A DNA stretch of 64,000 nt from Candidatus Bathyarchaeota archaeon (GTDB lineage Archaea; Thermoproteota; Bathyarchaeia; Bathyarchaeales; Bathycorpusculaceae): positions 256,001 to 320,000 of the forward strand of contig CAWGYA010000002.1 of the NCBI GenBank assembly GCA_963826715.1, given 5' to 3'. Each line of letters starts with the position of its first letter. Positions within the stretch are counted from its first letter, which is position 1. The notes beneath the pieces were generated by a model, which searched no databases, had not been told where the DNA came from, and saw only the letters and a list, made by a program, of their open reading frames with translations. Positions 1 through 64,000 of this stretch are shown here, piece after piece. The position numbers and the translations under genes are program-made.

Positions 1-790
1 AGAAAAGGCACATATTTTTTGAGTTTTGGGGCATTTAGGTGCAACTGAGGGATACCAACGTTAGCTTATGGGGTAAACCGGAATTTAACCTCAACTATAA
101 ACCCGATAATAAACCTGATAGTATTAAGGGGCTATATTTTTTCCCTAGACCCCCATCAAGAACGCAACAGCCAAGAGTGTAAAACAAATTTACTTTTCAG
201 GACAAAGCAAAAAAAAAGAGCCCATACTTAGCGGTTGACTCAACATTTCTCCTGCAGGAAGAAAAACCAACTATGAGAAAAGTAACCAATCAAACCTTTC
301 CCGTTTTAATGGTGAGAAGTAAAACATCAAATCATATTAATCGAAAATTAAAAGATTTGTCATGATGAAAATTTTTCGGAGCGTTCCATAAACTGAAAGG
401 GGAAGGTCAGTTGTAGACACAAAAGGGATAATATTGGGGACTCTTAGCGTAGGAGAAGGTAAAACGTGTCTACAACTCTCCCTACAATGATAAACAGAGT
501 CTGAGAATATCTATTTTATGAATTTGAAATAAGTAAAATTTCTCAATACCTCCATGCGGATATCAAAAGTTGATTTTAAGCAGAATTTCAATCAAGGTCT
601 AAATTTAATAAATTCAAATATGAATGAACTTTAACTGAATAAGATTGTATCTTTCATATATTGAATTACGAGGTAAATTCACTTAGAATCAAATTTTCTT
701 TTTCATAACTTGTGTCACCGAGGCACAGAAACAATAGGTACAGCAGCTTTATGGCATATGTTCGTTTATTGAAGTTCTCAGGTATTTAGA

Positions 791-1018
791 GTGGAGACTA
801 ATAAAACAGTATATTTCAAACAAAGAAAGAAAATGGAAAACAAAATTGCCAATATCTTCGAAAATGACATGAAAAGTGTTCCAAGTAGATTCAGAATTAT
901 ATTAGCGGACGATATTTTATCCGCATTTGAAAGTAGAATTTATGCATTAAACCAAGCGCAAACAGAATTGCAGGTTAACGCAATAACCGAAGGAGATGTC
1001 CAAAATAAGGAGATCTAA
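791..1018 (+). CDS. small hypothetical protein, overlaps downstream wHTH gene
   Basis: 75-aa ORF overlapping 996..1322; no recognisable motif. Confidence 0.5.
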   Translation: METNKTVYFKQRKKMENKIANIFENDMKSVPSRFRIILADDILSAFESRIYALNQAQTELQVNAITEGDVQNKEI

Positions 1019-1322
1019 ACTCGAAACGTACGTTGACATCCTTAGTTTATTGGCGCACAAGGGACCGTTAAAGCTTACACACATAATGCACAAAGCCAAT
1101 GTCAACTACAACGTACTAAAAGAAAACTTAACCTTCCTTATCAAACAAGGCTTGGTTGAAGAACACACCATTAGGATAGAACGGACAGTTTTCACAGTAA
1201 CTCAACGTGGAATAACCGTGTTAAAGTATTTCCGAGAACTCACCCAAGCGCTTCCTATTTCTGAAGTGACTCTAAGTCAAAAAAGTAGTTCTTCTGATAA
1301 ATTTTACAAAAACAGTACCTAA
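996..1322 (+). CDS. winged-helix transcriptional regulator (archaeal HTH_45-like)
   Basis: RRSKLETYVDIL...LTHIMHKANVNY...L..LIKQGLV...VTQRG pattern. Confidence 0.8.
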   Translation: MSKIRRSKLETYVDILSLLAHKGPLKLTHIMHKANVNYNVLKENLTFLIKQGLVEEHTIRIERTVFTVTQRGITVLKYFRELTQALPISEVTLSQKSSSSDKFYKNST

Positions 1323-1696
1323 AACCTCTTTCTCCAAAATTATTTGCGACCACGTCATAGGCTGCTGACGACAAATTAGTTAATTCTATCTTAAAATTTA
1401 GCCGAAAAATTTTGTAACAGAAAATCTGAATTCCTAATGAAATTAAAAAATGAAAACCAATGAATTTCAATTAAGCGTAGGAACCGATAATAAAGGTAAA
1501 AACTAAAATTTTTCTCTCCTTTTTCAGTTTGAATTGGGAAAAATTGTGGATTTACCTATAAACTCATCTCGTTAATTATTGATTCGTCTTTTTTAATTTT
1601 CAAAAGGTTTATCGTAAGTTTAAATGTCAATTCTTTATCTTTAGTTAAACAGATTACTCAATTTATAAAAAACAAAAGAAGGCAACAAACAGCCTA

Positions 1697-1828
1697 CTAA
1701 TGCAAAACTTTTGAATTTATTGTTTTTTGGAAATTTGGTGGGGTCGGCCGGATTTGAACCGACTTCACTTTCTCTTTTTTGAAAAGAGAACCTGAGCTAA
1801 GAGAAAAATTATTGTTTTTGTTGTTCAT
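1697..1828 (-). CDS. Int(N): N-terminal fragment of split integrase
   Basis: MNNKNNNFSLSSGSLFKKEKVK-SVQIRPTPPNF-QKT...*; the att-encoded SVQIRPTPPNF is in the same frame as Int(C); missed by the ORF track. Confidence 0.85.
   Translation of the reverse strand: MNNKNNNFSLSSGSLFKKEKVKSVQIRPTPPNFQKTINSKVLH
1729..1763 (-). repeat. att site (distal copy of tRNA-Trp 3' end)
   Basis: ggaaatttggtggggtcggccggatttgaaccgac identical to 9285-9319. Confidence 0.95.
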
Positions 1829-1902
1829 GTTCTTTGCCTAAAGAAATAAAGGGAATACACACTTATAAAGTAGTATTTTATACTATCAAGTAGGATAGAG
1901 TT

Positions 1903-2055
1903 ATGAAAACCAAAGTAAGTGCAACATTAGATCAAGCTATTTTAGAATGGATAGACTCTCAAGTCAAAACTCAAAGATTCCGAAATAGAAGTCACGCTAT
2001 TGATTATGCCTTAACCCAACTCATAAACCAAGGAAAAACCGAGAATATAATGTAA
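1903..2055 (+). CDS. ribbon-helix-helix (CopG-like) regulator, 50 aa
   Basis: MKTKVSATLDQAILEWIDSQVKTQRFRNRSHAIDYAL, a classic RHH pattern; divergent from Int(N); below the ORF-track cutoff. Confidence 0.8.
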   Translation: MKTKVSATLDQAILEWIDSQVKTQRFRNRSHAIDYALTQLINQGKTENIM

Positions 2056-2103
2056 AGAAAAAGAGAAAAGGTTCACTTTTAGACTTCGATTGTTTGCGTT
2101 ACC

Positions 2104-2514
2104 TCATAATAATATCTCGACAAGGCGGGATTTTTCAGTGATAACACGAGAGTTAACCGTTACCGTTGGCTCACTATAACTTAGAATAACATCTATTTGG
2201 TCTGCAACATCACGCAATTTTTGAGCCGTTTCATGTGTTCCCGGAAGATAACCACATTCAAGCCTATACCAACCATGCTCTTTATCAACGCGGGGTTTTG
2301 ACTCTGGAGCTTTCCTACTGTAAGCGATAAACTGCACTTCAGAACCATACTTGTAACTATTAGTTACCAAACCAATAGCGAATGTGCTATCCGGAAAAAC
2401 CAACTTTTCTTTTTCGTTAATTGTTGCCGTTGTCAAATGGCTAGTCGTTGGAGAAATAAGCAAATCGTAGTAGTAAGCACCGTAACGAATTTTTGGCTCA
2501 GAAACAAATGTCAA
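2104..2514 (-). CDS. hypothetical element protein
   Basis: 136-aa ORF, 4-bp overlap with upstream gene. Confidence 0.65.
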   Translation of the reverse strand: MTFVSEPKIRYGAYYYDLLISPTTSHLTTATINEKEKLVFPDSTFAIGLVTNSYKYGSEVQFIAYSRKAPESKPRVDKEHGWYRLECGYLPGTHETAQKLRDVADQIDVILSYSEPTVTVNSRVITEKSRLVEILL

Positions 2515-3164
2515 CGCTTAAAACTCCAAGGACTAGTGTTTACAAGTTCAGAAGAATGATAAGCGCATACCTGATACTCCTTAGCGACCTTGCCTTTAGG
2601 GTGATAAATCATAACTGATGTAGCTTCGTTTTTGCAACTGCCAATCATACAACGGTTTTCTAATTCAGAGTCATTCACAATAGCGTTAGAATTGCAATTA
2701 ACAATTCGTCTAGGTCTATTCTGAACGTTCTGAGTAAAACTTAACTCTCCAATAGCAACATTAACAACAGTTTCTTTTCTATCAGGTTCAATTTTCGTAT
2801 TAGCTAAGGCATGCTTTTTTATCATAGTTGCTGTTACGTAAGCCACGCTGTATTCGCAGAGTATTTTACAAACTGAGGTTCCATTTTGCTTTACTGCATT
2901 ATTTAAGGCTGTGCGTAGGTTTTTTGGGCAATCAAAACTTAAATGCGTCATTTCTCCATTAAATAAGGCTTGCTTAGTCGCTAAATCATCTATGGAAAAA
3001 GGCATGCTTTCAGCAATACGTAAATCCATAGTTGTTTTAGCTTTTTTGTTGTGTTTGGTTGTGAATGCTTTAGGATTGTAGTTTATGGGTTGTTCATTAA
3101 TTAAATAATCATGCTCTTCTGTGGGGTTTTGAAATGCTAAATCTTTGGGGTTAGTGGCTGTCAT
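2511..3164 (-). CDS. RHH-like domain protein with C-terminal Cys/His Zn finger
   Basis: THLSFDCPKNLRTALNNAVKQNGTSVCKIL (RHH-like) and CMIGSC...CAYH. Confidence 0.65.
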   Translation of the reverse strand: MTATNPKDLAFQNPTEEHDYLINEQPINYNPKAFTTKHNKKAKTTMDLRIAESMPFSIDDLATKQALFNGEMTHLSFDCPKNLRTALNNAVKQNGTSVCKILCEYSVAYVTATMIKKHALANTKIEPDRKETVVNVAIGELSFTQNVQNRPRRIVNCNSNAIVNDSELENRCMIGSCKNEATSVMIYHPKGKVAKEYQVCAYHSSELVNTSPWSFKR

Positions 3165-3325
3165 GCTGTTGCCTTCTTACAGTTTTTGCCGTTGTTGGTT
3201 AAGCAAACTTTGTGTGGTTCCCAACCGTCATAAAAGTCGCAAGTTCCATCTAGAACTTTTGAGCAGAAGAAACTGTATGGAGTGATGTCTTTTAGCAAAA
3301 GTTTTAAATGAAATTCTCTGCTCAA
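3161..3325 (-). CDS. Cys-rich micro-protein, 54 aa
   Basis: TTG start; MSREFHLKLLLKDITPYSFFCSKVLDGTCDFYDGWEPHKVCLTNNGKNCKKATA; 4-bp overlaps with both neighbours. Confidence 0.65.
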   Translation of the reverse strand: MSREFHLKLLLKDITPYSFFCSKVLDGTCDFYDGWEPHKVCLTNNGKNCKKATA

Positions 3326-3567
3326 GTAGATACAGCTCCCATACTATAGTTTAGTTGGGGTGCGGCTGCTTGTCGAGGTTGATCTTGGCGGGTCGCCTCA
3401 CAAGCTACAGTTAACCAACAGTGAACGTTTAAGCCGTCGTCGCTGGGCATTATTTTGCTCCGGACGCTTAACGGGAAAACGTTTTCTAAGGTTTCAAGGG
3501 TTTTTAAAACTCGGGTTTGTTCCCCGATTATTTTTATGCTTATTTTGGTGTTTGTGTTCATGTTCAA
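3322..3567 (-). CDS. hypothetical element protein
   Basis: 81-aa ORF, first of four translationally coupled genes. Confidence 0.6.
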   Translation of the reverse strand: MNMNTNTKISIKIIGEQTRVLKTLETLENVFPLSVRSKIMPSDDGLNVHCWLTVACEATRQDQPRQAAAPQLNYSMGAVST

Positions 3568-3620
3568 CTTTCACTTGAACCGTTGCTGTGCCTCCAAGCA
3601 ACAGTTGGCTTCAAACATTT

Positions 3621-3676
3621 TATCGCTACGTAGCTATTCGCACCGATATTAATATAAGTATCGCTACGTAGTGATA
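3621..3676. promoter_or_regulatory. paired palindromic operator-like sites around an AT-rich divergent promoter
   Basis: tatcgctacgtag at 3621-3633 and 3659-3671; the second extends to the near-perfect palindrome tatcgctacgtagtgata. Confidence 0.6.
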
Positions 3677-3687
3677 CAGGGTTAATT

Positions 3688-4263
3688 ATGCCGAGAAACA
3701 AGGAAGCCGTGAGAAAAGCACAAGAAAAATATCGAGATAAGAAACGGCAAGAGTTGGCAGAAAAAGCTAAAGTAATTAGGGAATATAAAAAACAAACTGA
3801 TAAGAAATTAGTCAACATCCTTTTTAATCGTTTATCGGAACAAGAGCAGCAACAAATAAAACCGCTCATAGATGCTGAAAAATTTCAAGAAGCAAAAAGA
3901 GCACTGGTTTTATTACAATATCAAAAAAGGGAAAAACAAGCTTTTGACATTAATAATTTTAAGCATCAACTTGTGAAAAAATATGTTCATTCTGATCCTG
4001 AATACTTAATACTTACACAAGAAGGACAGGCCTTCTATGAAAAATCTTTTCTCGCTTTCCTGAATTTCTTACAAACAACTCATGATTTAGAATTTCTAAA
4101 ACAAAGCGAGGATAAGGATGTTCTTTCAAAAATTGACATCTATCATACAAAACAATCCAAAGAAATAATGGCTGAGTTGGATCAATTCTTAAACAAAAAT
4201 TTAGTTAAATCAACCAAAGAAGTTAGAAAAGAAAGAGATAATCAGGGAAAAATAAACCTTTAA
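3688..4263 (+). CDS. hypothetical protein with basic helical N-terminus
   Basis: 191-aa ORF, RKAQEKYRDKKR basic region. Confidence 0.7.
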   Translation: MPRNKEAVRKAQEKYRDKKRQELAEKAKVIREYKKQTDKKLVNILFNRLSEQEQQQIKPLIDAEKFQEAKRALVLLQYQKREKQAFDINNFKHQLVKKYVHSDPEYLILTQEGQAFYEKSFLAFLNFLQTTHDLEFLKQSEDKDVLSKIDIYHTKQSKEIMAELDQFLNKNLVKSTKEVRKERDNQGKINL

Positions 4264-4303
4264 AATGGGTTAATTAAGCTAAATCCGTTAGGAGAATCAA
4301 CTG

Positions 4304-4567
4304 TTGACTGTATCCCCCCCAATAAGAAGCGACATATTATTAGCCTTATGGAAAAATTACCATATCTTAAAGGATTTACGCGAAGCAATAGAACAAAACA
4401 AAAAAGATGTTTCCCCCAAAAACAAATTTCAAGTTTACATTATTCAGGTTCAAGCTCAACTTTGCAAGGCTATTCTCGCAGGGTTAAGCGATCAGGAGCT
4501 AGAACTTAGATTAAAGGTGCTTGAGGAAAAATTAGCTAACGGAGTGTTAATCCCAAAACATGAATAA
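4304..4567 (+). CDS. hypothetical helical protein
   Basis: 87-aa ORF with AGGAG upstream, coupled to next gene. Confidence 0.6.
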   Translation: MTVSPPIRSDILLALWKNYHILKDLREAIEQNKKDVSPKNKFQVYIIQVQAQLCKAILAGLSDQELELRLKVLEEKLANGVLIPKHE

Positions 4568-5180
4568 CCTAAATAGAAAACTAACCAAACTAGAAAACAA
4601 CGTTGTTTCAGAAAATCCAAACCCTCAAGAAACCTTTTTGTCAATCCATAACGAAGCGGAACAAGCGTTACACGAACACGCAGCAAAAATACACAGAAAC
4701 CTAGTTAACAACTCTAACATTACCCTCGACATGATGTTTGATACTTCTATCCCGCTCATTAAACGTAATGAAATGGCTAAAGCACAACTGGCAGAGTATG
4801 ATCAAAACGACTTAGCTATACTTAATTCAAGTGATAACTTGATAAAACGTCGGATTCTTGACTTATTCATTAATGACCAAACAGCTATTTACCCAGAACA
4901 TAAGAACTATTTTTCAGAGCGTTTAATGTGGTTTCTATCAGAGTTTCAAGAATACGTAAAGCAGCAAACACATGCGACAATAATTGAGGAAAGCCCAGAA
5001 TATCAAGCAAACTTAGATGACGATAATGCGCCGGATTTAGTTGAAGAATATTTTAAAACCCAGCGTGACACTTTTACGCTTGAAAGCTGGGATGTTTTTT
5101 TTGATACTTACGTTTTGCCGATAGTAAGGAAACATCTAAAAGAAAAGTCAGAATTAGCCAAATCTGTTACTATTTCATAA
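4560..5180 (+). CDS. hypothetical element protein
   Basis: 206-aa ORF. Confidence 0.7.
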   Translation: MNNLNRKLTKLENNVVSENPNPQETFLSIHNEAEQALHEHAAKIHRNLVNNSNITLDMMFDTSIPLIKRNEMAKAQLAEYDQNDLAILNSSDNLIKRRILDLFINDQTAIYPEHKNYFSERLMWFLSEFQEYVKQQTHATIIEESPEYQANLDDDNAPDLVEEYFKTQRDTFTLESWDVFFDTYVLPIVRKHLKEKSELAKSVTIS

Positions 5181-5583
5181 TTGGAGTAGGATAAATTTTC
5201 TCTAGTTCTGGAATCAAAGCCCTTGCTTCAGTTAATTGATCGGTTAAGCTTGCAATATCTTGATTCGCTTGATCTATTTCAATATTCAAAGTTTCAATTT
5301 GCGCATTCAACTGAATTACATCATTATTCTTTGACAAGCTAGTCTTCTCAAGGTTACTGAGTTGACTCTGCAAATTAGTAATTTGTTTATTTAACTGAGC
5401 TACTTCGCGGTTTTTACTGCTTATTTCACTTTGAAGTTTGGAAATGTCGTTTATCAAATTTCCATGATCAGTTAAGTATGCTTGATAAGAGAACCAGCCT
5501 AACACTGAAAAAAGGAAAATACATAAAGCGATTGCTGAGATTTTTTTTGCGGTTGACTTTCTTATTGAAACGGTTTCTGACAT
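5170..5583 (-). CDS. membrane-anchored coiled-coil protein (paralog 1)
   Basis: N-terminal basic patch + TM helix + heptad coiled coil; similar to 5628..6050. Confidence 0.75.
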   Translation of the reverse strand: MSETVSIRKSTAKKISAIALCIFLFSVLGWFSYQAYLTDHGNLINDISKLQSEISSKNREVAQLNKQITNLQSQLSNLEKTSLSKNNDVIQLNAQIETLNIEIDQANQDIASLTDQLTEARALIPELEKIYPTPIMK

Positions 5584-5627
5584 TTTATTTGGCTACCCTT
5601 TTTCCTTTTTTAAATCTTCACTTGCTT

Positions 5628-6050
5628 TTACTTAACGATAACAACTGGGCCTTCTGCTATTCCTGCCTGTAATATTTTGATATAATGTTGTGCGTCTGAT
5701 AATTCGTTTGTCAAGGTTGTAATTTTATTGTTAGCTTGTCCGAGTTCAACATTTAGAGCATTTATTTCTGAGCTTAACTGTACTATATCATCACTCGTAG
5801 GGGAAATAATTTTTGTCAGATTATTTATTTGACTCTGTAAGTCAGCAATTTGTATGTTTAATTGTTCAATGTCAGAGGATTTATTGTTCAATTGGTTTTG
5901 GAGTTGAGAAATATTCTTTGTTAGAGCAACACGTGGAAGAAAGACTCTATCATAGAGGAAGTAACTAGCAGCGGAAAGTACGATAATAATACAAGTTACT
6001 GCAATTAATTTCTTGACCGTTGATTTCTTGACTACAATTTTTTCCGACAT
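5628..6050 (-). CDS. membrane-anchored coiled-coil protein (paralog 2)
   Basis: MSEKIVVKKST vs MSETVSIRKST; ISQLQ/ISKLQ and QLN.QI..LQSQ shared. Confidence 0.75.
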   Translation of the reverse strand: MSEKIVVKKSTVKKLIAVTCIIIVLSAASYFLYDRVFLPRVALTKNISQLQNQLNNKSSDIEQLNIQIADLQSQINNLTKIISPTSDDIVQLSSEINALNVELGQANNKITTLTNELSDAQHYIKILQAGIAEGPVVIVK

Positions 6051-6159
6051 GTACTTGCCCCGCAAAATTGAATTGTTTTACTATTTGATACATTTTGCTT
6101 ATTTAATTTGCCACTTCCTTTCTTTAAGGCTGTTCCTTGCAGATTGAATCACTATTAGC

Positions 6160-6717
6160 TTAACACTCTTTTTCACGAATCTTTTTTTTATTCTCAACTT
6201 TCAGCACTTTATTTCTATTCTTATTCCAGAGAATATCAATAATTATCGCTGCAACTATTATGGGAATAGAGAATACAAGAATCAGAGCAATACCATATTG
6301 GTCGAATAAATAGGAATAATCTGGAAAATAATATCGATATAGTGTCACACAGTAATCCTGAATTGCCCAAACAGGAGTGTAGAATGGATCGATTGAATTA
6401 GCAAGTTTGTTTGATATTTCCCCATAAGGGACACGAAGAACTGTGGTTGTCAACCATGACCAAAACTGTAATCTCAAACCAACAAAAAATATAGATCCAG
6501 TAAGCATGCTTAATGGCGTATAGAAAAATAAAATCCGTTTCCAAAATTGATAATCCTTAAAGAAATCCTTGAATTTCACTTGATAGAGAATTGCTGCTAT
6601 ACCGATTGTTAATCCGACAATATATCCGACATGAGCAATAGTCTGAGAACTATAGCCATCCAGTAAAGATAGAACTATAGTTTGAAAATCTGTCTCTGAG
6701 ATAGCATACAAGCTCAT
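6160..6717 (-). CDS. multi-pass membrane protein
   Basis: about three hydrophobic segments. Confidence 0.7.
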   Translation of the reverse strand: MSLYAISETDFQTIVLSLLDGYSSQTIAHVGYIVGLTIGIAAILYQVKFKDFFKDYQFWKRILFFYTPLSMLTGSIFFVGLRLQFWSWLTTTVLRVPYGEISNKLANSIDPFYTPVWAIQDYCVTLYRYYFPDYSYLFDQYGIALILVFSIPIIVAAIIIDILWNKNRNKVLKVENKKKIREKEC

Positions 6718-7095
6718 GTTTGCTAAATCGTTCGTTTTTCTATATTTAATTTGCTATTTTAGTTTACGGCACAGATTGACAAGCGTGCGCCGTATGGTTG
6801 ACGTTGAACTAATCAAAGTCGGAAAAAATAACTCTATTGCATTAGCACAATCGCCACGCATATGGTCGTCTTACAACTTCCTCTAAAATCCTTTCTGCAT
6901 CTTCGAGGTTTTCAGCTACGACAATTATCTCTACATTCTAGTCTAAATCTGAGGTAAATATAAAACGTGGCATATCTTTCCATCACTAAAAACATTCTTA
7001 CAAGGGTACAAATAAAGTTAGCGAAATATTAGCCCACTTTTTTTGACTTTTTTAGCGATGCAAAAACTTTAACCGTCAATAGATAGAAATAACTT

Positions 7096-7548
7096 TTGAA
7101 AGAGAAAATGTCAAAAAAGTTTTTGGTTACAGGTTTGGTTATTGGTCTTCTAATAGGGTTATCCATAGGTTATTTTTTGCCAAGCCTTATTTCAAATCAA
7201 TTAAGTCTTAATGAAATTACGGATCATAAAGTATCTTTAACGGTAACCAACATGGCAATTCAAGTAACTGGAGATTACTATCTTCTTCGAGTAAGTGCAA
7301 ACTTACCTTATAACAGCCTGACTTTATTCAATTGCGTAATGAAAGTGAGTTATCTAACGGAAAATAATCTTTGGAAAACTGCTTCTGAGAATATTGGACT
7401 TGTAAATTATGGTCAATATGTAGAGCCACACGTTAAGTTAGATGCTGATTTCAAAATTGGTGACCCAACACTTGAACACAGTAATTACTATCACTCATAT
7501 GATGGCGCCAATGTTGAAGTCGAAGTATATGGTTATATTGAGCCATAG
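7096..7548 (+). CDS. secreted/membrane-anchored protein
   Basis: N-terminal GLVIGLLIGLSIG helix followed by a beta-rich domain. Confidence 0.7.
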   Translation: MKEKMSKKFLVTGLVIGLLIGLSIGYFLPSLISNQLSLNEITDHKVSLTVTNMAIQVTGDYYLLRVSANLPYNSLTLFNCVMKVSYLTENNLWKTASENIGLVNYGQYVEPHVKLDADFKIGDPTLEHSNYYHSYDGANVEVEVYGYIEP

Positions 7549-7673
7549 CCGAGTTCGAAAAAATGTCGAATTAATTATGTTTGATAAGGTCAAAACATAG
7601 ATGGATAACTTATATGAAATCAACAAGTTTTAAAAAGAAACTGAGTCAAATACTAAGTAATAGAGGGTTCGAT

Positions 7674-8096
7674 ATGTTTAGCGCTAAGAATCCATTTGAA
7701 CCTCCAGTGAAGAAGAGAGCAACAATACGCGCAGAAGTGAAGAAGGCAGTTTTTGAACGAGCAAAAGGTCAATGTGAAAGCAGAAATTGTAATAAAAATC
7801 TAAAGTGGGGAAGTAGAGGTACAGGAACTAGAGGAGTATTCCACCATACGAGGAGTCCTTCTATATCTCCAACTGAAAAAACCGTAAGATTAGTTTGTCC
7901 AGATTGTCATTCAAATTTACATGAAATCAAAACAAGAACTAAAAATCACCCTCTTATAGGTCAAACAAAAGAAAGGGTCGTTGTTAGAAAAGATACAAAA
8001 CGCAAGGTAAAACAAGTTAGAAAAAAAGGGCTATCAAAAAGAAAACAGATTTTTCAAGTTTTCCAAATTCGTCACTTAAGTTTCCTTGAGGAATAA
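7674..8096 (+). CDS. HNH endonuclease-like protein
   Basis: VKKAVFERAKGQCESRNC...FHH...LVCPDCH; start re-assigned to MFSAKNP. Confidence 0.75.
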   Translation: MFSAKNPFEPPVKKRATIRAEVKKAVFERAKGQCESRNCNKNLKWGSRGTGTRGVFHHTRSPSISPTEKTVRLVCPDCHSNLHEIKTRTKNHPLIGQTKERVVVRKDTKRKVKQVRKKGLSKRKQIFQVFQIRHLSFLEE

Positions 8097-8098
8097 GA

Positions 8099-8212
8099 AT
8101 GACATCACCAAAAATAAAAAAGGGAAAATGGGAGAAAGAACGAGAACGTAACAAAGATGGGTCTTGGAGAAAAAAACGTAAAGACGCCGGAAAGAAACGT
8201 AAGAAAAAGTAA
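8099..8212 (+). CDS. very basic micro-protein, 37 aa
   Basis: MTSPKIKKGKWEKERERNKDGSWRKKRKDAGKKRKKK, 2 bp after the HNH stop. Confidence 0.55.
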   Translation: MTSPKIKKGKWEKERERNKDGSWRKKRKDAGKKRKKK

Positions 8213-8406
8213 CTTATTTCCGTTAAGTTGCTGTGAACAAAATGCTAGAAAAAAGGCAGTGAACTTTATAATTAAATGGAAGACTTCACCCTCAAAGTTA
8301 AAAGAACTTAGCAACAACTAGAAGAAGAACCAGTTGTTATGGTGCGTATCGCAGATGATGCAGAGATAATGATTACTCGGGAATACTAAAAATAGAAGAA
8401 AAAAAC

Positions 8407-9319
8407 CTATTTGGATTTTCTAAACAATTTAACCCCTTCCATGTCACATACAAACTCAAAACCCGACTCAACCAACAACATAGCTTCATCTGGATTTTTA
8501 GCGCATTTACAAACAAAACTCTGATCCTCAAAATGCACCAAATGAGTATAAACCAACGTATTCATAATGTTAACATGTCCAAGCAACTGCTTAACGTGCA
8601 AAATATCCTTAGTTTTATGATATTCATAAGAGGCTTTCCAGTGTCGAAAAGTTTTAAGGTTAATGCTCCTTAATCGGGGATTCTCCAACTTTTTAGCCAT
8701 GTATATTCGTGAGTCATAAAAATTCCGGGAAAACCGTTTTAACCTACTAGTTGGTGAGTCTCTGAAAACGTACTCGTTACGTTTCTTTAGACCCATAAGC
8801 ATAGCTAAAAGTTTACTTGATACTCTTAATGTTCTAGGTAAACTGTTCTTTTCAGGGTTATTGATTGTAACAACACTATTCTGGAAATCAATATCAATCC
8901 ATTTTAAAGCAAAGGCTTCTCCCGGTCTAGCACCTGTATCTTTAAGCATCTGAAGAAAGCAAGAAGTTTTCTTTCCACAGCCAGCAACCAAAGCATCAAC
9001 TTCACTTTCGGTTGGCACAAACGGTAATTTCTTTACAGCTCTATAGATTGGCTTCTCAAAAGGCAACTTTACATATTCACAGTATCGGGCGTATTTGTCG
9101 ACCAAAATCTGCTTTCGCGCTTCACTGACTTTCTTATTTGCTATAAACGTCTTAACTGCTTCAGTATCATTTAGAAAAACATTCTTTTCTAGGTACTTGA
9201 AAACGTCGCTGTATCCTTGAAGGGTAGCTTCCCGATAGCCCTTATTTTTTAGCCAAACAAGAAATTGCAAAACTGGGGGTGATCGGAAATTTGGTGGGGT
9301 CGGCCGGATTTGAACCGAC
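8407..9319 (-). CDS. Int(C): catalytic part of tyrosine recombinase (SSV-type)
   Basis: TGARPGE (R), PEKNS (K), LKTFRH (K-x-x-R), LLGH, TLVY (Y); the ORF-track N-terminus is only the translated tRNA. Confidence 0.92.
9285..9319 (-). repeat. att site within intact tRNA-Trp 3' end
   Basis: identical to 1729-1763. Confidence 0.95.
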
Positions 9320-9467
9320 GACCTCTGCCCAACAGCCGCGCGAAGCGACTGTTTACGGGTTTCTCTATGACCGCTCCAGAGATTCGTCATTCTCCTCGCG
9401 GAGTCAGCAAACCCGTGTGTGCTTGCTTTCTGGAGCCCGTCGTCATACCTGTCTAGACTACGACCCC
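9292..9467 (-). tRNA. tRNA-Trp(CCA) with two introns (37/38, 69 nt, 9361-9429; 43/44, 30 nt, 9325-9354), CCA end encoded
   Basis: GGGGTCG/CGACCCC acceptor, ACGGG-CTCCAG^A-CCCGT anticodon arm, GTCGG-TTCAAAT-CCGGC T arm; relaxed BHB at the second intron. Confidence 0.9.
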
Positions 9468-9617
9468 ACCGTGGGTCTAGTCGAAGCATAAAGTAGAGGT
9501 GCATCCATAAAAATATTTATGCCCAACCCGCGGCATCAAGTGGATTACCAAGCTAAAAAAAATAAACTTTAGTTCTACCTAAAAAAATTTCAGATCAAAT
9601 TTAAAGATTGAAGCTAG

Positions 9618-9902
9618 TTATTTTCGTCTGTTCAGTTTAGTAACCGAAACAACTGTAACGCTACCAGCAATCAAGAGAGCTAAAATAAGAACTAAAGCGG
9701 GGAATTCGGGAATCACAGCTGCAACCAAATCCACTGATGATAAGGGTTCAACCAAACTGATGCTCCCATCTGCTCCACGGGTAGCAAATTCTGCATCCAA
9801 CGCTAAAGCGGCGTTACCTGTACTTGTGACTTTAAACGATATTGTAGCAATGGTCCCGCTCCCACTAAATGATGGGGTTAATGTCATGGCAGATATAAAC
9901 AC
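9618..9902 (-). pseudogene. C-terminal fragment of a cohesin-like surface protein with PEF-CTERM sorting signal
   Basis: FSGSGTIATISFKV...L.L followed by IPEFP + TM + basic tail; no signal peptide or N-terminus. Confidence 0.6.
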
Positions 9903-9906
9903 AAAG

Positions 9907-10068
9907 ATGCAAAACGCCGAAGGGCTAAAAGAGGTTAACTTGCCCTGCGGTTGTATTTACCATGACAAAGGCTGGATTCTAATGCGCATCGAGGAATGCG
10001 AATATCACCACCGCAAAAGAAATACCAAACGATCCTACCGGCCCAAAGCCGAATGTGTTAGACCTTAA
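9907..10068 (+). CDS. Cys/His micro-protein (CGC...EC..HH...YRPKAEC family), copy 1
   Basis: 53 aa; clear paralog at 29537..29695. Confidence 0.7.
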   Translation: MQNAEGLKEVNLPCGCIYHDKGWILMRIEECEYHHRKRNTKRSYRPKAECVRP

Positions 10069-10137
10069 ACCCAGTGATAATAGGTAAGTAAATTTTTTTT
10101 CACTTATCACCATAAAAGCAACCCCGCAAATACAGTA

Positions 10138-10647
10138 GTGTGGAAAACATGTCTTAGCCAAGCTCAAACCGAAAGCCTCGAGGAAATCATATTCAAAACT
10201 TTAGGCAACCAAAAGAGAAGAGACATCCTGCGTTTTGTTGGAGAACACAAAGAAGAGACTTTTACTGAAATCAAACACGCCGCCGAAATTGATGATAGCT
10301 CACTTGTTTCCTACCACATCAAAGCTTTAGAGGTTCTAATTTTCCAAGCCAAAGATAAGTATAGGCTTTCGGATTTGGGTCAGGAAGCATACTATTTAAT
10401 TGTTAAAACTAACAGTTCTGCAGGCAATAAAATAGTTGTTAAGACTCTTAAAAAAGAGTTGACATTCCTCATTGTTGCCAATGCTTTGCTTTGGGTAGCT
10501 GCATTTTTTGCGGTTTCGTATTTCCAAGAAAACATTAACCACGCTCTGTCTTCGACACTGATTCTTTTGTGGCTGGTCAGCAACGCAATCATCTATGGAA
10601 TTTCACAGACAACTAAGCAAGATAACTTCCGAAAAAAGTTCAATTAG
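10138..10647 (+). CDS. ArsR-type wHTH regulator with two C-terminal TM helices
   Basis: IFKTLGNQKRRDIL...FTEIK...VSYHIKAL...YRLSDLG + hydrophobic tail. Confidence 0.8.
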   Translation: MWKTCLSQAQTESLEEIIFKTLGNQKRRDILRFVGEHKEETFTEIKHAAEIDDSSLVSYHIKALEVLIFQAKDKYRLSDLGQEAYYLIVKTNSSAGNKIVVKTLKKELTFLIVANALLWVAAFFAVSYFQENINHALSSTLILLWLVSNAIIYGISQTTKQDNFRKKFN

Positions 10648-10711
10648 CAGTTGAATACTAATAGTATTTTTCCGCAAGCCATTTAACCTTCCAGAAACCT
10701 TTTCTATCAGC

Positions 10712-11803
10712 ATGTCCCAGCCTCTTTCATCATCCGTGCCTAAACCTCAAAGTGCCGCAAAACGCATCCTAAAAATCGCTGTTCAAGTCATTGTAATGGT
10801 AGCGATTTTCGCAGCTTTGTTCTGGTATATTGGGTTAGATTCTCTTTACAACGCCTTACTTCACATTAGAATGGAGTATTTGGCGCTTGCTTTTCTGATG
10901 TACTTTGGTATCAATGTGTTTTTTGCGATTCGACTTAGACGTGTGTTAGCTAAAGGCGGCGTTAAAACGTCTTTCGGCAAGACTCTGCTAGCACAGTACG
11001 CTGGAATGCTAACAAGCGACGTTACACCAGGACGTTCTGGTTACATCCTGACACCCGTCTATCTCCGAGACCAAAACGTACCTGCTTCCAAAGGACTCTC
11101 AAGTATCCTGGGGATTCAAACAATAGAGTTTCTGGTTAAAGTAGCGGGTGGAATAGGTGCCGCCATATTCCTAATTCAGACAGTGCCAGCGGGAAACTGG
11201 CCCCCCACGACAATCTTCGGAATAAATGTAACATTCTTTGTCATAGGATTAGGTATAGCTTTAATGTTAACTGGCGCCCTCGTATTAGCCGCTATTTCTT
11301 GGTCCGAGAAAGCAATAGCCATCTTTGATCGAATAGCAAATTCGCGCTTCCTTAAAAGATTCACAGGTGGCATAATGGGCAAACTTGATGAGTACAAGGA
11401 TAGCGCCCAAAAAACTCGTTCAGCAATCCCAGAAATCTTCCTTTTGACAATGGTTTGCTGGATTCTTAAAGGCTTTGAATGGTACTTCTTGGGTTTGGCG
11501 TTAGGTCTTACTCAGATACCTTGGATAGGCTACTTTTTAATCCATCCCTTAGTAACTGCGTTAGCCTTTGTTCCTATCACTCCAGCAGGCGCTGGTATTC
11601 AAGAATTCGGAATCGTTGGCATTCTGAGCCTTCTGTTCGTTAGTCCAAGCCCTGAAATAGTTGGCGCTATAGGAGCATTCGCGGTACTTGCCAGAGGCTT
11701 ATTGATAATAGAGGATCTGGCAGGCGTTCCTCAGATTGTGAAGTCAACTAGCTTGATTTTTTCTCGCAATAAAAATAAAGAAATCCCAATTGCCCCACAG
11801 TAA
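10712..11803 (+). CDS. lysylphosphatidylglycerol synthase TM-domain / flippase-like (UPF0104) protein
   Basis: TPGRSG and PITPAGAGIQE motifs, multi-TM. Confidence 0.85.
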   Translation: MSQPLSSSVPKPQSAAKRILKIAVQVIVMVAIFAALFWYIGLDSLYNALLHIRMEYLALAFLMYFGINVFFAIRLRRVLAKGGVKTSFGKTLLAQYAGMLTSDVTPGRSGYILTPVYLRDQNVPASKGLSSILGIQTIEFLVKVAGGIGAAIFLIQTVPAGNWPPTTIFGINVTFFVIGLGIALMLTGALVLAAISWSEKAIAIFDRIANSRFLKRFTGGIMGKLDEYKDSAQKTRSAIPEIFLLTMVCWILKGFEWYFLGLALGLTQIPWIGYFLIHPLVTALAFVPITPAGAGIQEFGIVGILSLLFVSPSPEIVGAIGAFAVLARGLLIIEDLAGVPQIVKSTSLIFSRNKNKEIPIAPQ

Positions 11804-12251
11804 GCACTTTAGAGCTGCCTTAGTAATTTCATGGATAGAGAATTGAAATGGTGACCATTCTTCAAAGGTCACACCATTAAAAATCCTTCATTTAGCCAAT
11901 AGACCCTTTCATAACTCAGATGATTCGAAGTTAGTTTTGTTGAATAAAGATTTTTCAAAAAAGTAATTTTTAGTTGGCATGTAACTAAACCAAAAATAAT
12001 TATGAATATTTTTGGTGAATCCATTGATTTGGTTGGGAAATTCGTTTTTTGATATATTTAAGTTTCTTCTATCTGGAACTGGTAGCCAGACCAAGGAGAA
12101 AAATTAACTATAAAAGTACAGAGGAAGAACCTTGAAAACGTTAGAAATTCCAACTTCTGAGCGCAAAATGGGAAAATACACAATAGAAAGGAAATAAACT
12201 ATATTATTGGAAACATTAAACAAATTAAAAAATTAACTTGAAGGAAAAGTA

Positions 12252-13412
12252 ATGGCGGAACCTAGTAAAATTCTGATTGTTGACGACGAAGCGGGTATTC
12301 GGGAGGCCTTGCAAGAAATATTAATTCAAGAAGGCTACAAAACAGAGACCACACAAACTGGGAAAGAAGCCTTAGAAGTTTGCCAAAAAGAAAACTTCGA
12401 TGTTGCAATCATAGATGTAAGGTTACCCGACATTGACGGTACAAGTTTGCTGGAAACATTGAAAAAAATTGACCCTAATCTCATCAGGATCATAATTACG
12501 GGGCATCCCTCCCTCGAAAACGCTGTTCAATCACTAAATTCAGGAGCTGATGGATACATAGTCAAGCCCTTCAAACCTCAAAAATTACTAGAGCAAATTA
12601 AAGAACATCTTGAAAGACGCCAAAAAGACAAGTGGGAAAATCTGCTGATTAAAACCGGATTATCAGCCTATGAAGCAAAAATATATCTGGCCCTAAGCTT
12701 AGATGGCTGCTCTGAAGCCGGAAAACTAAGCTTATCTTCAGGCGTACCAAGAACAAAAACTTACGCCTCATTAAAAAAACTTGTTCAAATAGGTCTAGTT
12801 TTTGAAATCCCCGGAGAAACACAAAAATTCTCAATTGTAACGTCATCCAACGCCTTAGAAAATTTTGTCCAAAATTGGAAAAATGACCTTGCAGAACAAA
12901 CCACAACTCTAGTTGAACTTGAAAAAGCAATATCAACCCTTGAGTCAATTCAAGAAGAAAAACAAGCATCAGAAAATACTGGCATGAGAAAAGAAGAAGT
13001 CTGGTCAATTCACGAAGATGCAGAGATAACAAGAGTAACTGGCGAGATACTATCTAAGGCAAAAACTTCAGTTTGTGTTGTTACAACAGAAAAGGGCTTA
13101 GTTATGTTCTGTAAGAATTTCAACAAAATACTTGATGAACTAGCTGGAAAAGGAGTTGAAATTCAAATTAAGGTACCTGTTGACTCGTGTAACTCATCTT
13201 TTGTACATGAGCTTAGTTACATGTACAAAGTGACGAATTTACAAATTACAATGCCTATCTTCCTACTTATTGTAGACCAAAACAAACTGCTAATGACTGA
13301 TTTAAGAAAAGACGATCAAAAAATCAGTTCAAAGACAGAGTTTGGGTTATTCTCACAAGATGGAACCTTAAGCTCTCACGTTGTTTCTTTATTAGGGTTT
13401 GATAAATTATAG
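12252..13412 (+). CDS. response regulator: REC domain fused to TrmB HTH and effector domain
   Basis: ILIVDDE, IIDVRLP, IITG, YIVKP; GLSAYEAKIYLAL...SGVPRTKTY..LKKL. Confidence 0.88.
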   Translation: MAEPSKILIVDDEAGIREALQEILIQEGYKTETTQTGKEALEVCQKENFDVAIIDVRLPDIDGTSLLETLKKIDPNLIRIIITGHPSLENAVQSLNSGADGYIVKPFKPQKLLEQIKEHLERRQKDKWENLLIKTGLSAYEAKIYLALSLDGCSEAGKLSLSSGVPRTKTYASLKKLVQIGLVFEIPGETQKFSIVTSSNALENFVQNWKNDLAEQTTTLVELEKAISTLESIQEEKQASENTGMRKEEVWSIHEDAEITRVTGEILSKAKTSVCVVTTEKGLVMFCKNFNKILDELAGKGVEIQIKVPVDSCNSSFVHELSYMYKVTNLQITMPIFLLIVDQNKLLMTDLRKDDQKISSKTEFGLFSQDGTLSSHVVSLLGFDKL

Positions 13413-13510
13413 AAAGTATTTCAGGATGACAACTCCTGGTATATAAGGTGGCTTTTAATCAGACAGCTTTAGGTTTCTTTTTCTTGCTTTAATGAGAATA
13501 TTAAAGTAAA

Positions 13511-13664
13511 TGGTCGGGAGAGCAGGATTTGAACCTGCGACAGCTCGGTATCTGTGGCCTAGACAGGCTAGAATGAAGCCCACCAGTGGTAGACCTCTAC
13601 AGCTTCTCCGCCAACTATACGAGATAGATGGCTCGAGAGCTCTGCCAGGCTGAGCTACCTCCCG
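13511..13664 (-). tRNA. tRNA-Tyr(GTA) with two introns (30/31, 30 nt, 13604-13633; 37/38, 47 nt, 13550-13596), CCA end encoded
   Basis: C1-G72 acceptor CGGGAGG/TCTCCCG; CTCG^G-CTGTAG^A-CCGAG; BHB motifs at both introns. Confidence 0.9.
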
Positions 13665-13789
13665 ACAAATTCCATAAAGACAGTGAGTAAGAATTTATGT
13701 GTTTTGGATTTATTGTCAGGCACCCGTCATACTAAACGTTTTAATCTGCTACAAGAGTGAAATTAACAAAAGAGGAGGCACAGAGAAAA

Positions 13790-14755
13790 ATGGCAAAAAC
13801 AATAGGCATAGTTACTTCAGGTGGAGATGCCCCAGGAATGAACGCAGCCATCCGTGGCGTCACTCGAGTCGGACACGCTATGGGCTTTAACATCATTGGG
13901 TTTGAACGCGGTTGGGACGGACTGTTAAGTAATAACTTCAAAAAACTTACACCCCGCAGCGTTGGCGGCATCATCCAGTTAGGCGGCACAATGCTTCATA
14001 CTCTGCGTTGCCCCAGTTTTGAAGAGAGAGGCGGTGTTGAGAGAGCAGCGGAAACATTAGCCGTAAATAACGTAGATGGACTCGTGGTTATTGGTGGCGA
14101 TGGTTCATTCAGGGGGGCACTTGATTTGAGTCATGTCAGCGAAACCCTGATGATTGGTATACCAGCCACTATTGACAATGATGTTTACGGTACCGATGAA
14201 ACTATCGGCTTTGATACTGCAGTAAATACCGCTGTAGGCGCCATCGACAAAATCCGGGACACCGCTATTAGCCATGAACGTATATTCATCGTGGAAGTTA
14301 TGGGTCGAAAAAGAGGCTTTTTAGCGTTGGAAGTCGGCATTTGTATAGGTGCCGAGGTTATCCTAATCCCTGAAAAGCCGTTGACCGTATGCGATATAAT
14401 CAATATAATGGAGAATAACGCCAAAAAAGGCAAACGTGCAGGCATAATCGTTGCAGCAGAGGGGTTTGGCAACTCAAGTAAAATAGCTCAGGAAATTCAA
14501 CAACAAACTAAAGCAGAAGTTCGGTTATCAATTTTGGGTTATGCCCAGAGAGGAGGAAGTCCAACGGTGAGAAGCAGGCTTTTGGCTAGTTTGTTTGCGG
14601 AGCGAGCTGTTGAATTGATCTGTGAAGGAAAGGGTAACATGGCAGTCGGTCTTCAAAATGGCGCAGTCTCAAACCTAGAGCTTGAGAGGTCAGCCAAAGA
14701 ACGCAAACCATTAGATTTGCGGTTACTTAAGGTGGCAGAAATGCTCTCGATATAG
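13790..14755 (+). CDS. pfkA: 6-phosphofructokinase, PfkA family (probably ATP-dependent)
   Basis: TSGGDAPGMNAAIR, GGDGS, PATIDND, EVMGR, GYAQRGG. Confidence 0.95.
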   Translation: MAKTIGIVTSGGDAPGMNAAIRGVTRVGHAMGFNIIGFERGWDGLLSNNFKKLTPRSVGGIIQLGGTMLHTLRCPSFEERGGVERAAETLAVNNVDGLVVIGGDGSFRGALDLSHVSETLMIGIPATIDNDVYGTDETIGFDTAVNTAVGAIDKIRDTAISHERIFIVEVMGRKRGFLALEVGICIGAEVILIPEKPLTVCDIINIMENNAKKGKRAGIIVAAEGFGNSSKIAQEIQQQTKAEVRLSILGYAQRGGSPTVRSRLLASLFAERAVELICEGKGNMAVGLQNGAVSNLELERSAKERKPLDLRLLKVAEMLSI

Positions 14756-14767
14756 GCACTCGCCTTT

Positions 14768-16015
14768 TTATATTACTGATTCATAGATTTTTAGTGTTTC
14801 TTCCGCCACTTTACGCCAAGTAAAATAATCCAGCACCCTTTGGCGTCCGTTTATACCCCATTTCCTTGCTGACTTAGGGTCTTTGAGGGTTTCTTTTATG
14901 CCCCATGCTATATCTGCTGGGTCTGCCCCATTGATGTGTACACCAGTTTGCCCGGAACCACCGTTAACCACCTGCTCTCTGAAACCCACTACCCCTCGGG
15001 CGCCCACGACAATAGGTTTTTCAAGTGCCATAGCCTCTAAACTGACTATACCAAATGGTTCGTACGTTGAGGGAAAAATGCAGATGTCTGCAGCGGCATA
15101 ATGGAGAATTCGTTCTCTTTCCGACACGAAGTCAAATCGGTAAACGACATTATCCGTGATATTTAGTCGCTCAGCGGTTTCCGCGACGTCGGCTTGCTCT
15201 TCTCCTTTTCCTAAAATGACGAGTTTGGTTTTTGGGTATTCTTTTAACACCAAGGGCATAGCCTGTAACAAATTGTGAACACCTTTAACCCATGCAAGTC
15301 TTCCAACAAACAGCAGCATGTTCCATCCATCTGGAATATGATAACGTGCCCTAATTTCCAGAGCGTCTGACTTTTGGATTTTGGCTGGGTCATATCGGTC
15401 TGGGTTTACTCCGTTCCAGACTACACTGATTTTGCTCGGTGACCAGCCATGTCTTATGAGGTCTTCTTGCATAGCGTAGCTAACCGTTATAATTTTGTCT
15501 GAGTTTTGTGCCATCGCGCGTTCAAAATGAGAGACAACCTCAGAACCTTGTCCTCCGCTTCGACCCCACTCTGTGCTATGGGTGTGAAAAACAACTGGAA
15601 TTTTTGTCTCATTTTTTATGACAAGCCCTGCGATGCTGCTAAGCCAGTCATGCACACAGACAACGTCAAAATGGTAGTTATCTTTGCGAATGAGGTTGTT
15701 GATAAATTTAGTTGCAGATAGAATGTTATAGATGAAGATATCGTTGAAAAATTTTATGTTAGTACCCCATTTTTTAAGGTCATCTGCCACAAAGAAAGGC
15801 CAGATGTTGGTTGCGTCAGCTATTAGTGGACGGTGAACTTCAACTCCACGCAGGACCTCATTAGTTTTTAAGCCACCATTGTTTAATGTGAAAACTGTAA
15901 CGTCATGTCCGATATCTATGAATTCGCGCGTCATATATTCCGCATATGTCCCGAGTCCACCGACTAGCTGCGGAGGATACTCATAAACGAAAAAACCTAT
16001 CCTCAACAAACTCAC
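14768..16015 (-). CDS. glycosyltransferase family 4 (glycogen synthase-like)
   Basis: EYPPQLVGGLG, HDW, HSTE, YEPFGIVSLEAMA. Confidence 0.88.
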   Translation of the reverse strand: MSLLRIGFFVYEYPPQLVGGLGTYAEYMTREFIDIGHDVTVFTLNNGGLKTNEVLRGVEVHRPLIADATNIWPFFVADDLKKWGTNIKFFNDIFIYNILSATKFINNLIRKDNYHFDVVCVHDWLSSIAGLVIKNETKIPVVFHTHSTEWGRSGGQGSEVVSHFERAMAQNSDKIITVSYAMQEDLIRHGWSPSKISVVWNGVNPDRYDPAKIQKSDALEIRARYHIPDGWNMLLFVGRLAWVKGVHNLLQAMPLVLKEYPKTKLVILGKGEEQADVAETAERLNITDNVVYRFDFVSERERILHYAAADICIFPSTYEPFGIVSLEAMALEKPIVVGARGVVGFREQVVNGGSGQTGVHINGADPADIAWGIKETLKDPKSARKWGINGRQRVLDYFTWRKVAEETLKIYESVI

Positions 16016-16129
16016 CTTGCTTATTTCAACTAGTATTTGGAGCTTTTATACTTTAACTACCACTCAAGTATTGTTTTTTCTCGGATATACTTTTTATTTT
16101 TGTTACACTTCTTTAATGGGGTGAAAAAG

Positions 16130-16668
16130 TTGAAGTCAGCCTTGATTATTTATACTTCAAACACGGGGAACACTCACAAAGTGGCCCAAGCAATCAAAGA
16201 AGGATTAGAAAAAGGCGGATTGCAAGTCGAAATGAAGAAACCTCAGGAAGCCAGCAGTACAGACTTCTTTGATTACGATTTAGTCTGCATGGGCACACCC
16301 TCGATTGAGTGGCAACCAGCAAAACCCATAGCTGACCTGCTGAAAAACAAACTGAACCTTTACCGTAGCCAAGGAAAATCTTACCTTCTGCCCCCAAAGT
16401 TGCAGGTAAAAACGCCCTAATATTCTGTACCTATTCAGGTCCTCACACAGGCATTGATGAGGCAACACCAGCAGGCAAGGTTATGCGGCAGTATTTTGAG
16501 CACTGGGGCTTTTCGGTTCTGGGCGAGTGGTATGTGGTTGGCGAGTTTCATGGCAGGTTGGATATGAGTATGCAGGGCAGGCTCGGTGACATCCGCGGCA
16601 GACCAACAGAGCAAGAGTTGGCGAAGATTAAAATGGATGCAGAGCAGATGGCGAGCCAGCTAAAGTAG
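16130..16668 (+). pseudogene. flavodoxin-domain protein interrupted by a frameshift at ~16375
   Basis: IYTSNTGNT...CMGTPS in one frame continues as ILPSAPKVAGKNALIFCTYSGPHTG...MRQYFEH in another; one A missing in GGAAAATC. Confidence 0.75.
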
Positions 16669-16677
16669 TGGCGGATT

Positions 16678-16908
16678 ATGACTAAGACTTTGAGTTTGCC
16701 GTTGCGGGTCTACGAGGACCTTGCCCGCGTCTCTGAGGAGCTGTCGCTAATGGCGAAAAAACCCATTTCGACGTCGATGGCTGTGGATTTGCTTTTAGAA
16801 ATCTATCGTGCACACCTAAGCAATCCCTGTGCTCTGGACGCGTTTAGTCAGCAGATACGCAGCTTAAACTTGATGGCGCCAGAGGAGTTTGAACAGTTAC
16901 TGGGATGA
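16678..16908 (+). CDS. small hypothetical (RHH-like N-terminus), possibly frameshifted near the C-terminus
   Basis: MTKTLSLPLRVYEDL...; an alternative frame continues YWDENINKK. Confidence 0.6.
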   Translation: MTKTLSLPLRVYEDLARVSEELSLMAKKPISTSMAVDLLLEIYRAHLSNPCALDAFSQQIRSLNLMAPEEFEQLLG

Positions 16909-17173
16909 GAACATTAATAAAAAACACCAGAAGCACAAGTGAAAACAAAAAAGTAACCTATAAAAGACTCGTTCCCTCCCAACCCCCTGTTTGTCAGTGG
17001 GTCAAGTTTGGGCTGGTTTTGTTTTTCTATTATTAGATGATTGCAGAGTCGCCCTTACTCATAATCTTCGGGGGGCTTGGCCGAGGTTACTTTTTTCTTT
17101 CATACTGGTACCGCAATGCAGATTGGTTGTGGGCAGCTTCTGCAGGTGAAATCGGTTAAATTCTGGGTTTTGA

Positions 17174-20100
17174 TTAATCCAGAAAGGTTAGTGCAAAAAT
17201 CCGTCGTGGGTTGGCGCCGAACGTGGCTTGCTCGGTGATTTGGCTGAAGTCGCCTGAGGCGTAGATTTCCTTGAAAATTTCTTGGAGGTTTAGGGTGGTG
17301 TTGTAGTAGGGGGTTGTTCCGCCGTTTTCGTAGGCGAAGAGGTACTTGACGTGATTTTGCTTGCACATCCAAAGCAACTCGGTTATGTTGAAGGTGGGCG
17401 TGTAGGTATCTACGGGCAATGTGGGGTACTGGTAAATTTGGATTTGGCTGTTTCCGTTTTCGGCGAGGTAAAAGCGCACCATGTCTTGACTGAAGAAATT
17501 GAACGGGCTGAGCACCATGATGGATTGGTTGTTATCCATGCGGTCCATGGCGTACACAGTGGCGGATTCAATTGGGATTTGCACATCAAAATATGACACC
17601 ACCGCGTAGGTTTCATAGACGCTGTAGGCAGCGGCACCCGCAACCAAAACCACCAGCGCACCCGCCGCCGCCTTACGCAGCCGCGCCCTGTTCAGGGCTC
17701 TTTTGCCGTTCCAAGCGCCGACTTTGCCGTAAAGAAACATAATCAACGCGGAGGCTGCGATGGCTAAGGTGGGAAACAGAGGCAACACATAACGCCACTC
17801 CTTGTTGGTGATTAATGTGAAGAAGACATAGACGCAGGCGAACCAGACGAGGACGAATTTGTCGGCTTTTCGGTGGCGCAGCGCAAGAAAAACCAACCCC
17901 GCCAAACCCAATGCGTAAAGCGCGATGGAGATAGGGTGGAAGGCATCGTAGGGCCAAACCATATCTATAAAGTAGAATATGGGCGCTGGGAAGCGGCTAC
18001 TGTAGGCGAGTTTTTCGGGGTTGCCCACCTGCAAGGCATAGAGCCACTGGGTAAGAAACGTTGACGCATACACCTGATACGCAACCACAATCCACGGCAC
18101 CACAACCAGTACGGCAGTGACAACCAGAAGCGTGAAACGCAAGAATGCGCGCTTAAGCAGCCCCCGAGCTAAAAACAGCAAACTCACCGCCATAACCACA
18201 ACCGCAACTACCATCTGATACTTAGTTAAAATCCCCAGCCCCACCGATAAGCCAGCCAAAACCATGTATCGGTCCTGCTTGTTCTGCAGCCAAAGATAGA
18301 AGAGCAGCAATGAAAGGGTGAGGAAGAAGAGCAGCATGGTTTCCAGCAACGCCAGCCGCGACAACCAAAAGAAGCCAGGCATAACCGCCAGCAAAACAGC
18401 GGCGAGCAAAGCAGTTTTGGAGTCAAACATTTTTTGGGTAAGCTCAAAAACGACCCACAGTGAAAGAAACGCAAACATCACCGAAACCAACCTGGCGGAG
18501 AAGAGGCTTACCCCAAAAGCGTAGAAGGAAAAGACGGTTAGGCAATCAAACAGCGGCGGATAGAAAGCTGAGTTGACGAAGCTTGTGAAGTGCCCTGCCT
18601 GCAGCGCTACGGCGCCGTTTAGGTGGACGACTTCGTCCCAATCCAGTGGGTAATGCGTTGTGCTGAGGATCAGAACCGCGGCGTAGGCAATGGCGAAAAT
18701 TAGGAATGCTACTCGCCACTGGGTAAAGGCAGCTTTCAGCCTTGAAGAAGTAGGTGTGGGGGTTGATGGGGCAGTCATGTTCTCAGCGGCGGGTGTGTTT
18801 ACCATTCTGGCGGCTTGTGATATAAAACCTTTCAACCAAAGGGCAAACACCCAAACTCTGTGCCTAAATGCATAGATTAGCCCAAGCAGCAGCGCTCCAA
18901 AACCCAGAAGCTGAACAGTCATAAGGGGGTTGCTGAGGGTAAGCGGGGTGCGGGTTGAAAATGCGTAGCCGTAGTCGACATTGGGTTCCACGCGGTACTG
19001 CAGATAGTCGCGGCGGGAAACCGCGCAGGTGGAGTAGATGCTTGAAGCCAAAGATGCCGCAAGCAACACCACCGCCGCCAGAGCAGCCAAAGTCAGCAAC
19101 AGCCGTCGTCGACGAAGCGCTGACTTCGCAGTAACAAATAGCAACGAGCTCTTTACACTCAGGGACGCCGCCAGCAGCGCAAAGAAGGGTAAGGCTTGAT
19201 AGTCATATTTCACTGCGCCAATATAGGGTATATTTAGGTTCAAAACCGCGCCCAAATACGTGTTAACACCCAAAACAGCCAGCACTGTCACTAAACATGC
19301 GAAGTCAATTATCGATGTTTTGGAGAAATACTTTCTAAGCGAAAATCCCGCAGCCAAAGAAAACGCCACCGCAACTATCACGTACATACCGAGCCCATAA
19401 TTCACCATAAAATTGGCGACAAAAAAAGGCGAGATAGCCACGCCTGTGCTGGCAGGAACAGTGTTTGAGAAGTCGTTGTGGACAAAAAGTGACAGCAGCG
19501 ACCGACCCAGAAAAACCTGATACCACATAAGAGAAAACAAAAGTGTGGGCAGCGAAAAAGCTGCTAACTGAGCCGCAACACGCCCTGTGCCTTTAGGTTT
19601 CGACGGGAGGTAGAGAAGCAGAAGAGGAATCAACACGAAAAAGGCATAAAATTTGGTGAGAAAAGCCGCAGCGAAAACCATCCCCGCAGCCAACGCAAAC
19701 TTAATGGAGCCTTTGCGTATAGCTAAGACTCCAACGTAAAGACTGAGGAGACTAAAGAATAGACATTGTGCATCGATGAGAAAGCTGCGGGATAGAACGA
19801 GATGCCAGGGGTTTAAGCCGAGGAGTACAGCAGCAAAGAAGCCTGAAGATTTGCCGTAGAGTTCTCTGCCGAGAAAGTAAATAGTCGCCACGGAAGCCAG
19901 CCCGAAAAGCGTAACCAAAACCACGCCCACATCCATTGACACCCCGAATGCCCTAAATAACAGCCCTTCAAGGTAGTAACCAAGCGGTGGCTCGTCAATG
20001 ACAGTGCCGAAGCCCGACACGTAAGGAATGCCAATCTTTGCTACATTGGAGGCTGCTTCAAACTCAAGCTTGGTATCCCAAGTTTGGTAGGGCCCCATAG

Positions 20101-20200
20101 AAAAAACTACAAGCGCGGTACCTAACAGAATCAGCAGGAGCGGACCAAGCTCAATTAAGCGTTTTTTAGCTTTAACTCTATCCAGCAAGGCAGCCTCCAT
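17174..20200 (-). CDS. tandem double GT-C glycosyltransferase (PMT/ArnT, GT39-like), 1008 aa
   Basis: two repeats: WDTK...DEPPLGY...LIDAQ...LTKF and WDEVVH...FYPPLF...LLET...LTKY...WRYVLP. Confidence 0.85.
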   Translation of the reverse strand: MEAALLDRVKAKKRLIELGPLLLILLGTALVVFSMGPYQTWDTKLEFEAASNVAKIGIPYVSGFGTVIDEPPLGYYLEGLLFRAFGVSMDVGVVLVTLFGLASVATIYFLGRELYGKSSGFFAAVLLGLNPWHLVLSRSFLIDAQCLFFSLLSLYVGVLAIRKGSIKFALAAGMVFAAAFLTKFYAFFVLIPLLLLYLPSKPKGTGRVAAQLAAFSLPTLLFSLMWYQVFLGRSLLSLFVHNDFSNTVPASTGVAISPFFVANFMVNYGLGMYVIVAVAFSLAAGFSLRKYFSKTSIIDFACLVTVLAVLGVNTYLGAVLNLNIPYIGAVKYDYQALPFFALLAASLSVKSSLLFVTAKSALRRRRLLLTLAALAAVVLLAASLASSIYSTCAVSRRDYLQYRVEPNVDYGYAFSTRTPLTLSNPLMTVQLLGFGALLLGLIYAFRHRVWVFALWLKGFISQAARMVNTPAAENMTAPSTPTPTSSRLKAAFTQWRVAFLIFAIAYAAVLILSTTHYPLDWDEVVHLNGAVALQAGHFTSFVNSAFYPPLFDCLTVFSFYAFGVSLFSARLVSVMFAFLSLWVVFELTQKMFDSKTALLAAVLLAVMPGFFWLSRLALLETMLLFFLTLSLLLFYLWLQNKQDRYMVLAGLSVGLGILTKYQMVVAVVVMAVSLLFLARGLLKRAFLRFTLLVVTAVLVVVPWIVVAYQVYASTFLTQWLYALQVGNPEKLAYSSRFPAPIFYFIDMVWPYDAFHPISIALYALGLAGLVFLALRHRKADKFVLVWFACVYVFFTLITNKEWRYVLPLFPTLAIAASALIMFLYGKVGAWNGKRALNRARLRKAAAGALVVLVAGAAAYSVYETYAVVSYFDVQIPIESATVYAMDRMDNNQSIMVLSPFNFFSQDMVRFYLAENGNSQIQIYQYPTLPVDTYTPTFNITELLWMCKQNHVKYLFAYENGGTTPYYNTTLNLQEIFKEIYASGDFSQITEQATFGANPRRIFALTFLD

Positions 20201-20315
20201 TCAGCGATAGCAATCCACAAACCCAAGCAGCTTTGCGGCAAATTAAAATTTGTGCATCACCCCCTTGCAATGACGACAGTTAGAAACGCCTAAATCATCC
20301 GCATCCTGTTATTTT

Positions 20316-21365
20316 ATGATTTATATGCCCTACAACGAGTTACGGAAAGATTACCTTCTCAATCGCTGGGTTGTCATTGCGACCGATCGGGCGCGTCGAC
20401 CCATTGACCTTTCCAAGCCACGTCCACAAGCTACCAAATCCACCTCATGCCCAATGTGTGTAGGCAACGAGCATCTCACACCGCCAGCTGTAATGCTCTA
20501 CCGAAATCAAAAGGGCGTTATAGTAAGCAGCCAGGATCCAATAGAAAGCGAGCGCCCTAAGGATTGGCTAGTCCGCGTGATTCCCAATCTTTTCCCCGCC
20601 TTCACCCCGCCCAAGAAGCTCCAAGATACAAGAAATAATTTTTCCAGTCCTGAGTTCGGTTATGCGATTGGAAATCATGAAGTTGTGGTTGAATCACCAG
20701 ATCATAGCGAAGAGCCCGCCAAAGCCAGCCTTCCCCAGCTTAAACTTATTATTAATGCTTACATCGACCGCTTCAAAGATTTAAGTGCAAAAAATTATGT
20801 TCGTTATGTCTCGATTTTCCGTAACTATGGTTTGGCTGCGGGAGCTTCAATGACACACGCACACAGCCAAATCATAGCAACACCTATGTTGCCCCCAAAC
20901 TTAGCAGAGGAGCAACAAAATGCTGAAGCCTACCACAAAATGCACGGAGAATGCGTCTTCTGCGACATTATCAAGCGAGAAACCAAGGGTCCACGCTTCA
21001 TCTGGGAAAATACGGATTTTGTGGTTTTTGCTCCGTATGCTAGTTTCAACCCGATGGAGTTCTGGATATTCCCCAAACGCCATAGCCCAAACATTGCCGA
21101 TCTCTCCGTAGCTGAAGTCAAAGCATTCGCAGAAACCCTTAAACTAAGCCTTGCAGCCCTAAAAGACATCGTCAATGACCCCCCTTACAATTATGGCATC
21201 CACCAAACCATAACAGGTGATTATCATTGGCACCTTGAGGTTTATCCAAAACTAGCAACGTGGGCGGGGTTTGAAAAAAGCACTGGTGTTTATATCAATA
21301 CTGTCACACCAGAAGCCACCGCAGAAGCTCTAAATAAAGCAATTAAGTCTAAAGCTTTATTTTAG
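20316..21365 (+). CDS. galT: galactose-1-phosphate uridylyltransferase
   Basis: ELRKD...RARRP, CPMC, PNLFP, GASMTHAHSQ, YHWHLE. Confidence 0.93.
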   Translation: MIYMPYNELRKDYLLNRWVVIATDRARRPIDLSKPRPQATKSTSCPMCVGNEHLTPPAVMLYRNQKGVIVSSQDPIESERPKDWLVRVIPNLFPAFTPPKKLQDTRNNFSSPEFGYAIGNHEVVVESPDHSEEPAKASLPQLKLIINAYIDRFKDLSAKNYVRYVSIFRNYGLAAGASMTHAHSQIIATPMLPPNLAEEQQNAEAYHKMHGECVFCDIIKRETKGPRFIWENTDFVVFAPYASFNPMEFWIFPKRHSPNIADLSVAEVKAFAETLKLSLAALKDIVNDPPYNYGIHQTITGDYHWHLEVYPKLATWAGFEKSTGVYINTVTPEATAEALNKAIKSKALF

Positions 21366-23409
21366 GTTTAAGCATCAAGACATCTTCTACATAAGCCCTC
21401 AGCGGCTCGGCAATACTCCATGCCTGGGCTATGCAACCACGAGGAGTGTTAGGCGCTTCGCAATCATATATCTCGTTTAAGGTACCTAAGCCACCTTGAT
21501 GAATACCCATAGTAAAGAGAGGTAAAATTAATTTTTCTATGGCATACTTTCGTGCCTCTGCGGTGTTATCATTAACTTTAATGTATGCGGTCACGTAAGG
21601 ACCCAATAACCATGGCCAAATAGTACCGTTGTGATAAGCGGTATCACGACTGCGTCGGTCGCCAATACATTTACCTACAAACTTCGGATCATCCAAGGAA
21701 AGTGTCCGTAGACCATATGGAGTTACCAGTTCCTGGTTGACGACTTTGACTATGCGGCGACTATCGTCAACGTTTAACATGCTGTGGTCGAGAGAAACCG
21801 CGAAGATTTGGTTGGGGCGCATTGAAGCATCTGAACCATCAGGGGATAAAACGTCGTAGAGGCATCCAAGTGTTGGGTTCCAAAAGTTTTCAGTGAAGCT
21901 GCTTTTTGTTCGCTCTGCGATGTCATCATACTTATCCGCTAATGAATCGTCACCAAATCTGCCGGCAAGCATCTCCATAGTTCGCAAGGCGTTGTACCAA
22001 AGCGCCTGAATCTCTACTGCTTTACCTGCTCGGGGTGTTATCATATCCCCGTCCACTACGGCATCCATCCATGTAAGACGCGGTCCATGCATCAACAAAC
22101 CATCTTCGTCTAGCCTGATTCCATATGCGGTACCGCGTTCATGAAAATCAATTATTTCCCGCATTTTCTCCCAAAGCACAGATCGGACAAAACTAAAGTC
22201 CCCACTATATTTAAGGTACTGCAACACAGCGTTGACAAACCAAAGTGTACCGTCCACAGTGTTGTAGATTGGAATCCCTGTCTTGTCAGCAACCAAGTTC
22301 GGAATCATGCCGTCTTTTAGGTAACCAATGAAATGCACGAGAATATCCTTGGCTTCACCAAATCTACCCGTGACTAGGGATAAACCTGGTAATGAGATGA
22401 AGGTATCTCTACCCCAAGGCTCAAACCATGGATACCCAGCGATTACGGCTTTTCCACCCGTGGCATCTTGAACCATAAACGAATCGGCAGCAAGCAGTAT
22501 CCAGTTTAGCCAGTCACTCATTGGCACTATAGGATGACTTTTATAAAAAGCTGCAAGCAAGTCCTCTTTGCTTTTCCTCTCAATCACAAAAGAGGTATCA
22601 ACCTGTGAGGTGGTTACACCTATAGAATCCAAAATTGACTTAGCTTGAGTTCCATCATTGCTGATTGTACATGTAACCGCAAAATTCAGCTCGCTGCCCG
22701 ACGCAACCCGCACCTCAAAACATCCCGGCTGGAAACAATCATCAAGGTCCGATTCGCCCCTCAAAGTTTCATCTCGATAATGAAGCTTTTCAACCCAGTT
22801 TACCCGCTCAACAAATCTGCCTTCGGTTATGCGGCACATCAAAGTTAAATTCGACTGGAGAAAAATTGTTTGGAAACTGTCGCTGCCACTTTCCTGTGTG
22901 AAATTCAGCGGGTCACGCGATCGGTCAATCACGGTGTGGTAGTAGCGACAAGTAAGAAGGGGATATAACCTGATTTTTGCGTCATTGGTATTGTTGTTTT
23001 TGACATTGTAGATGACTACAGCGGCGTTTTTGTTTCTTGGCAAAAAAATGGTGCGTTTCAAAGACACCTCGGCCGCAAAGTAGGTAAAGTTGGGGTAGGG
23101 ATCAAGTGAGAACTCTTCAAGTACCTTGTAGCCTTCGGGATAAATGACGCCGTGGAATTCATTGGATCCCAACCGAAAAATGTCATCGCCTATAATGATA
23201 TCTTCGTCGAGTTTAGCTAGGCAAACGGTACGGTCACCTGGAGGATTAAGAGCGGCCACCAGCAGCCCATGATATTTTCTGGTGTTTATCGCTGGCACAC
23301 TCGAGGAGCCATAACTACCCAATCCGTTGGTTATCAGCCACTCCTGCAAGATAACCTCGTTAAAGCGCTTAAGAGAATCTTTAGGTAAAGTTAAGGTAGG
23401 TAAATTCAT
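21349..23409 (-). CDS. glycogen debranching enzyme (amylo-alpha-1,6-glucosidase)
   Basis: EWLITNGLG, TRKYHGLL, AGYPWF.PWGRDTFISLPG, TWMDA, YHNGTIWPWL, GCIAQAWS. Confidence 0.92.
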   Translation of the reverse strand: MNLPTLTLPKDSLKRFNEVILQEWLITNGLGSYGSSSVPAINTRKYHGLLVAALNPPGDRTVCLAKLDEDIIIGDDIFRLGSNEFHGVIYPEGYKVLEEFSLDPYPNFTYFAAEVSLKRTIFLPRNKNAAVVIYNVKNNNTNDAKIRLYPLLTCRYYHTVIDRSRDPLNFTQESGSDSFQTIFLQSNLTLMCRITEGRFVERVNWVEKLHYRDETLRGESDLDDCFQPGCFEVRVASGSELNFAVTCTISNDGTQAKSILDSIGVTTSQVDTSFVIERKSKEDLLAAFYKSHPIVPMSDWLNWILLAADSFMVQDATGGKAVIAGYPWFEPWGRDTFISLPGLSLVTGRFGEAKDILVHFIGYLKDGMIPNLVADKTGIPIYNTVDGTLWFVNAVLQYLKYSGDFSFVRSVLWEKMREIIDFHERGTAYGIRLDEDGLLMHGPRLTWMDAVVDGDMITPRAGKAVEIQALWYNALRTMEMLAGRFGDDSLADKYDDIAERTKSSFTENFWNPTLGCLYDVLSPDGSDASMRPNQIFAVSLDHSMLNVDDSRRIVKVVNQELVTPYGLRTLSLDDPKFVGKCIGDRRSRDTAYHNGTIWPWLLGPYVTAYIKVNDNTAEARKYAIEKLILPLFTMGIHQGGLGTLNEIYDCEAPNTPRGCIAQAWSIAEPLRAYVEDVLMLKPKIKL

Positions 23410-23412
23410 GAT

Positions 23413-24294
23413 TTAAGGCATCAACTTAGCTACATTTTTGTCCCGGGGCACACAGAAATAATTCGCCACTGGAACACATTTAGTCCTAAACATCAGTAAG
23501 TGGGGCTTAGTTAATTTATATTCTGTAAGGGTTTCAGCATACCCCATGCCTTTTGCAAACACAAGCTCAGCTTCGTCATAAACTTTGAGGAACTCTTCAG
23601 AGGCTTCTTTTCTCTGCAACCCTACGGCATCACAACCTGTGGTTATAACTTCGTCAGCGAGTTTGTCCATGTTGCTGATTTCTGCGTCTTCCATCGTGGC
23701 GTCATTGATCACAGGTCCACCTTTAACGACATAGGTGACTTTTAGTCCCATGTTCTTGAGCTGCTCGACTAATAACGTATCGAAAACTATTTCGCCTGCA
23801 TTATCCGCTAAATACAAAACACTCCAAGCCTTCTTGGCCAACTCATAAGCCTTATCGATGTCATCGATAACAAGATCTTTAGAGGCTTCCCGAATAACTG
23901 TAGCTAAATTCTTTAGGGTAAACTTGTGCCCAGGAATATCAAACTCCATAATGTTTCCCACAATGGCGCAAAGACATGCTTTTTTGAAGCGTTCCTGCTG
24001 GGTGTAACCTGACGCCACAGTTTTTTTAGCATGTGACAGCATCTTGAGAGCTGTTTTGTTAGCAATCTTCTTGTTGTATAGATAGGGGTCATCACACCCA
24101 GTTAGTTTGCGAATAATGCGATCACGTTTGGTCCCGATTTCCGCCGCGTTTGAGGTCGGCTTAAATTCGCGATTAAGAAGCTTCGTTATTTCGGCTAGGC
24201 AACGAAAGCGTAGTGCGGGATTTGTAGTAGCCTGGTATGTTTGGATTTGTGCCCTAGAAAGCAGGCATGATTCGCATTCAGCTTCAACCTTCAA
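23413..24294 (-). CDS. DUF89/ARMT1-like damage-control phosphatase
   Basis: ECESC, GNIMEF, DNAGEIVFD, INDAT, AKGMGYAE. Confidence 0.88.
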   Translation of the reverse strand: MKVEAECESCLLSRAQIQTYQATTNPALRFRCLAEITKLLNREFKPTSNAAEIGTKRDRIIRKLTGCDDPYLYNKKIANKTALKMLSHAKKTVASGYTQQERFKKACLCAIVGNIMEFDIPGHKFTLKNLATVIREASKDLVIDDIDKAYELAKKAWSVLYLADNAGEIVFDTLLVEQLKNMGLKVTYVVKGGPVINDATMEDAEISNMDKLADEVITTGCDAVGLQRKEASEEFLKVYDEAELVFAKGMGYAETLTEYKLTKPHLLMFRTKCVPVANYFCVPRDKNVAKLMP

Positions 24295-24312
24295 ACAAAT
24301 TCACGCAGATTA

Positions 24313-25093
<781 letters not shown>

Positions 25094-25283
25094 AGGATTT
25101 CCTGTTCTTCATAGAAGAAAGTCTGCTTAGCCACTCATGATTTTTGATTTAAATCCAAGGGGAGTAATTCACCTAATAATATCATTTTGGTACCAAATTA
25201 ATTCCCAGGAGAACTTTTTAATAACAGGTCATATCAAGAAATTTATTACAGGCTTTTTGTTTAAGATTTAGAAGGTTATAGAT

Positions 25284-25451
25284 GTGAATGGCCCTCAATT
25301 ACCAATAACACCCAAGGTGTGTGACAACATTGCGTCTCCATGTTCAAGATGTGATAATGCAGGAGAAGAAGGCCCAGAAATTCCCTTGCTCTGCGAAAAA
25401 TGTGAAAAATTCAAGGCATGGGAAGAAAAAGAGTGCTCAACAGAAAAGTAG
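25284..25451 (+). CDS. Zn-finger micro-protein, 55 aa
   Basis: GTG start; PCSRC...LCEKC. Confidence 0.55.
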   Translation: MNGPQLPITPKVCDNIASPCSRCDNAGEEGPEIPLLCEKCEKFKAWEEKECSTEK

Positions 25452-25755
25452 TGAGCTTAAGACATAATTCGCTTTTCCCACTCCTATAGGTAAAGCTTTT
25501 CAAAGCTTTCCGTTGAATGTTTCATTTACTCCTCATCAACAGAACAAAAACAAAAGCGGCTTATCATTTTTAAAAATATTTTAAAAATCCATAACTCTTC
25601 GTCGTAAGTATACTCCAGTTCTGGAAAAGGCTACTAATTCAAGGAGATAATTTAATTGAGGCTTCTGTTGCAGTTCCACTTTTCTATGTTTTCTAAAGCC
25701 ACAATAATAATAAGCAAAACAACCATATAATAAGTATCTTAGGCTTCTGTTAAAA

Positions 25756-28338
25756 ATGAATAGTTTGAATATTTCCAAAGAAAATATTCCAATTCATATA
25801 CTACATATTGACGATGACCAGTCAATTCAAGAGATAACAAAACTTATGCTACTTGAGCTCAACGATGGACTTGAGATTAATTGGGCTTCTTGTGTGGATG
25901 ACGCCTTCAAGAAACTGGTAGTTGGCAATTATGATGTTGTTGTTTGTGATTATGAGATGCCTCAAAAAGACGGTTTACAGCTCCTGAAATTACTCCGTCA
26001 ACAAAACAATAAAATCCCATTCATCCTATTCACTGGCAAAGGAAGAGAAGAAATAGCGATAAAAGCCCTAAACTTAGGTGCCGACGGATACATAAACAAA
26101 CAAGGCAACTCCGAAACAGTCTATAGAGAACTACTGCATGGAATAACCAGTGCAGTTGAACGTAAAAGAGCCATTGATGGTCTTGTTTGCTCTGAAGATA
26201 AATTCCGAGCTTATGTGGAGAATTCTCCTGTGGCTTTCTTTGTGACTAATTCTGAAGGTAAATATGTCGATGTGAACGATGCTGCCTGTAACTTGCTGAG
26301 TTACTCCAAAAATGAGCTATTAAAATTAAGTATTGTAGACATTCTTTATAAAAAAGACATACCTCTTGGTCTAAAACAGTTTACTTTACTTAAAGAAACG
26401 GGCAAGATTCTTTTTGAGGTGGTATTACAGAAAAAAAATGGAGAGCCTGTCGACGTTATTTTGAATGCTACAAAGCTCCCTGACGGGAGCTTGATAGCTT
26501 TTTGCGAAAACATAACCGAACTTAAAAAAAATAGCGCATTACTTGAAAAAAACCAAGCAGAGCTTAAAGCAATTGTTTATAATGCACCTGTTGGAATTGC
26601 GACATCGAATTCAAATATGCGTTTTAAAAGTGCAAATGAGGCATTCTGCAGAATAGTTGGTTATTCAGAGGATGAATTACAAAAACTTTCTTTTAAAAAC
26701 ATAACCTACCCCGAGGATCTCGAAGATAGTAATAAAGAAATGGAAAAACTCAGATATGGAAATATCCCCTTTTTTCATCAAGAGAAAAGGTATGTTCGAA
26801 AAGACGGCGGTATTATTGATGGAAAAGTCATAGTAAGTGCAATACGAGACAGCGAAAGTAAACTAGTTCTTTTTGTAGCTGAATTAGAAGACATCACTCA
26901 ACAAAAGCAAGCTGAGATAAAAATGAGAGAATCATTTGAGGTTCTTGAGCGTGTGGGGGAGGGTATTGATGCTGGGTTAGCGGTTATTGGCAAAGATTAC
27001 AGAGTGGTTTGGGCTAATAATCGTCTGATGGATTTAGGTGTTACACCAAACAAAAAATGCTATGAAACCTTTAACAATTTAGGTAAAGTTTGTCCTGATT
27101 GTGGAGCGGAGAAAATTTTCAAACAGAACGTATCACTTGATATTCATGAATACAAAACAGTGAACTCCAAAGGTGAAACTGTTTGGGTTGAGTTAAGGGT
27201 AACACCACTCAAAGACAGAAGTGGAAACGTCACAGCAGCATTAGAACTAGCAATACCCATAACAGAACGAAAAAAAACTGAAGAAAAACTAATTCAAAGT
27301 GATATAATTTTACAAAATAGCTCTGATTCGATTATTGTAACTGATTTGAAGGGGAAAATTATTTCGTTGAATAAGGGTGCTGAGAAAATTTTCGGATATA
27401 TTCCTCAGGATATTATCGGTGAAAATATTACTAAGATTTTAAAACCTGATGAGAAAACAGATGTTGCTCCAAATCAGCTTGAGAAAATTTGTAAGGGCAA
27501 GGATTTTGCACAACTATGGCAAGGAATAAGAAAAGACGGCTCCGATGTATGGCTGATGTTAACCACTAAGCGTCTATTTAATGAAAAAGACGAGCCTGTG
27601 GGAATGGTTGGTTTTGGCAAAGACATAACTGAGTATAAGAAAAGCCAGGACGAACTGAGAATAAGTCATGATAAATTAGGAATCGTTAATGAAAAACTGG
27701 AGGTTGTGGGGAGCTTAACTAGGCATGATGTCAACAACAAGCTTATGACGGCTAGGGCTAATCTGCATTTGCTTAGAAAGAAAATAGGAAATAAGTTGGA
27801 ATACGCAAAATATCTCAATGGAGTTGATTCTGCTATTGATGCTTCAGTTAAGATTTTTGAATTCAGTCGCTTATATGAAAAAATAGGTTCAGAAAATCTT
27901 TCATCCGAGAATGTTTACAGTTGTTTTAATCAGGCTGTATCTATTTTTCCAAGTTTGTCTTTTGTAAAGACAGTTAATGAATGTGAGGGACTTATGGTTG
28001 TTGCCGATTCTCTTTTGAAACAACTCTTCTATAATCTTATCGACAATTCTTTGAAGCATGGTGAAAAAGTGACTGAAATACGCCTCCACTTCGAGAAAGA
28101 GGGAGAGGTTGTTAAGATGTTTTATGAAGATGATGGAGTTGGTATCCCTGAAGCTATTAAAACGAAACTTTTCGAAGCGGGTTTCACAACAGGAAAAGGC
28201 AGCGGTTTTGGATTGTATTTGGTTAAGAAGATGATGGATGTTTACGGCTGGACAATATCTGAAGAAGGAAAACCATGCAAAGGAGCAAAATTCATAATAA
28301 CGATTCCTAAGAGATCCCAAGAAAACTCGCGTAATTAA
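25756..28338 (+). CDS. hybrid sensor histidine kinase (REC-PAS x4-HATPase)
   Basis: HIDDD, CDYEMP; four PAS repeats; TRHDVNN, NLIDNSLKHG, EDDGVG, GSGFGL. Confidence 0.92.
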   Translation: MNSLNISKENIPIHILHIDDDQSIQEITKLMLLELNDGLEINWASCVDDAFKKLVVGNYDVVVCDYEMPQKDGLQLLKLLRQQNNKIPFILFTGKGREEIAIKALNLGADGYINKQGNSETVYRELLHGITSAVERKRAIDGLVCSEDKFRAYVENSPVAFFVTNSEGKYVDVNDAACNLLSYSKNELLKLSIVDILYKKDIPLGLKQFTLLKETGKILFEVVLQKKNGEPVDVILNATKLPDGSLIAFCENITELKKNSALLEKNQAELKAIVYNAPVGIATSNSNMRFKSANEAFCRIVGYSEDELQKLSFKNITYPEDLEDSNKEMEKLRYGNIPFFHQEKRYVRKDGGIIDGKVIVSAIRDSESKLVLFVAELEDITQQKQAEIKMRESFEVLERVGEGIDAGLAVIGKDYRVVWANNRLMDLGVTPNKKCYETFNNLGKVCPDCGAEKIFKQNVSLDIHEYKTVNSKGETVWVELRVTPLKDRSGNVTAALELAIPITERKKTEEKLIQSDIILQNSSDSIIVTDLKGKIISLNKGAEKIFGYIPQDIIGENITKILKPDEKTDVAPNQLEKICKGKDFAQLWQGIRKDGSDVWLMLTTKRLFNEKDEPVGMVGFGKDITEYKKSQDELRISHDKLGIVNEKLEVVGSLTRHDVNNKLMTARANLHLLRKKIGNKLEYAKYLNGVDSAIDASVKIFEFSRLYEKIGSENLSSENVYSCFNQAVSIFPSLSFVKTVNECEGLMVVADSLLKQLFYNLIDNSLKHGEKVTEIRLHFEKEGEVVKMFYEDDGVGIPEAIKTKLFEAGFTTGKGSGFGLYLVKKMMDVYGWTISEEGKPCKGAKFIITIPKRSQENSRN

Positions 28339-28569
28339 TAAGACGAATTAAACCTCACAAATACAGAGGGCTAATTTTCACGTTAAGATTAGCAAAGCAA
28401 ATTTAATTCTGAATTGGAAGAATCCCATAAAAATTATTACAGTTCCTTTAACTTTGGTAATTAACGATTTAAAAGCTAATCCGAAGTGGAATTTGAACCA
28501 TTTATACGATGGAACCAAATCCTGCATCCAATTTGAAATCTTTCATATCTCACAAATGCATTATTTGGC

Positions 28570-28908
28570 TTATCCAGATTCTCTTCTCGTGGCTTTACAT
28601 TTTGTGCATCTAAAAAAGGTAATTGTTGAATGGATAGTTTAGTCTGCCGCTTCGACAGTCCAAGTTTCGCTTTCGGTGTTTCCGCATGTTTCACAGACCA
28701 CACGAATGGTCGGAAGCTGTTTAGCTGTGCCTCTTTTTTTTGGTCTATGACAACGATTTCAGCGATTTTCATAGGATTCATACTTACTTTTTTGGTTAAT
28801 TCTTTATGCTCTACTATTTTTTGGTATTTACATTTTAGACATCTAATTGTTGGGGAGCCTTTTTTTGGCCGTTTGAAGTACCGATCCACATCTTGGGCAG
28901 AAATCCAT
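28570..28908 (-). pseudogene. transcription factor S (TFS/RpoM) paralog, pseudogene
   Basis: Reconstructed MDFCPRCGSVL...RCLKC...QLPTIRVVCETCGN...VEAAD*TIHSTITFFRCTKC over two frameshifts and one nonsense codon. Confidence 0.8.
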
Positions 28909-29129
28909 TGTTTGGTCACCTGAGGGGGAGGCTTTCTAACTAAATGATTTATGCTTTGCGACTTTTGCGATACAAATTATTTAGTTAATGTTTCATTTGG
29001 CAAAATTGAACCCAAGGACAGATTAAAAGTAATTACAGCGAATGTTGAAGTCATCTAAGGTTTCAAAAAATAGAAAACTCTAAGTATTAACATTTAACCT
29101 ACCAAAACACTTACCCTATAAGAACATCA

Positions 29130-29300
29130 TCATGGGATTTCTGTCATATTGTCTCGCAGAGCCAACCAGCGTTTAAACTCTAAACCAGTGCATTTGCCTT
29201 TCCCTATCCAGTTTTCGCCATACTTATTTCTAAGCTTCTCATTGTAAGACTCAAAAGTTTCGGATTCATTTACTTCTATGCTTTCCTTTTTCTTCACCAA
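29130..29300 (-). CDS. hypothetical micro-protein, 56 aa
   Basis: TTG start with GGAG upstream; MVKKKESIEVNESETFESYNEKLRNKYGENW... Confidence 0.45.
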   Translation of the reverse strand: MVKKKESIEVNESETFESYNEKLRNKYGENWIGKGKCTGLEFKRWLALRDNMTEIP

Positions 29301-29536
29301 TTTTTAACTCCAATTTTAACTAATTCATATCTTGCTCTAAGTAAAGTATAACTATCAACATTGAAAAACATATTTCAGCAATTCAAAACAAATCATGCAA
29401 AACCTGAAAATATCACATTCAGATTTTTCCATTAGCCCAAGAATCGATTATCCTCAACGCTTACCATGACCGCTCTAAATGATCAGCAACTACTACTTTG
29501 TCATCGGTTATCTTTGTAGAGTAAAAAAATGAGCCC

Positions 29537-29695
29537 TTATTCGCCTCGGGTATCATTTCTATTACATTCTGCCTTTGGCCGATATTCTCTTTTCTTTGTT
29601 CGTTGCTTATGGTGTTTTTCGCATTCTTTTACTCGAACGAGCATCCACTCGTTTTCTTCGTAAACACATCCGCATAGCAAAGTTTTAGCAACCAT
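29537..29695 (-). CDS. Cys/His micro-protein (CGC...EC..HH...YRPKAEC family), copy 2
   Basis: MVAKTLLCGCVYEENEWMLVRVKECEKHHKQRTKKREYRPKAEC; paralog of 9907..10068. Confidence 0.7.
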   Translation of the reverse strand: MVAKTLLCGCVYEENEWMLVRVKECEKHHKQRTKKREYRPKAECNRNDTRGE

Positions 29696-29824
29696 TGAAT
29701 AAAACCACCATTCAAGTGCCCTGATTAAACAGAGTATTGGTTATTTATGAGAATATTGATTTTGTAAACCGCTTGTAGGAATTGAAAAAGCTGTGGACTC
29801 CAAGAAAAGGTATTATTAACTCGC

Positions 29825-31495
29825 TTATTGCCCATTTCCAGTCACTTTCTTCGCTACTTTCTCCGTGAGCATACCAATGAGCTGCCCATTTTTCACCACA
29901 GCTGCCCGCTTAAAGCCTTTCTCAGCCAGCACCCTCATGGCGGTCACCATAGATCCATCTTTTTCTAAAATGATAAGTGGTGTAAAGTAAAGATCTTTAA
30001 CCAAAGTACTCTTTGGATCTCGACCGCGCTCAATTATTTCCCGAAGTATTTCGCGATCGTTGATTACACCCAACGGCTTATGATTCTCCACAATTAAGAT
30101 AGAGTTGACGCTGGACCTTAGCATCTTATCGACCATCTCCGAAATTGTAGCAACAGTTTCTACCTCCACTGAAGGCAACTTAGTTCCCGCTTGGGTACTA
30201 ATTTCAGTAATATCTATGCCACGTTTCCAAATGTCGTTTAGCATTTCGCTGACACGTTCGATTTGGCTTGGATCGCTGCTGTAAAATGTATCTGCAAAGT
30301 AGAAAGCAGATTCAGTCCCAAAGTCATTTAACGGCGGCGTCTTAAACATGAAGAGGTGCTTGTAATCTACTAGCATCATGATAAGATAGCTAATGGGTAC
30401 ATGTTTGACTTCATATTGCTTCGCCAACTTCTGGGCGGGCTTCAAATTATCTAAATCAATAGAGGCCATTAAACGGACTTGGAGACCCTTCTTGAAAAAC
30501 TTGATTAGTGAATCATCCTCTGCAAGTCGGTTGATGCTCTGAGAGGAAGTAATGATAACAACATCTTTATTTGCAGATGCCAAAACCTCTGTAACCTTAT
30601 CCCATGCAGACTTTGGATCCCTAATGACGAGGGTTTCACCGATGGGTATACCACTTTTTAACTCGTCAATGCGCCTTGAAGCATCCACACCACTCTGCCA
30701 CATCTGTACAAAGAAAGCCTTCAGAACTGAAATGAACATCTTATCATTAATCCAGAGTCCCTCATCTTCTAGATTTAGTACTGAGGCTTCGTTGCCAAAA
30801 GGAGCATAAAGTATTGCTTCTTCATCATCCTTGATAAGGAAGCGTGGGAAAAATTTAGAGTTCATTGTAACATGACGTAGCTTGATATTTAGATTATCTT
30901 CAGAGATATTGTGGTCAATGCGGCTCACCGCCTTAAAGTTCTCCATTGAGATGTCAGTGATAATTTGGACCTGAACATTACGCTCCTGAGATGGGATAAC
31001 TGCTGCGTCAAAAATACCAGCAATATCCTCCTGGATCAACCCAAGTGCAGTCGTCAAAACGATAACTTCAGATTTTGATTCCTCTATCATATTAAGCATT
31101 TTTGAATGAATCTTTTTCTTACCTGTTATGATAGAAAATTTAGCGACGGGATACTCAGATTCAGGGGCGCTAATAGATTGCCAAGCTACTATCAGATTCT
31201 CTTTCTGCTCGTTTAAGTTAGAAACCTCGTTCTTTTTAGCAGCAATGAAGTTGTCAACTAACGCTGAGAAGGGCACAATGGTAAATCGTGTTGGACGCTC
31301 AAGAGTTGCTTCGATAAAGCCTTTCTCTTGGAGTTTTTTGAAGGTTCGATAAGCTTGCACACGCTCCATCTTTAAGCGCTTAGCTACAAAACTAGTGGAT
31401 TGCACACCACTTTTTGCAAGGAACATGTAAACTTGTATTTCCCGTTTAGATAAACCCAAAATTTGCAGGAACCGCGTAACGTCTTTTTCGCTCAT
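29825..31495 (-). CDS. TrmB-family regulator with two effector domains and C-terminal CBS pair
   Basis: LGLSKREIQVY...ERVQAYRTFKKLQEKG; C-terminal PLGVINDREIL and LIGMLTE. Confidence 0.85.
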   Translation of the reverse strand: MSEKDVTRFLQILGLSKREIQVYMFLAKSGVQSTSFVAKRLKMERVQAYRTFKKLQEKGFIEATLERPTRFTIVPFSALVDNFIAAKKNEVSNLNEQKENLIVAWQSISAPESEYPVAKFSIITGKKKIHSKMLNMIEESKSEVIVLTTALGLIQEDIAGIFDAAVIPSQERNVQVQIITDISMENFKAVSRIDHNISEDNLNIKLRHVTMNSKFFPRFLIKDDEEAILYAPFGNEASVLNLEDEGLWINDKMFISVLKAFFVQMWQSGVDASRRIDELKSGIPIGETLVIRDPKSAWDKVTEVLASANKDVVIITSSQSINRLAEDDSLIKFFKKGLQVRLMASIDLDNLKPAQKLAKQYEVKHVPISYLIMMLVDYKHLFMFKTPPLNDFGTESAFYFADTFYSSDPSQIERVSEMLNDIWKRGIDITEISTQAGTKLPSVEVETVATISEMVDKMLRSSVNSILIVENHKPLGVINDREILREIIERGRDPKSTLVKDLYFTPLIILEKDGSMVTAMRVLAEKGFKRAAVVKNGQLIGMLTEKVAKKVTGNGQ

Positions 31496-31596
31496 AAATT
31501 TTCCGCCATAAAGCCTAGCTGGTCCAGTCATTAATTAAGGGGCTCAAGTTTATAAATTGTAGCTTTTTTGACACAACAAAACACAATAAATTAAAG

Positions 31597-32262
31597 TTAT
31601 AATAGCTTTTTCTGTTCAAACCCAAATTCCTGTTTGACCCGACGTGCGGGCGCCCAAGATTTTCGAACAAAACTCGGATAAAACCCACCATTAATTGTTA
31701 ATAACTGTCTAAGGAAACCGGTGGTTTTATCATCGGTCAGGTATCCGCTGCCGAAATTGCCGTATTTGGCTTTGAGCAATTCGATTTCTCTGTCTCGTTC
31801 TACTTTGGCAATGATTGAGGCAGCGGAGACCACCGGGAAATTTCGATCCGCCTTATGCTGCGATATAATCGATGTTTTAGTGGTTAAGCATTCTTGGATA
31901 TGCAGACCAAAACGTTCTGCTAAAACATCTGCTGCATCAACATACACTTCGTCTGGTTTAAGCTCCTCAATAACCTTTGCCATAATTTGTGCTTCAAGGC
32001 GGTTAAGCTTGTAGAGAGTCTTGGTACTACGAACTGCTTTGTCGATTATGTAGGGTAAGACTTTAATGACATTGTAGTTGTATGCGAGTTTTAATATTTC
32101 TGGATAGAGATCTTCGCGCTTCTTTGAAGTAAGCAGTTTGGAGTCTTTGACCCCAAGAGCCGCCAATTGAGACAGGTTATCAGATTGCACCGCTACGCCT
32201 GCGACTACCAAAGGTCCAACCACGCAACCTCGCCCCGCTTCATCGACACCAGCAATCAACAC
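31597..32262 (-). CDS. rnhB: ribonuclease HII
   Basis: GVDEAGRG, DSK, VDAAD, VSAASIIAKV, GSGY. Confidence 0.96.
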   Translation of the reverse strand: MLIAGVDEAGRGCVVGPLVVAGVAVQSDNLSQLAALGVKDSKLLTSKKREDLYPEILKLAYNYNVIKVLPYIIDKAVRSTKTLYKLNRLEAQIMAKVIEELKPDEVYVDAADVLAERFGLHIQECLTTKTSIISQHKADRNFPVVSAASIIAKVERDREIELLKAKYGNFGSGYLTDDKTTGFLRQLLTINGGFYPSFVRKSWAPARRVKQEFGFEQKKLL

Positions 32263-32379
32263 GTCCCAATTCTCACCCGTTTAAGAGTGACATTACTTTT
32301 TCTATGCTATATTGCTTTTCCAAAACTGCAATCAGAAAAAAAATTACACAAAGGAGCTATCAAAAAATTTAATATTAAA

Positions 32380-33078
32380 TCAGGATTTCTGCGCTACAAT
32401 CATGGCATGGGCCTTATCATATGGGTCCAAGGGCACAATTTCTTTGACATCAAAACCGCGTTTACGCAAAACCCTCGCTTCCTGTTGATAAACAGCCTCA
32501 GGAACCATCGTAACATCGATGCTCTGCGACTTACATGCTAGCATAACCCAGCCTTGAGGTTTGAGGAAAAAGTCTGCATTATCCGCCAAAAGCTTTGCTT
32601 GCTCAGGCTGGGCTACGTCACAATATATCGTATCCACTTTGCCACTGATGAACATAGCGTAACGTTCGGGCATCCGGGCATCCTCCAACATAGGTGAAAT
32701 GTTAGTTCGGAAAGTAGCAACATTATTGACTAAATCCCTAAGTGATCGCTGTGCAAATTCTATACAATACACATGCCCTGACTCGCCCACAATGTCTGAG
32801 ACGTGACTTGGAGTGGTCCCTGAAGCAGCGCCCAAATACAGCACCTTAAAACCAGGTTCAATGGGCACATTCTGCACGCCCTTAATGATTGCTCCTGCAA
32901 GTTTGCTCCGAAAAGCATCCCACACACGATATTCGACACGCCTGAATTTGACCAGACGTTCGCCATACACGTTATGACCAGGTATGAGGTTTTCTGTGCC
33001 CAGTCGCTTAGAGCCGTCTTCAAGAAGGATTTGGTAGATTTCTTTGAATTTATCGTTCGGCTTTACTCTAATGCCCAC
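32380..33078 (-). CDS. flpA: fibrillarin 2'-O-methyltransferase
   Basis: VYGE, FRSKLA, VLYLGAASGTT, DVAQP; start re-assigned to GTG at 33078. Confidence 0.95.
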   Translation of the reverse strand: MGIRVKPNDKFKEIYQILLEDGSKRLGTENLIPGHNVYGERLVKFRRVEYRVWDAFRSKLAGAIIKGVQNVPIEPGFKVLYLGAASGTTPSHVSDIVGESGHVYCIEFAQRSLRDLVNNVATFRTNISPMLEDARMPERYAMFISGKVDTIYCDVAQPEQAKLLADNADFFLKPQGWVMLACKSQSIDVTMVPEAVYQQEARVLRKRGFDVKEIVPLDPYDKAHAMIVAQKS

Positions 33079-34531
33079 GAGTGTCTCTCCATTGCTTGCG
33101 CCTACGTTTGCCCCCTCGAGGTGGACCCTCTCGTGGAGGTTTAGGCGTGAATGGCCGTTGTTGGTTATCTTTTGGCGGACCTTGAGGTTGAGGGGGTTCT
33201 CTATTTTGGCTACTTGGTTGGCTTTGTCCATCTCTTGGAGGTACTCGATATGTGAAGCGTTTTTCGCCTCCATCTTCTGAACGACGGTCTCTGCCACGAT
33301 CGAATCGGCGTTCTCCACCGTGCCTGCGATCAAAGCCACCTTCGCGTTGAGGTCTTGGTGTAGGTTCTTTTGGCGGTGGAGGATCCTTATATTTCTGGTG
33401 AATCTCCTCTATGCGCCTGTTAATTTCTGCCTTAAGATCGTCTCCTATAAAGTGTCCTTGTCCGAATACATCTGCACGTGCAGCTATGGCAAGTTTGCCT
33501 GCGATAACCCGCGCAATCTTTCCCCTTTGCCAACGCTTTGCATCATGCAAAAGATTGTGTTGGAAGATTAAGCCATGTTTGGGAGGCCTCGCACCTGTTT
33601 TCAGCGAGCGGAAAAGTGCTTTCTCTGCCCCTAAAACTTGAATAGTGCTGGCGGGTCTCATAGCGAGGTTCTGGAGGCTACCCGCAAAAGAGATTAGACG
33701 TGCGCCCAGGAGCGCCCCTGCGACGGCACGCACGTTAGGAGCCATCTCTTCCATGGTGCGGTCTACGTAGTCTTCCATACTTTTTCGGAGCTCATAAAAA
33801 GCGAGTACATCTTTGGCAAGGGCTTGAATTTGAATTAAATCTGTGCCTGCAATATCTGCACCCATAGAGTTTTCTGCAGCTTTTGCAATGTTTGCAGTCC
33901 GTTCTTTGGGAATGTTCTCAGCTTCTAAACCCTCTTCTGTAAAGCTTTCTTTATCACCGATGTTCAAGACGAGCCGTGCATAAGTTTCATGTTTCTCAAC
34001 TAGGCGATCAAGCTCGGGGAAGTAGACGCCATACCATTCGCGTAGTCTACCCATGAAGAGGTTAACTGTTTGGTCAAGACTGTCGAGTGTTTGGATACCC
34101 TGAGATACGATTAAGTCACGTTTCATTGTTGCGCCTTTAATTCGGAGTTTTGCGAGTTCCATGGCGACATTGCGGTTCCAGATACTTAGTTCAGACTCGT
34201 CTGCAGCGAAACCTGATTTCAACGCTACTTCAGCCATCAGGGAATTATGAACAGCGACTTCTGAAGGCTTTGCAACCTCAACTGTCACATCCATTTTGCG
34301 TTGGGTTTCTTCTGCCAATTTGGCATCTGTAAAGACAAACACGTCGTAACTTGTATTTTTTAGTAGAGAAATCAGTGATGTTGTTTGGTCTGAGAGTTTA
34401 CCAGTTTCGGCGCGGAGCAAGCTCTTAGCTGCTGCCTGCGGTTTTTTTGGAAAAAGTGCTTTTTCGACAAGTTGGTTTTTGTCGTCAAAGGCGGCTACGC
34501 CGAAAGGAAACTGTACGATGAATGCTTTCAT
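33068..34531 (-). CDS. nop5: C/D-box RNP subunit Nop5 (Nop56/58) with long low-complexity C-tail
   Basis: RLREWYG.YFPEL, PASTIQVLGAEKALF, PKHGLIF. Confidence 0.95.
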   Translation of the reverse strand: MKAFIVQFPFGVAAFDDKNQLVEKALFPKKPQAAAKSLLRAETGKLSDQTTSLISLLKNTSYDVFVFTDAKLAEETQRKMDVTVEVAKPSEVAVHNSLMAEVALKSGFAADESELSIWNRNVAMELAKLRIKGATMKRDLIVSQGIQTLDSLDQTVNLFMGRLREWYGVYFPELDRLVEKHETYARLVLNIGDKESFTEEGLEAENIPKERTANIAKAAENSMGADIAGTDLIQIQALAKDVLAFYELRKSMEDYVDRTMEEMAPNVRAVAGALLGARLISFAGSLQNLAMRPASTIQVLGAEKALFRSLKTGARPPKHGLIFQHNLLHDAKRWQRGKIARVIAGKLAIAARADVFGQGHFIGDDLKAEINRRIEEIHQKYKDPPPPKEPTPRPQREGGFDRRHGGERRFDRGRDRRSEDGGEKRFTYRVPPRDGQSQPSSQNREPPQPQGPPKDNQQRPFTPKPPREGPPRGGKRRRKQWRDTRGH

Positions 34532-34818
34532 ACCTCTGTGCCCCAGTAAACTATGTATTGTCAACACCTTTAGTTATAAATAGTTTCTTTGCCAGCCGAG
34601 GTGTTCATGTATGGGTGGGATACAAAACGAAACCTGCAAATGAGATTATTGCGGTTGCATTCGAACCAACAAACTTTTGAATCTTCGCTATTCTTTGTAA
34701 ACCCCAATTTTAGGACAGATTTGTCTTTTCAAGTTGTTACGAATGTGTTTCTTTATAATCAATCGTTATGTGGCTCAAAACAGTTAATACATACGACCAT
34801 AAAATATTCGAATTAAGG

Positions 34819-35721
34819 ATGGAAATAGGAATAACCGCAAATACAACCCCAAATAAAGTCACAGTTGCATTAATCCAGACAACAGTTTCAGAGAACATAG
34901 CTAAGAATATTCAAAAGACCCAGCGCAGAGTCGAAGAAGCCGCGCATGGGGGCGCCCAAATCATCTGTCTACAAGAACTCTATCGTACTCGCTACTTCCC
35001 ACAGGAGGAGCATCGTGACGTCGCAGATTTGGCGGAGTCCATCCCAGGTGAATCTACCGATGTCCTCGGCAAACTCGCAAAACAACACAGCGTTGTTATC
35101 ATTGCACCTCTGTTTGAAAAGGGAAGCGACAACAAATTCTACAATTCCGCCGCAGTCATAGGCGCAGACGGACAAGTCATGGGGGTTTACCGCAAAATCC
35201 ACATACCCTATGACCCCTACTTCTTTGAGAAAAACTACTTCACACAAGGCACAAACCCCTACAGAGTCTATGATGTGGGGTGCGCTAAAATCGGGGTGCT
35301 CATCTGTTATGATCAATGGTTCCCCGAACCCGCACGCATCAACACCCTGAAAGGGGCAGAAATTATTTTTTATCCCACAGCCATCGGTTACGTCAAAGGC
35401 TACAACAGTGCGGATGGCGACTGGCATGACGCCTGGCGAACCGTGCAGAGAGCACACGCCATTGCAAATGGCGTCCATGTGGCAGCAGTGAACCGAGTCG
35501 GTGAAGAAGATGAGCTGGAGTTTTGGGGCAGCAGTTTTGTCTGTGACGCCTTCGGCAAGGTCGTTGCAGAAGCCAGTAATCAAACCGAGCAAACCCTAAT
35601 CGTGACCGTTGACCTTTCTAAGAACAAACAAATCCAAGAGGGCTGGGGCTTTCTTCGTAATCGACGCCCCGATACATACCTGAAACTAACAGAGAAACTG
35701 AGAGGCACCTCAGATGAATAG
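34819..35721 (+). CDS. aguB: N-carbamoylputrescine amidase (nitrilase family)
   Basis: CLQEL, YRKIHIP, LICYDQWFPE, YPTAIG; adjacent to agmatine deiminase. Confidence 0.9.
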   Translation: MEIGITANTTPNKVTVALIQTTVSENIAKNIQKTQRRVEEAAHGGAQIICLQELYRTRYFPQEEHRDVADLAESIPGESTDVLGKLAKQHSVVIIAPLFEKGSDNKFYNSAAVIGADGQVMGVYRKIHIPYDPYFFEKNYFTQGTNPYRVYDVGCAKIGVLICYDQWFPEPARINTLKGAEIIFYPTAIGYVKGYNSADGDWHDAWRTVQRAHAIANGVHVAAVNRVGEEDELEFWGSSFVCDAFGKVVAEASNQTEQTLIVTVDLSKNKQIQEGWGFLRNRRPDTYLKLTEKLRGTSDE

Positions 35722-36760
35722 CGGAAAAGCCTGCCGTGAACTTGGTTTCTGCATGCCCGCTGAGTGGAAACGTCATGATGCAATTTGGCTTGCTTGGCCC
35801 TACGACCCCACAACCTTCCCTAACCGAGTTGAGCGAGTCGAAAGCACTTATGTGCAGATTATTAAGGAAATCCATGAAAGCGAACACGTCAATCTGTTTG
35901 TCGTCGATGACCCCACAAGGAAAAAGGCTACTCAACTCTTCGATGAAGCAGGCATAGATCAATCCAAAGTGGACATTTTAGTTTCCGATTATGCAGATGT
36001 ATGGTTCCGCGACTATGGCCCTATCTTTGTCCGTAACCCCCGCCACGAATTAGCGATGATCCATTGGGACTTTAATTCTTGGGGCGAAAAATACGAAACT
36101 CTGCTAAAGGACCGAGAAATCCCATCTGTCATCAACGAGAGGATGAAGGTTAGGTGCTTCAAACCAGGCATTGTTTTGGAAGGGGGTTCAATTGAAGTTA
36201 ATGGCGAAGGGACGCTACTGACTACAGAGCAATGCTTGCTTAATAACAATCGGAACCCGCACCTAAATAAACAGAAAATCGAACAGTACCTAATGGATTA
36301 CTTGGGCGTTACCCACTTCATTTGGCTCAAACGCGGAATCCTGGGGGATGACACCGACGGGCACATCGATGACCTGGCGCGCTTTGTGAACCCAACTACC
36401 ATTGTCTGTGCCTACCAAGATGATCCAGCCGAAGCTGATTATGAAGCGCTTAGAGAAAACTATAAGGTCCTCAGCCACGCAACTGATCAAGACGGGGAAA
36501 AAATTAATATCATTAAATTACCCATGCCCAAAGTCATCAGTGACGAAGATGAGCAACTTCCCGCCAGTTACACCAACTTCTACATAGGCAATACCAAAGT
36601 ACTTATGCCCACCTTTGACCATCCTAATGATTTAGCAGCACTGTCTATTTTGCAAGAACAATTTCCGACACGCAAAGTGGTCGGTATCCGATGCACAGAT
36701 TTAGTTTATGGTTTTGGCACCCTACATTGTATTAGTCAGCAGCAGCCTTGCCCTATTTAG
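35714..36760 (+). CDS. aguA: agmatine deiminase
   Basis: MPAEW, WFRDYGP, EGGSI, DDTDGHID, ASYTNF, GTLHCISQQ. Confidence 0.95.
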   Translation: MNSGKACRELGFCMPAEWKRHDAIWLAWPYDPTTFPNRVERVESTYVQIIKEIHESEHVNLFVVDDPTRKKATQLFDEAGIDQSKVDILVSDYADVWFRDYGPIFVRNPRHELAMIHWDFNSWGEKYETLLKDREIPSVINERMKVRCFKPGIVLEGGSIEVNGEGTLLTTEQCLLNNNRNPHLNKQKIEQYLMDYLGVTHFIWLKRGILGDDTDGHIDDLARFVNPTTIVCAYQDDPAEADYEALRENYKVLSHATDQDGEKINIIKLPMPKVISDEDEQLPASYTNFYIGNTKVLMPTFDHPNDLAALSILQEQFPTRKVVGIRCTDLVYGFGTLHCISQQQPCPI

Positions 36761-37158
36761 ACAGCCCAATACTATATAGCAAAAACTATATTTGCCACCC
36801 ATCCCTCTTTTTGGAAAAAAGCTCGCCTGGATACCACTAATTGCGGGGTCAATATATTATTTGGCAAGTTAATCTTCTTGAGATTGACAACTGACACTAC
36901 AACATATAGTAACTAATTTAAAAAATCATTAAGATTCGAACTAATTGTCGCATCAGAAATTAAAAAGGAAAAAGTAACTTAACTTTTAAAATATTTAGAC
37001 CTGCTTGAGATATATAACGACATGACAGGGGCAATTTCAGCAGAAGTACATCAAACCCTTTCAATCGAAACCTCAAATGACTTACTATAAAGATGAAACC
37101 TGGGTTCATAAATCATATATTTAATTTATCTTAGTATTCAATTAATGGAAGCTATCAC

Positions 37159-37314
37159 ATGACAAAATGTCCAAAATGTGGAAAAGAAGTAGACCCTAAT
37201 AAGAATTATAAGACAGCAATAAAAACGGATGAATCTACAGAAAAGAGCTTCATAACATTCGGTATGTGCGAGGACTGCGCGCTAATATTAATTTTAAAGA
37301 TGCAAAAACAATAA
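37159..37314 (+). CDS. Zn-ribbon micro-protein, 51 aa
   Basis: MTKCPKCG...MCEDC. Confidence 0.65.
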   Translation: MTKCPKCGKEVDPNKNYKTAIKTDESTEKSFITFGMCEDCALILILKMQKQ

Positions 37315-37433
37315 TAAGACTCTTGCCACACCCGCTAAGCTCTTTATTTTAAGTGCACTTGGTTTAAAACATATTGAAAAAAATTGAAGCAATAGACTTA
37401 TAATCCAAGTCAAACCAATAAAAGCCGAAGTGC

Positions 37434-37655
37434 GTGGATAAAATGGAAAGAAAGCTAAAAATTATACCGGAACCAAACAAAGGAACACAAACCATTTTTG
37501 CATCTAAAACAGTGCCAGTAATAAAAAGTAAAGGTGGTAATACTACTTATCTATGTGGTAACTGTGGAGCAAAGATAGGCGAGACTATCATTGAAGGCAA
37601 ATTCAAAAATGTTGTGTTAAAATGCCCAAAATGCAACCTTTACAACGAAATATAG
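37434..37655 (+). CDS. Zn-ribbon small protein
   Basis: YLCGNCG...KCPKCNLYN. Confidence 0.75.
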   Translation: MDKMERKLKIIPEPNKGTQTIFASKTVPVIKSKGGNTTYLCGNCGAKIGETIIEGKFKNVVLKCPKCNLYNEI

Positions 37656-37656
37656 T

Positions 37657-38087
37657 TTAGGTATCAATGTTTAACATTCGAACAACATCAATGAAACCAA
37701 TTTTTTCGCCCTCTTGATCCCTCAAAAAAGAAGTCGTTACTTCTATTTTTGATTCTTCCCCATTCTTTAACACAACCCTATATTCATTACTCATATATCT
37801 TGATTATTCATTATTGCAGTAATAGAACGTTGAACAGCCAGACTTCTTTCTTCCTTAACCAAAAACTCAAGATAGTGCTTGCCTATAAACTCGCTTTTAT
37901 CATTTGCACCAAAAATATTTACAATTAATTCGTTTACGTCAGAAATGTAGCCATATAAGTCACCGACCAATATGCCATCACCTGCATTTTTGCTTGACGC
38001 AAACAGATCTTGATCAATTTCAAATTCTATTCGACCGTTTCTGTCAACTATCGAAATAAACTCTGCTTGCTTGACTGCTTTAGACAT
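37657..38087 (-). pseudogene. stand-alone PAS domain protein, frameshifted
   Basis: PAS core (DGILVGD...EFIGKHYLEF) continues as MSNEYRVVLKNGE...LRDQEGEKIGFIDVVR after an extra AT in GATATATG (~37795). Confidence 0.7.
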
Positions 38088-38264
38088 ATTGAAATATTTT
38101 TCGATCGATTAAAAAAATGTTTCGACGCTACTTCACAACACAAAGCCTTCCACCTATTTTATTCAAAAATGATAATTCTTTCTTGATCTAACTCAATTTT
38201 TGAACTAACAACATTTCTTTGAGATAGTTTAACTTATAATAGTTGAGGATATGTCGCAGGTTGT

Positions 38265-38906
38265 TCATTGTAAATATTTCTGGGGATTAATTTTGAGTCT
38301 TTTGCATAACTCTAGAAACACAGCCAAACGTTCTGTTCTATCTTCAGTATTAAAACGTAGAAAGAAAGGACGTTGTTCCATGTCAAAAGGGTCCTTCGCT
38401 GCCCCAAATAAGTAAAAAAGCATTGCAACAAAAAGAACTGCCACATCACCTTTCCGGGCCAACAATCCTGCGATTAAGGCTTCTTTGATTTCTGGAGGAT
38501 GATATTCTATTATATCATCGAGTATTTGGGAGAGCCCAGTGAACACCTCTGCGTTTTGTAAAGCATCTAAAAATAGACAAACTTCTCTCACTATCCGAGA
38601 CCAAATCCGGAGCAAACCGTGTAACTGCAACGCGAACAGAAGGGTCAGGGTCCTTTATGGCTTGCTTTAAAGTTTTTTTAGCCCTTTCGGTATTAATTTG
38701 TGCAAGCGCTTCAATGCCGCGCCAATCACGAGAGCTATGATTGATTAATATTTGCTCAATTACCTTGCGTTCGAATGGAGATGCAGATTTTAGCAATCTA
38801 TGTCATAGCCTATGCCGTCGTGCCACTTATCGAAACCTATGATCATACTTTTTTCAAAGCGTTGAAGGGGAGTAGTTGGACGAAATTGATCATTACCAAT
38901 TGACAC
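38265..38906 (-). pseudogene. HEAT-repeat protein with two frameshifts
   Basis: three consecutive frames: LQRFEKSMIIGFDKWHDG / RDWRGIEALAQ...DPDPSVR / DALQNAEVFTGLSQ. Confidence 0.7.
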
Positions 38907-39061
38907 TTTAGTTTCCTCTTGGTGTTTTGAAGTTATCGATTACAAACAAGAATCATAAATAGGCTATTAAATGATCATTTTGGTGAAGTTAAGTTTAAAC
39001 TCTCCAGTGGAATAATAGGTAGAACACCACCAGTTTGGGCGTAAAGGGGAGAGAATGGTTT

Positions 39062-41278
39062 ATGGTTAATGCTCAGCCTAATCGCAGCCGCGGCGTCAAA
39101 GTTCTAAAAGCCGTTTCCTCACCCATGCGGCTGCAAATCCTTAATTTGCTATTCGATAAAAGTGCCCTATCTTATAGCGAACTCATGACTCAGCTCAAGA
39201 TGAATCCCAGCAGAGACGCAGGAAGATTTGCCTACCACCTCAAATTCCTCCTCAAAGCTGGGCTATTAGAGGCAGATGTAGAAGCAAAAAAATACTATCT
39301 AACCGACCTCGGCAAAATGGTGCTTGATGTAGCAGACCGAGTTGAGAAGAAAGCCGTTAAACCGCGCGGTATGCTTGTGCGCACGTCTCATTTAACGCTG
39401 GAAGAGTTTGATGCAAACAAAATCGCTAATTCTCTTATCAAAGAAGCAAAGGTACCAGCTGAGCTCGCCCAGAAAGCTGCAAAAGAAGCCGAGAAGCGCC
39501 TAGTGAAATCTAAAACCAAGTACCTTACAGCGTCGCTTATCCGCGAAGTCGTCAATGGCATCCTCGTAGAGAAAGGCTATGAAGAATATCGCCACAAACT
39601 CACTCGGGTGGGCATGCCAGTTCATGAAGTAACTGCACTCATTGAATCCAAAGATGCCGCACAGGACTGCTCAGTCGCCATCAGTCGGGCGGGACAAACA
39701 GTGCTGGGGGAATATACGCTACTAAACATTTTTCCCCGAGACATCGCCGACGCACATCTATCCGGCGCCATCCATATAGACAGCTTAGGCACATGGCTGT
39801 TAAAGCCCAATGAGGTCGTGCATGAACTGCGCTATTTCTTTATGCACGGCATCCAACCTGCTAACCCTCAGCAAGTCAAAATGGAAGCGCCTGACAACTT
39901 CAAATCCGCTCTCTCTGCAGCATTCAATGTACTTTTACATGCTAGTAGAGAAATCAATTGCACACAGACCTTCAACTATATCAATCTCGCGCTCGCACCT
40001 TTCGCACGGGGCAATGACGAGACTAAGCTTAAAGAGAACCTGAGACTGTTTATCTTAAACATTAATCAACATGTTGACGCTACGCTGGGGTTGGATCTCT
40101 CAATTTCCAACTCTACCGCCGAAAAGGAGGCCTTTGGCGCGCGGGGAAAAGCTGCAGGAAAGTATGGTGACTATGTTAAAGAAAGTCACTTGTTGGCCTC
40201 GTTAATTCTGGATGTATTCATTGAAGAGAGCTCCGCTAGACCGTTACTTAATCCCAAACTCATAATAAAAATCGCCCCCGAAACTTTAACAGATGAGAAT
40301 GCGAAGGCACTTTTTCAAAAAGCCCATCAGTTAGCACATCAGGGTGGAACCCCCTACTTCGCCAATCTCACAAAAAAAGGCTCGGAGAACTGGGCTTTTA
40401 CTTCTTCAGGAGCCAAATTCTCTTCCGACCTGACAGGAGACTGGGAAACCGATACATTACGTACAGGCGCCCTTGGCTGCGTTAACATAAACCTACCACG
40501 TATAACGTTGGAATGCGAGGGGAATAAAAACAAATTCATCGACTACCTAAAAGAACGCTTTGAACTCTCAGCACGAGCCCTAGGCATCAAAAATAACGCG
40601 TTAAAGCAGTTCGGCAAAAACGCGCTGCCATTTCTCTTACACAAATCTAACGGTGATACCTACTTCCGGCTAGAGAACTGCTCACGCATCGTGAATTTAG
40701 CAGGGTTCTGCGAAGCAATAGAATCTTTTACCGCTAAAAACATAAACGCCCCTGAAAGCCGCCAATTCGCCGAGGAAATAATCGCTAGCCTGCTGTCGTT
40801 TAAGCAGAAGTTGGGCAGAAAATACGGCAGACGACTCTACCCCGCAATCTTGGGTAATCGTGAAGCTGCCGAGCGTCTAGCCCAGCTCGACATCGAACGC
40901 TACGGCTTAGCAAAAGTTAAGTTCTCGGGGACACGCGACAAACCCTACTACTCAACGGTTAAACGTATCCAAATCAAAGCCGCCCCGACACTACTAGCGC
41001 CTGTTGGGACAATGGAAACAGCCCAACTCACAAAGGGCTTAATTGTAGGAGGGAGCCTTGATATACTCGAACTTCAAGGATCAGAATTTTCAGCAGAAGC
41101 ACTAATGGATTTAACTCGGCGAATAATTGAGAACGACACAAGCGAGTTCTTCACATACAATCGCGCGATAAGTTTTTGCGAAAACTGTAAGAAAAACTAT
41201 TACGGCACGTTACACAAATGCCCTAATTGCGGGGCTATGAGCACTCTAACAACATTTGACCGCTTTGCAACAACCTAA
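39062..41278 (+). CDS. ArsR-wHTH + ATP-cone + class III RNR (NrdD)-like fusion, predicted catalytically inactive
   Basis: LKAVSSPMRLQIL...FAYHLKFL; VRTS...FDANKI...LIREVV; ADAHLSGAIHI, INLPRI, CENC..CPNC; ends DRFATT* with no R-x-x-G-Y. Confidence 0.85.
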   Translation: MVNAQPNRSRGVKVLKAVSSPMRLQILNLLFDKSALSYSELMTQLKMNPSRDAGRFAYHLKFLLKAGLLEADVEAKKYYLTDLGKMVLDVADRVEKKAVKPRGMLVRTSHLTLEEFDANKIANSLIKEAKVPAELAQKAAKEAEKRLVKSKTKYLTASLIREVVNGILVEKGYEEYRHKLTRVGMPVHEVTALIESKDAAQDCSVAISRAGQTVLGEYTLLNIFPRDIADAHLSGAIHIDSLGTWLLKPNEVVHELRYFFMHGIQPANPQQVKMEAPDNFKSALSAAFNVLLHASREINCTQTFNYINLALAPFARGNDETKLKENLRLFILNINQHVDATLGLDLSISNSTAEKEAFGARGKAAGKYGDYVKESHLLASLILDVFIEESSARPLLNPKLIIKIAPETLTDENAKALFQKAHQLAHQGGTPYFANLTKKGSENWAFTSSGAKFSSDLTGDWETDTLRTGALGCVNINLPRITLECEGNKNKFIDYLKERFELSARALGIKNNALKQFGKNALPFLLHKSNGDTYFRLENCSRIVNLAGFCEAIESFTAKNINAPESRQFAEEIIASLLSFKQKLGRKYGRRLYPAILGNREAAERLAQLDIERYGLAKVKFSGTRDKPYYSTVKRIQIKAAPTLLAPVGTMETAQLTKGLIVGGSLDILELQGSEFSAEALMDLTRRIIENDTSEFFTYNRAISFCENCKKNYYGTLHKCPNCGAMSTLTTFDRFATT

Positions 41279-41280
41279 AC

Positions 41281-42304
<1,024 letters not shown>

Positions 42305-42689
42305 TTTTTGTAGGTCTGAGTCATAAAGCAGGGGATTTAGTCTTTTTCAACCCTAAAGACAGAAGTAACGATAAAACCACTTGTGCCCTTTGGACTACAC
42401 TAACCTATGACACTAAACTCTGCTCATACAAAGAAGCAAGGGAACTAACAGGAATTTAACGCCTTCATGACTTATGTTAGACGTAATTTTGGTAAGGTTT
42501 CCTGTTATAAAGTGTTTGAATCCGTCGAAAACGGTTATCCCCTCATCATTGTATATTGCTCTTTAAAGAATACACTTTCCAAGTGTTTAGAGACGACAAA
42601 GGTCAATTCAGAGTACATGCCCAAAAAAACGATTTAATAGTCAATCTCCCCAACAACCCCAAAACAAAACGATTTTATAGCAAATTCCT

Positions 42690-42792
42690 TAAAGGGTGGG
42701 GTCATCCACTACGACGACTGAGACGCTTTAAGCCCCTAAAGTGGAGGGCTGGAGTTTGGTGCATCGCTCCTGTTGCCGCAATCAGTTTTGAA
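42690..42792 (+). repeat. diverged inverted copy of the structured element at 45285-45384
   Basis: TAAAGGGTGGGGTCATCCRCTACG, GCTTT(T)AAGCCCC and GTGGRGGGCTGGAGTTTGGKGCA blocks shared. Confidence 0.85.
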
Positions 42793-42828
42793 TGGATTAT
42801 TTTTTATCTAACATTGCGCATTAGTAGT

Positions 42829-42908
42829 TGCCTATGACGATTAACACGTCAGTCTGAGATGGGATCGGTAGTCCCTGAGATGATGACGGTTATACGAATT
42901 CTGAGGCA
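42829..42908 (+). ncRNA. candidate C/D-box guide sRNA
   Basis: tgcc/ggca terminal stem; ATGACGA (42834), CTGA (42854), CTGA (42875), ATGATGA (42880), CTGA (42901). Confidence 0.7.
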
Positions 42909-43421
42909 CAAACTCTCATTCTTAAGTTTAAACTCATTATATTAACTTGAAATCAGTTGCCCCATGATAACAAGTGCACAAAAGTACTCGATACTACCAT
43001 TTCTTTTCTTAGCTTTCTTTACAAAAGAAAGCGTCAATCATTGGCGAAGGCGAGCGAAGCGCGCCAATCACTATAAAGAAAAGTTTCTTCAAAGTCATTA
43101 TTTGATAACTTTTCTGCGCTCAACCAGAGCAGCTAAAAGTTGACTGATATCTACACTATCAATCTTTCTTCTGGTTGCTTCAATCAAGTTGTAAGTAAAA
43201 AATTTGTAATTAGACCACAAAAAAATTTCTTCAAGAAATTCTATCTGCAAATCTGTGATTTCTTTGTTATTCTTAATTTGCTCTAAAATGTGCAGAAAAG
43301 AACGCAGACTAAAATCATGAATAACATCTAAAATGATTAAATGAACTTCGTTTTTTCCAGCAATGCATCTATATTTTTAGAGAATTCTTCTCTAAATAAA
43401 CAGTTTGGCGTTTAGAATACA

Positions 43422-43700
43422 CTATTTTTTCGATTCAATTAGAATTTTTAAAACCAGTTTAAGTGCAGAGTCATAGCCATCACAATATTCTTTGCTCGCG
43501 TCCTTATCCGCATAAGTTTGCTCTACAATTTCTTTTCCGATGCCTTCATTAGTTAGCTGGATTGAGCCTTCTTTAAGCCAAATCAAAGCATCTACATACC
43601 CATGTTCTGAATCTGAAAGCTCATCTGTTATAGATGATTCTGCTTTCTGTCTGATAATTTCTTCAATCTTTTCTATTAACTCATTCTTAACATTACTCAC
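43422..43700 (-). CDS. small acidic hypothetical protein with internal repeat
   Basis: EHGYVDAL / YCDGYDSAL repeat. Confidence 0.6.
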   Translation of the reverse strand: MSNVKNELIEKIEEIIRQKAESSITDELSDSEHGYVDALIWLKEGSIQLTNEGIGKEIVEQTYADKDASKEYCDGYDSALKLVLKILIESKK

Positions 43701-43831
43701 TTCTTTTCACCAATTCGATTACTTGTTTGTCATATAGTTAAATAGCTGTCGGCTAACCCATCGCGCTTCAGTAAACCTTATTAAAAAACATTTGTTAAGA
43801 CCTTGAAAAGCCCGCTTTCCATTTATTAAAA

Positions 43832-43853
43832 TGCATGGGTGGGATTTGAACCC
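43832..43853 (-). other. degenerate tRNA 3' fragment (att-like scar)
   Basis: GGGTTCAAATCCCACCCATGCA, a T arm plus partial acceptor; no 5' half. Confidence 0.5.
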
Positions 43854-43980
43854 TATGACTAGTGGAGATGTCACCCGAACACTTCATTATTAGTTAGATT
43901 TTTGAAGTTATTGATATACCGATATTGTTAATGTGATTATTAAATAAAAGTCTTTCACGATCGTAGTTAATGAGAAAAGG

Positions 43981-44706
43981 TCACTGTGTACAGATAGTGG
44001 TCTTTCGATGCCTTCTAAAAAAAAGAGATAACAAGATAATGGTGGATAGAACAATGGCTATTGTGATGCTTGTAGGCAGTAAGTAATCTATCGGCTCTAA
44101 ATGTGGTGCATTTATTGGTGGAAAATAATCCATACTTGCTTGGTGTATGGAAACCCTTGAAGTGGCCCCTGTTATGGTTATTCCAATATTAGCTCCACTC
44201 CAACCATCGCCTTGCTGTTTAGCTACTCCATCGATGTAGACGTCAGGGGTTCTTGTTGGTGAATAAGAACTATACAGGTAAGTATAATCCACAGTTTGGT
44301 TACCTCTTCCTTCTATTGTGTAATTGAGCCATGAGTCAGTATAATTGGTATATTGTTCTGAGCCGTTTCTGGTTAAGTAATTGAATGAAGTAATGGTTAA
44401 GTTGCAATTGTTGGCAGAAATCGTTAGGTCAACTGTTCCATTTCCTGTTGAGAAATTAGTAAAAATCCAAAAAGGTGGCACATAAAGCCCATTGATGGTA
44501 TTATAGTGAGCAGGATAATATGTAGCTCTGGTATTAGACGCATTTTCTGAAAGCATTATTATGGCGTTAGTATCTGGAATGGTATACTGGTTATCCGTGT
44601 CTTTTGTGCTTTTAGCATTTACTGATTGACAGGTAGTCAATGAACTAAGGAATATAATAGTAAGCAGTAAAGCCAAAGTTCTGTTCTTGCTACCCATACC
44701 AATCAT
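43981..44706 (-). CDS. secreted surface protein with C-terminal membrane anchor
   Basis: signal peptide, many N-x-S/T sequons, TM + RRHRK tail. Confidence 0.75.
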   Translation of the reverse strand: MIGMGSKNRTLALLLTIIFLSSLTTCQSVNAKSTKDTDNQYTIPDTNAIIMLSENASNTRATYYPAHYNTINGLYVPPFWIFTNFSTGNGTVDLTISANNCNLTITSFNYLTRNGSEQYTNYTDSWLNYTIEGRGNQTVDYTYLYSSYSPTRTPDVYIDGVAKQQGDGWSGANIGITITGATSRVSIHQASMDYFPPINAPHLEPIDYLLPTSITIAIVLSTIILLSLFFRRHRKTTICTQ

Positions 44707-44808
44707 TATAACATATGGATGATAAAAGGCTAATCATAAAAGATTCTTGACGAATTTAAGTCGGGCTTCTTGACCAAATGCGCTCGCTCAATCTGTTTTG
44801 GAGCAGAA

Positions 44809-44958
44809 TCAAGAGGATTGAAGAACCAAATTGTCGCCTTCAAGTTTCCAAAAACGTTGACGACCAGAAGCCGACCGCCTTAATCTTTTCAAAGGAACAC
44901 TACCCACATGAAAGCCACCTTGATTCCCTTTTTTAGAAATCCTCAAAACTACCTTCAA
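44809..44958 (-). CDS. AbrB/MazE-like micro-protein (paralog 2), 49 aa
   Basis: MKVVLRISKKGNQGGFHVGSVPLKRLRRSASGRQRFWKLEGDNLVLQSS. Confidence 0.65.
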   Translation of the reverse strand: MKVVLRISKKGNQGGFHVGSVPLKRLRRSASGRQRFWKLEGDNLVLQSS

Positions 44959-45102
44959 TTAACACGACTCCAAAACAAGCCATTCCCCTTCCAAAGACCA
45001 AGCCAATTTACGACCAGAAGCTAACTGTTTCAATTTTTTCATAGGAACGCTACAAATCCGAGAACCATTCGGAGTAGTAGTCACTTTCAATAAGACCTTC
45101 AA
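44959..45102 (-). CDS. AbrB/MazE-like micro-protein (paralog 1), 47 aa
   Basis: MKVLLKVTTTPNGSRICSVPMKKLKQLASGRKLAWSLEGEWLVLESC; abuts paralog 2. Confidence 0.65.
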   Translation of the reverse strand: MKVLLKVTTTPNGSRICSVPMKKLKQLASGRKLAWSLEGEWLVLESC

Positions 45103-45213
45103 ATCAAGCTATCCTCATCAAATTACCTATCCCATTTCCTTGATTTATGCTTTATTATCGTGTATTATTAGTGATATTTCTTAGTGAGATTTGTTATATA
45201 TTATCAAGTGAAG

Positions 45214-45452
45214 GTCGTGGCGCTCACGCGCCCGACGACGACGCTAAGCCGTTGGTAGCGCAACGATGCACTCCTTGAGTGCATTTCAAAGTGATAGTAG
45301 CTTGCCCCAAACTCCAGCCCCCCACCTCAAGAGGGGGGCTTAAAAGCAACCGACACCTCGCGTAGCGGATGACCCCACCCTTTAGGGTACCCCCCCGCAC
45401 GCAAGGGCTCTGTCGGTTGCACGCTGGTTTAGTGTTTGAAGCGAATACTACT
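45214..45452 (-). other. GC-rich multi-hairpin non-coding element downstream of the recombinase (ncRNA, origin or folded recombination site)
   Basis: stems atgcactc/gagtgcat, agcccccc/ggggggct and gcaaccgaca/tgtcggttgc enclosing further bulged stems. Confidence 0.7.
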
Positions 45453-45479
45453 GAAGTTGATTTTATACGAACGTTAAAC

Positions 45480-46751
45480 CTATTCCTTTTTTGGTTTAAT
45501 GTACCCTGACTTTAGCTTCTCAGCATCTTTTTTGAATTTCTCAGCAAACTCTGGATCTTTCGCTAACTTGTCAGCTACTTGCTCCACTATGCCCTCAGCC
45601 ATTTCCTTGTAACTCTCTGAATTTGCTATTTGCTTAACCATGTTGCCCAAAGCAACGAGCTCGCTTTTCACTACCTCAAGCTCCTCGCCTTTTTCGTCAA
45701 GTTGCTTCTTTATCTTTTGATTTTCCTCAGAAATCACATCCGTAATTGTTCTTTGCTCAGTCAAATCGCTTTGAAGCTTGTTTATGGCATTTTTCAGCGG
45801 TTCAATTTTCTCAAGATCTAATCTTGGCTGTTCTTTTATGCTTAGAAACTTCTTTAATTGAATAAACTTCTGCCTCAGATTAACAGTTGTTAAATAGGTA
45901 TCGTCTGACTGCGCTATGGCTTTTCCACACAACTTCTTTCCAGCAGTCAATCCTATCCCACTGTCAATAGATGCCGAGAGAAACATTTTCCTAAAACAAT
46001 GAAACGAAATACACTTGCCATTAAGGTTAATCTTTGCTTTTTCTGCTAACCGTTGCAAGAGCTTGTTTAGCCACTCATCCGAGATACTTCTGCTTCCATT
46101 AGACGGGAAAAGGTAAGGATTACCATTTTTACGCTCCAAAGTTGGCAAATAGACTTTAAGAAGGTCAACTGTCTCTTGGCTAAGAAAACCATACGCTAAA
46201 ACTCCCTCTTTTGTAGTCATAATCTCAAAAGATATTGGTGGTTCCTGATCTAAAGGGGGCAAATCAGATTTTTTAAGCTCAATGAAGTCGCCTATCCTTA
46301 AGCCTAAATCCGTTGCCATGCTCAAAATTACTCTTTCTCGCAGGTCAGCAACTTCAAACATTTTACGCACATATTCAATCGTTAGAGGGAAATTCTTGGT
46401 TGTTTTAACCGTTTTACCTATTTTGCTTCCATTTCTAAAGCGTATGGGCATTTCATAGTATCTGAAAAGTTGCCTAATTCCTAAAGTCTGAACTCTTGCT
46501 GTGTTGATGCTTCCTTGCGTCAAAAGATGGCTATGGAACTTTTCTATTTCCTTTTCAAATCTTGATGCTCTATTTCTGAAATCAATTAGGTTTTCACCTC
46601 TTAGCTGTGTGAGGTCTTCTTTTCTTAGTTCAAGGATTTGTTCAGCTGTTTTTCCGTACCATTCACAGAATTTTTTTAGTCCATGTCTGTAACATTTTCT
46701 TGTTTTTGGGTTTGATATTGATTCAAGGAAGACTTGACTACTCAATTCCAT
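45480..46751 (-). CDS. tyrosine recombinase/integrase with C-terminal coiled coil
   Basis: GLRIGD, TTKE, YLFPS, FHCFRK, LCGK, DDTY. Confidence 0.9.
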   Translation of the reverse strand: MELSSQVFLESISNPKTRKCYRHGLKKFCEWYGKTAEQILELRKEDLTQLRGENLIDFRNRASRFEKEIEKFHSHLLTQGSINTARVQTLGIRQLFRYYEMPIRFRNGSKIGKTVKTTKNFPLTIEYVRKMFEVADLRERVILSMATDLGLRIGDFIELKKSDLPPLDQEPPISFEIMTTKEGVLAYGFLSQETVDLLKVYLPTLERKNGNPYLFPSNGSRSISDEWLNKLLQRLAEKAKINLNGKCISFHCFRKMFLSASIDSGIGLTAGKKLCGKAIAQSDDTYLTTVNLRQKFIQLKKFLSIKEQPRLDLEKIEPLKNAINKLQSDLTEQRTITDVISEENQKIKKQLDEKGEELEVVKSELVALGNMVKQIANSESYKEMAEGIVEQVADKLAKDPEFAEKFKKDAEKLKSGYIKPKKE

Positions 46752-46859
46752 TCATCCACACTCCATATATTTTGTGTGGTATATCAAACTACCTCAAAAA
46801 CCGACTAATAGTTTAGTGTACACCCGCATTATCCTTTTTTATTGCTTGGCTACTCACTT

Positions 46860-47030
46860 TTCGGCATTTCAAAAGTAATGTAATGGCGAATAAGCTAAAA
46901 CCATCATTGATATGACCTCAAGCCCAGATAATTCTGGTATACAGTTGGCGAAGGTGTAGGTATTACAGTTGGTGAAGAAGTGTTTGTTGATGTTTATTGA
47001 GTAGGGTTCGTTGTGGGGTGTGTAAGAAAA
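46860..47030 (-). pseudogene. remnant of a Pro/Thr-linker PEF-CTERM-type surface protein
   Basis: broken frames giving TSSPTVIPTPSPTV and PELSG + hydrophobic stretch. Confidence 0.35.
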
Positions 47031-47116
47031 ACACGCCAGAAAAGCTAACCTATGCTAAGACGTCAATTGGGAAACTTTTCTGTTTAGCGGATAATTAGAA
47101 AAGCCTTTTAAGGCAC

Positions 47117-47404
47117 TTGGACTCCCAAAGGGAAGCGGGGGGAACTATAATTAATCGTTTAGAGGCAGTGGATTTTCTCAAAGAGGTTTATGCAACATTC
47201 GGGGAAACACTGACGATCTCATCAGCGTGGCTAAGTCCCTCATCCAAAACAGGTGTTAACGACCCACAAGATTACGACATAGTTCTAAACGCAGAATTCA
47301 ACGAAGTCGAAATTAAAAGTATTAATTTGGTACTAAAAAATCATAATCTGGAAATGAAAAAGGAACAGAAGGGATGGTTAATTTTTAAAACAACAAATAG
47401 TTAG
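47117..47404 (+). CDS. hypothetical protein
   Basis: 95-aa ORF, NRLEAVDFLKE N-terminus. Confidence 0.6.
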   Translation: MDSQREAGGTIINRLEAVDFLKEVYATFGETLTISSAWLSPSSKTGVNDPQDYDIVLNAEFNEVEIKSINLVLKNHNLEMKKEQKGWLIFKTTNS

Positions 47405-47529
47405 TTTGTCTGTTATATTCTGCAGCAAAACACGCTTAATTCAGGTTCTGGTTGGAAACATTTTTACCACACCATTTTTAGTCAAATAACCTGTGGCTCA
47501 TTAAATTGTTAATATTAGACTGATGATTT

Positions 47530-48441
47530 ATGGGAAAACTCGAATGCAAAAACTTAACCAAGGTTTATGCTGAAAACCAAACCGCTCTCGACCATGTCTC
47601 TTTTTCTGTTGAAACAAAAGGCATATTTGGGTTAATCGGCAGAAATGGTGCAGGAAAAACTACTCTTATCCGCATCTTAGCCACTGAATTGCTGCCCACC
47701 TTAGGAACCGCAAATATTAACGGCATAGATATCCTCACCCAAATGGGGAAGTTACGGGAGAAAATCGCTATTGTTCCTCAGGAAGCCCGAGCAATCCGCT
47801 GGATGACGCCCAAACAAACCGTTTTCTCTTATTTGCTCTGGCGTGGATACAGCTATCGAGAAGCTAGCAAACGAGCGTGTGATTCCCTAGCTAAACTGGG
47901 GTTAACGCAGTATTCAGGAATGCTCAACAGTCGACTCTCTGGAGGAACCAAAAGAAAAGTTCTAATAGCAACCGTAACCGCATCGGAAGCCGATATTATC
48001 TTCCTCGACGAACCAACTACAGGGCTTGACCCGATTTCCAGGCGTGAACTATGGACAATTCTACGTGACCTCGGAAAGGATCGCTTCATTTTTCTAACAA
48101 CACATTATCTTGAAGAAGCAGAGCAACTTGCGGATAAAATAGGCATTTTAAAGGAAGGCAAACTGGTTTCGGTGGGCAATCTCGGAGAATTAAGGACAAG
48201 TGTACCATACCAGTATAGTATAAAGTTGCTACCAAATGTGGAGATCCCCAGCATAGACAATGCGGAAGTCACAACCAGCAGTAGCGGTTTTACCCAAATA
48301 ATGACTAATGAAGCAGAAGCATTCCGTCTGGCAAAATTGCTTTCAGAGAAGGGCACAAAATTCTCCATAACCCCTGTTACCCTGGATGACATTTTTTTCC
48401 ATTTGGTGGGGCAGAAAGTGAGGGATGAAGCTGAAGCATAG
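47530..48441 (+). CDS. ABC-2 exporter ATP-binding protein
   Basis: GRNGAGKTT, LSGG, FLDEPT, TTHY. Confidence 0.93.
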   Translation: MGKLECKNLTKVYAENQTALDHVSFSVETKGIFGLIGRNGAGKTTLIRILATELLPTLGTANINGIDILTQMGKLREKIAIVPQEARAIRWMTPKQTVFSYLLWRGYSYREASKRACDSLAKLGLTQYSGMLNSRLSGGTKRKVLIATVTASEADIIFLDEPTTGLDPISRRELWTILRDLGKDRFIFLTTHYLEEAEQLADKIGILKEGKLVSVGNLGELRTSVPYQYSIKLLPNVEIPSIDNAEVTTSSSGFTQIMTNEAEAFRLAKLLSEKGTKFSITPVTLDDIFFHLVGQKVRDEAEA

Positions 48442-49174
48442 TAGGTTGAGCCAGATTCTTGCAGGAGTTCTCGTAAACGCTGTCTATGAAATGAAAAACT
48501 ACCCCGTAGTACTCATAAGCACTGTAATTTCGCCGCTTTCGCTTCTGGCAGTCATCACTTTTGTGAGCAAAGGTGAATTGTTGGGAACAGCCATCGAAGG
48601 AGGATTAATCATGATTTTCTTTTCAAGCGGAATCGCATTACAGTCCGACCTCTCTCATCTCAAAAATGACTTCAAACTGCAAGATATGATTGTAAGTTCA
48701 CCTACAAGTGCAAAAATGTATTTGAGTGGTATGGCGATCGCTGAAATTGTCTATTCCATCCCAGGCATAGCAATACTCATAGCGCTTGCCGCAATCTACT
48801 TACAACCCAGTCTTATCCAGATCGCGATATTAGCCACGGTTCTGCTCCTAATGTTCGCAGTTTCCATTGCAATCGGGTTTATGCTCTCAACCCTTTCCAG
48901 CGATGTAGTACAAAGTTATGCATTCTCACGACTTCTTTCGCTGCTCTTTGCCACTTTGCCACCAGTTTACTATCCCATAACCCTAGTGCCCTCACCGCTC
49001 AATTACTTAGCATATCTATCGCCTACAACATACGCTGCGGAAATTATGCATTCAGCCACCGGCTACCTGCAGCTTTCAGCAGCAAATTTGGCTTTGGACT
49101 GGATAGTTCTGCTAGGAGTATGCGGTGTTATAATAACCATTGCGGCGAAGAAACACCGCTGGAGAGACATCTAA
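48425..49174 (+). CDS. ABC-2 exporter permease
   Basis: six TM segments, PVYYPI..P, PTTY. Confidence 0.88.
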   Translation: MKLKHSRLSQILAGVLVNAVYEMKNYPVVLISTVISPLSLLAVITFVSKGELLGTAIEGGLIMIFFSSGIALQSDLSHLKNDFKLQDMIVSSPTSAKMYLSGMAIAEIVYSIPGIAILIALAAIYLQPSLIQIAILATVLLLMFAVSIAIGFMLSTLSSDVVQSYAFSRLLSLLFATLPPVYYPITLVPSPLNYLAYLSPTTYAAEIMHSATGYLQLSAANLALDWIVLLGVCGVIITIAAKKHRWRDI

Positions 49175-49177
49175 ATG

Positions 49178-49429
49178 TCAATATTTTTTACCCAATGTCA
49201 GTTTCTTTCGGATTTCCATAACCTCAGATGCATTGTCAGCTAAAGCATTAAGCCAGAGATCAAACTCGTCTTCAGAGATTTCTTTTTGAATTATACCCTC
49301 TTGATCGCCAGAGAAATATCTGGAAGGAGCAGCAGAAAAAAGTTTAACGTAAAATATTCTGTCAGCTATCTCAATCTGTGAGGAGCAACAAACATTCTCG
49401 CCTACACAGTAATCAATATGGTATCCCAT
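49178..49429 (-). CDS. hypothetical protein
   Basis: 83-aa ORF. Confidence 0.6.
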   Translation of the reverse strand: MGYHIDYCVGENVCCSSQIEIADRIFYVKLFSAAPSRYFSGDQEGIIQKEISEDEFDLWLNALADNASEVMEIRKKLTLGKKY

Positions 49430-49721
49430 TGGTAACCCATTCTGGAAGTGCCAGCTTATTTACTTAAAATTTTCCCAACAAAAATGCAATTTTATCAGAG
49501 ATTACGTTAAGTCAAAAAACCTTTCGCTCATTCCAATATTGCCTTCTGTCAGTCTGTACATATTAGGCTTAAAAGGCAAATATATTCATGTCCTGATCAT
49601 TATCTCCCTTATTTCATGCAAAATCTACTGGATATTCGAAGTGCACCGTTGATAAATCAGATCATTAAACGGTATCAGATTATATTGGCATTCAGAAATC
49701 CAATCGAACACTGACGGTGAG

Positions 49722-51329
49722 TTATTTTTTTGTCTTTAAGAAAATATACGCCGCTGCAAGAGCGATAATTATTATTACTAATGCCGCAACTACTAAAACA
49801 GTGGGAAACGTAGCAATTGTAAAATACATTTTCTGGTCAGATGTGTTTCCCAAGTCATCAGTGGCATATATGGTTATGCGATGAGACCCATCTGATAGTG
49901 CAGGCAAAGTGACGTTTCCGAGAATGGTAACAGTGTCCTGAGAGTCTAAGCTGTAAGCTAAATACTTAGCCGCCTCATCAATCGTGAATGACAATTGGAT
50001 ATCAGTTGAGTCATAAGATTGATTCTGCGGCGAAAGTACCGTGATACGTGGTCCCAACATATCTACTGAGAAATAAACTGTGTCTGAAGCACCCATATTC
50101 CCCATGCTATCATTAGCATAAATGGTTACGTAATGCCCTCCTTGACTAAGACCCAAAAGCTTTGTCGACGCTCCAAGGGTTATATTTGCCCTTCCATCTA
50201 CGCTGTATCCCATCCAAAAAATAGCCCTATTAACTGAAAAGTCCAACGTTACCTGTTGATATGTCCTGTTCCCAGGCGATGTAACCACAACTTTGGGCGG
50301 CACCGCTCCATAGCCCGCAGGTGTATATTGTTCAGTCGTATCAAGCCAATTTGTTCCGTCAAAGCCGCCTATTGCATAGAGAATATCTTTCACCACAACC
50401 AAACCAAGATATGCTCTACTGGTCGACATTGCCTCAATGTAGTTCCAAGAGTTATTTGATATGTTAAAAACTTGAGTCTGGCTACTAAAAACATCCGCCG
50501 AATATCCACCAACATAGTATATACGCTGAGGGGCAAGATAGCCTTCTGTTGCAGCCGCTGCGCCATAGCTAGATACTTCTTTTAGCGATGCTGCTTTGCT
50601 CCAATTGTCATTAACAGCGTCATAAACTTGGTTATTATTCACGATTACTGTGTTGCTCAACGAGTTCGGTTGCCTTGAACCACCCAAAAAGTAGATGCTG
50701 GTATCAACTACAGCAGAACCATAACCTTCAAGAGGAGTAGGCATCGACGTTCCAGTACTCCAAGTGTCGCTAGCAGGATCATAAATCTCATTTATGCCTG
50801 TTTCTATAGAATAGGGGCTGACATTGGAGTAGCGTTTTCCTCCGATTAGATATATTTTATCGTTAACAACATTTGCACATAAATCAGCTCTGGGAGTAGG
50901 CATTGAAGCTTTGGTTTGCCAAGAATTCGTAGCTGGATCATAAACTTCGTTGTTTCCTACATATCCGTTGCCAACTGTCCCACCAAAAACGTAGATTCTA
51001 TTTTGGTAAACAGCTACTGCAACACCACTTCGAGGCGTAGGCATAGCTGCTCTACTTTTCCAAGTATTGGTTGTAGGGCTGTATTCTTCGTTGTCATTGA
51101 GAGGGAAACTACTGCCGTTAATGCCGCCTATAGCGTAGATTTTTCCGTTTACAGCTGCCACACCAGAGCTGCCACGAGCTATCGACATAGGCGCTACATT
51201 GTTCCAAGCGGATGCGCCAGTTTCTGCAGCCGCAGGTGAAATGCTCAGGGCTAAACTTAATGTTGACAACAATGTCAATACAATAAGCATGTATGTTATG
51301 AGTTGGCTCTGCTTATTTATCGGTGACAC
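49722..51329 (-). CDS. secreted Kelch-repeat protein with two Ig-like domains and C-terminal anchor
   Basis: six GG...Y...W Kelch blades; two P.I...SP.N..Y...YS.D...G.H...IYA.D..GN repeats. Confidence 0.9.
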   Translation of the reverse strand: MSPINKQSQLITYMLIVLTLLSTLSLALSISPAAAETGASAWNNVAPMSIARGSSGVAAVNGKIYAIGGINGSSFPLNDNEEYSPTTNTWKSRAAMPTPRSGVAVAVYQNRIYVFGGTVGNGYVGNNEVYDPATNSWQTKASMPTPRADLCANVVNDKIYLIGGKRYSNVSPYSIETGINEIYDPASDTWSTGTSMPTPLEGYGSAVVDTSIYFLGGSRQPNSLSNTVIVNNNQVYDAVNDNWSKAASLKEVSSYGAAAATEGYLAPQRIYYVGGYSADVFSSQTQVFNISNNSWNYIEAMSTSRAYLGLVVVKDILYAIGGFDGTNWLDTTEQYTPAGYGAVPPKVVVTSPGNRTYQQVTLDFSVNRAIFWMGYSVDGRANITLGASTKLLGLSQGGHYVTIYANDSMGNMGASDTVYFSVDMLGPRITVLSPQNQSYDSTDIQLSFTIDEAAKYLAYSLDSQDTVTILGNVTLPALSDGSHRITIYATDDLGNTSDQKMYFTIATFPTVLVVAALVIIIIALAAAYIFLKTKK

Positions 51330-51437
51330 CCACGCTTCTCTGATTAGGTAGTAAATAACAGTTTATGCTTATATTCCTTAAACATAAGGATCCATATAAT
51401 CCATTTTTTTAATCGCGTGCAGTAGTTTGGGTAGAAA

Positions 51438-51932
51438 ATGTTTAATGCATCTAAAGATAATTCTAGTGGATATAATATGGTAATTAGTAAGGTTCTGGTT
51501 GCAGTCGACGGCTCCGAAAACTCTGAACGGGCACTTGACTTTACCTTAGATTTCGCAGAAAAATATGGAGCAGACTTAACTGCAATCAATGTTATGGAAT
51601 CTTCAGCGATGGCTACAGTTCCTGCAGACATTTCAGCTTACACTGGCGACAGCAGTATGGTAGTGGTCGCTAAGGAGTTAAGGAAGTTCCACGAGGATCT
51701 TTTAAAAAAAATATCTCTGAAGGCCAAAGCTACTAAACCTAACATTGCCATTTCAACTCTGCTTCGGGAAGGCAACCCTGCCTCAGAAATTATTTCGGCT
51801 GCTAAAGAAGGCAATTTTGATGTTGTTGTGATGGGACATAGAGGGGCAAGTAAGGTACGAGAGATTTTTTTGGGGAGTATCAGCGAGAAGGTTGCTCATT
51901 CACTAGACTGCACTTTCATAATAGTCAGATAA
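51438..51932 (+). CDS. universal stress protein
   Basis: VAVDGSE, VVMGHRG, LGSISEKV. Confidence 0.92.
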   Translation: MFNASKDNSSGYNMVISKVLVAVDGSENSERALDFTLDFAEKYGADLTAINVMESSAMATVPADISAYTGDSSMVVVAKELRKFHEDLLKKISLKAKATKPNIAISTLLREGNPASEIISAAKEGNFDVVVMGHRGASKVREIFLGSISEKVAHSLDCTFIIVR

Positions 51933-52165
51933 TTCTTCAAACAGAAATGCAGCAACAAAAATAGTAGGCTCGATTGAGGCAATTTTCAAAAAATCATTTA
52001 ACTTAAGTGAAGAAACAACAAACGAAGAAAAAACATAGAGCCCGTAATCATTCATCAATAGTGAAAAATTATCCAAGCAAGAAATAACCGAAATTTCAGA
52101 TCTATTGTAAGTAGAAAAAGTTTGCGCATTAAACCCTTAAATTTCTTTTCACTTTATCTTTAATT

Positions 52166-53077
52166 ATGATAACAGTTATTGGCGCGGGCAAAGTTGGAAG
52201 CGCCGCTGCTTTTGATATTCTTCGCTACAAAATAAGCGATGTTATCTTGATTGACACCAATAAGAATCAAGCGGAGGGGGAAGCTTTGGATATGATGCAG
52301 GCCGCACCCGCCATAGATTTCGATGGAACCATCCGTGGAACCAATGATTTTAGCGCTATGCGGGATTCTGAGCTAGTCATCGTAACGGCTGGAATGGGTA
52401 GACGACCTGATATGACACGTATTGATCTCATGAATATCAATGCGCAAATAATAAGAAGTATCACCCATGAAGTCGCCAAGTATGCACCAAATACAAATTT
52501 GATGATAGTTAGCAATCCGGTGGACATTATGACATATGTCAGCTTCAAAGAAACAGGTTTTCCACGGAGTCGACTCTTCGGAATGGGAAACATTCTGGAT
52601 GGCATGCGTTTCCGAACTTATATCGCAGAGGAGCTAGGGGTGTCACGTGAGGATACAAGGGCATTGGTAATTGGTGAACATGGCGATTCAATGGTGCCAC
52701 TCGTTGATTACGCTTCAGTTTCAGGCATACCCATAACAAGTTTACTGTCAACAGAGCAGATTGAACGTATAGTACATCGCACTATCACGTCAGGAGCTGA
52801 TGTTATTAAATTAAAAGGAAGCACTGAATATGCCCCCGGATCAGTGATTGCGATAACCGCAGATGCGATTTTAACTGGTAGAAATCGTGTCATGAGCGTT
52901 TCAACCTGCCTTGAGGGCGAATATGATCAATCATGCGTTTCCATTGGGGTTCCAGTAGTTCTGGGTAAACAGGGAGTTGAGAAAATAATTGAACTTGATT
53001 TATCACTGAAAACTAGACAGCGGTTTGAACAATCAGTTACCGCAGTTAAAAATGCAATTGCGGCACTAAAATATTAA
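52166..53077 (+). CDS. mdh: malate dehydrogenase (LDH-like)
   Basis: GAGKVG, RRPDMTR, VSNPVD, LDGMRF, GEHGD. Confidence 0.9.
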   Translation: MITVIGAGKVGSAAAFDILRYKISDVILIDTNKNQAEGEALDMMQAAPAIDFDGTIRGTNDFSAMRDSELVIVTAGMGRRPDMTRIDLMNINAQIIRSITHEVAKYAPNTNLMIVSNPVDIMTYVSFKETGFPRSRLFGMGNILDGMRFRTYIAEELGVSREDTRALVIGEHGDSMVPLVDYASVSGIPITSLLSTEQIERIVHRTITSGADVIKLKGSTEYAPGSVIAITADAILTGRNRVMSVSTCLEGEYDQSCVSIGVPVVLGKQGVEKIIELDLSLKTRQRFEQSVTAVKNAIAALKY

Positions 53078-53096
53078 TTTCTCTAAAAAGAGGAGT

Positions 53097-53300
53097 TTAG
53101 ATTTGAGGCTTAATTTTTGCACAGTAAAAGTTGCCATTTAACCGCACAAACGCCGGACATTTTCCGTCATCACAGTGCTCAAGCCATTGGCAAGGTGCAC
53201 GAATTTCGTGTATTCGTGGCATGTAACTTCTCAGGTTAATGATTTCCGTTTGAGTTTCTCTATGAGAGATTTGTTTAACAATTGTTTCCATTATTAACAC
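53097..53300 (-). CDS. Cys-rich small protein
   Basis: PCQWLEHCDDGKC...YC. Confidence 0.5.
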   Translation of the reverse strand: MLIMETIVKQISHRETQTEIINLRSYMPRIHEIRAPCQWLEHCDDGKCPAFVRLNGNFYCAKIKPQI

Positions 53301-53557
53301 CTTATTTTTTTACAAGCCTGATTAAAATATTATTGCACACCTGAAGTTAATTAAAAAATGTGACAGTCATTGTACAACAACAAAAACATATAAGCGCTTA
53401 AACGTTAAAAAGATAAAATTTTTAATTACCTGACATGAGTGCAAACTACTTTCATGCGTTATTAGATCGGCAAGTCCATAGAGACCTTTAGTTCCATCCG
53501 CAAAATAGAGCCTGCAACGTTAACTTTAATATTCAAAAACCTCCACATTAAGACATC

Positions 53558-54532
53558 TTGGTGAACCAGATGGATAAAGCATTAAGCCTCAATCAAATGG
53601 CTTGGCAAAAAGCCCAGGAACTTCTAAATAACCCCGAGTTGTACGGAATAGCCGTCACAAAATCTTCTACAGGAGCCACAATAATCGATGCAGGTGTCAA
53701 AGCATCTGGCGGATTTGCAGCAGGCAAAGTCTTAACCGAGCTGTGTTTAGGCAATGCAGGTAAAGTAGAATTGGGCTTCAAAACCTATGGTGAGATATTT
53801 TTTCCATCCATAACCGTCACTTCTGACCATCCTGCAGTCGCCATGTTGGGTAGTCAATTTGCTGGATGGCGTATCAAGGACGGCGACAACATAGCCATCG
53901 GCTCAGGACCGGTCCGGGCTCTAGCGCTTAAACCCAAGGAAATTTACGAGGAACTCGGCTACTTAGACAAAAGCGATAAAGCTGTCATCACATTGGAAAG
54001 CAACGTTTTACCCTCTGATGTGCTGGTGGAGAAAGTCTGCAAAAACGCAAACATCACCCCAGAAAACCTTATCATCGTTGTCGCCCCAACCGCCTCCGTT
54101 GCGGGTTTAACGCAGGTTGCGGGGCGCGTCGTGGAAGTAGGCATCCATAAACTCCACACGCTTGGCTTAGACCCCAAATGTATCCGCTACGCCATGGGCT
54201 ACGCACCAATTCCGCCCGTTGGACCCGACTTTGAAGTCGCGATGGCACGCACAAACGATGTTATCCTCTACGGGGGCACTGTCTACCTCACTGTGGACTA
54301 CGATGACGAAGCAAAACTGCAAAAACTGGTAAACGATGCTCCCTCAATCAACTCTAAAGACTACGGCAAGCCGTTTCTGCAGATTTTCCTTGATGCCGGC
54401 AAGGACTTCTACAAAATAGACCATGGCTTATTCGCCCCCGCAGCCTTGATGATTAACAACGCAAAAACAGGCAGAACATTTAAGGCGGGAAAAATAAATC
54501 CGCAAGTGTTAGCCCAAGCTCTGGGCTTCTAA
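53558..54532 (+). CDS. mch: methenyltetrahydromethanopterin cyclohydrolase
   Basis: GSQFAGW, GSGPVRALA, APTAS, TND..LYGG, DFYKID. Confidence 0.95.
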   Translation: MVNQMDKALSLNQMAWQKAQELLNNPELYGIAVTKSSTGATIIDAGVKASGGFAAGKVLTELCLGNAGKVELGFKTYGEIFFPSITVTSDHPAVAMLGSQFAGWRIKDGDNIAIGSGPVRALALKPKEIYEELGYLDKSDKAVITLESNVLPSDVLVEKVCKNANITPENLIIVVAPTASVAGLTQVAGRVVEVGIHKLHTLGLDPKCIRYAMGYAPIPPVGPDFEVAMARTNDVILYGGTVYLTVDYDDEAKLQKLVNDAPSINSKDYGKPFLQIFLDAGKDFYKIDHGLFAPAALMINNAKTGRTFKAGKINPQVLAQALGF

Positions 54533-54544
54533 AACTCCCTTTCT

Positions 54545-55171
54545 TTATTTAACAGCTATGCCGTTTTTTGCTTCTCCCGGCATTGTCAAATGGAGCACCT
54601 TCTGGACTCTACGCGCTATCAGCCAACCAATCGGAATCGTATAAAGCGCTAGTGTAGCATTAAAGATGGCTGCAAAGGGCAAATATGCATTTGTTAAAGC
54701 TTGGTCAAAACCGAAGCTTTTGAATCCTATTGGGTATGGCTGGGGCAAAGCGAAGTATAGCAGCACAGACATTAAGCTGACGCGGGTTAGGATGCCCAGT
54801 CCAGTTGCAATTGCAGCCCATTTCGCGCTGGATAGAATGCTTTTGTCCTTGTTTGAGCGGATTCTTTTGCCGATAATTACGGCTGAAAAAATTCCAATCT
54901 GCATCGCTAATGTTGCAGCAAGGTTGTATGCTGGTCCAGTTGGGAGGGCGCCGGGGAAGATTGCGAACAGCACAGCGGTGTTTAAGAGTGATACTCCTAG
55001 TCCGGCTACTGGACTAATTATTAGGAAGGCAATAACAACTGGGATTTCCCATACTTGGTAGATGAGGCCCTGTGCAAATGGGGCTGCGAAGCTTATGAAT
55101 GTAAAGTTGGGGTTAAGAGCTATTGCTAGTGCAGCGAAAACTATTGTTAGGGCGAGTTTTTTAGTGTTCAT
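54545..55171 (-). CDS. ECF transporter S-component-like membrane protein
   Basis: multi-TM, APF...YQVWEIP, FN motif. Confidence 0.75.
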   Translation of the reverse strand: MNTKKLALTIVFAALAIALNPNFTFISFAAPFAQGLIYQVWEIPVVIAFLIISPVAGLGVSLLNTAVLFAIFPGALPTGPAYNLAATLAMQIGIFSAVIIGKRIRSNKDKSILSSAKWAAIATGLGILTRVSLMSVLLYFALPQPYPIGFKSFGFDQALTNAYLPFAAIFNATLALYTIPIGWLIARRVQKVLHLTMPGEAKNGIAVK

Positions 55172-55300
55172 GTTTGCTGTTCCTCTTTTGGTGTTGAATG
55201 TGGCAGTTACCTATTTAAGAGTAGCTACCTAAAAAAGCGTATTGAATTTTGGCTAAAATTGATAAACAAGACAACCAATACAGTAGGTAAGTGAAGCGTC

Positions 55301-56554
55301 TTGACGGAAACAACCATCCAATTCTCCAACTCCACGGAAGCCAAACAATGGCTCGAAACCCAGAGCAGCACCATCCTCAGCCCCGTCCATACCCAAGCCA
55401 AAAAACTACGGGATGAAATGGACACATCCGTCCAAGCTGTCTCAGACGTAAGCAAAGCTCTCTTTGACACTAGTACCAAAGAAATCGAAAAACGAAACAT
55501 GAAACTCTACAACCGCGCCCGCGCCCTAAACAAGCTCGCTCGCCTCTTCCTTGACAGATTCAAAAAACTCACGCCGCCCGAAGAGGTCTCCTACGATAAT
55601 ATGAACAAGTACACTCAAGAAACCCAAAAAGTCTTCTTGGTTACGGAAATCGACATTAAAAACTGGTTCCCCCGAATCTCACCATTCTTCATCATGGATC
55701 GTAGAAAGTTTTTGGCCATCTATGAACGAGCCAAACAAGCCTACAATACCCTAAACGATTTTGTTACTAAAGAATACGTGAAAACCAAGACACTTGAGGA
55801 AGCACTCAATCAACTTAATGATTTACAGAATCTTGAACGCCAACTTTCCAGTTTAGAAGAAGAACATGAAGACATAAAGAGCGAACGGGATTCACTCGAA
55901 CGAGAAATCGTAGAACTTAATAAAAAAATCGAGGAAATAACAAGCGAAGGCCCCATCGATAAACTTAACATAGTTAACAACGAAATCGAGAATTTAACCT
56001 ACGCACTTAAGAACACCCTTCGCCACCTCCAGAAGCCTTTCATTAAAATGCAGGCGTTAGCAACTTCAGGCGGAGGCGGAGGTATCACCCCCGATGAAGT
56101 CCAAAAAATTAATCTTTACTTGGATTCGCCGTTTGACGCGCTTGTGTCAGAGCAGCCAGGTTACCCTAAGTTGCGGGAGATTCTGGAGAAGTTGGTAGAC
56201 TTGATTGAAAAAGACACGCTTAAACTAAAAGCAGATAAAGCCCGCAAAGCTGAACAATCAAGCAATGACATACTCCACAACCATTCCCTAAACAGCCTAC
56301 AAACTCATTGTGTTGAGATTGCGACAAGACGAGAACAGATAGTTGCATCAGCGAAAATGGATGAAATAAAACGCGACCTCACTCAATACCAAGAACAAGT
56401 AGACCAGCTAAAAGCACGCAAAACTAGCGTTGAAACCCATGAAACCGTAAAAGGCAACATCCACCAAGAAAACATCGATAAAATCAACAACCTCAAACGA
56501 ACAATAGAACGCAACATCTACACAGCAATCGACAAAAAAATCCAAATCGCTTAA
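55301..56554 (+). CDS. coiled-coil hypothetical protein
   Basis: 417 aa, long heptad segments, no NTPase motif. Confidence 0.75.
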   Translation: MTETTIQFSNSTEAKQWLETQSSTILSPVHTQAKKLRDEMDTSVQAVSDVSKALFDTSTKEIEKRNMKLYNRARALNKLARLFLDRFKKLTPPEEVSYDNMNKYTQETQKVFLVTEIDIKNWFPRISPFFIMDRRKFLAIYERAKQAYNTLNDFVTKEYVKTKTLEEALNQLNDLQNLERQLSSLEEEHEDIKSERDSLEREIVELNKKIEEITSEGPIDKLNIVNNEIENLTYALKNTLRHLQKPFIKMQALATSGGGGGITPDEVQKINLYLDSPFDALVSEQPGYPKLREILEKLVDLIEKDTLKLKADKARKAEQSSNDILHNHSLNSLQTHCVEIATRREQIVASAKMDEIKRDLTQYQEQVDQLKARKTSVETHETVKGNIHQENIDKINNLKRTIERNIYTAIDKKIQIA

Positions 56555-56657
56555 GCAACTCCAGAGGACAGAAGCTTTTGAAGTTGACAGCTAAAAAACA
56601 TGAGTCCTTAGATAAATGGTTATGTACCCTTTCGCCCTCAAAATAAGGAAGGTTTAG

Positions 56658-57674
56658 ATGCTGCAAACGGAATACGCTATCCAAACAAACGGTCTAACCA
56701 AAACCTTCAAAACCAAAAAAGTTCTCAATGCACATAGCTTCTTTAGAGCAAAAAACGGCGTACCCATCAACGCCATCGACAACCTCAATCTCAACATAAA
56801 ACATGGGCAACTCTTCGGACTTTTAGGACCTAATGGTGCAGGTAAAACCACTCTTGTAAAAATTCTCTGCACCCTACTGCCCCCTGACAGTGGAACAGCG
56901 AAAGTCAACGGCTACGACGTTGTTAAAGATCAGATGCAAGTCAAGCGTTCGTTAGGAACGCTTTTTAGTGTAGGAGAACGGGGCTTTTTTTGGCGGCTAA
57001 ACGGCTACCGCAACCTAGAGTTTTTTGCCTCCATATATAACGTGCCTCGCCAGAATCGACATGACCGAATCATGGAGGTGCTAAAACTAGTTGGTTTAGA
57101 GTCCAACGCCAATGAACTGTACCAGCGTTACTCCGGCGGCATGAAACGCAAGTTATCTTTGGCAAGGACACTTCTGGCAGATCCGCCAATTTTGCTTCTA
57201 GATGAACCCACCGTTGGGTTGGATGTGATTTCGTCACGTAGCATTAAAGACTTCGTTCAGCGTACTGTGAAGGAAACGGGAAAAACAGTTCTATACACTA
57301 CTCACTACATCGAAGAAGCGGCCCAAATCTGCACTCAAATCGGCATTCTGCGCCGCGGACAAATTATTGCGCTTGACTCTCCCGAGGCCATACGCAGAAT
57401 GATCAAAACAAGAGAACTCATATACATCGTCGTCCAGCAAATCAGCGCCCAGCAAATCGAAAAACTAGGCGCTCTGTCCCCTGTAACCAACTTGACCGAA
57501 AACGATCAGCATACAACGGGCAACCAAAAAGGGTTCTATATAGAACTGAAAAATATGGACCAGATTCATGAAATCTTTGATTTCCTTTTCAAACAACACA
57601 TTAAACTTGTAAACTTTCGTCTTGAAGAACCGACTTTGGAAGATGCGTTTATTGAGTTAACTGGGAGGGTATAA
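56658..57674 (+). CDS. ABC-2 exporter ATP-binding protein
   Basis: GPNGAGKTT, YSGG, LLDEPT, EPTLEDAF. Confidence 0.93.
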   Translation: MLQTEYAIQTNGLTKTFKTKKVLNAHSFFRAKNGVPINAIDNLNLNIKHGQLFGLLGPNGAGKTTLVKILCTLLPPDSGTAKVNGYDVVKDQMQVKRSLGTLFSVGERGFFWRLNGYRNLEFFASIYNVPRQNRHDRIMEVLKLVGLESNANELYQRYSGGMKRKLSLARTLLADPPILLLDEPTVGLDVISSRSIKDFVQRTVKETGKTVLYTTHYIEEAAQICTQIGILRRGQIIALDSPEAIRRMIKTRELIYIVVQQISAQQIEKLGALSPVTNLTENDQHTTGNQKGFYIELKNMDQIHEIFDFLFKQHIKLVNFRLEEPTLEDAFIELTGRV

Positions 57675-57715
57675 CGCTGGCGTTTTGGGATGAGCTAGAA
57701 AAAGTCTTCTACTTC

Positions 57716-58474
57716 ATGAAACGCGATGCAATAAGCTTCAGCACCTATAAAACCAATATAGCTATCCTAATCGCGACGGCACTATTCGGCGCCTTATCAT
57801 TCGCCTATTTGGGATCTAATGCATCAATGCAGACGGTTCTGCAACTCTACAACATGGACTTAACTACTTATCTGCTCATTGGTTTGGCTTTTAACACCTA
57901 TCTTAGCCAAAGCCTCACGCTGATTCAAAAAACCATTAACCCCTGGGCGCTTGAAGAAGTGCTAGTTTCACCTACTACTTTAAGAACATTCATTGTGGGA
58001 AGCTCGCTTTGGGGTTTTCTTTGGAGCACAGTAGTTGTCGTAGTATATCTTGCCATAGGAGTCTTTGTCTTCGATGTTTCATTAAGCATCAATGTGCTTG
58101 GCACGTTAATTGTGCTGGCACTAGGCGTTGGTACCTTCATCGGTTTTAGCATGATAGGTGCAGGCATACTCATCCTCACAAAACAGGGCGACCCCGTTAC
58201 GGCACTCATATCTATTGCAACCACCCTTTTTGGTAACGTGCTGTTCCCTCCGCAGGTTATGCCCCCTATATTGCAAGCCATCAGCTATTTGCTACCTCAA
58301 TACTACTTCTTCACATGCATCAGGCTCATGCTAACAGGCTGGACCATACCAATGATTCTACCCAACCTACTGGTGCTAGCGTTAATGTGTGCAATAATCA
58401 TGCCATTAGGTTACGGCGTATACACATGGTGCCTCAAAACGGCGCGGAAGAACGGAACCCTCTCCTGGTTCTAA
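57716..58474 (+). CDS. ABC-2 exporter permease
   Basis: multi-TM; start may be slightly further upstream. Confidence 0.88.
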   Translation: MKRDAISFSTYKTNIAILIATALFGALSFAYLGSNASMQTVLQLYNMDLTTYLLIGLAFNTYLSQSLTLIQKTINPWALEEVLVSPTTLRTFIVGSSLWGFLWSTVVVVVYLAIGVFVFDVSLSINVLGTLIVLALGVGTFIGFSMIGAGILILTKQGDPVTALISIATTLFGNVLFPPQVMPPILQAISYLLPQYYFFTCIRLMLTGWTIPMILPNLLVLALMCAIIMPLGYGVYTWCLKTARKNGTLSWF

Positions 58475-58494
58475 GCTCAATATATCAGGACAAA

Positions 58495-60201
58495 CTACCT
58501 TTTGCATTTAAGGGAAACAATTTTTTGGTAATTAACCTCAAAGGCAGCTACTGGCATTTCAAACTTCCAAGCTTCCAGCACCAACGGGTGAATTTCACCA
58601 ACAACACCCACATCAACGTCCTCCACTTTTACGGCGCCCACTCGACCCTCTATAAAGGTTGGATGCAATATCTCTTTGATTTGCCAATCAAAACCCAAAT
58701 TAGTCAAAAACGAATCCAGAATTGATTTGATTTCCGTAAAATTTGCATTGGGATGCGTGGAAGAAGCGGCAAGCCAATCCTCATCGCGAGTTCGAGTTTC
58801 AGCCAAAGGATCAGGATACGTGATTTTACCCAGCTCAAAGACTCTTTGAGGAAACTCGACAGATTGGTTAATAGAAAGGAACTCCATGATGCTAGGCAAT
58901 AACCAACTTCGCAGGCAGGTCATAGTGTTAACTTTAGGGTTTGCCAACTCCACTGTTGCAGTGGGCAGCCAATTCATTTTTCGATAAAGGATATCCTGAT
59001 TAGTTAGCGTGTTACTTAGAATTTCCTGGAAACCAAGCCCTACCATTAAGTCTCGGGCGGCATCAATTTGATTTTGTCCAGGTTTAGCTTGCCCAGTTGT
59101 TGGCAACTCACGCCAAAGCGGCTCAATATTGTTATAACCATAAGCAATCGCAATGTCTTCAATAATATCCACTTGATGCATGACGTCTACACGATAACAG
59201 GGAACCAATACATTGAGGAAGTGGGAGTTAATTTTTTCAAAGTCGAGTCCAGCAATACCTAACAAATCTGAAATGTCCTCTGCAGAAAGATCGAGACCGA
59301 GAAGGCGATTTGTTTCCGCCACACTTAACTTTAAGGATCTGCTATCAAAGTTTGGCGTAACAACTGTATTTTCACAATAACATGAACCCTGGGGATAGGT
59401 AATAGTAGCACGATAAGCACTACCACCACGGTCGATAAGCGCCAAAGTAACCAAATTAAGCGTGTTAAGGACAGTTCGATGTAGCGTACCTGTTACTTCA
59501 ACTAAGAGATTGCGGCTATCTTCGGTGATTTTTCCTAGGTCATTGCTGTTAATAATTGGCGGGAACGAGAGCACTTTACCTTCACTATCAAACAATATCG
59601 GATAGAGAGAATTGCATTTAACTATGTGACCATATTCGACACCTTTAGGGTGCTGGTTCAAAATCTCATCAAGACACATAGCCTCTTTGAAACCCAGCGG
59701 CACAAACCGCACCTCAGAAGGCGGAACCGCCTCGTACTTAATTGGCGGCTTTATGAGGTCGAGATTGTAGATCCCGATACTGGTTTTCTGACGGCTGCGT
59801 CCGTTGGTTTGATCAAGTTTATCCTGCAGGTGCATTATACCCTTAATGACTTGATCGCTGAGGTTTACACCTTTGACAACTGCGCAGCAGATATAAGGGC
59901 GAATACATTGGAGCCGAGTATCCACATTAACTTCTATCGCCGATTCTCCGAGGCTATAATGCTTAATGCCCTTTTCCTGCCCAAGAAAACCGCGTAGAGC
60001 ACGAGACAATCCCTCTACGCTCCATAGGTCAGCCCGAGCTGTATCCTTCATTTCAATACTAACAGAGGCCTCCTTCTGATCAAAAGACTTTACTTCGCCT
60101 TTGACGTAAACAAGGATCTCATCTAGCTTTTCCATGTCGCCATTCAAAGTTATGTTCAAGAGCCGCTGCAACTCATTGTAATCCACCTCAATTGTGGGCA
60201 T
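58495..60201 (-). CDS. pheT: phenylalanyl-tRNA synthetase beta subunit
   Basis: RADLWS.EG, SFPPIINS, R.DVMHQVDIIEDIAIAYGY. Confidence 0.96.
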   Translation of the reverse strand: MPTIEVDYNELQRLLNITLNGDMEKLDEILVYVKGEVKSFDQKEASVSIEMKDTARADLWSVEGLSRALRGFLGQEKGIKHYSLGESAIEVNVDTRLQCIRPYICCAVVKGVNLSDQVIKGIMHLQDKLDQTNGRSRQKTSIGIYNLDLIKPPIKYEAVPPSEVRFVPLGFKEAMCLDEILNQHPKGVEYGHIVKCNSLYPILFDSEGKVLSFPPIINSNDLGKITEDSRNLLVEVTGTLHRTVLNTLNLVTLALIDRGGSAYRATITYPQGSCYCENTVVTPNFDSRSLKLSVAETNRLLGLDLSAEDISDLLGIAGLDFEKINSHFLNVLVPCYRVDVMHQVDIIEDIAIAYGYNNIEPLWRELPTTGQAKPGQNQIDAARDLMVGLGFQEILSNTLTNQDILYRKMNWLPTATVELANPKVNTMTCLRSWLLPSIMEFLSINQSVEFPQRVFELGKITYPDPLAETRTRDEDWLAASSTHPNANFTEIKSILDSFLTNLGFDWQIKEILHPTFIEGRVGAVKVEDVDVGVVGEIHPLVLEAWKFEMPVAAFEVNYQKIVSLKCKR

Positions 60202-60202
60202 T

Positions 60203-61729
60203 TTATCTCACCTGTGTCCTCCGTAACCAATCAAGATCCTGACTAAAAATCATGCGAATGTCATCAATTCCACTCCGCATCATGAAGAGCCGGTCCACTC
60301 CCAAACCCCATGCAATAACAGGAACTTTAACTCCAAGAGGTATAGTGACTTCTGGGCGGAAAATTCCTGACCCTCCGAACTCAATCCAACCGTAGCCCTC
60401 TTTGTAGGCGCTTAGTTCGACACTTGGTTCAGTGAATGGAAAATAGTCAGGTTTAAAGCGGACTTTATCTGCTCCCGCGATTTCAAGGGCAAACTTTCCT
60501 AAGACTCCAAGGAGGTCCTTTAGAGTGAGATTTTCATCGATTATGATGCCTTCAACTTGGTTAAATTCACTGAGATGAGTGCGATCAGTTATTTCGGGTC
60601 GGTATACACGTGCGATGCTGAAATGACGGCTTGGCACCGTAAACTTTCTTGATTCTAGGGTTCGAGCGCTTAGACATGTACCGTGACCCCGTAAGATCAA
60701 CCTTTGAGCAGCCTCAAGAGAGAAGGAGTAGCCCCAACCGGTGCTACCGGTATCATCGCCATTCTCATGGGTACCTTTAACACTCTCAAGTGCTACCGCG
60801 TGATTTTCAATGTTGCCATACTTGGGGTCCTTAATGTAATAGATATCTGAGGGCTCACGTGCAGGATGATCTTGAGGCACATAGAGCGCGTCAAAGTTGA
60901 AAAAACTGGTCTCAACCGCTGTCCCAGTCATCTCCTGAAAACCAAGTTGTACTAACTTAGCGCGAACCTCGTCAAGAAAGCTTAGATAAGGATGTTTTTT
61001 TCCGCCCCAAGTTTTCGCAACGGGGGCTTCTATGTTATATTTCTGAAGTTTGGCATCACGCCATTTGCCTGTGATTATGAGTTCTGCAGTGAGCTTAGTA
61101 ATTTCGGGAAGAACTGTTGCATTTTGGGATGCAACTTTACCTTCATGAGTGGTTTTAAGTTTGCGAGTTGTTTTGGGTTCTATAGTTAAGAGTTTACGTT
61201 TTTTAAGCTGCTCAGCCGCATCTTTGAGTTCATCGCTCAAGTCGTCAAGTGCCTCAAGCTCTTTGTCACAGAGGTGTTTGAGAAGGGCTTCGTCGCAGCC
61301 TTCGGGAATCGACATGTTGTGAATCAGGTTTTCGCTGATATGTAAATTGTTAGTTTGTGGGGAGTAGACTGCCCATTTCTTTCTGATAACCCATCCCAGG
61401 GCAATTTGGATGAACTGCGCTTCAAGTCCCGCTTGCTGGGCCGCCATACGTAAATCTGCCGTACCTCCAAGCTCTGCTACTTTTTGGATGAGTTTTCTTT
61501 CAGGTAGCTTATTTTTGGCGTATGCTTTGCCTTCAGCGGTGAGTTTAATTATGCTTTGGGTAGTGGCTTGTATGGTCAAAAGACCGCTTTCTTGCAGGGT
61601 AAGAGCAGAGCGCATGACAGCGGCATCTGAGAAGCTACATTCTTCAACTAGTTTCTCCACGGAAGCACTTCCGCCTTGTTCCTCTATTGCAGCAAGCAGC
61701 TGTTGTTCTTGAGCTCTAAGTTCAACCAT
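60203..61729 (-). CDS. pheS: phenylalanyl-tRNA synthetase alpha subunit
   Basis: NFDALYVPQDHPAR, THLSEFNQVEG, YFPFTEPS, WGLGVDR. Confidence 0.96.
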   Translation of the reverse strand: MVELRAQEQQLLAAIEEQGGSASVEKLVEECSFSDAAVMRSALTLQESGLLTIQATTQSIIKLTAEGKAYAKNKLPERKLIQKVAELGGTADLRMAAQQAGLEAQFIQIALGWVIRKKWAVYSPQTNNLHISENLIHNMSIPEGCDEALLKHLCDKELEALDDLSDELKDAAEQLKKRKLLTIEPKTTRKLKTTHEGKVASQNATVLPEITKLTAELIITGKWRDAKLQKYNIEAPVAKTWGGKKHPYLSFLDEVRAKLVQLGFQEMTGTAVETSFFNFDALYVPQDHPAREPSDIYYIKDPKYGNIENHAVALESVKGTHENGDDTGSTGWGYSFSLEAAQRLILRGHGTCLSARTLESRKFTVPSRHFSIARVYRPEITDRTHLSEFNQVEGIIIDENLTLKDLLGVLGKFALEIAGADKVRFKPDYFPFTEPSVELSAYKEGYGWIEFGGSGIFRPEVTIPLGVKVPVIAWGLGVDRLFMMRSGIDDIRMIFSQDLDWLRRTQVR

Positions 61730-62076
61730 ATCAATGCAGCCTTTCCTAAGTTTTTCAGTCCGTAAAAGTAGTTCTTTCGCCTCAGATAAAAGCATGCTGA
61801 TTTATTGCAATTCAAGAATAATTAATCAAAAATAAAACATGTACATCTCTACAGCTGTCCGTAAACTATTTTTATTTAAAAACGCTGAATCAAAAATTCT
61901 TGTCAAACAAAAACCTGAGTGCATCCCTTACTGATCCATTGAAAACAAGCTGAAAAAAAGAGAAAATCAAGGTTGATATCAAACCTAATAGGGGGACAAA
62001 AAGCGCCGATCGAATTGAGGCTTTTTGCAAAAATTAGAAATACATGTTTATCAATATTTATTATTAGGAGAACGGC

Positions 62077-62250
62077 ATGGTTGACTACGTAAAGGGAGCT
62101 GAGCCGGACAGATGGCATTGGATTAAGAATTGTAAGCAATATCCTCGTGTAATTTTCCGCAGACGCCTTATTCGACCAAGCGCTGACTTATGTGACAATT
62201 GCTTAGATTTAGAGAAAAAAGCGTCAATTCATCAAGAATTAGCGGCATAA
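62077..62250 (+). CDS. His/Cys micro-protein, 57 aa
   Basis: AGGAG SD; WHW...C...LCDNC. Confidence 0.65.
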   Translation: MVDYVKGAEPDRWHWIKNCKQYPRVIFRRRLIRPSADLCDNCLDLEKKASIHQELAA

Positions 62251-62309
62251 TTTTCCCTTAAAAAACTTGAAGCGACTTAAATGCCAGCGTAAGCGCTATA
62301 TTTCTAGAA

Positions 62310-62414
62310 TTATTTTGATTTGCCTGCTTTCTTGGCGCATGCTGCGCTACAGTACTTCTTTTTAGCATCAAAAGTAGTGTAGGCTTTTTTGCAGACCGCA
62401 CACTTCTTGTCCAA
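62310..62414 (-). CDS. Zn-finger micro-protein, 34 aa
   Basis: GGAGGA SD; CAVC...KYCSAAC. Confidence 0.65.
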   Translation of the reverse strand: MDKKCAVCKKAYTTFDAKKKYCSAACAKKAGKSK

Positions 62415-62528
62415 ACTAAATCCTCCTTTGTCTCCTAAATTAATTGTCTTAAGTGTAAAAAGATTTCGAAGCCAAAAATGCATAATATTCAAGTATCATT
62501 CCTGAACAAAAAATAGTGAACGTTTTTT

Positions 62529-62786
62529 TTATGTAGAAGATTCCTTAACGATTGCTTTAGGCTTCAAAACTAGATTCAATTTTAGAGCAAACTCATATTC
62601 ACCGTGTTCCTTGCTTACTGACACGTTAAAACCTTCAACAGTTACGCTCATGGGTTCGCCTCTAGATATTTCTTGTATATTGCCGACTAAATCTCGAACT
62701 TTACCGATGATTTCGGTGATGTCCAAGTTGGCGGTTGAGGTTTTATTGTCTTCTGGCGCAGTTTTATTTACGTCGATTTCAGCCAT
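62529..62786 (-). CDS. hypothetical protein
   Basis: 85-aa ORF with AGGAG SD. Confidence 0.65.
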   Translation of the reverse strand: MAEIDVNKTAPEDNKTSTANLDITEIIGKVRDLVGNIQEISRGEPMSVTVEGFNVSVSKEHGEYEFALKLNLVLKPKAIVKESST

Positions 62787-62960
62787 TTTTAATCTCCTTC
62801 AAATAATCATTAAATGAGGGGCTTTAAAGGTATGTGACTGCAACACGACAAGCACAAGTAAACAAATTTAGGGACGACGGAATCTGTTTTGGACGGTTTT
62901 TAGGAGGGTTTGTAGAAATAGTCTTAAACTCGAGTCTGCGTATCTATCAGCGAAGTTTGT

Positions 62961-64000
62961 ATGCCGACGAATTTGCCGCCTGAAGCCATGGATAAATGGG
63001 AAGAAGTAGAGGCAGCCCACACTCCGAAAGAAAAAATGGACAAGATGATAGAGTTTCTAAAGTATGTCCCACAGCACAAAGGAACAATGAAACTCCGTGG
63101 CGAAATTAAACGCAAAATCGCGATCATCCGCGATGACATCGAAAACAAGAGGCGGAAGGGAACTGGAAAGAGTAGTGGTGGACCTAAACTTTTCATAGAG
63201 AAGGGAGCTTCGGCGCAGGTGGCTTTGGTTGGAATGACAAACGTTGGTAAAAGCTGCTTAATGTCCGCAACAACAAACTCGAAAGTTGTTGTTACTCCCA
63301 CACCCTTTAGCACTCATGAACCTGTTCCGGGTATCATGACCTATAAGGATGTTCAATTCCAGATTGTAGAGGCACCAGCCGTGATGGAAGGGGCGGCAGA
63401 AGGCAAAGCAGGCGGCAACGTGACGCTGGGGTTGGCGCGGAACGCTGACGGCATTATTTTAATGCTTGATTTAAGTCGTGATACCGTTATACAGTTGGAA
63501 TTGATTTTAACAGAGTTGGAAAAGAGTCGCGTTTTAGTGAGCAAACCAACTGGTGGACGCGTGGAAATTGAGAGGCGCCCCGCTGGTGCAAGACTTCGAG
63601 TGGTTGTTGTTGGGAGACTAATTGATTGCAGCATGCGCGAGGTTGAGGAGTTATTACGCACATACCGAATCAACGACGCAATTGTACACGTCAAAGGCGA
63701 AGTCACAATAGATGATGTTGAAGATGCAATATATGAAAACACCATCTACAAACCCGCAGTTGTGGTAGCTAACAAGTTAGATTTGCCGGGTGCATCAAAA
63801 AATCTGCAGCGATTAAAGCAGCACGTAAAAGACAAATTACCAATTGTTGCAATGTCCTGTGAACAGAAAATCGGTTTAGAGGAACTCGGCAACGCAGTCT
63901 TTGAATCACTTGGGATTATCCGCATTTACACAAAAGAACCCAGCGCAAAAGTACATAGCAAGCACCCCTTCGCATTGCGCAAAGGCGCCACCATGAATGA
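62961..64000 (+). CDS. DRG/OBG-family GTPase (partial, runs off window)
   Basis: MPTNLPPEA...PQHKGT...GMTNVGKS...ANKLD; absent from the ORF track because no stop lies in the window. Confidence 0.92.
   Translation, partial: MPTNLPPEAMDKWEEVEAAHTPKEKMDKMIEFLKYVPQHKGTMKLRGEIKRKIAIIRDDIENKRRKGTGKSSGGPKLFIEKGASAQVALVGMTNVGKSCLMSATTNSKVVVTPTPFSTHEPVPGIMTYKDVQFQIVEAPAVMEGAAEGKAGGNVTLGLARNADGIILMLDLSRDTVIQLELILTELEKSRVLVSKPTGGRVEIERRPAGARLRVVVVGRLIDCSMREVEELLRTYRINDAIVHVKGEVTIDDVEDAIYENTIYKPAVVVANKLDLPGASKNLQRLKQHVKDKLPIVAMSCEQKIGLEELGNAVFESLGIIRIYTKEPSAKVHSKHPFALRKGATMN

Follow-up and report, generated by a model that had tools for sequence, protein, structure and literature searches.

The DNA window that we analysed, a stretch of 64,000 nucleotides, carries an intact gene whose product, referred to here as dead NrdD, joins a winged helix-turn-helix (wHTH), an ATP-cone and a barrel of the anaerobic ribonucleotide reductase (RNR) NrdD in a single polypeptide (Table 1). 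Reading from the ATG at 39062 gives a protein of 738 aa, and homologues also open with MVN; an alternative TTG start is present at 39035, with which the ORF would span 39035..41278. Residues 14-88 were matched by the Pfam families HTH_5 (28.4 bits, cut-off 22) and DUF7347 (31.8 bits, cut-off 27.6). This domain contains the peptide DAGRFAYHLK, which is the most conserved of the family, and in the AF2 model of the protein (pLDDT 87.8, pTM 0.79) it has the topology helix-helix-helix-recognition helix-hairpin-helix. The ATP-cone was recognised by PF03477 over residues 105-176 with 30.2 bits against a gathering cut-off of 25.8, and the barrel by the NRDD family PF13597 with 207.8 bits over profile positions 11-535 of 562; this match ends 27 positions before the C-terminus of the profile, and by alignment the missing part is the region of the glycyl-radical loop. 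The NrdD equivalog TIGR02487 gave 212.2 bits with dead NrdD, under its cut-off of 326.35, against 577 for the canonical NrdD of the same genome. A Foldseek search with the AF2 model recovered solved class III RNRs with ATP-cones, at an E of 1e-25 for 9dca_A, and also 8p2s, 4coj and 1hk8, in line with the ten-stranded RNR/GRE barrel. The NrdD fold survives in dead NrdD together with the zinc site and the ATP-cone, and the Pfam matches agree with the ORF reading of the initial annotation, which had placed an ArsR-type wHTH, an ATP-cone and an NrdD barrel with its Zn site in one 738-aa frame.

Table 1. Features at the dead NrdD locus, in coordinates of the window.
Feature	Position	Strand	Basis
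Three WTGATCAW copies upstream of the promoter, possibly a binding array	38839..38980	.	Clustering
Probable promoter, BRE/TATA (TTTAAA 38994-38999) and conserved TAGGTA block 15-16 nt further on	38985..39031	+	Footprint
Dead NrdD CDS	39062..41278	+	Intact ORF, 738 aa plus stop
ArsR-type winged helix-turn-helix, residues 12-98	39095..39355	+	Pfam matches, AF2 helix/strand order, low pN
ATP-cone, residues 105-180, divergent 'VRTS..E.F' type	39374..39601	+	PF03477
NrdD-like alpha/beta barrel, residues 205-731	39674..41254	+	PF13597, TIGR02487, Foldseek
IHIDS, remnant of HxHD (substrate-triphosphate motif)	39770..39784	+	Alignment to P0122 (HIHD -> HIDS)
KPNE replacing the loop Cys (PYC/PFC)	39803..39814	+	P0122 has GPYC
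TSSGAK replacing the thiyl-radical Cys (MCCR/QCCR/MGCR)	40400..40417	+	P0122 has SMCCRL
Zinc site CxxC-N10-CxxC (C706, C709, C720, C723)	41177..41230	+	Retained
Short tail STLTTFDRFATT plus stop, in place of the glycyl-radical loop	41240..41278	+	Alignment
pyrB, convergent neighbour, probable real start TTG at 42201	41281..42201	-	TIGR00670

The motifs of dead NrdD were aligned with those of P0122, the canonical NrdD of the same genome, as the reference. In addition to the replacements listed in Table 1, the NxN flap of P0122 is deleted in dead NrdD, and the protein terminates 15 residues past the last zinc Cys and is free of Gly after G724, where P0122 reads YSRVVGYL. According to the part of the source available to us, the NxN flap and HxHD serve substrate binding, with HxHD acting on the substrate triphosphate (PMC11226230). 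A residue census of 49 diverse full-length family members against seven canonical NrdDs gave the same picture: the flap is present in 0/49 members and in 7/7 canonical enzymes, the second His of HxHD is found in one of the 49, and both the loop Cys and the thiyl Cys in none. A Gly occupies the aligned glycyl position in 11/49, followed by the expected Tyr in only one member, and deeper members of the family have a longer, degenerate C-terminal tail. All four zinc Cys positions are filled in 49/49. Judged by these alignments, every class of residue required for radical chemistry and for substrate binding is absent from dead NrdD. The correspondences of MGCR with TSSGAK and of the loop Cys with KPNE, which had initially been drawn by eye, hold in the alignment to the genome's own NrdD, as does the proposal that the C-terminus lacks the glycyl-radical RxxGY loop; the catalytic Gly and Cys expected to be missing are indeed lost relative to an archaeal NrdD, and the structure model matches the fold of class III RNRs.

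A full-length match without an internal stop was found in 87/121 sampled genomes of the host's class, and relatives are also present across many further families of the phylum, where the family profile at E <= 1e-30 detected members in 130/161 genomes; at the same threshold, 297 representative clusters matched the family. The frame is intact and 735-739 aa long throughout the 120 clusters listed (72-99% identity); it is broken into two ORFs in two of the sampled genomes, G032 and G095. Of five pairs compared, three had saturated dS, and the other two gave dN/dS ratios of 0.067 and 0.10. This is an old family under purifying selection, a point that the initial annotation had proposed to test on the orthologues, and the lesion is not strain-specific. 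In a midpoint-rooted FastTree phylogeny all sequences with Cys, Cys and Gly fall in one subtree, in which we do not read an order of events.

The most constrained parts of the family are the wHTH and the cone. Mean pairwise identity is 0.58 in the cone, 0.41 in the wHTH and 0.26-0.37 in the barrel, the opposite of the pattern in the seven canonical NrdDs (cone 0.32, barrel 0.35-0.40), and in the comparison of the host genome with a congener the wHTH and the cone each have a pN of 0.054 and the core one of 0.20. Variation is absent or nearly so at cone residues R107, E114, F116 and I121. The PF03477 cone was detected in 48/49 of the chosen full-length members and the wHTH in 49/49, although the latter count is partly circular because members were chosen for full N-terminal coverage. 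The C-terminal half lies near the limit of profile recognition in some lineages, in which the wHTH and cone remain strong. Those barrel residues that are conserved in at least 90% of the family are the motifs common to canonical NrdD.

Downstream of the dead NrdD gene lies pyrB (TIGR00670, 394.7 bits, cut-off 237), whose stop codon on the opposite strand is 2 nt from that of dead NrdD, so that the two genes abut as originally reported. The pyrB start codon at position 42201 has an equivalent in 58/71 relatives, and a convergent pyrB is found beside the family gene in 78/80 close relatives. No activase gene nrdG is present near dead NrdD, again as first noted; the single NrdG over cut-off in the genome is encoded beside the canonical nrdD on another contig (C7), within a working set nrdR-nrdD-nrdG. 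The genome does carry a separate canonical nrdD and nrdG, which the initial annotation had proposed to look for, so that the dead NrdD gene is not needed for catalysis in this cell.

Other arrangements were found in relatives. The family gene immediately precedes nrdD on the same strand in 21 related genomes, and of the adjacent nrdD genes 12 were inspected: the CC thiyl motif was found in 12/12, HxHD in 11/12 (none matched in locus L151) and RxTGY in 11/12, the exception being interrupted by a run of N. From these motifs the 12 adjacent genes look catalytically competent. Five of five near-complete genomes from another class have no canonical NrdD, and NRDD matches nothing in them but the family ORF; the family gene has instead a PF02867 RNR (class I/II-type) beside it, downstream on the same strand in four genomes and divergent in one. 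Two genomes of another family have, directly downstream of the family gene, an NrdD that is 65-71% identical to that of the host over the part contained in the locus, and hence the link with nrdD looks ancestral and broken in the host's lineage. These context counts overstate the support that they give, because related genomes are not independent.

We consider it reasonably probable that dead NrdD is a noncatalytic descendant of an archaeal class III RNR that acts as a transcription regulator, and a nucleotide-sensing regulator of dNTP supply, with DNA binding and sensing both predicted, is the best reading of the protein. The barrel would serve for dimerisation and as an allosteric scaffold, as in NrdD dimers. 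Occupation of the cone by ATP or dATP, and perhaps of a retained specificity site too, would re-place the two wHTHs and so change DNA binding, by which the transcription of dNTP-supply genes would be tuned to the nucleotide pool. We are evenly divided on the wider proposal that this is an ancient and widespread archaeal regulator in which a retired RNR forms the ligand-sensing body, the cone, and possibly the old specificity site, reads the ATP/dATP/dNTP pool, and the dimer-coupled wHTHs control whichever class of RNR the host has. The nucleotide-pool sensor suggested in the initial annotation thus gains from the position of the gene upstream of nrdD in the 21 genomes and beside the PF02867 RNR in the 5/5 NrdD-less ones; against it are the divergence of the cone and the searches of the host genome, in which neither an operator nor a target was found.

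Those searches covered the promoter, the genome and related loci. The arrangement TTTAAA-N15/16-TAGGTA is present in 44/77 related upstream regions and in 1/77 of a control stretch, which is to be read as a footprint and not as a statistical test because the genomes are related; this copy of the block is the only exact one in the genome, the two one-mismatch matches look like chance, and upstream footprinting in 10 family genomes returned the BRE/TATA alone. The TGATCA cluster (at least three within 150 nt) is the only one in the 2.64-Mb genome. ATGATC/GATCAT occurs five times upstream of the gene against 0.073 expected. The array is not conserved in 77 relatives. The host genome and five genomes of another class show enrichment of GATC/TGATCA ahead of the gene, which 77 close relatives and 39 + 21 other loci do not, and TGATCA pairs elsewhere in the host genome are inside ORFs or near unrelated genes. 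An NrdR-box-like pattern, for which we used what we take to be the consensus, was absent upstream of dead NrdD and not enriched either in the genome (38 per strand, 43 in the control) or in the window (52, 55 expected). A further element, TACA-N3-TTTTATAY, stands 8-9 nt upstream of the nrdH/nrdD BRE/TATA in 7/21 adjacent loci; it has no exact copy in the host genome, and one-mismatch matches number 53 against 70 in the control. A further conserved block, some 110 nt ahead of nrdR, has no counterpart near the dead NrdD gene or pyrB. No operator common to the dead NrdD promoter and any candidate target was found in the host genome. Scans for inverted repeats and for sigma-70 promoters and terminators gave nothing above chance, Rfam had no match in 38700-42700, and no RNA is listed for the stretch.

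NrdR itself is found over cut-off in 11/121 genomes of the host's class. The family to which the host genome belongs accounts, in its entirety, for ten of them, and in 10/10 nrdR abuts nrdD and the family gene is not beside nrdD but tail-to-tail with pyrB, a trio of features that is confined to the host's lineage. In the 10 genomes of this lineage, palindromes resembling NrdR boxes come after the TATA box of nrdR-nrdD-nrdG; they are most readily ascribed to the true NrdR. As the host's own nrd operon has both NrdR and NrdR-box-like sites, RNR control may not be the job of dead NrdD here, and the description of the protein as an NrdR analogue calls for qualification in the host genome. With the gene away from nrdD, and NrdR with box-like sites preceding nrdD, candidates for the local targets are its own promoter, the nrd operon from afar and other nucleotide genes.

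A possible explanation for this arrangement is that dead NrdD, as a DNA-binding nucleotide sensor, has moved to other targets (pyrimidine synthesis through pyrB, or replication and repair) while NrdR took over the nrd operon. The coincidence of NrdR, separation from nrdD and pyrB synteny throughout the host's family points this way, as do the 65-71% identical NrdD that still follows the family gene in two genomes of another family and the fact that dead NrdD stays intact and constrained despite NrdR. However, convergent genes have no common promoter and the pyrB synteny may be plain inheritance, three genomes outside the host's family have the pyrB arrangement without NrdR, and comparison of the conserved pyrB promoter/leader with the promoter of the family gene gave no convincing common element. 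We regard such a change of targets as unlikely.

The initial annotation had also offered an inactive partner subunit of the true NrdD, that is, a noncatalytic protein that pairs with the enzyme through the conserved dimer interface and modulates it, the wHTH being secondary. Retention of the barrel with LAPF, NLPR and RLAxLD, the canonical NrdD in the host genome and the frequent adjacency to nrdD elsewhere are consistent with this, but it clashes with the 5/5 sampled genomes of another class that keep the family gene beside a PF02867 RNR and have no canonical NrdD, which disfavours an obligate NrdD partner, and with a constraint on the wHTH that is far above that on the barrel; the wHTH is also universal among the 49 chosen full-length members, with the circularity noted above. 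We hold a partner subunit to be very unlikely. Preservation of a barrel of ~530 residues and a Cys4 zinc site over great distance seems beyond the need of a simple sensor and could indicate a new, non-radical enzymatic or ligand-processing activity that the wHTH couples to DNA. This we find more doubtful still, since the conserved barrel residues are NrdD-common motifs with no new constellation among them, the barrel is the fastest-evolving part (identity down to 0.26, pN 0.20), and in some lineages a profile can hardly recognise the C-terminal half even though the wHTH and cone are strong. A decaying pseudogene copy of nrdD, as the loss of all catalytic residues and the split genes in G032 and G095 might suggest, is contradicted by the constant length and intact frame, the absence of internal stops in full-length matches across the class, the low dN/dS (0.07-0.10) and the conserved promoter, and can be practically discounted.

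Dead NrdD is, on the regulator reading, probably an undescribed nucleotide-sensing regulator of genes, which coexists with NrdR in this genome. We know of no account of how RNR transcription is controlled in most archaea, and the family is a testable candidate for that role, NrdR being over cut-off in just 11 of the 121 class genomes. If the reading is true, the family would show clearly how an enzyme can be retired to become a transcription factor while its allosteric apparatus is put to new use. The host lineage would then have kept the older regulator under strong selection after later acquiring a bacterial-type NrdR, and would offer a natural example in which two nucleotide-sensing regulators either share the dNTP-supply regulon or split it between them. 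Family proteins carry the database name 'anaerobic ribonucleoside-triphosphate reductase', which inflates the anaerobic dNTP synthesis inferred from metagenomic data; genomes with the family gene alone have no class III RNR. In the portions of the open-access main texts covered (including PMC9669993, PMC9531940, PMC13450708 and PMC2795772), we found no account of an NrdD family that bears a wHTH or is devoid of the glycine.

Three known systems invite comparison. As in ArsR/SmtB regulators, the N-terminal 90 residues of dead NrdD match HTH_5 over cut-off; the ArsR metalloregulator subfamily NF033788 gave 33.2 bits, under its cut-off of 55, and the only solved wHTH match was HlyU (E 9e-4). Unlike in ArsR/SmtB proteins, dimerisation and ligand sensing would presumably come from the fused RNR scaffold and not from the wHTH domain. 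With NrdDs that have an N-terminal cone (S. thermophilus 9dca/9d3x, P. copri 8p2s, T. maritima 4coj and phage T4 1hk8) dead NrdD has in common the fold, the order of cone, barrel and zinc site, and the motifs GxIHI, LAPF, NLPR and RLAxLD, its closest sequence relatives being archaeal NrdDs with a 'VRTS' cone and an HDLRYF stretch. It differs from them by the extra N-terminal wHTH, and it lacks a dedicated activase, the NxN flap, an intact HxHD, both active-site Cys and the glycyl loop. A sequence search with the cone alone found no solved ATP-cone, and the first basic residue of what we take to be the usual KR pair of cones is Val in dead NrdD.

NrdR (TIGR00244), an RNR-specific repressor that is found in bacteria and a few archaea, likewise joins an ATP-cone to a DNA-binding module. 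The two differ in build: NrdR has ~150 aa and an N-terminal zinc ribbon, and dead NrdD, at 738 aa, contains a winged helix and an entire dead RNR barrel. TIGR00244 was not among the 13 NCBIfam families that matched dead NrdD, its cone aligned with that of the host's own NrdR at an hhalign probability of 5%, and NrdR-box-like palindromes precede nrdR but not the dead NrdD gene. In NrdR, as described in the parts of two papers available to us, DNA binding is governed by the nucleotides loaded on the cone (PMC9110341, PMC12176259). NrdR genes often adjoin RNR genes in many lineages and family genes do likewise outside the host's lineage, and the logic that we propose for dead NrdD would be the same.

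The initial annotation described a winged helix-turn-helix (wHTH), an ATP-cone and an NrdD-like barrel within one intact 738-aa ORF, and this was borne out: the gene is a single open frame, and the Pfam domains occur in that order. An alternative TTG start lies nine codons 5' of the ATG; homologues start MVN at the ATG. The ATP-cone scores 30.2 bits (cut-off 25.8) and the NRDD domain 207.8 bits over profile positions 11-535 of 562, while the NCBIfam NrdD equivalog gives 212 bits, well below its 326-bit cut-off. An AlphaFold2 model with 49 family sequences as input was confident (pLDDT 87.8, pTM 0.79). Its top structural match is the class III ribonucleotide reductase (RNR) of S. thermophilus (9dca_A, E 1e-25), followed by the class III RNRs with ATP-cones of P. 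copri, T. maritima and phage T4; class Ia R1 and glycyl-radical enzymes of other kinds match much later, at about 1e-9.

Positions of features in the window and, for domains, in the family protein
Feature	Position	Strand	Detail
Agmatine deiminase-like gene	35714-36760		PAD_porph
PAS fragment	within 37791-38796	-	98 aa
ORF without family	within 37791-38796	-	121 aa
Overlapping ORF, weak HEAT match	within 37791-38796	-	93 aa
Three WTGATCAW sites	38839-38980		5' of family gene promoter
TTTAAA	38994-38999		family gene promoter
Alternative TTG start	39035		family gene
Family gene	39062-41278	+	738 codons
HTH_5 + DUF7347	residues 14-88		Pfam
ATP-cone	residues 105-176		Pfam
NRDD	residues 205-731		Pfam
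pyrB promoter/leader	42199-42250	-	strongly conserved
pyrB start, TTG	42201		probable
pyrB start, GTG	42246	-	by ORF-calling

The canonical NrdD of the same genome, encoded on contig C7 (652 bits to PF13597, 577 bits to TIGR02487), served as the alignment reference. The claimed loss of the thiyl Cys, the loop Cys and the glycyl-radical Gly held: the loop Cys (GPYC in the C7 enzyme) corresponds to KPNE and the thiyl Cys (SMCCRL) to TSSGAK, and the family protein ends 15 residues past the final Cys of the zinc site and has no Gly beyond G724, where NrdD has YSRVVGYL. HIHD is replaced by HIDS and the NxN flap is deleted; PMC11226230 identifies the NxN flap and HxHD as the motifs through which NrdD contacts its substrate. 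The zinc site, CxxC...CxxC, is preserved. Deeper branches of the family retain a longer C-terminal tail, R-x-x-(not Gly)-x-Y/F...PL...W, a visibly degenerate glycyl-radical domain; the clade of the window's protein has lost it. We conclude that the family protein cannot be a ribonucleotide reductase.

Residues retained in 49 family members (chosen to be covered over their full length, N-terminus included, which makes the 49/49 count for the wHTH partly circular but not the catalytic counts) and in 7 canonical NrdDs (chosen for having Cys, Cys and Gly, and informative for the flap and HxHD only)
Position	Family	Canonical NrdD
NxN flap	0/49	7/7
First His of HxHD	39/49	6/7
Second His of HxHD	1/49	7/7
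Loop Cys	0/49	7/7
Thiyl Cys	0/49	7/7
Gly at radical position	11/49	7/7
Tyr following radical-position Gly	1/49	7/7
Each of four zinc ligands	49/49 Cys	7/7 (one with His at one position)

An unusual cone motif, VRTS..E.F, is common to the family and to canonical archaeal NrdDs from the same search, and the residues flanking the loop Cys are alike (RPFCQEHDLRFF in the canonical archaeal proteins, KPNEVVHELRYF in the family protein); hence the family is descended from that archaeal NrdD type. In a FastTree phylogeny, midpoint-rooted and read by topology alone, the catalytically complete sequences all fall within one subtree. Some further NrdD-like proteins (P0227, P0244, P0245, P0272 and their neighbours in the tree) have the loop Cys but are missing either the thiyl Cys or the motif with the Gly, some of them seemingly without a wHTH; additional dead-NrdD lineages, separate from this one, may exist.

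The loss is not a lesion confined to one strain. Within the class, 112 of 121 sampled genomes match at E <= 1e-20; 87 of those have a strong match (E <= 1e-75), mostly full length and starting at the wHTH, and the remaining 25 have a weak match alone, of the canonical-NrdD kind. The family profile also finds 130/161 sampled phylum genomes at E <= 1e-30, including many taxonomic families outside the class. All 120 homologue clusters listed (72-99% identity; 734-739 aa except one of 747 aa) carry the identical four Pfam domains; those named are Bathyarchaeota or Bathyarchaeia, with the product names 'ArsR family transcriptional regulator' or 'anaerobic ribonucleoside-triphosphate reductase'. An exhaustive search of 1.84 billion representatives gave 1576 matches at E <= 1e-3, of which 855 pass 1e-10 and 297 pass 1e-30. 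A contig scan recovered 577 stretches encoding the gene; among the best 80 (59-81% identity) nearly every title is Bathyarchaeota or Bathyarchaeia, Candidatus Bathycorpusculum being one of the names. Three contigs with a 67-76% identical copy (L071, L104 and L109) are titled Nanoarchaeia, Limnocylindrales bacterium and Methanocella sp.; given the predominance of Bathyarchaeia among the remaining titles, mis-binning is the probable explanation. The gene is split into two adjoining ORFs in two genomes (G032:C4:69465-71683 and G095:C3:909614-911795), at about residues 480 and 258, through either an assembly frameshift or real decay.

Selection was assessed in five pairs, two of which gave dN/dS values of 0.067 and 0.10; synonymous sites were saturated in the other three. 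In a comparison of this genome with a congener, non-synonymous differences amount to 0.054 in the wHTH and the cone alike and to 0.20 in the barrel. Mean pairwise identity among the 49 members is 0.58 for the cone, 0.45 for the finger/NLPR segment, 0.41 for the wHTH and 0.26-0.37 for the remaining barrel, whereas a small canonical NrdD control shows the opposite order (cone 0.32, barrel 0.35-0.40). These values indicate that constraint acts on the presumed sensor and DNA-binding head, not on the former active site.

A regulatory role is supported chiefly by adjacency to RNR genes of two classes. An nrdD gene lies directly 3' of the family gene on the same strand in 21 class genomes, at some loci separated from it by a small redoxin gene. 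Among 12 nrdD genes inspected from these loci, the CC thiyl motif is retained in 12/12, HxHD in 11/12 (no match in locus L151) and RxTGY in 11/12 (the exception broken by 100 N). A different class of the phylum was sampled with five genomes (99% complete, 1.6-4.3 Mb). In all five, PF13597 matches only within the family ORF (50-75 bits), so that no canonical NrdD is evident, and a PF02867 RNR gene adjoins the family gene, in four cases co-oriented and 3' of it and in one case divergent. The proteins at these loci (L063-L067, from G121, G194, G180, G131 and G138) are 671-719 aa long, with strong wHTH, cone and N-terminal barrel half but only 50-75 bits to PF13597 for the C-terminal half. The alternative that the protein is an inactive partner of the true NrdD fits less well, since association with two RNR classes disfavours an obligate partnership. 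The protein is most probably a nucleotide-responsive transcription regulator derived from NrdD, which would sense nucleotides and bind DNA. The observation made in the initial annotation was upheld. Literature searches, together with papers on RNRs and glycyl-radical enzymes, found no publication describing the family.

An element TACAr-N3-TTTTATAC, with two TACAr about 12 nt apart, is conserved between the family gene and nrdH/nrdD in 7/21 adjacent loci (L021, L022, L023, L033, L053, L055 and L059), 8-9 nt 5' of the BRE/TATA preceding the downstream reductase genes. In the lineages concerned it is a candidate for an operator or activator site; no exact copy occurs in the window's own genome.

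The family gene promoter is well defined, with TTTAAA followed 15-16 nt on by TAGGTA in 44/77 related upstream regions vs 1/77 control stretches; no second copy of this block was found in the genome, and none of the candidate elements examined connects the family gene to a target. The WTGATCAW sites are an oddity: nowhere else in the 2.64-Mb genome do three TGATCA fall within 150 nt of one another (ATGATC/GATCAT, 5 observed vs 0.073 expected). They are not conserved among the 77 relatives, and GATC-containing words are enriched near the family gene also in five genomes of another class. The three small upstream ORFs have no counterpart in the loci of 80 close relatives, and the region they occupy resembles an insertion peculiar to the lineage, or the remains of genes; the agmatine deiminase-like gene farther upstream recurs in 26/80. 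The called GTG of pyrB falls inside a promoter/leader comprising GTTATTTAG, about 15 nt, CTTTCTTGTTT and an AGGTG Shine-Dalgarno, with GTTATTTAG in 41/71 relatives vs 0/71 control stretches and no Rfam match. The real start is probably the TTG, a position occupied by a start codon in 58/71 relatives. The T-rich sequence that would be transcribed first is reminiscent of UTP-sensitive bacterial pyr leaders.

A search for canonical nrdD and nrdG elsewhere in this genome (8 contigs, 96% complete) found an nrdR-nrdD-nrdG operon on contig C7 (L001:698-3961, outside the window), with all three genes above curated cut-offs (NrdR, TIGR00244, 156 bits vs 124.65); no class I/II RNR was found. NrdR is above cut-off in only 11/121 class genomes, all Bathycorpusculaceae genomes of the sample (10/10) and one other. 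In these ten genomes nrdR adjoins nrdD, and the family gene is unlinked to nrdD and tail-to-tail with pyrB, the latter arrangement being seen in 78/80 close relatives (best 80 of 577 stretches). In two genomes of another taxonomic family, an NrdD 65-71% identical to that of this genome, over the part contained in the locus, is encoded directly downstream of the family gene, so linkage to nrdD looks ancestral and broken in this lineage. The family gene is still intact and constrained in this NrdR-bearing lineage, where it would either still act in trans on the nrd operon or have other targets. Its coexistence with a true NrdR in one genome is an added finding. In all ten genomes a TATA box lies 5' of nrdR, and after it come a 16-bp palindrome, rCrCTA-N4-TAGtGt, and, about 15 nt beyond, a second half-site; together these resemble an NrdR box pair.
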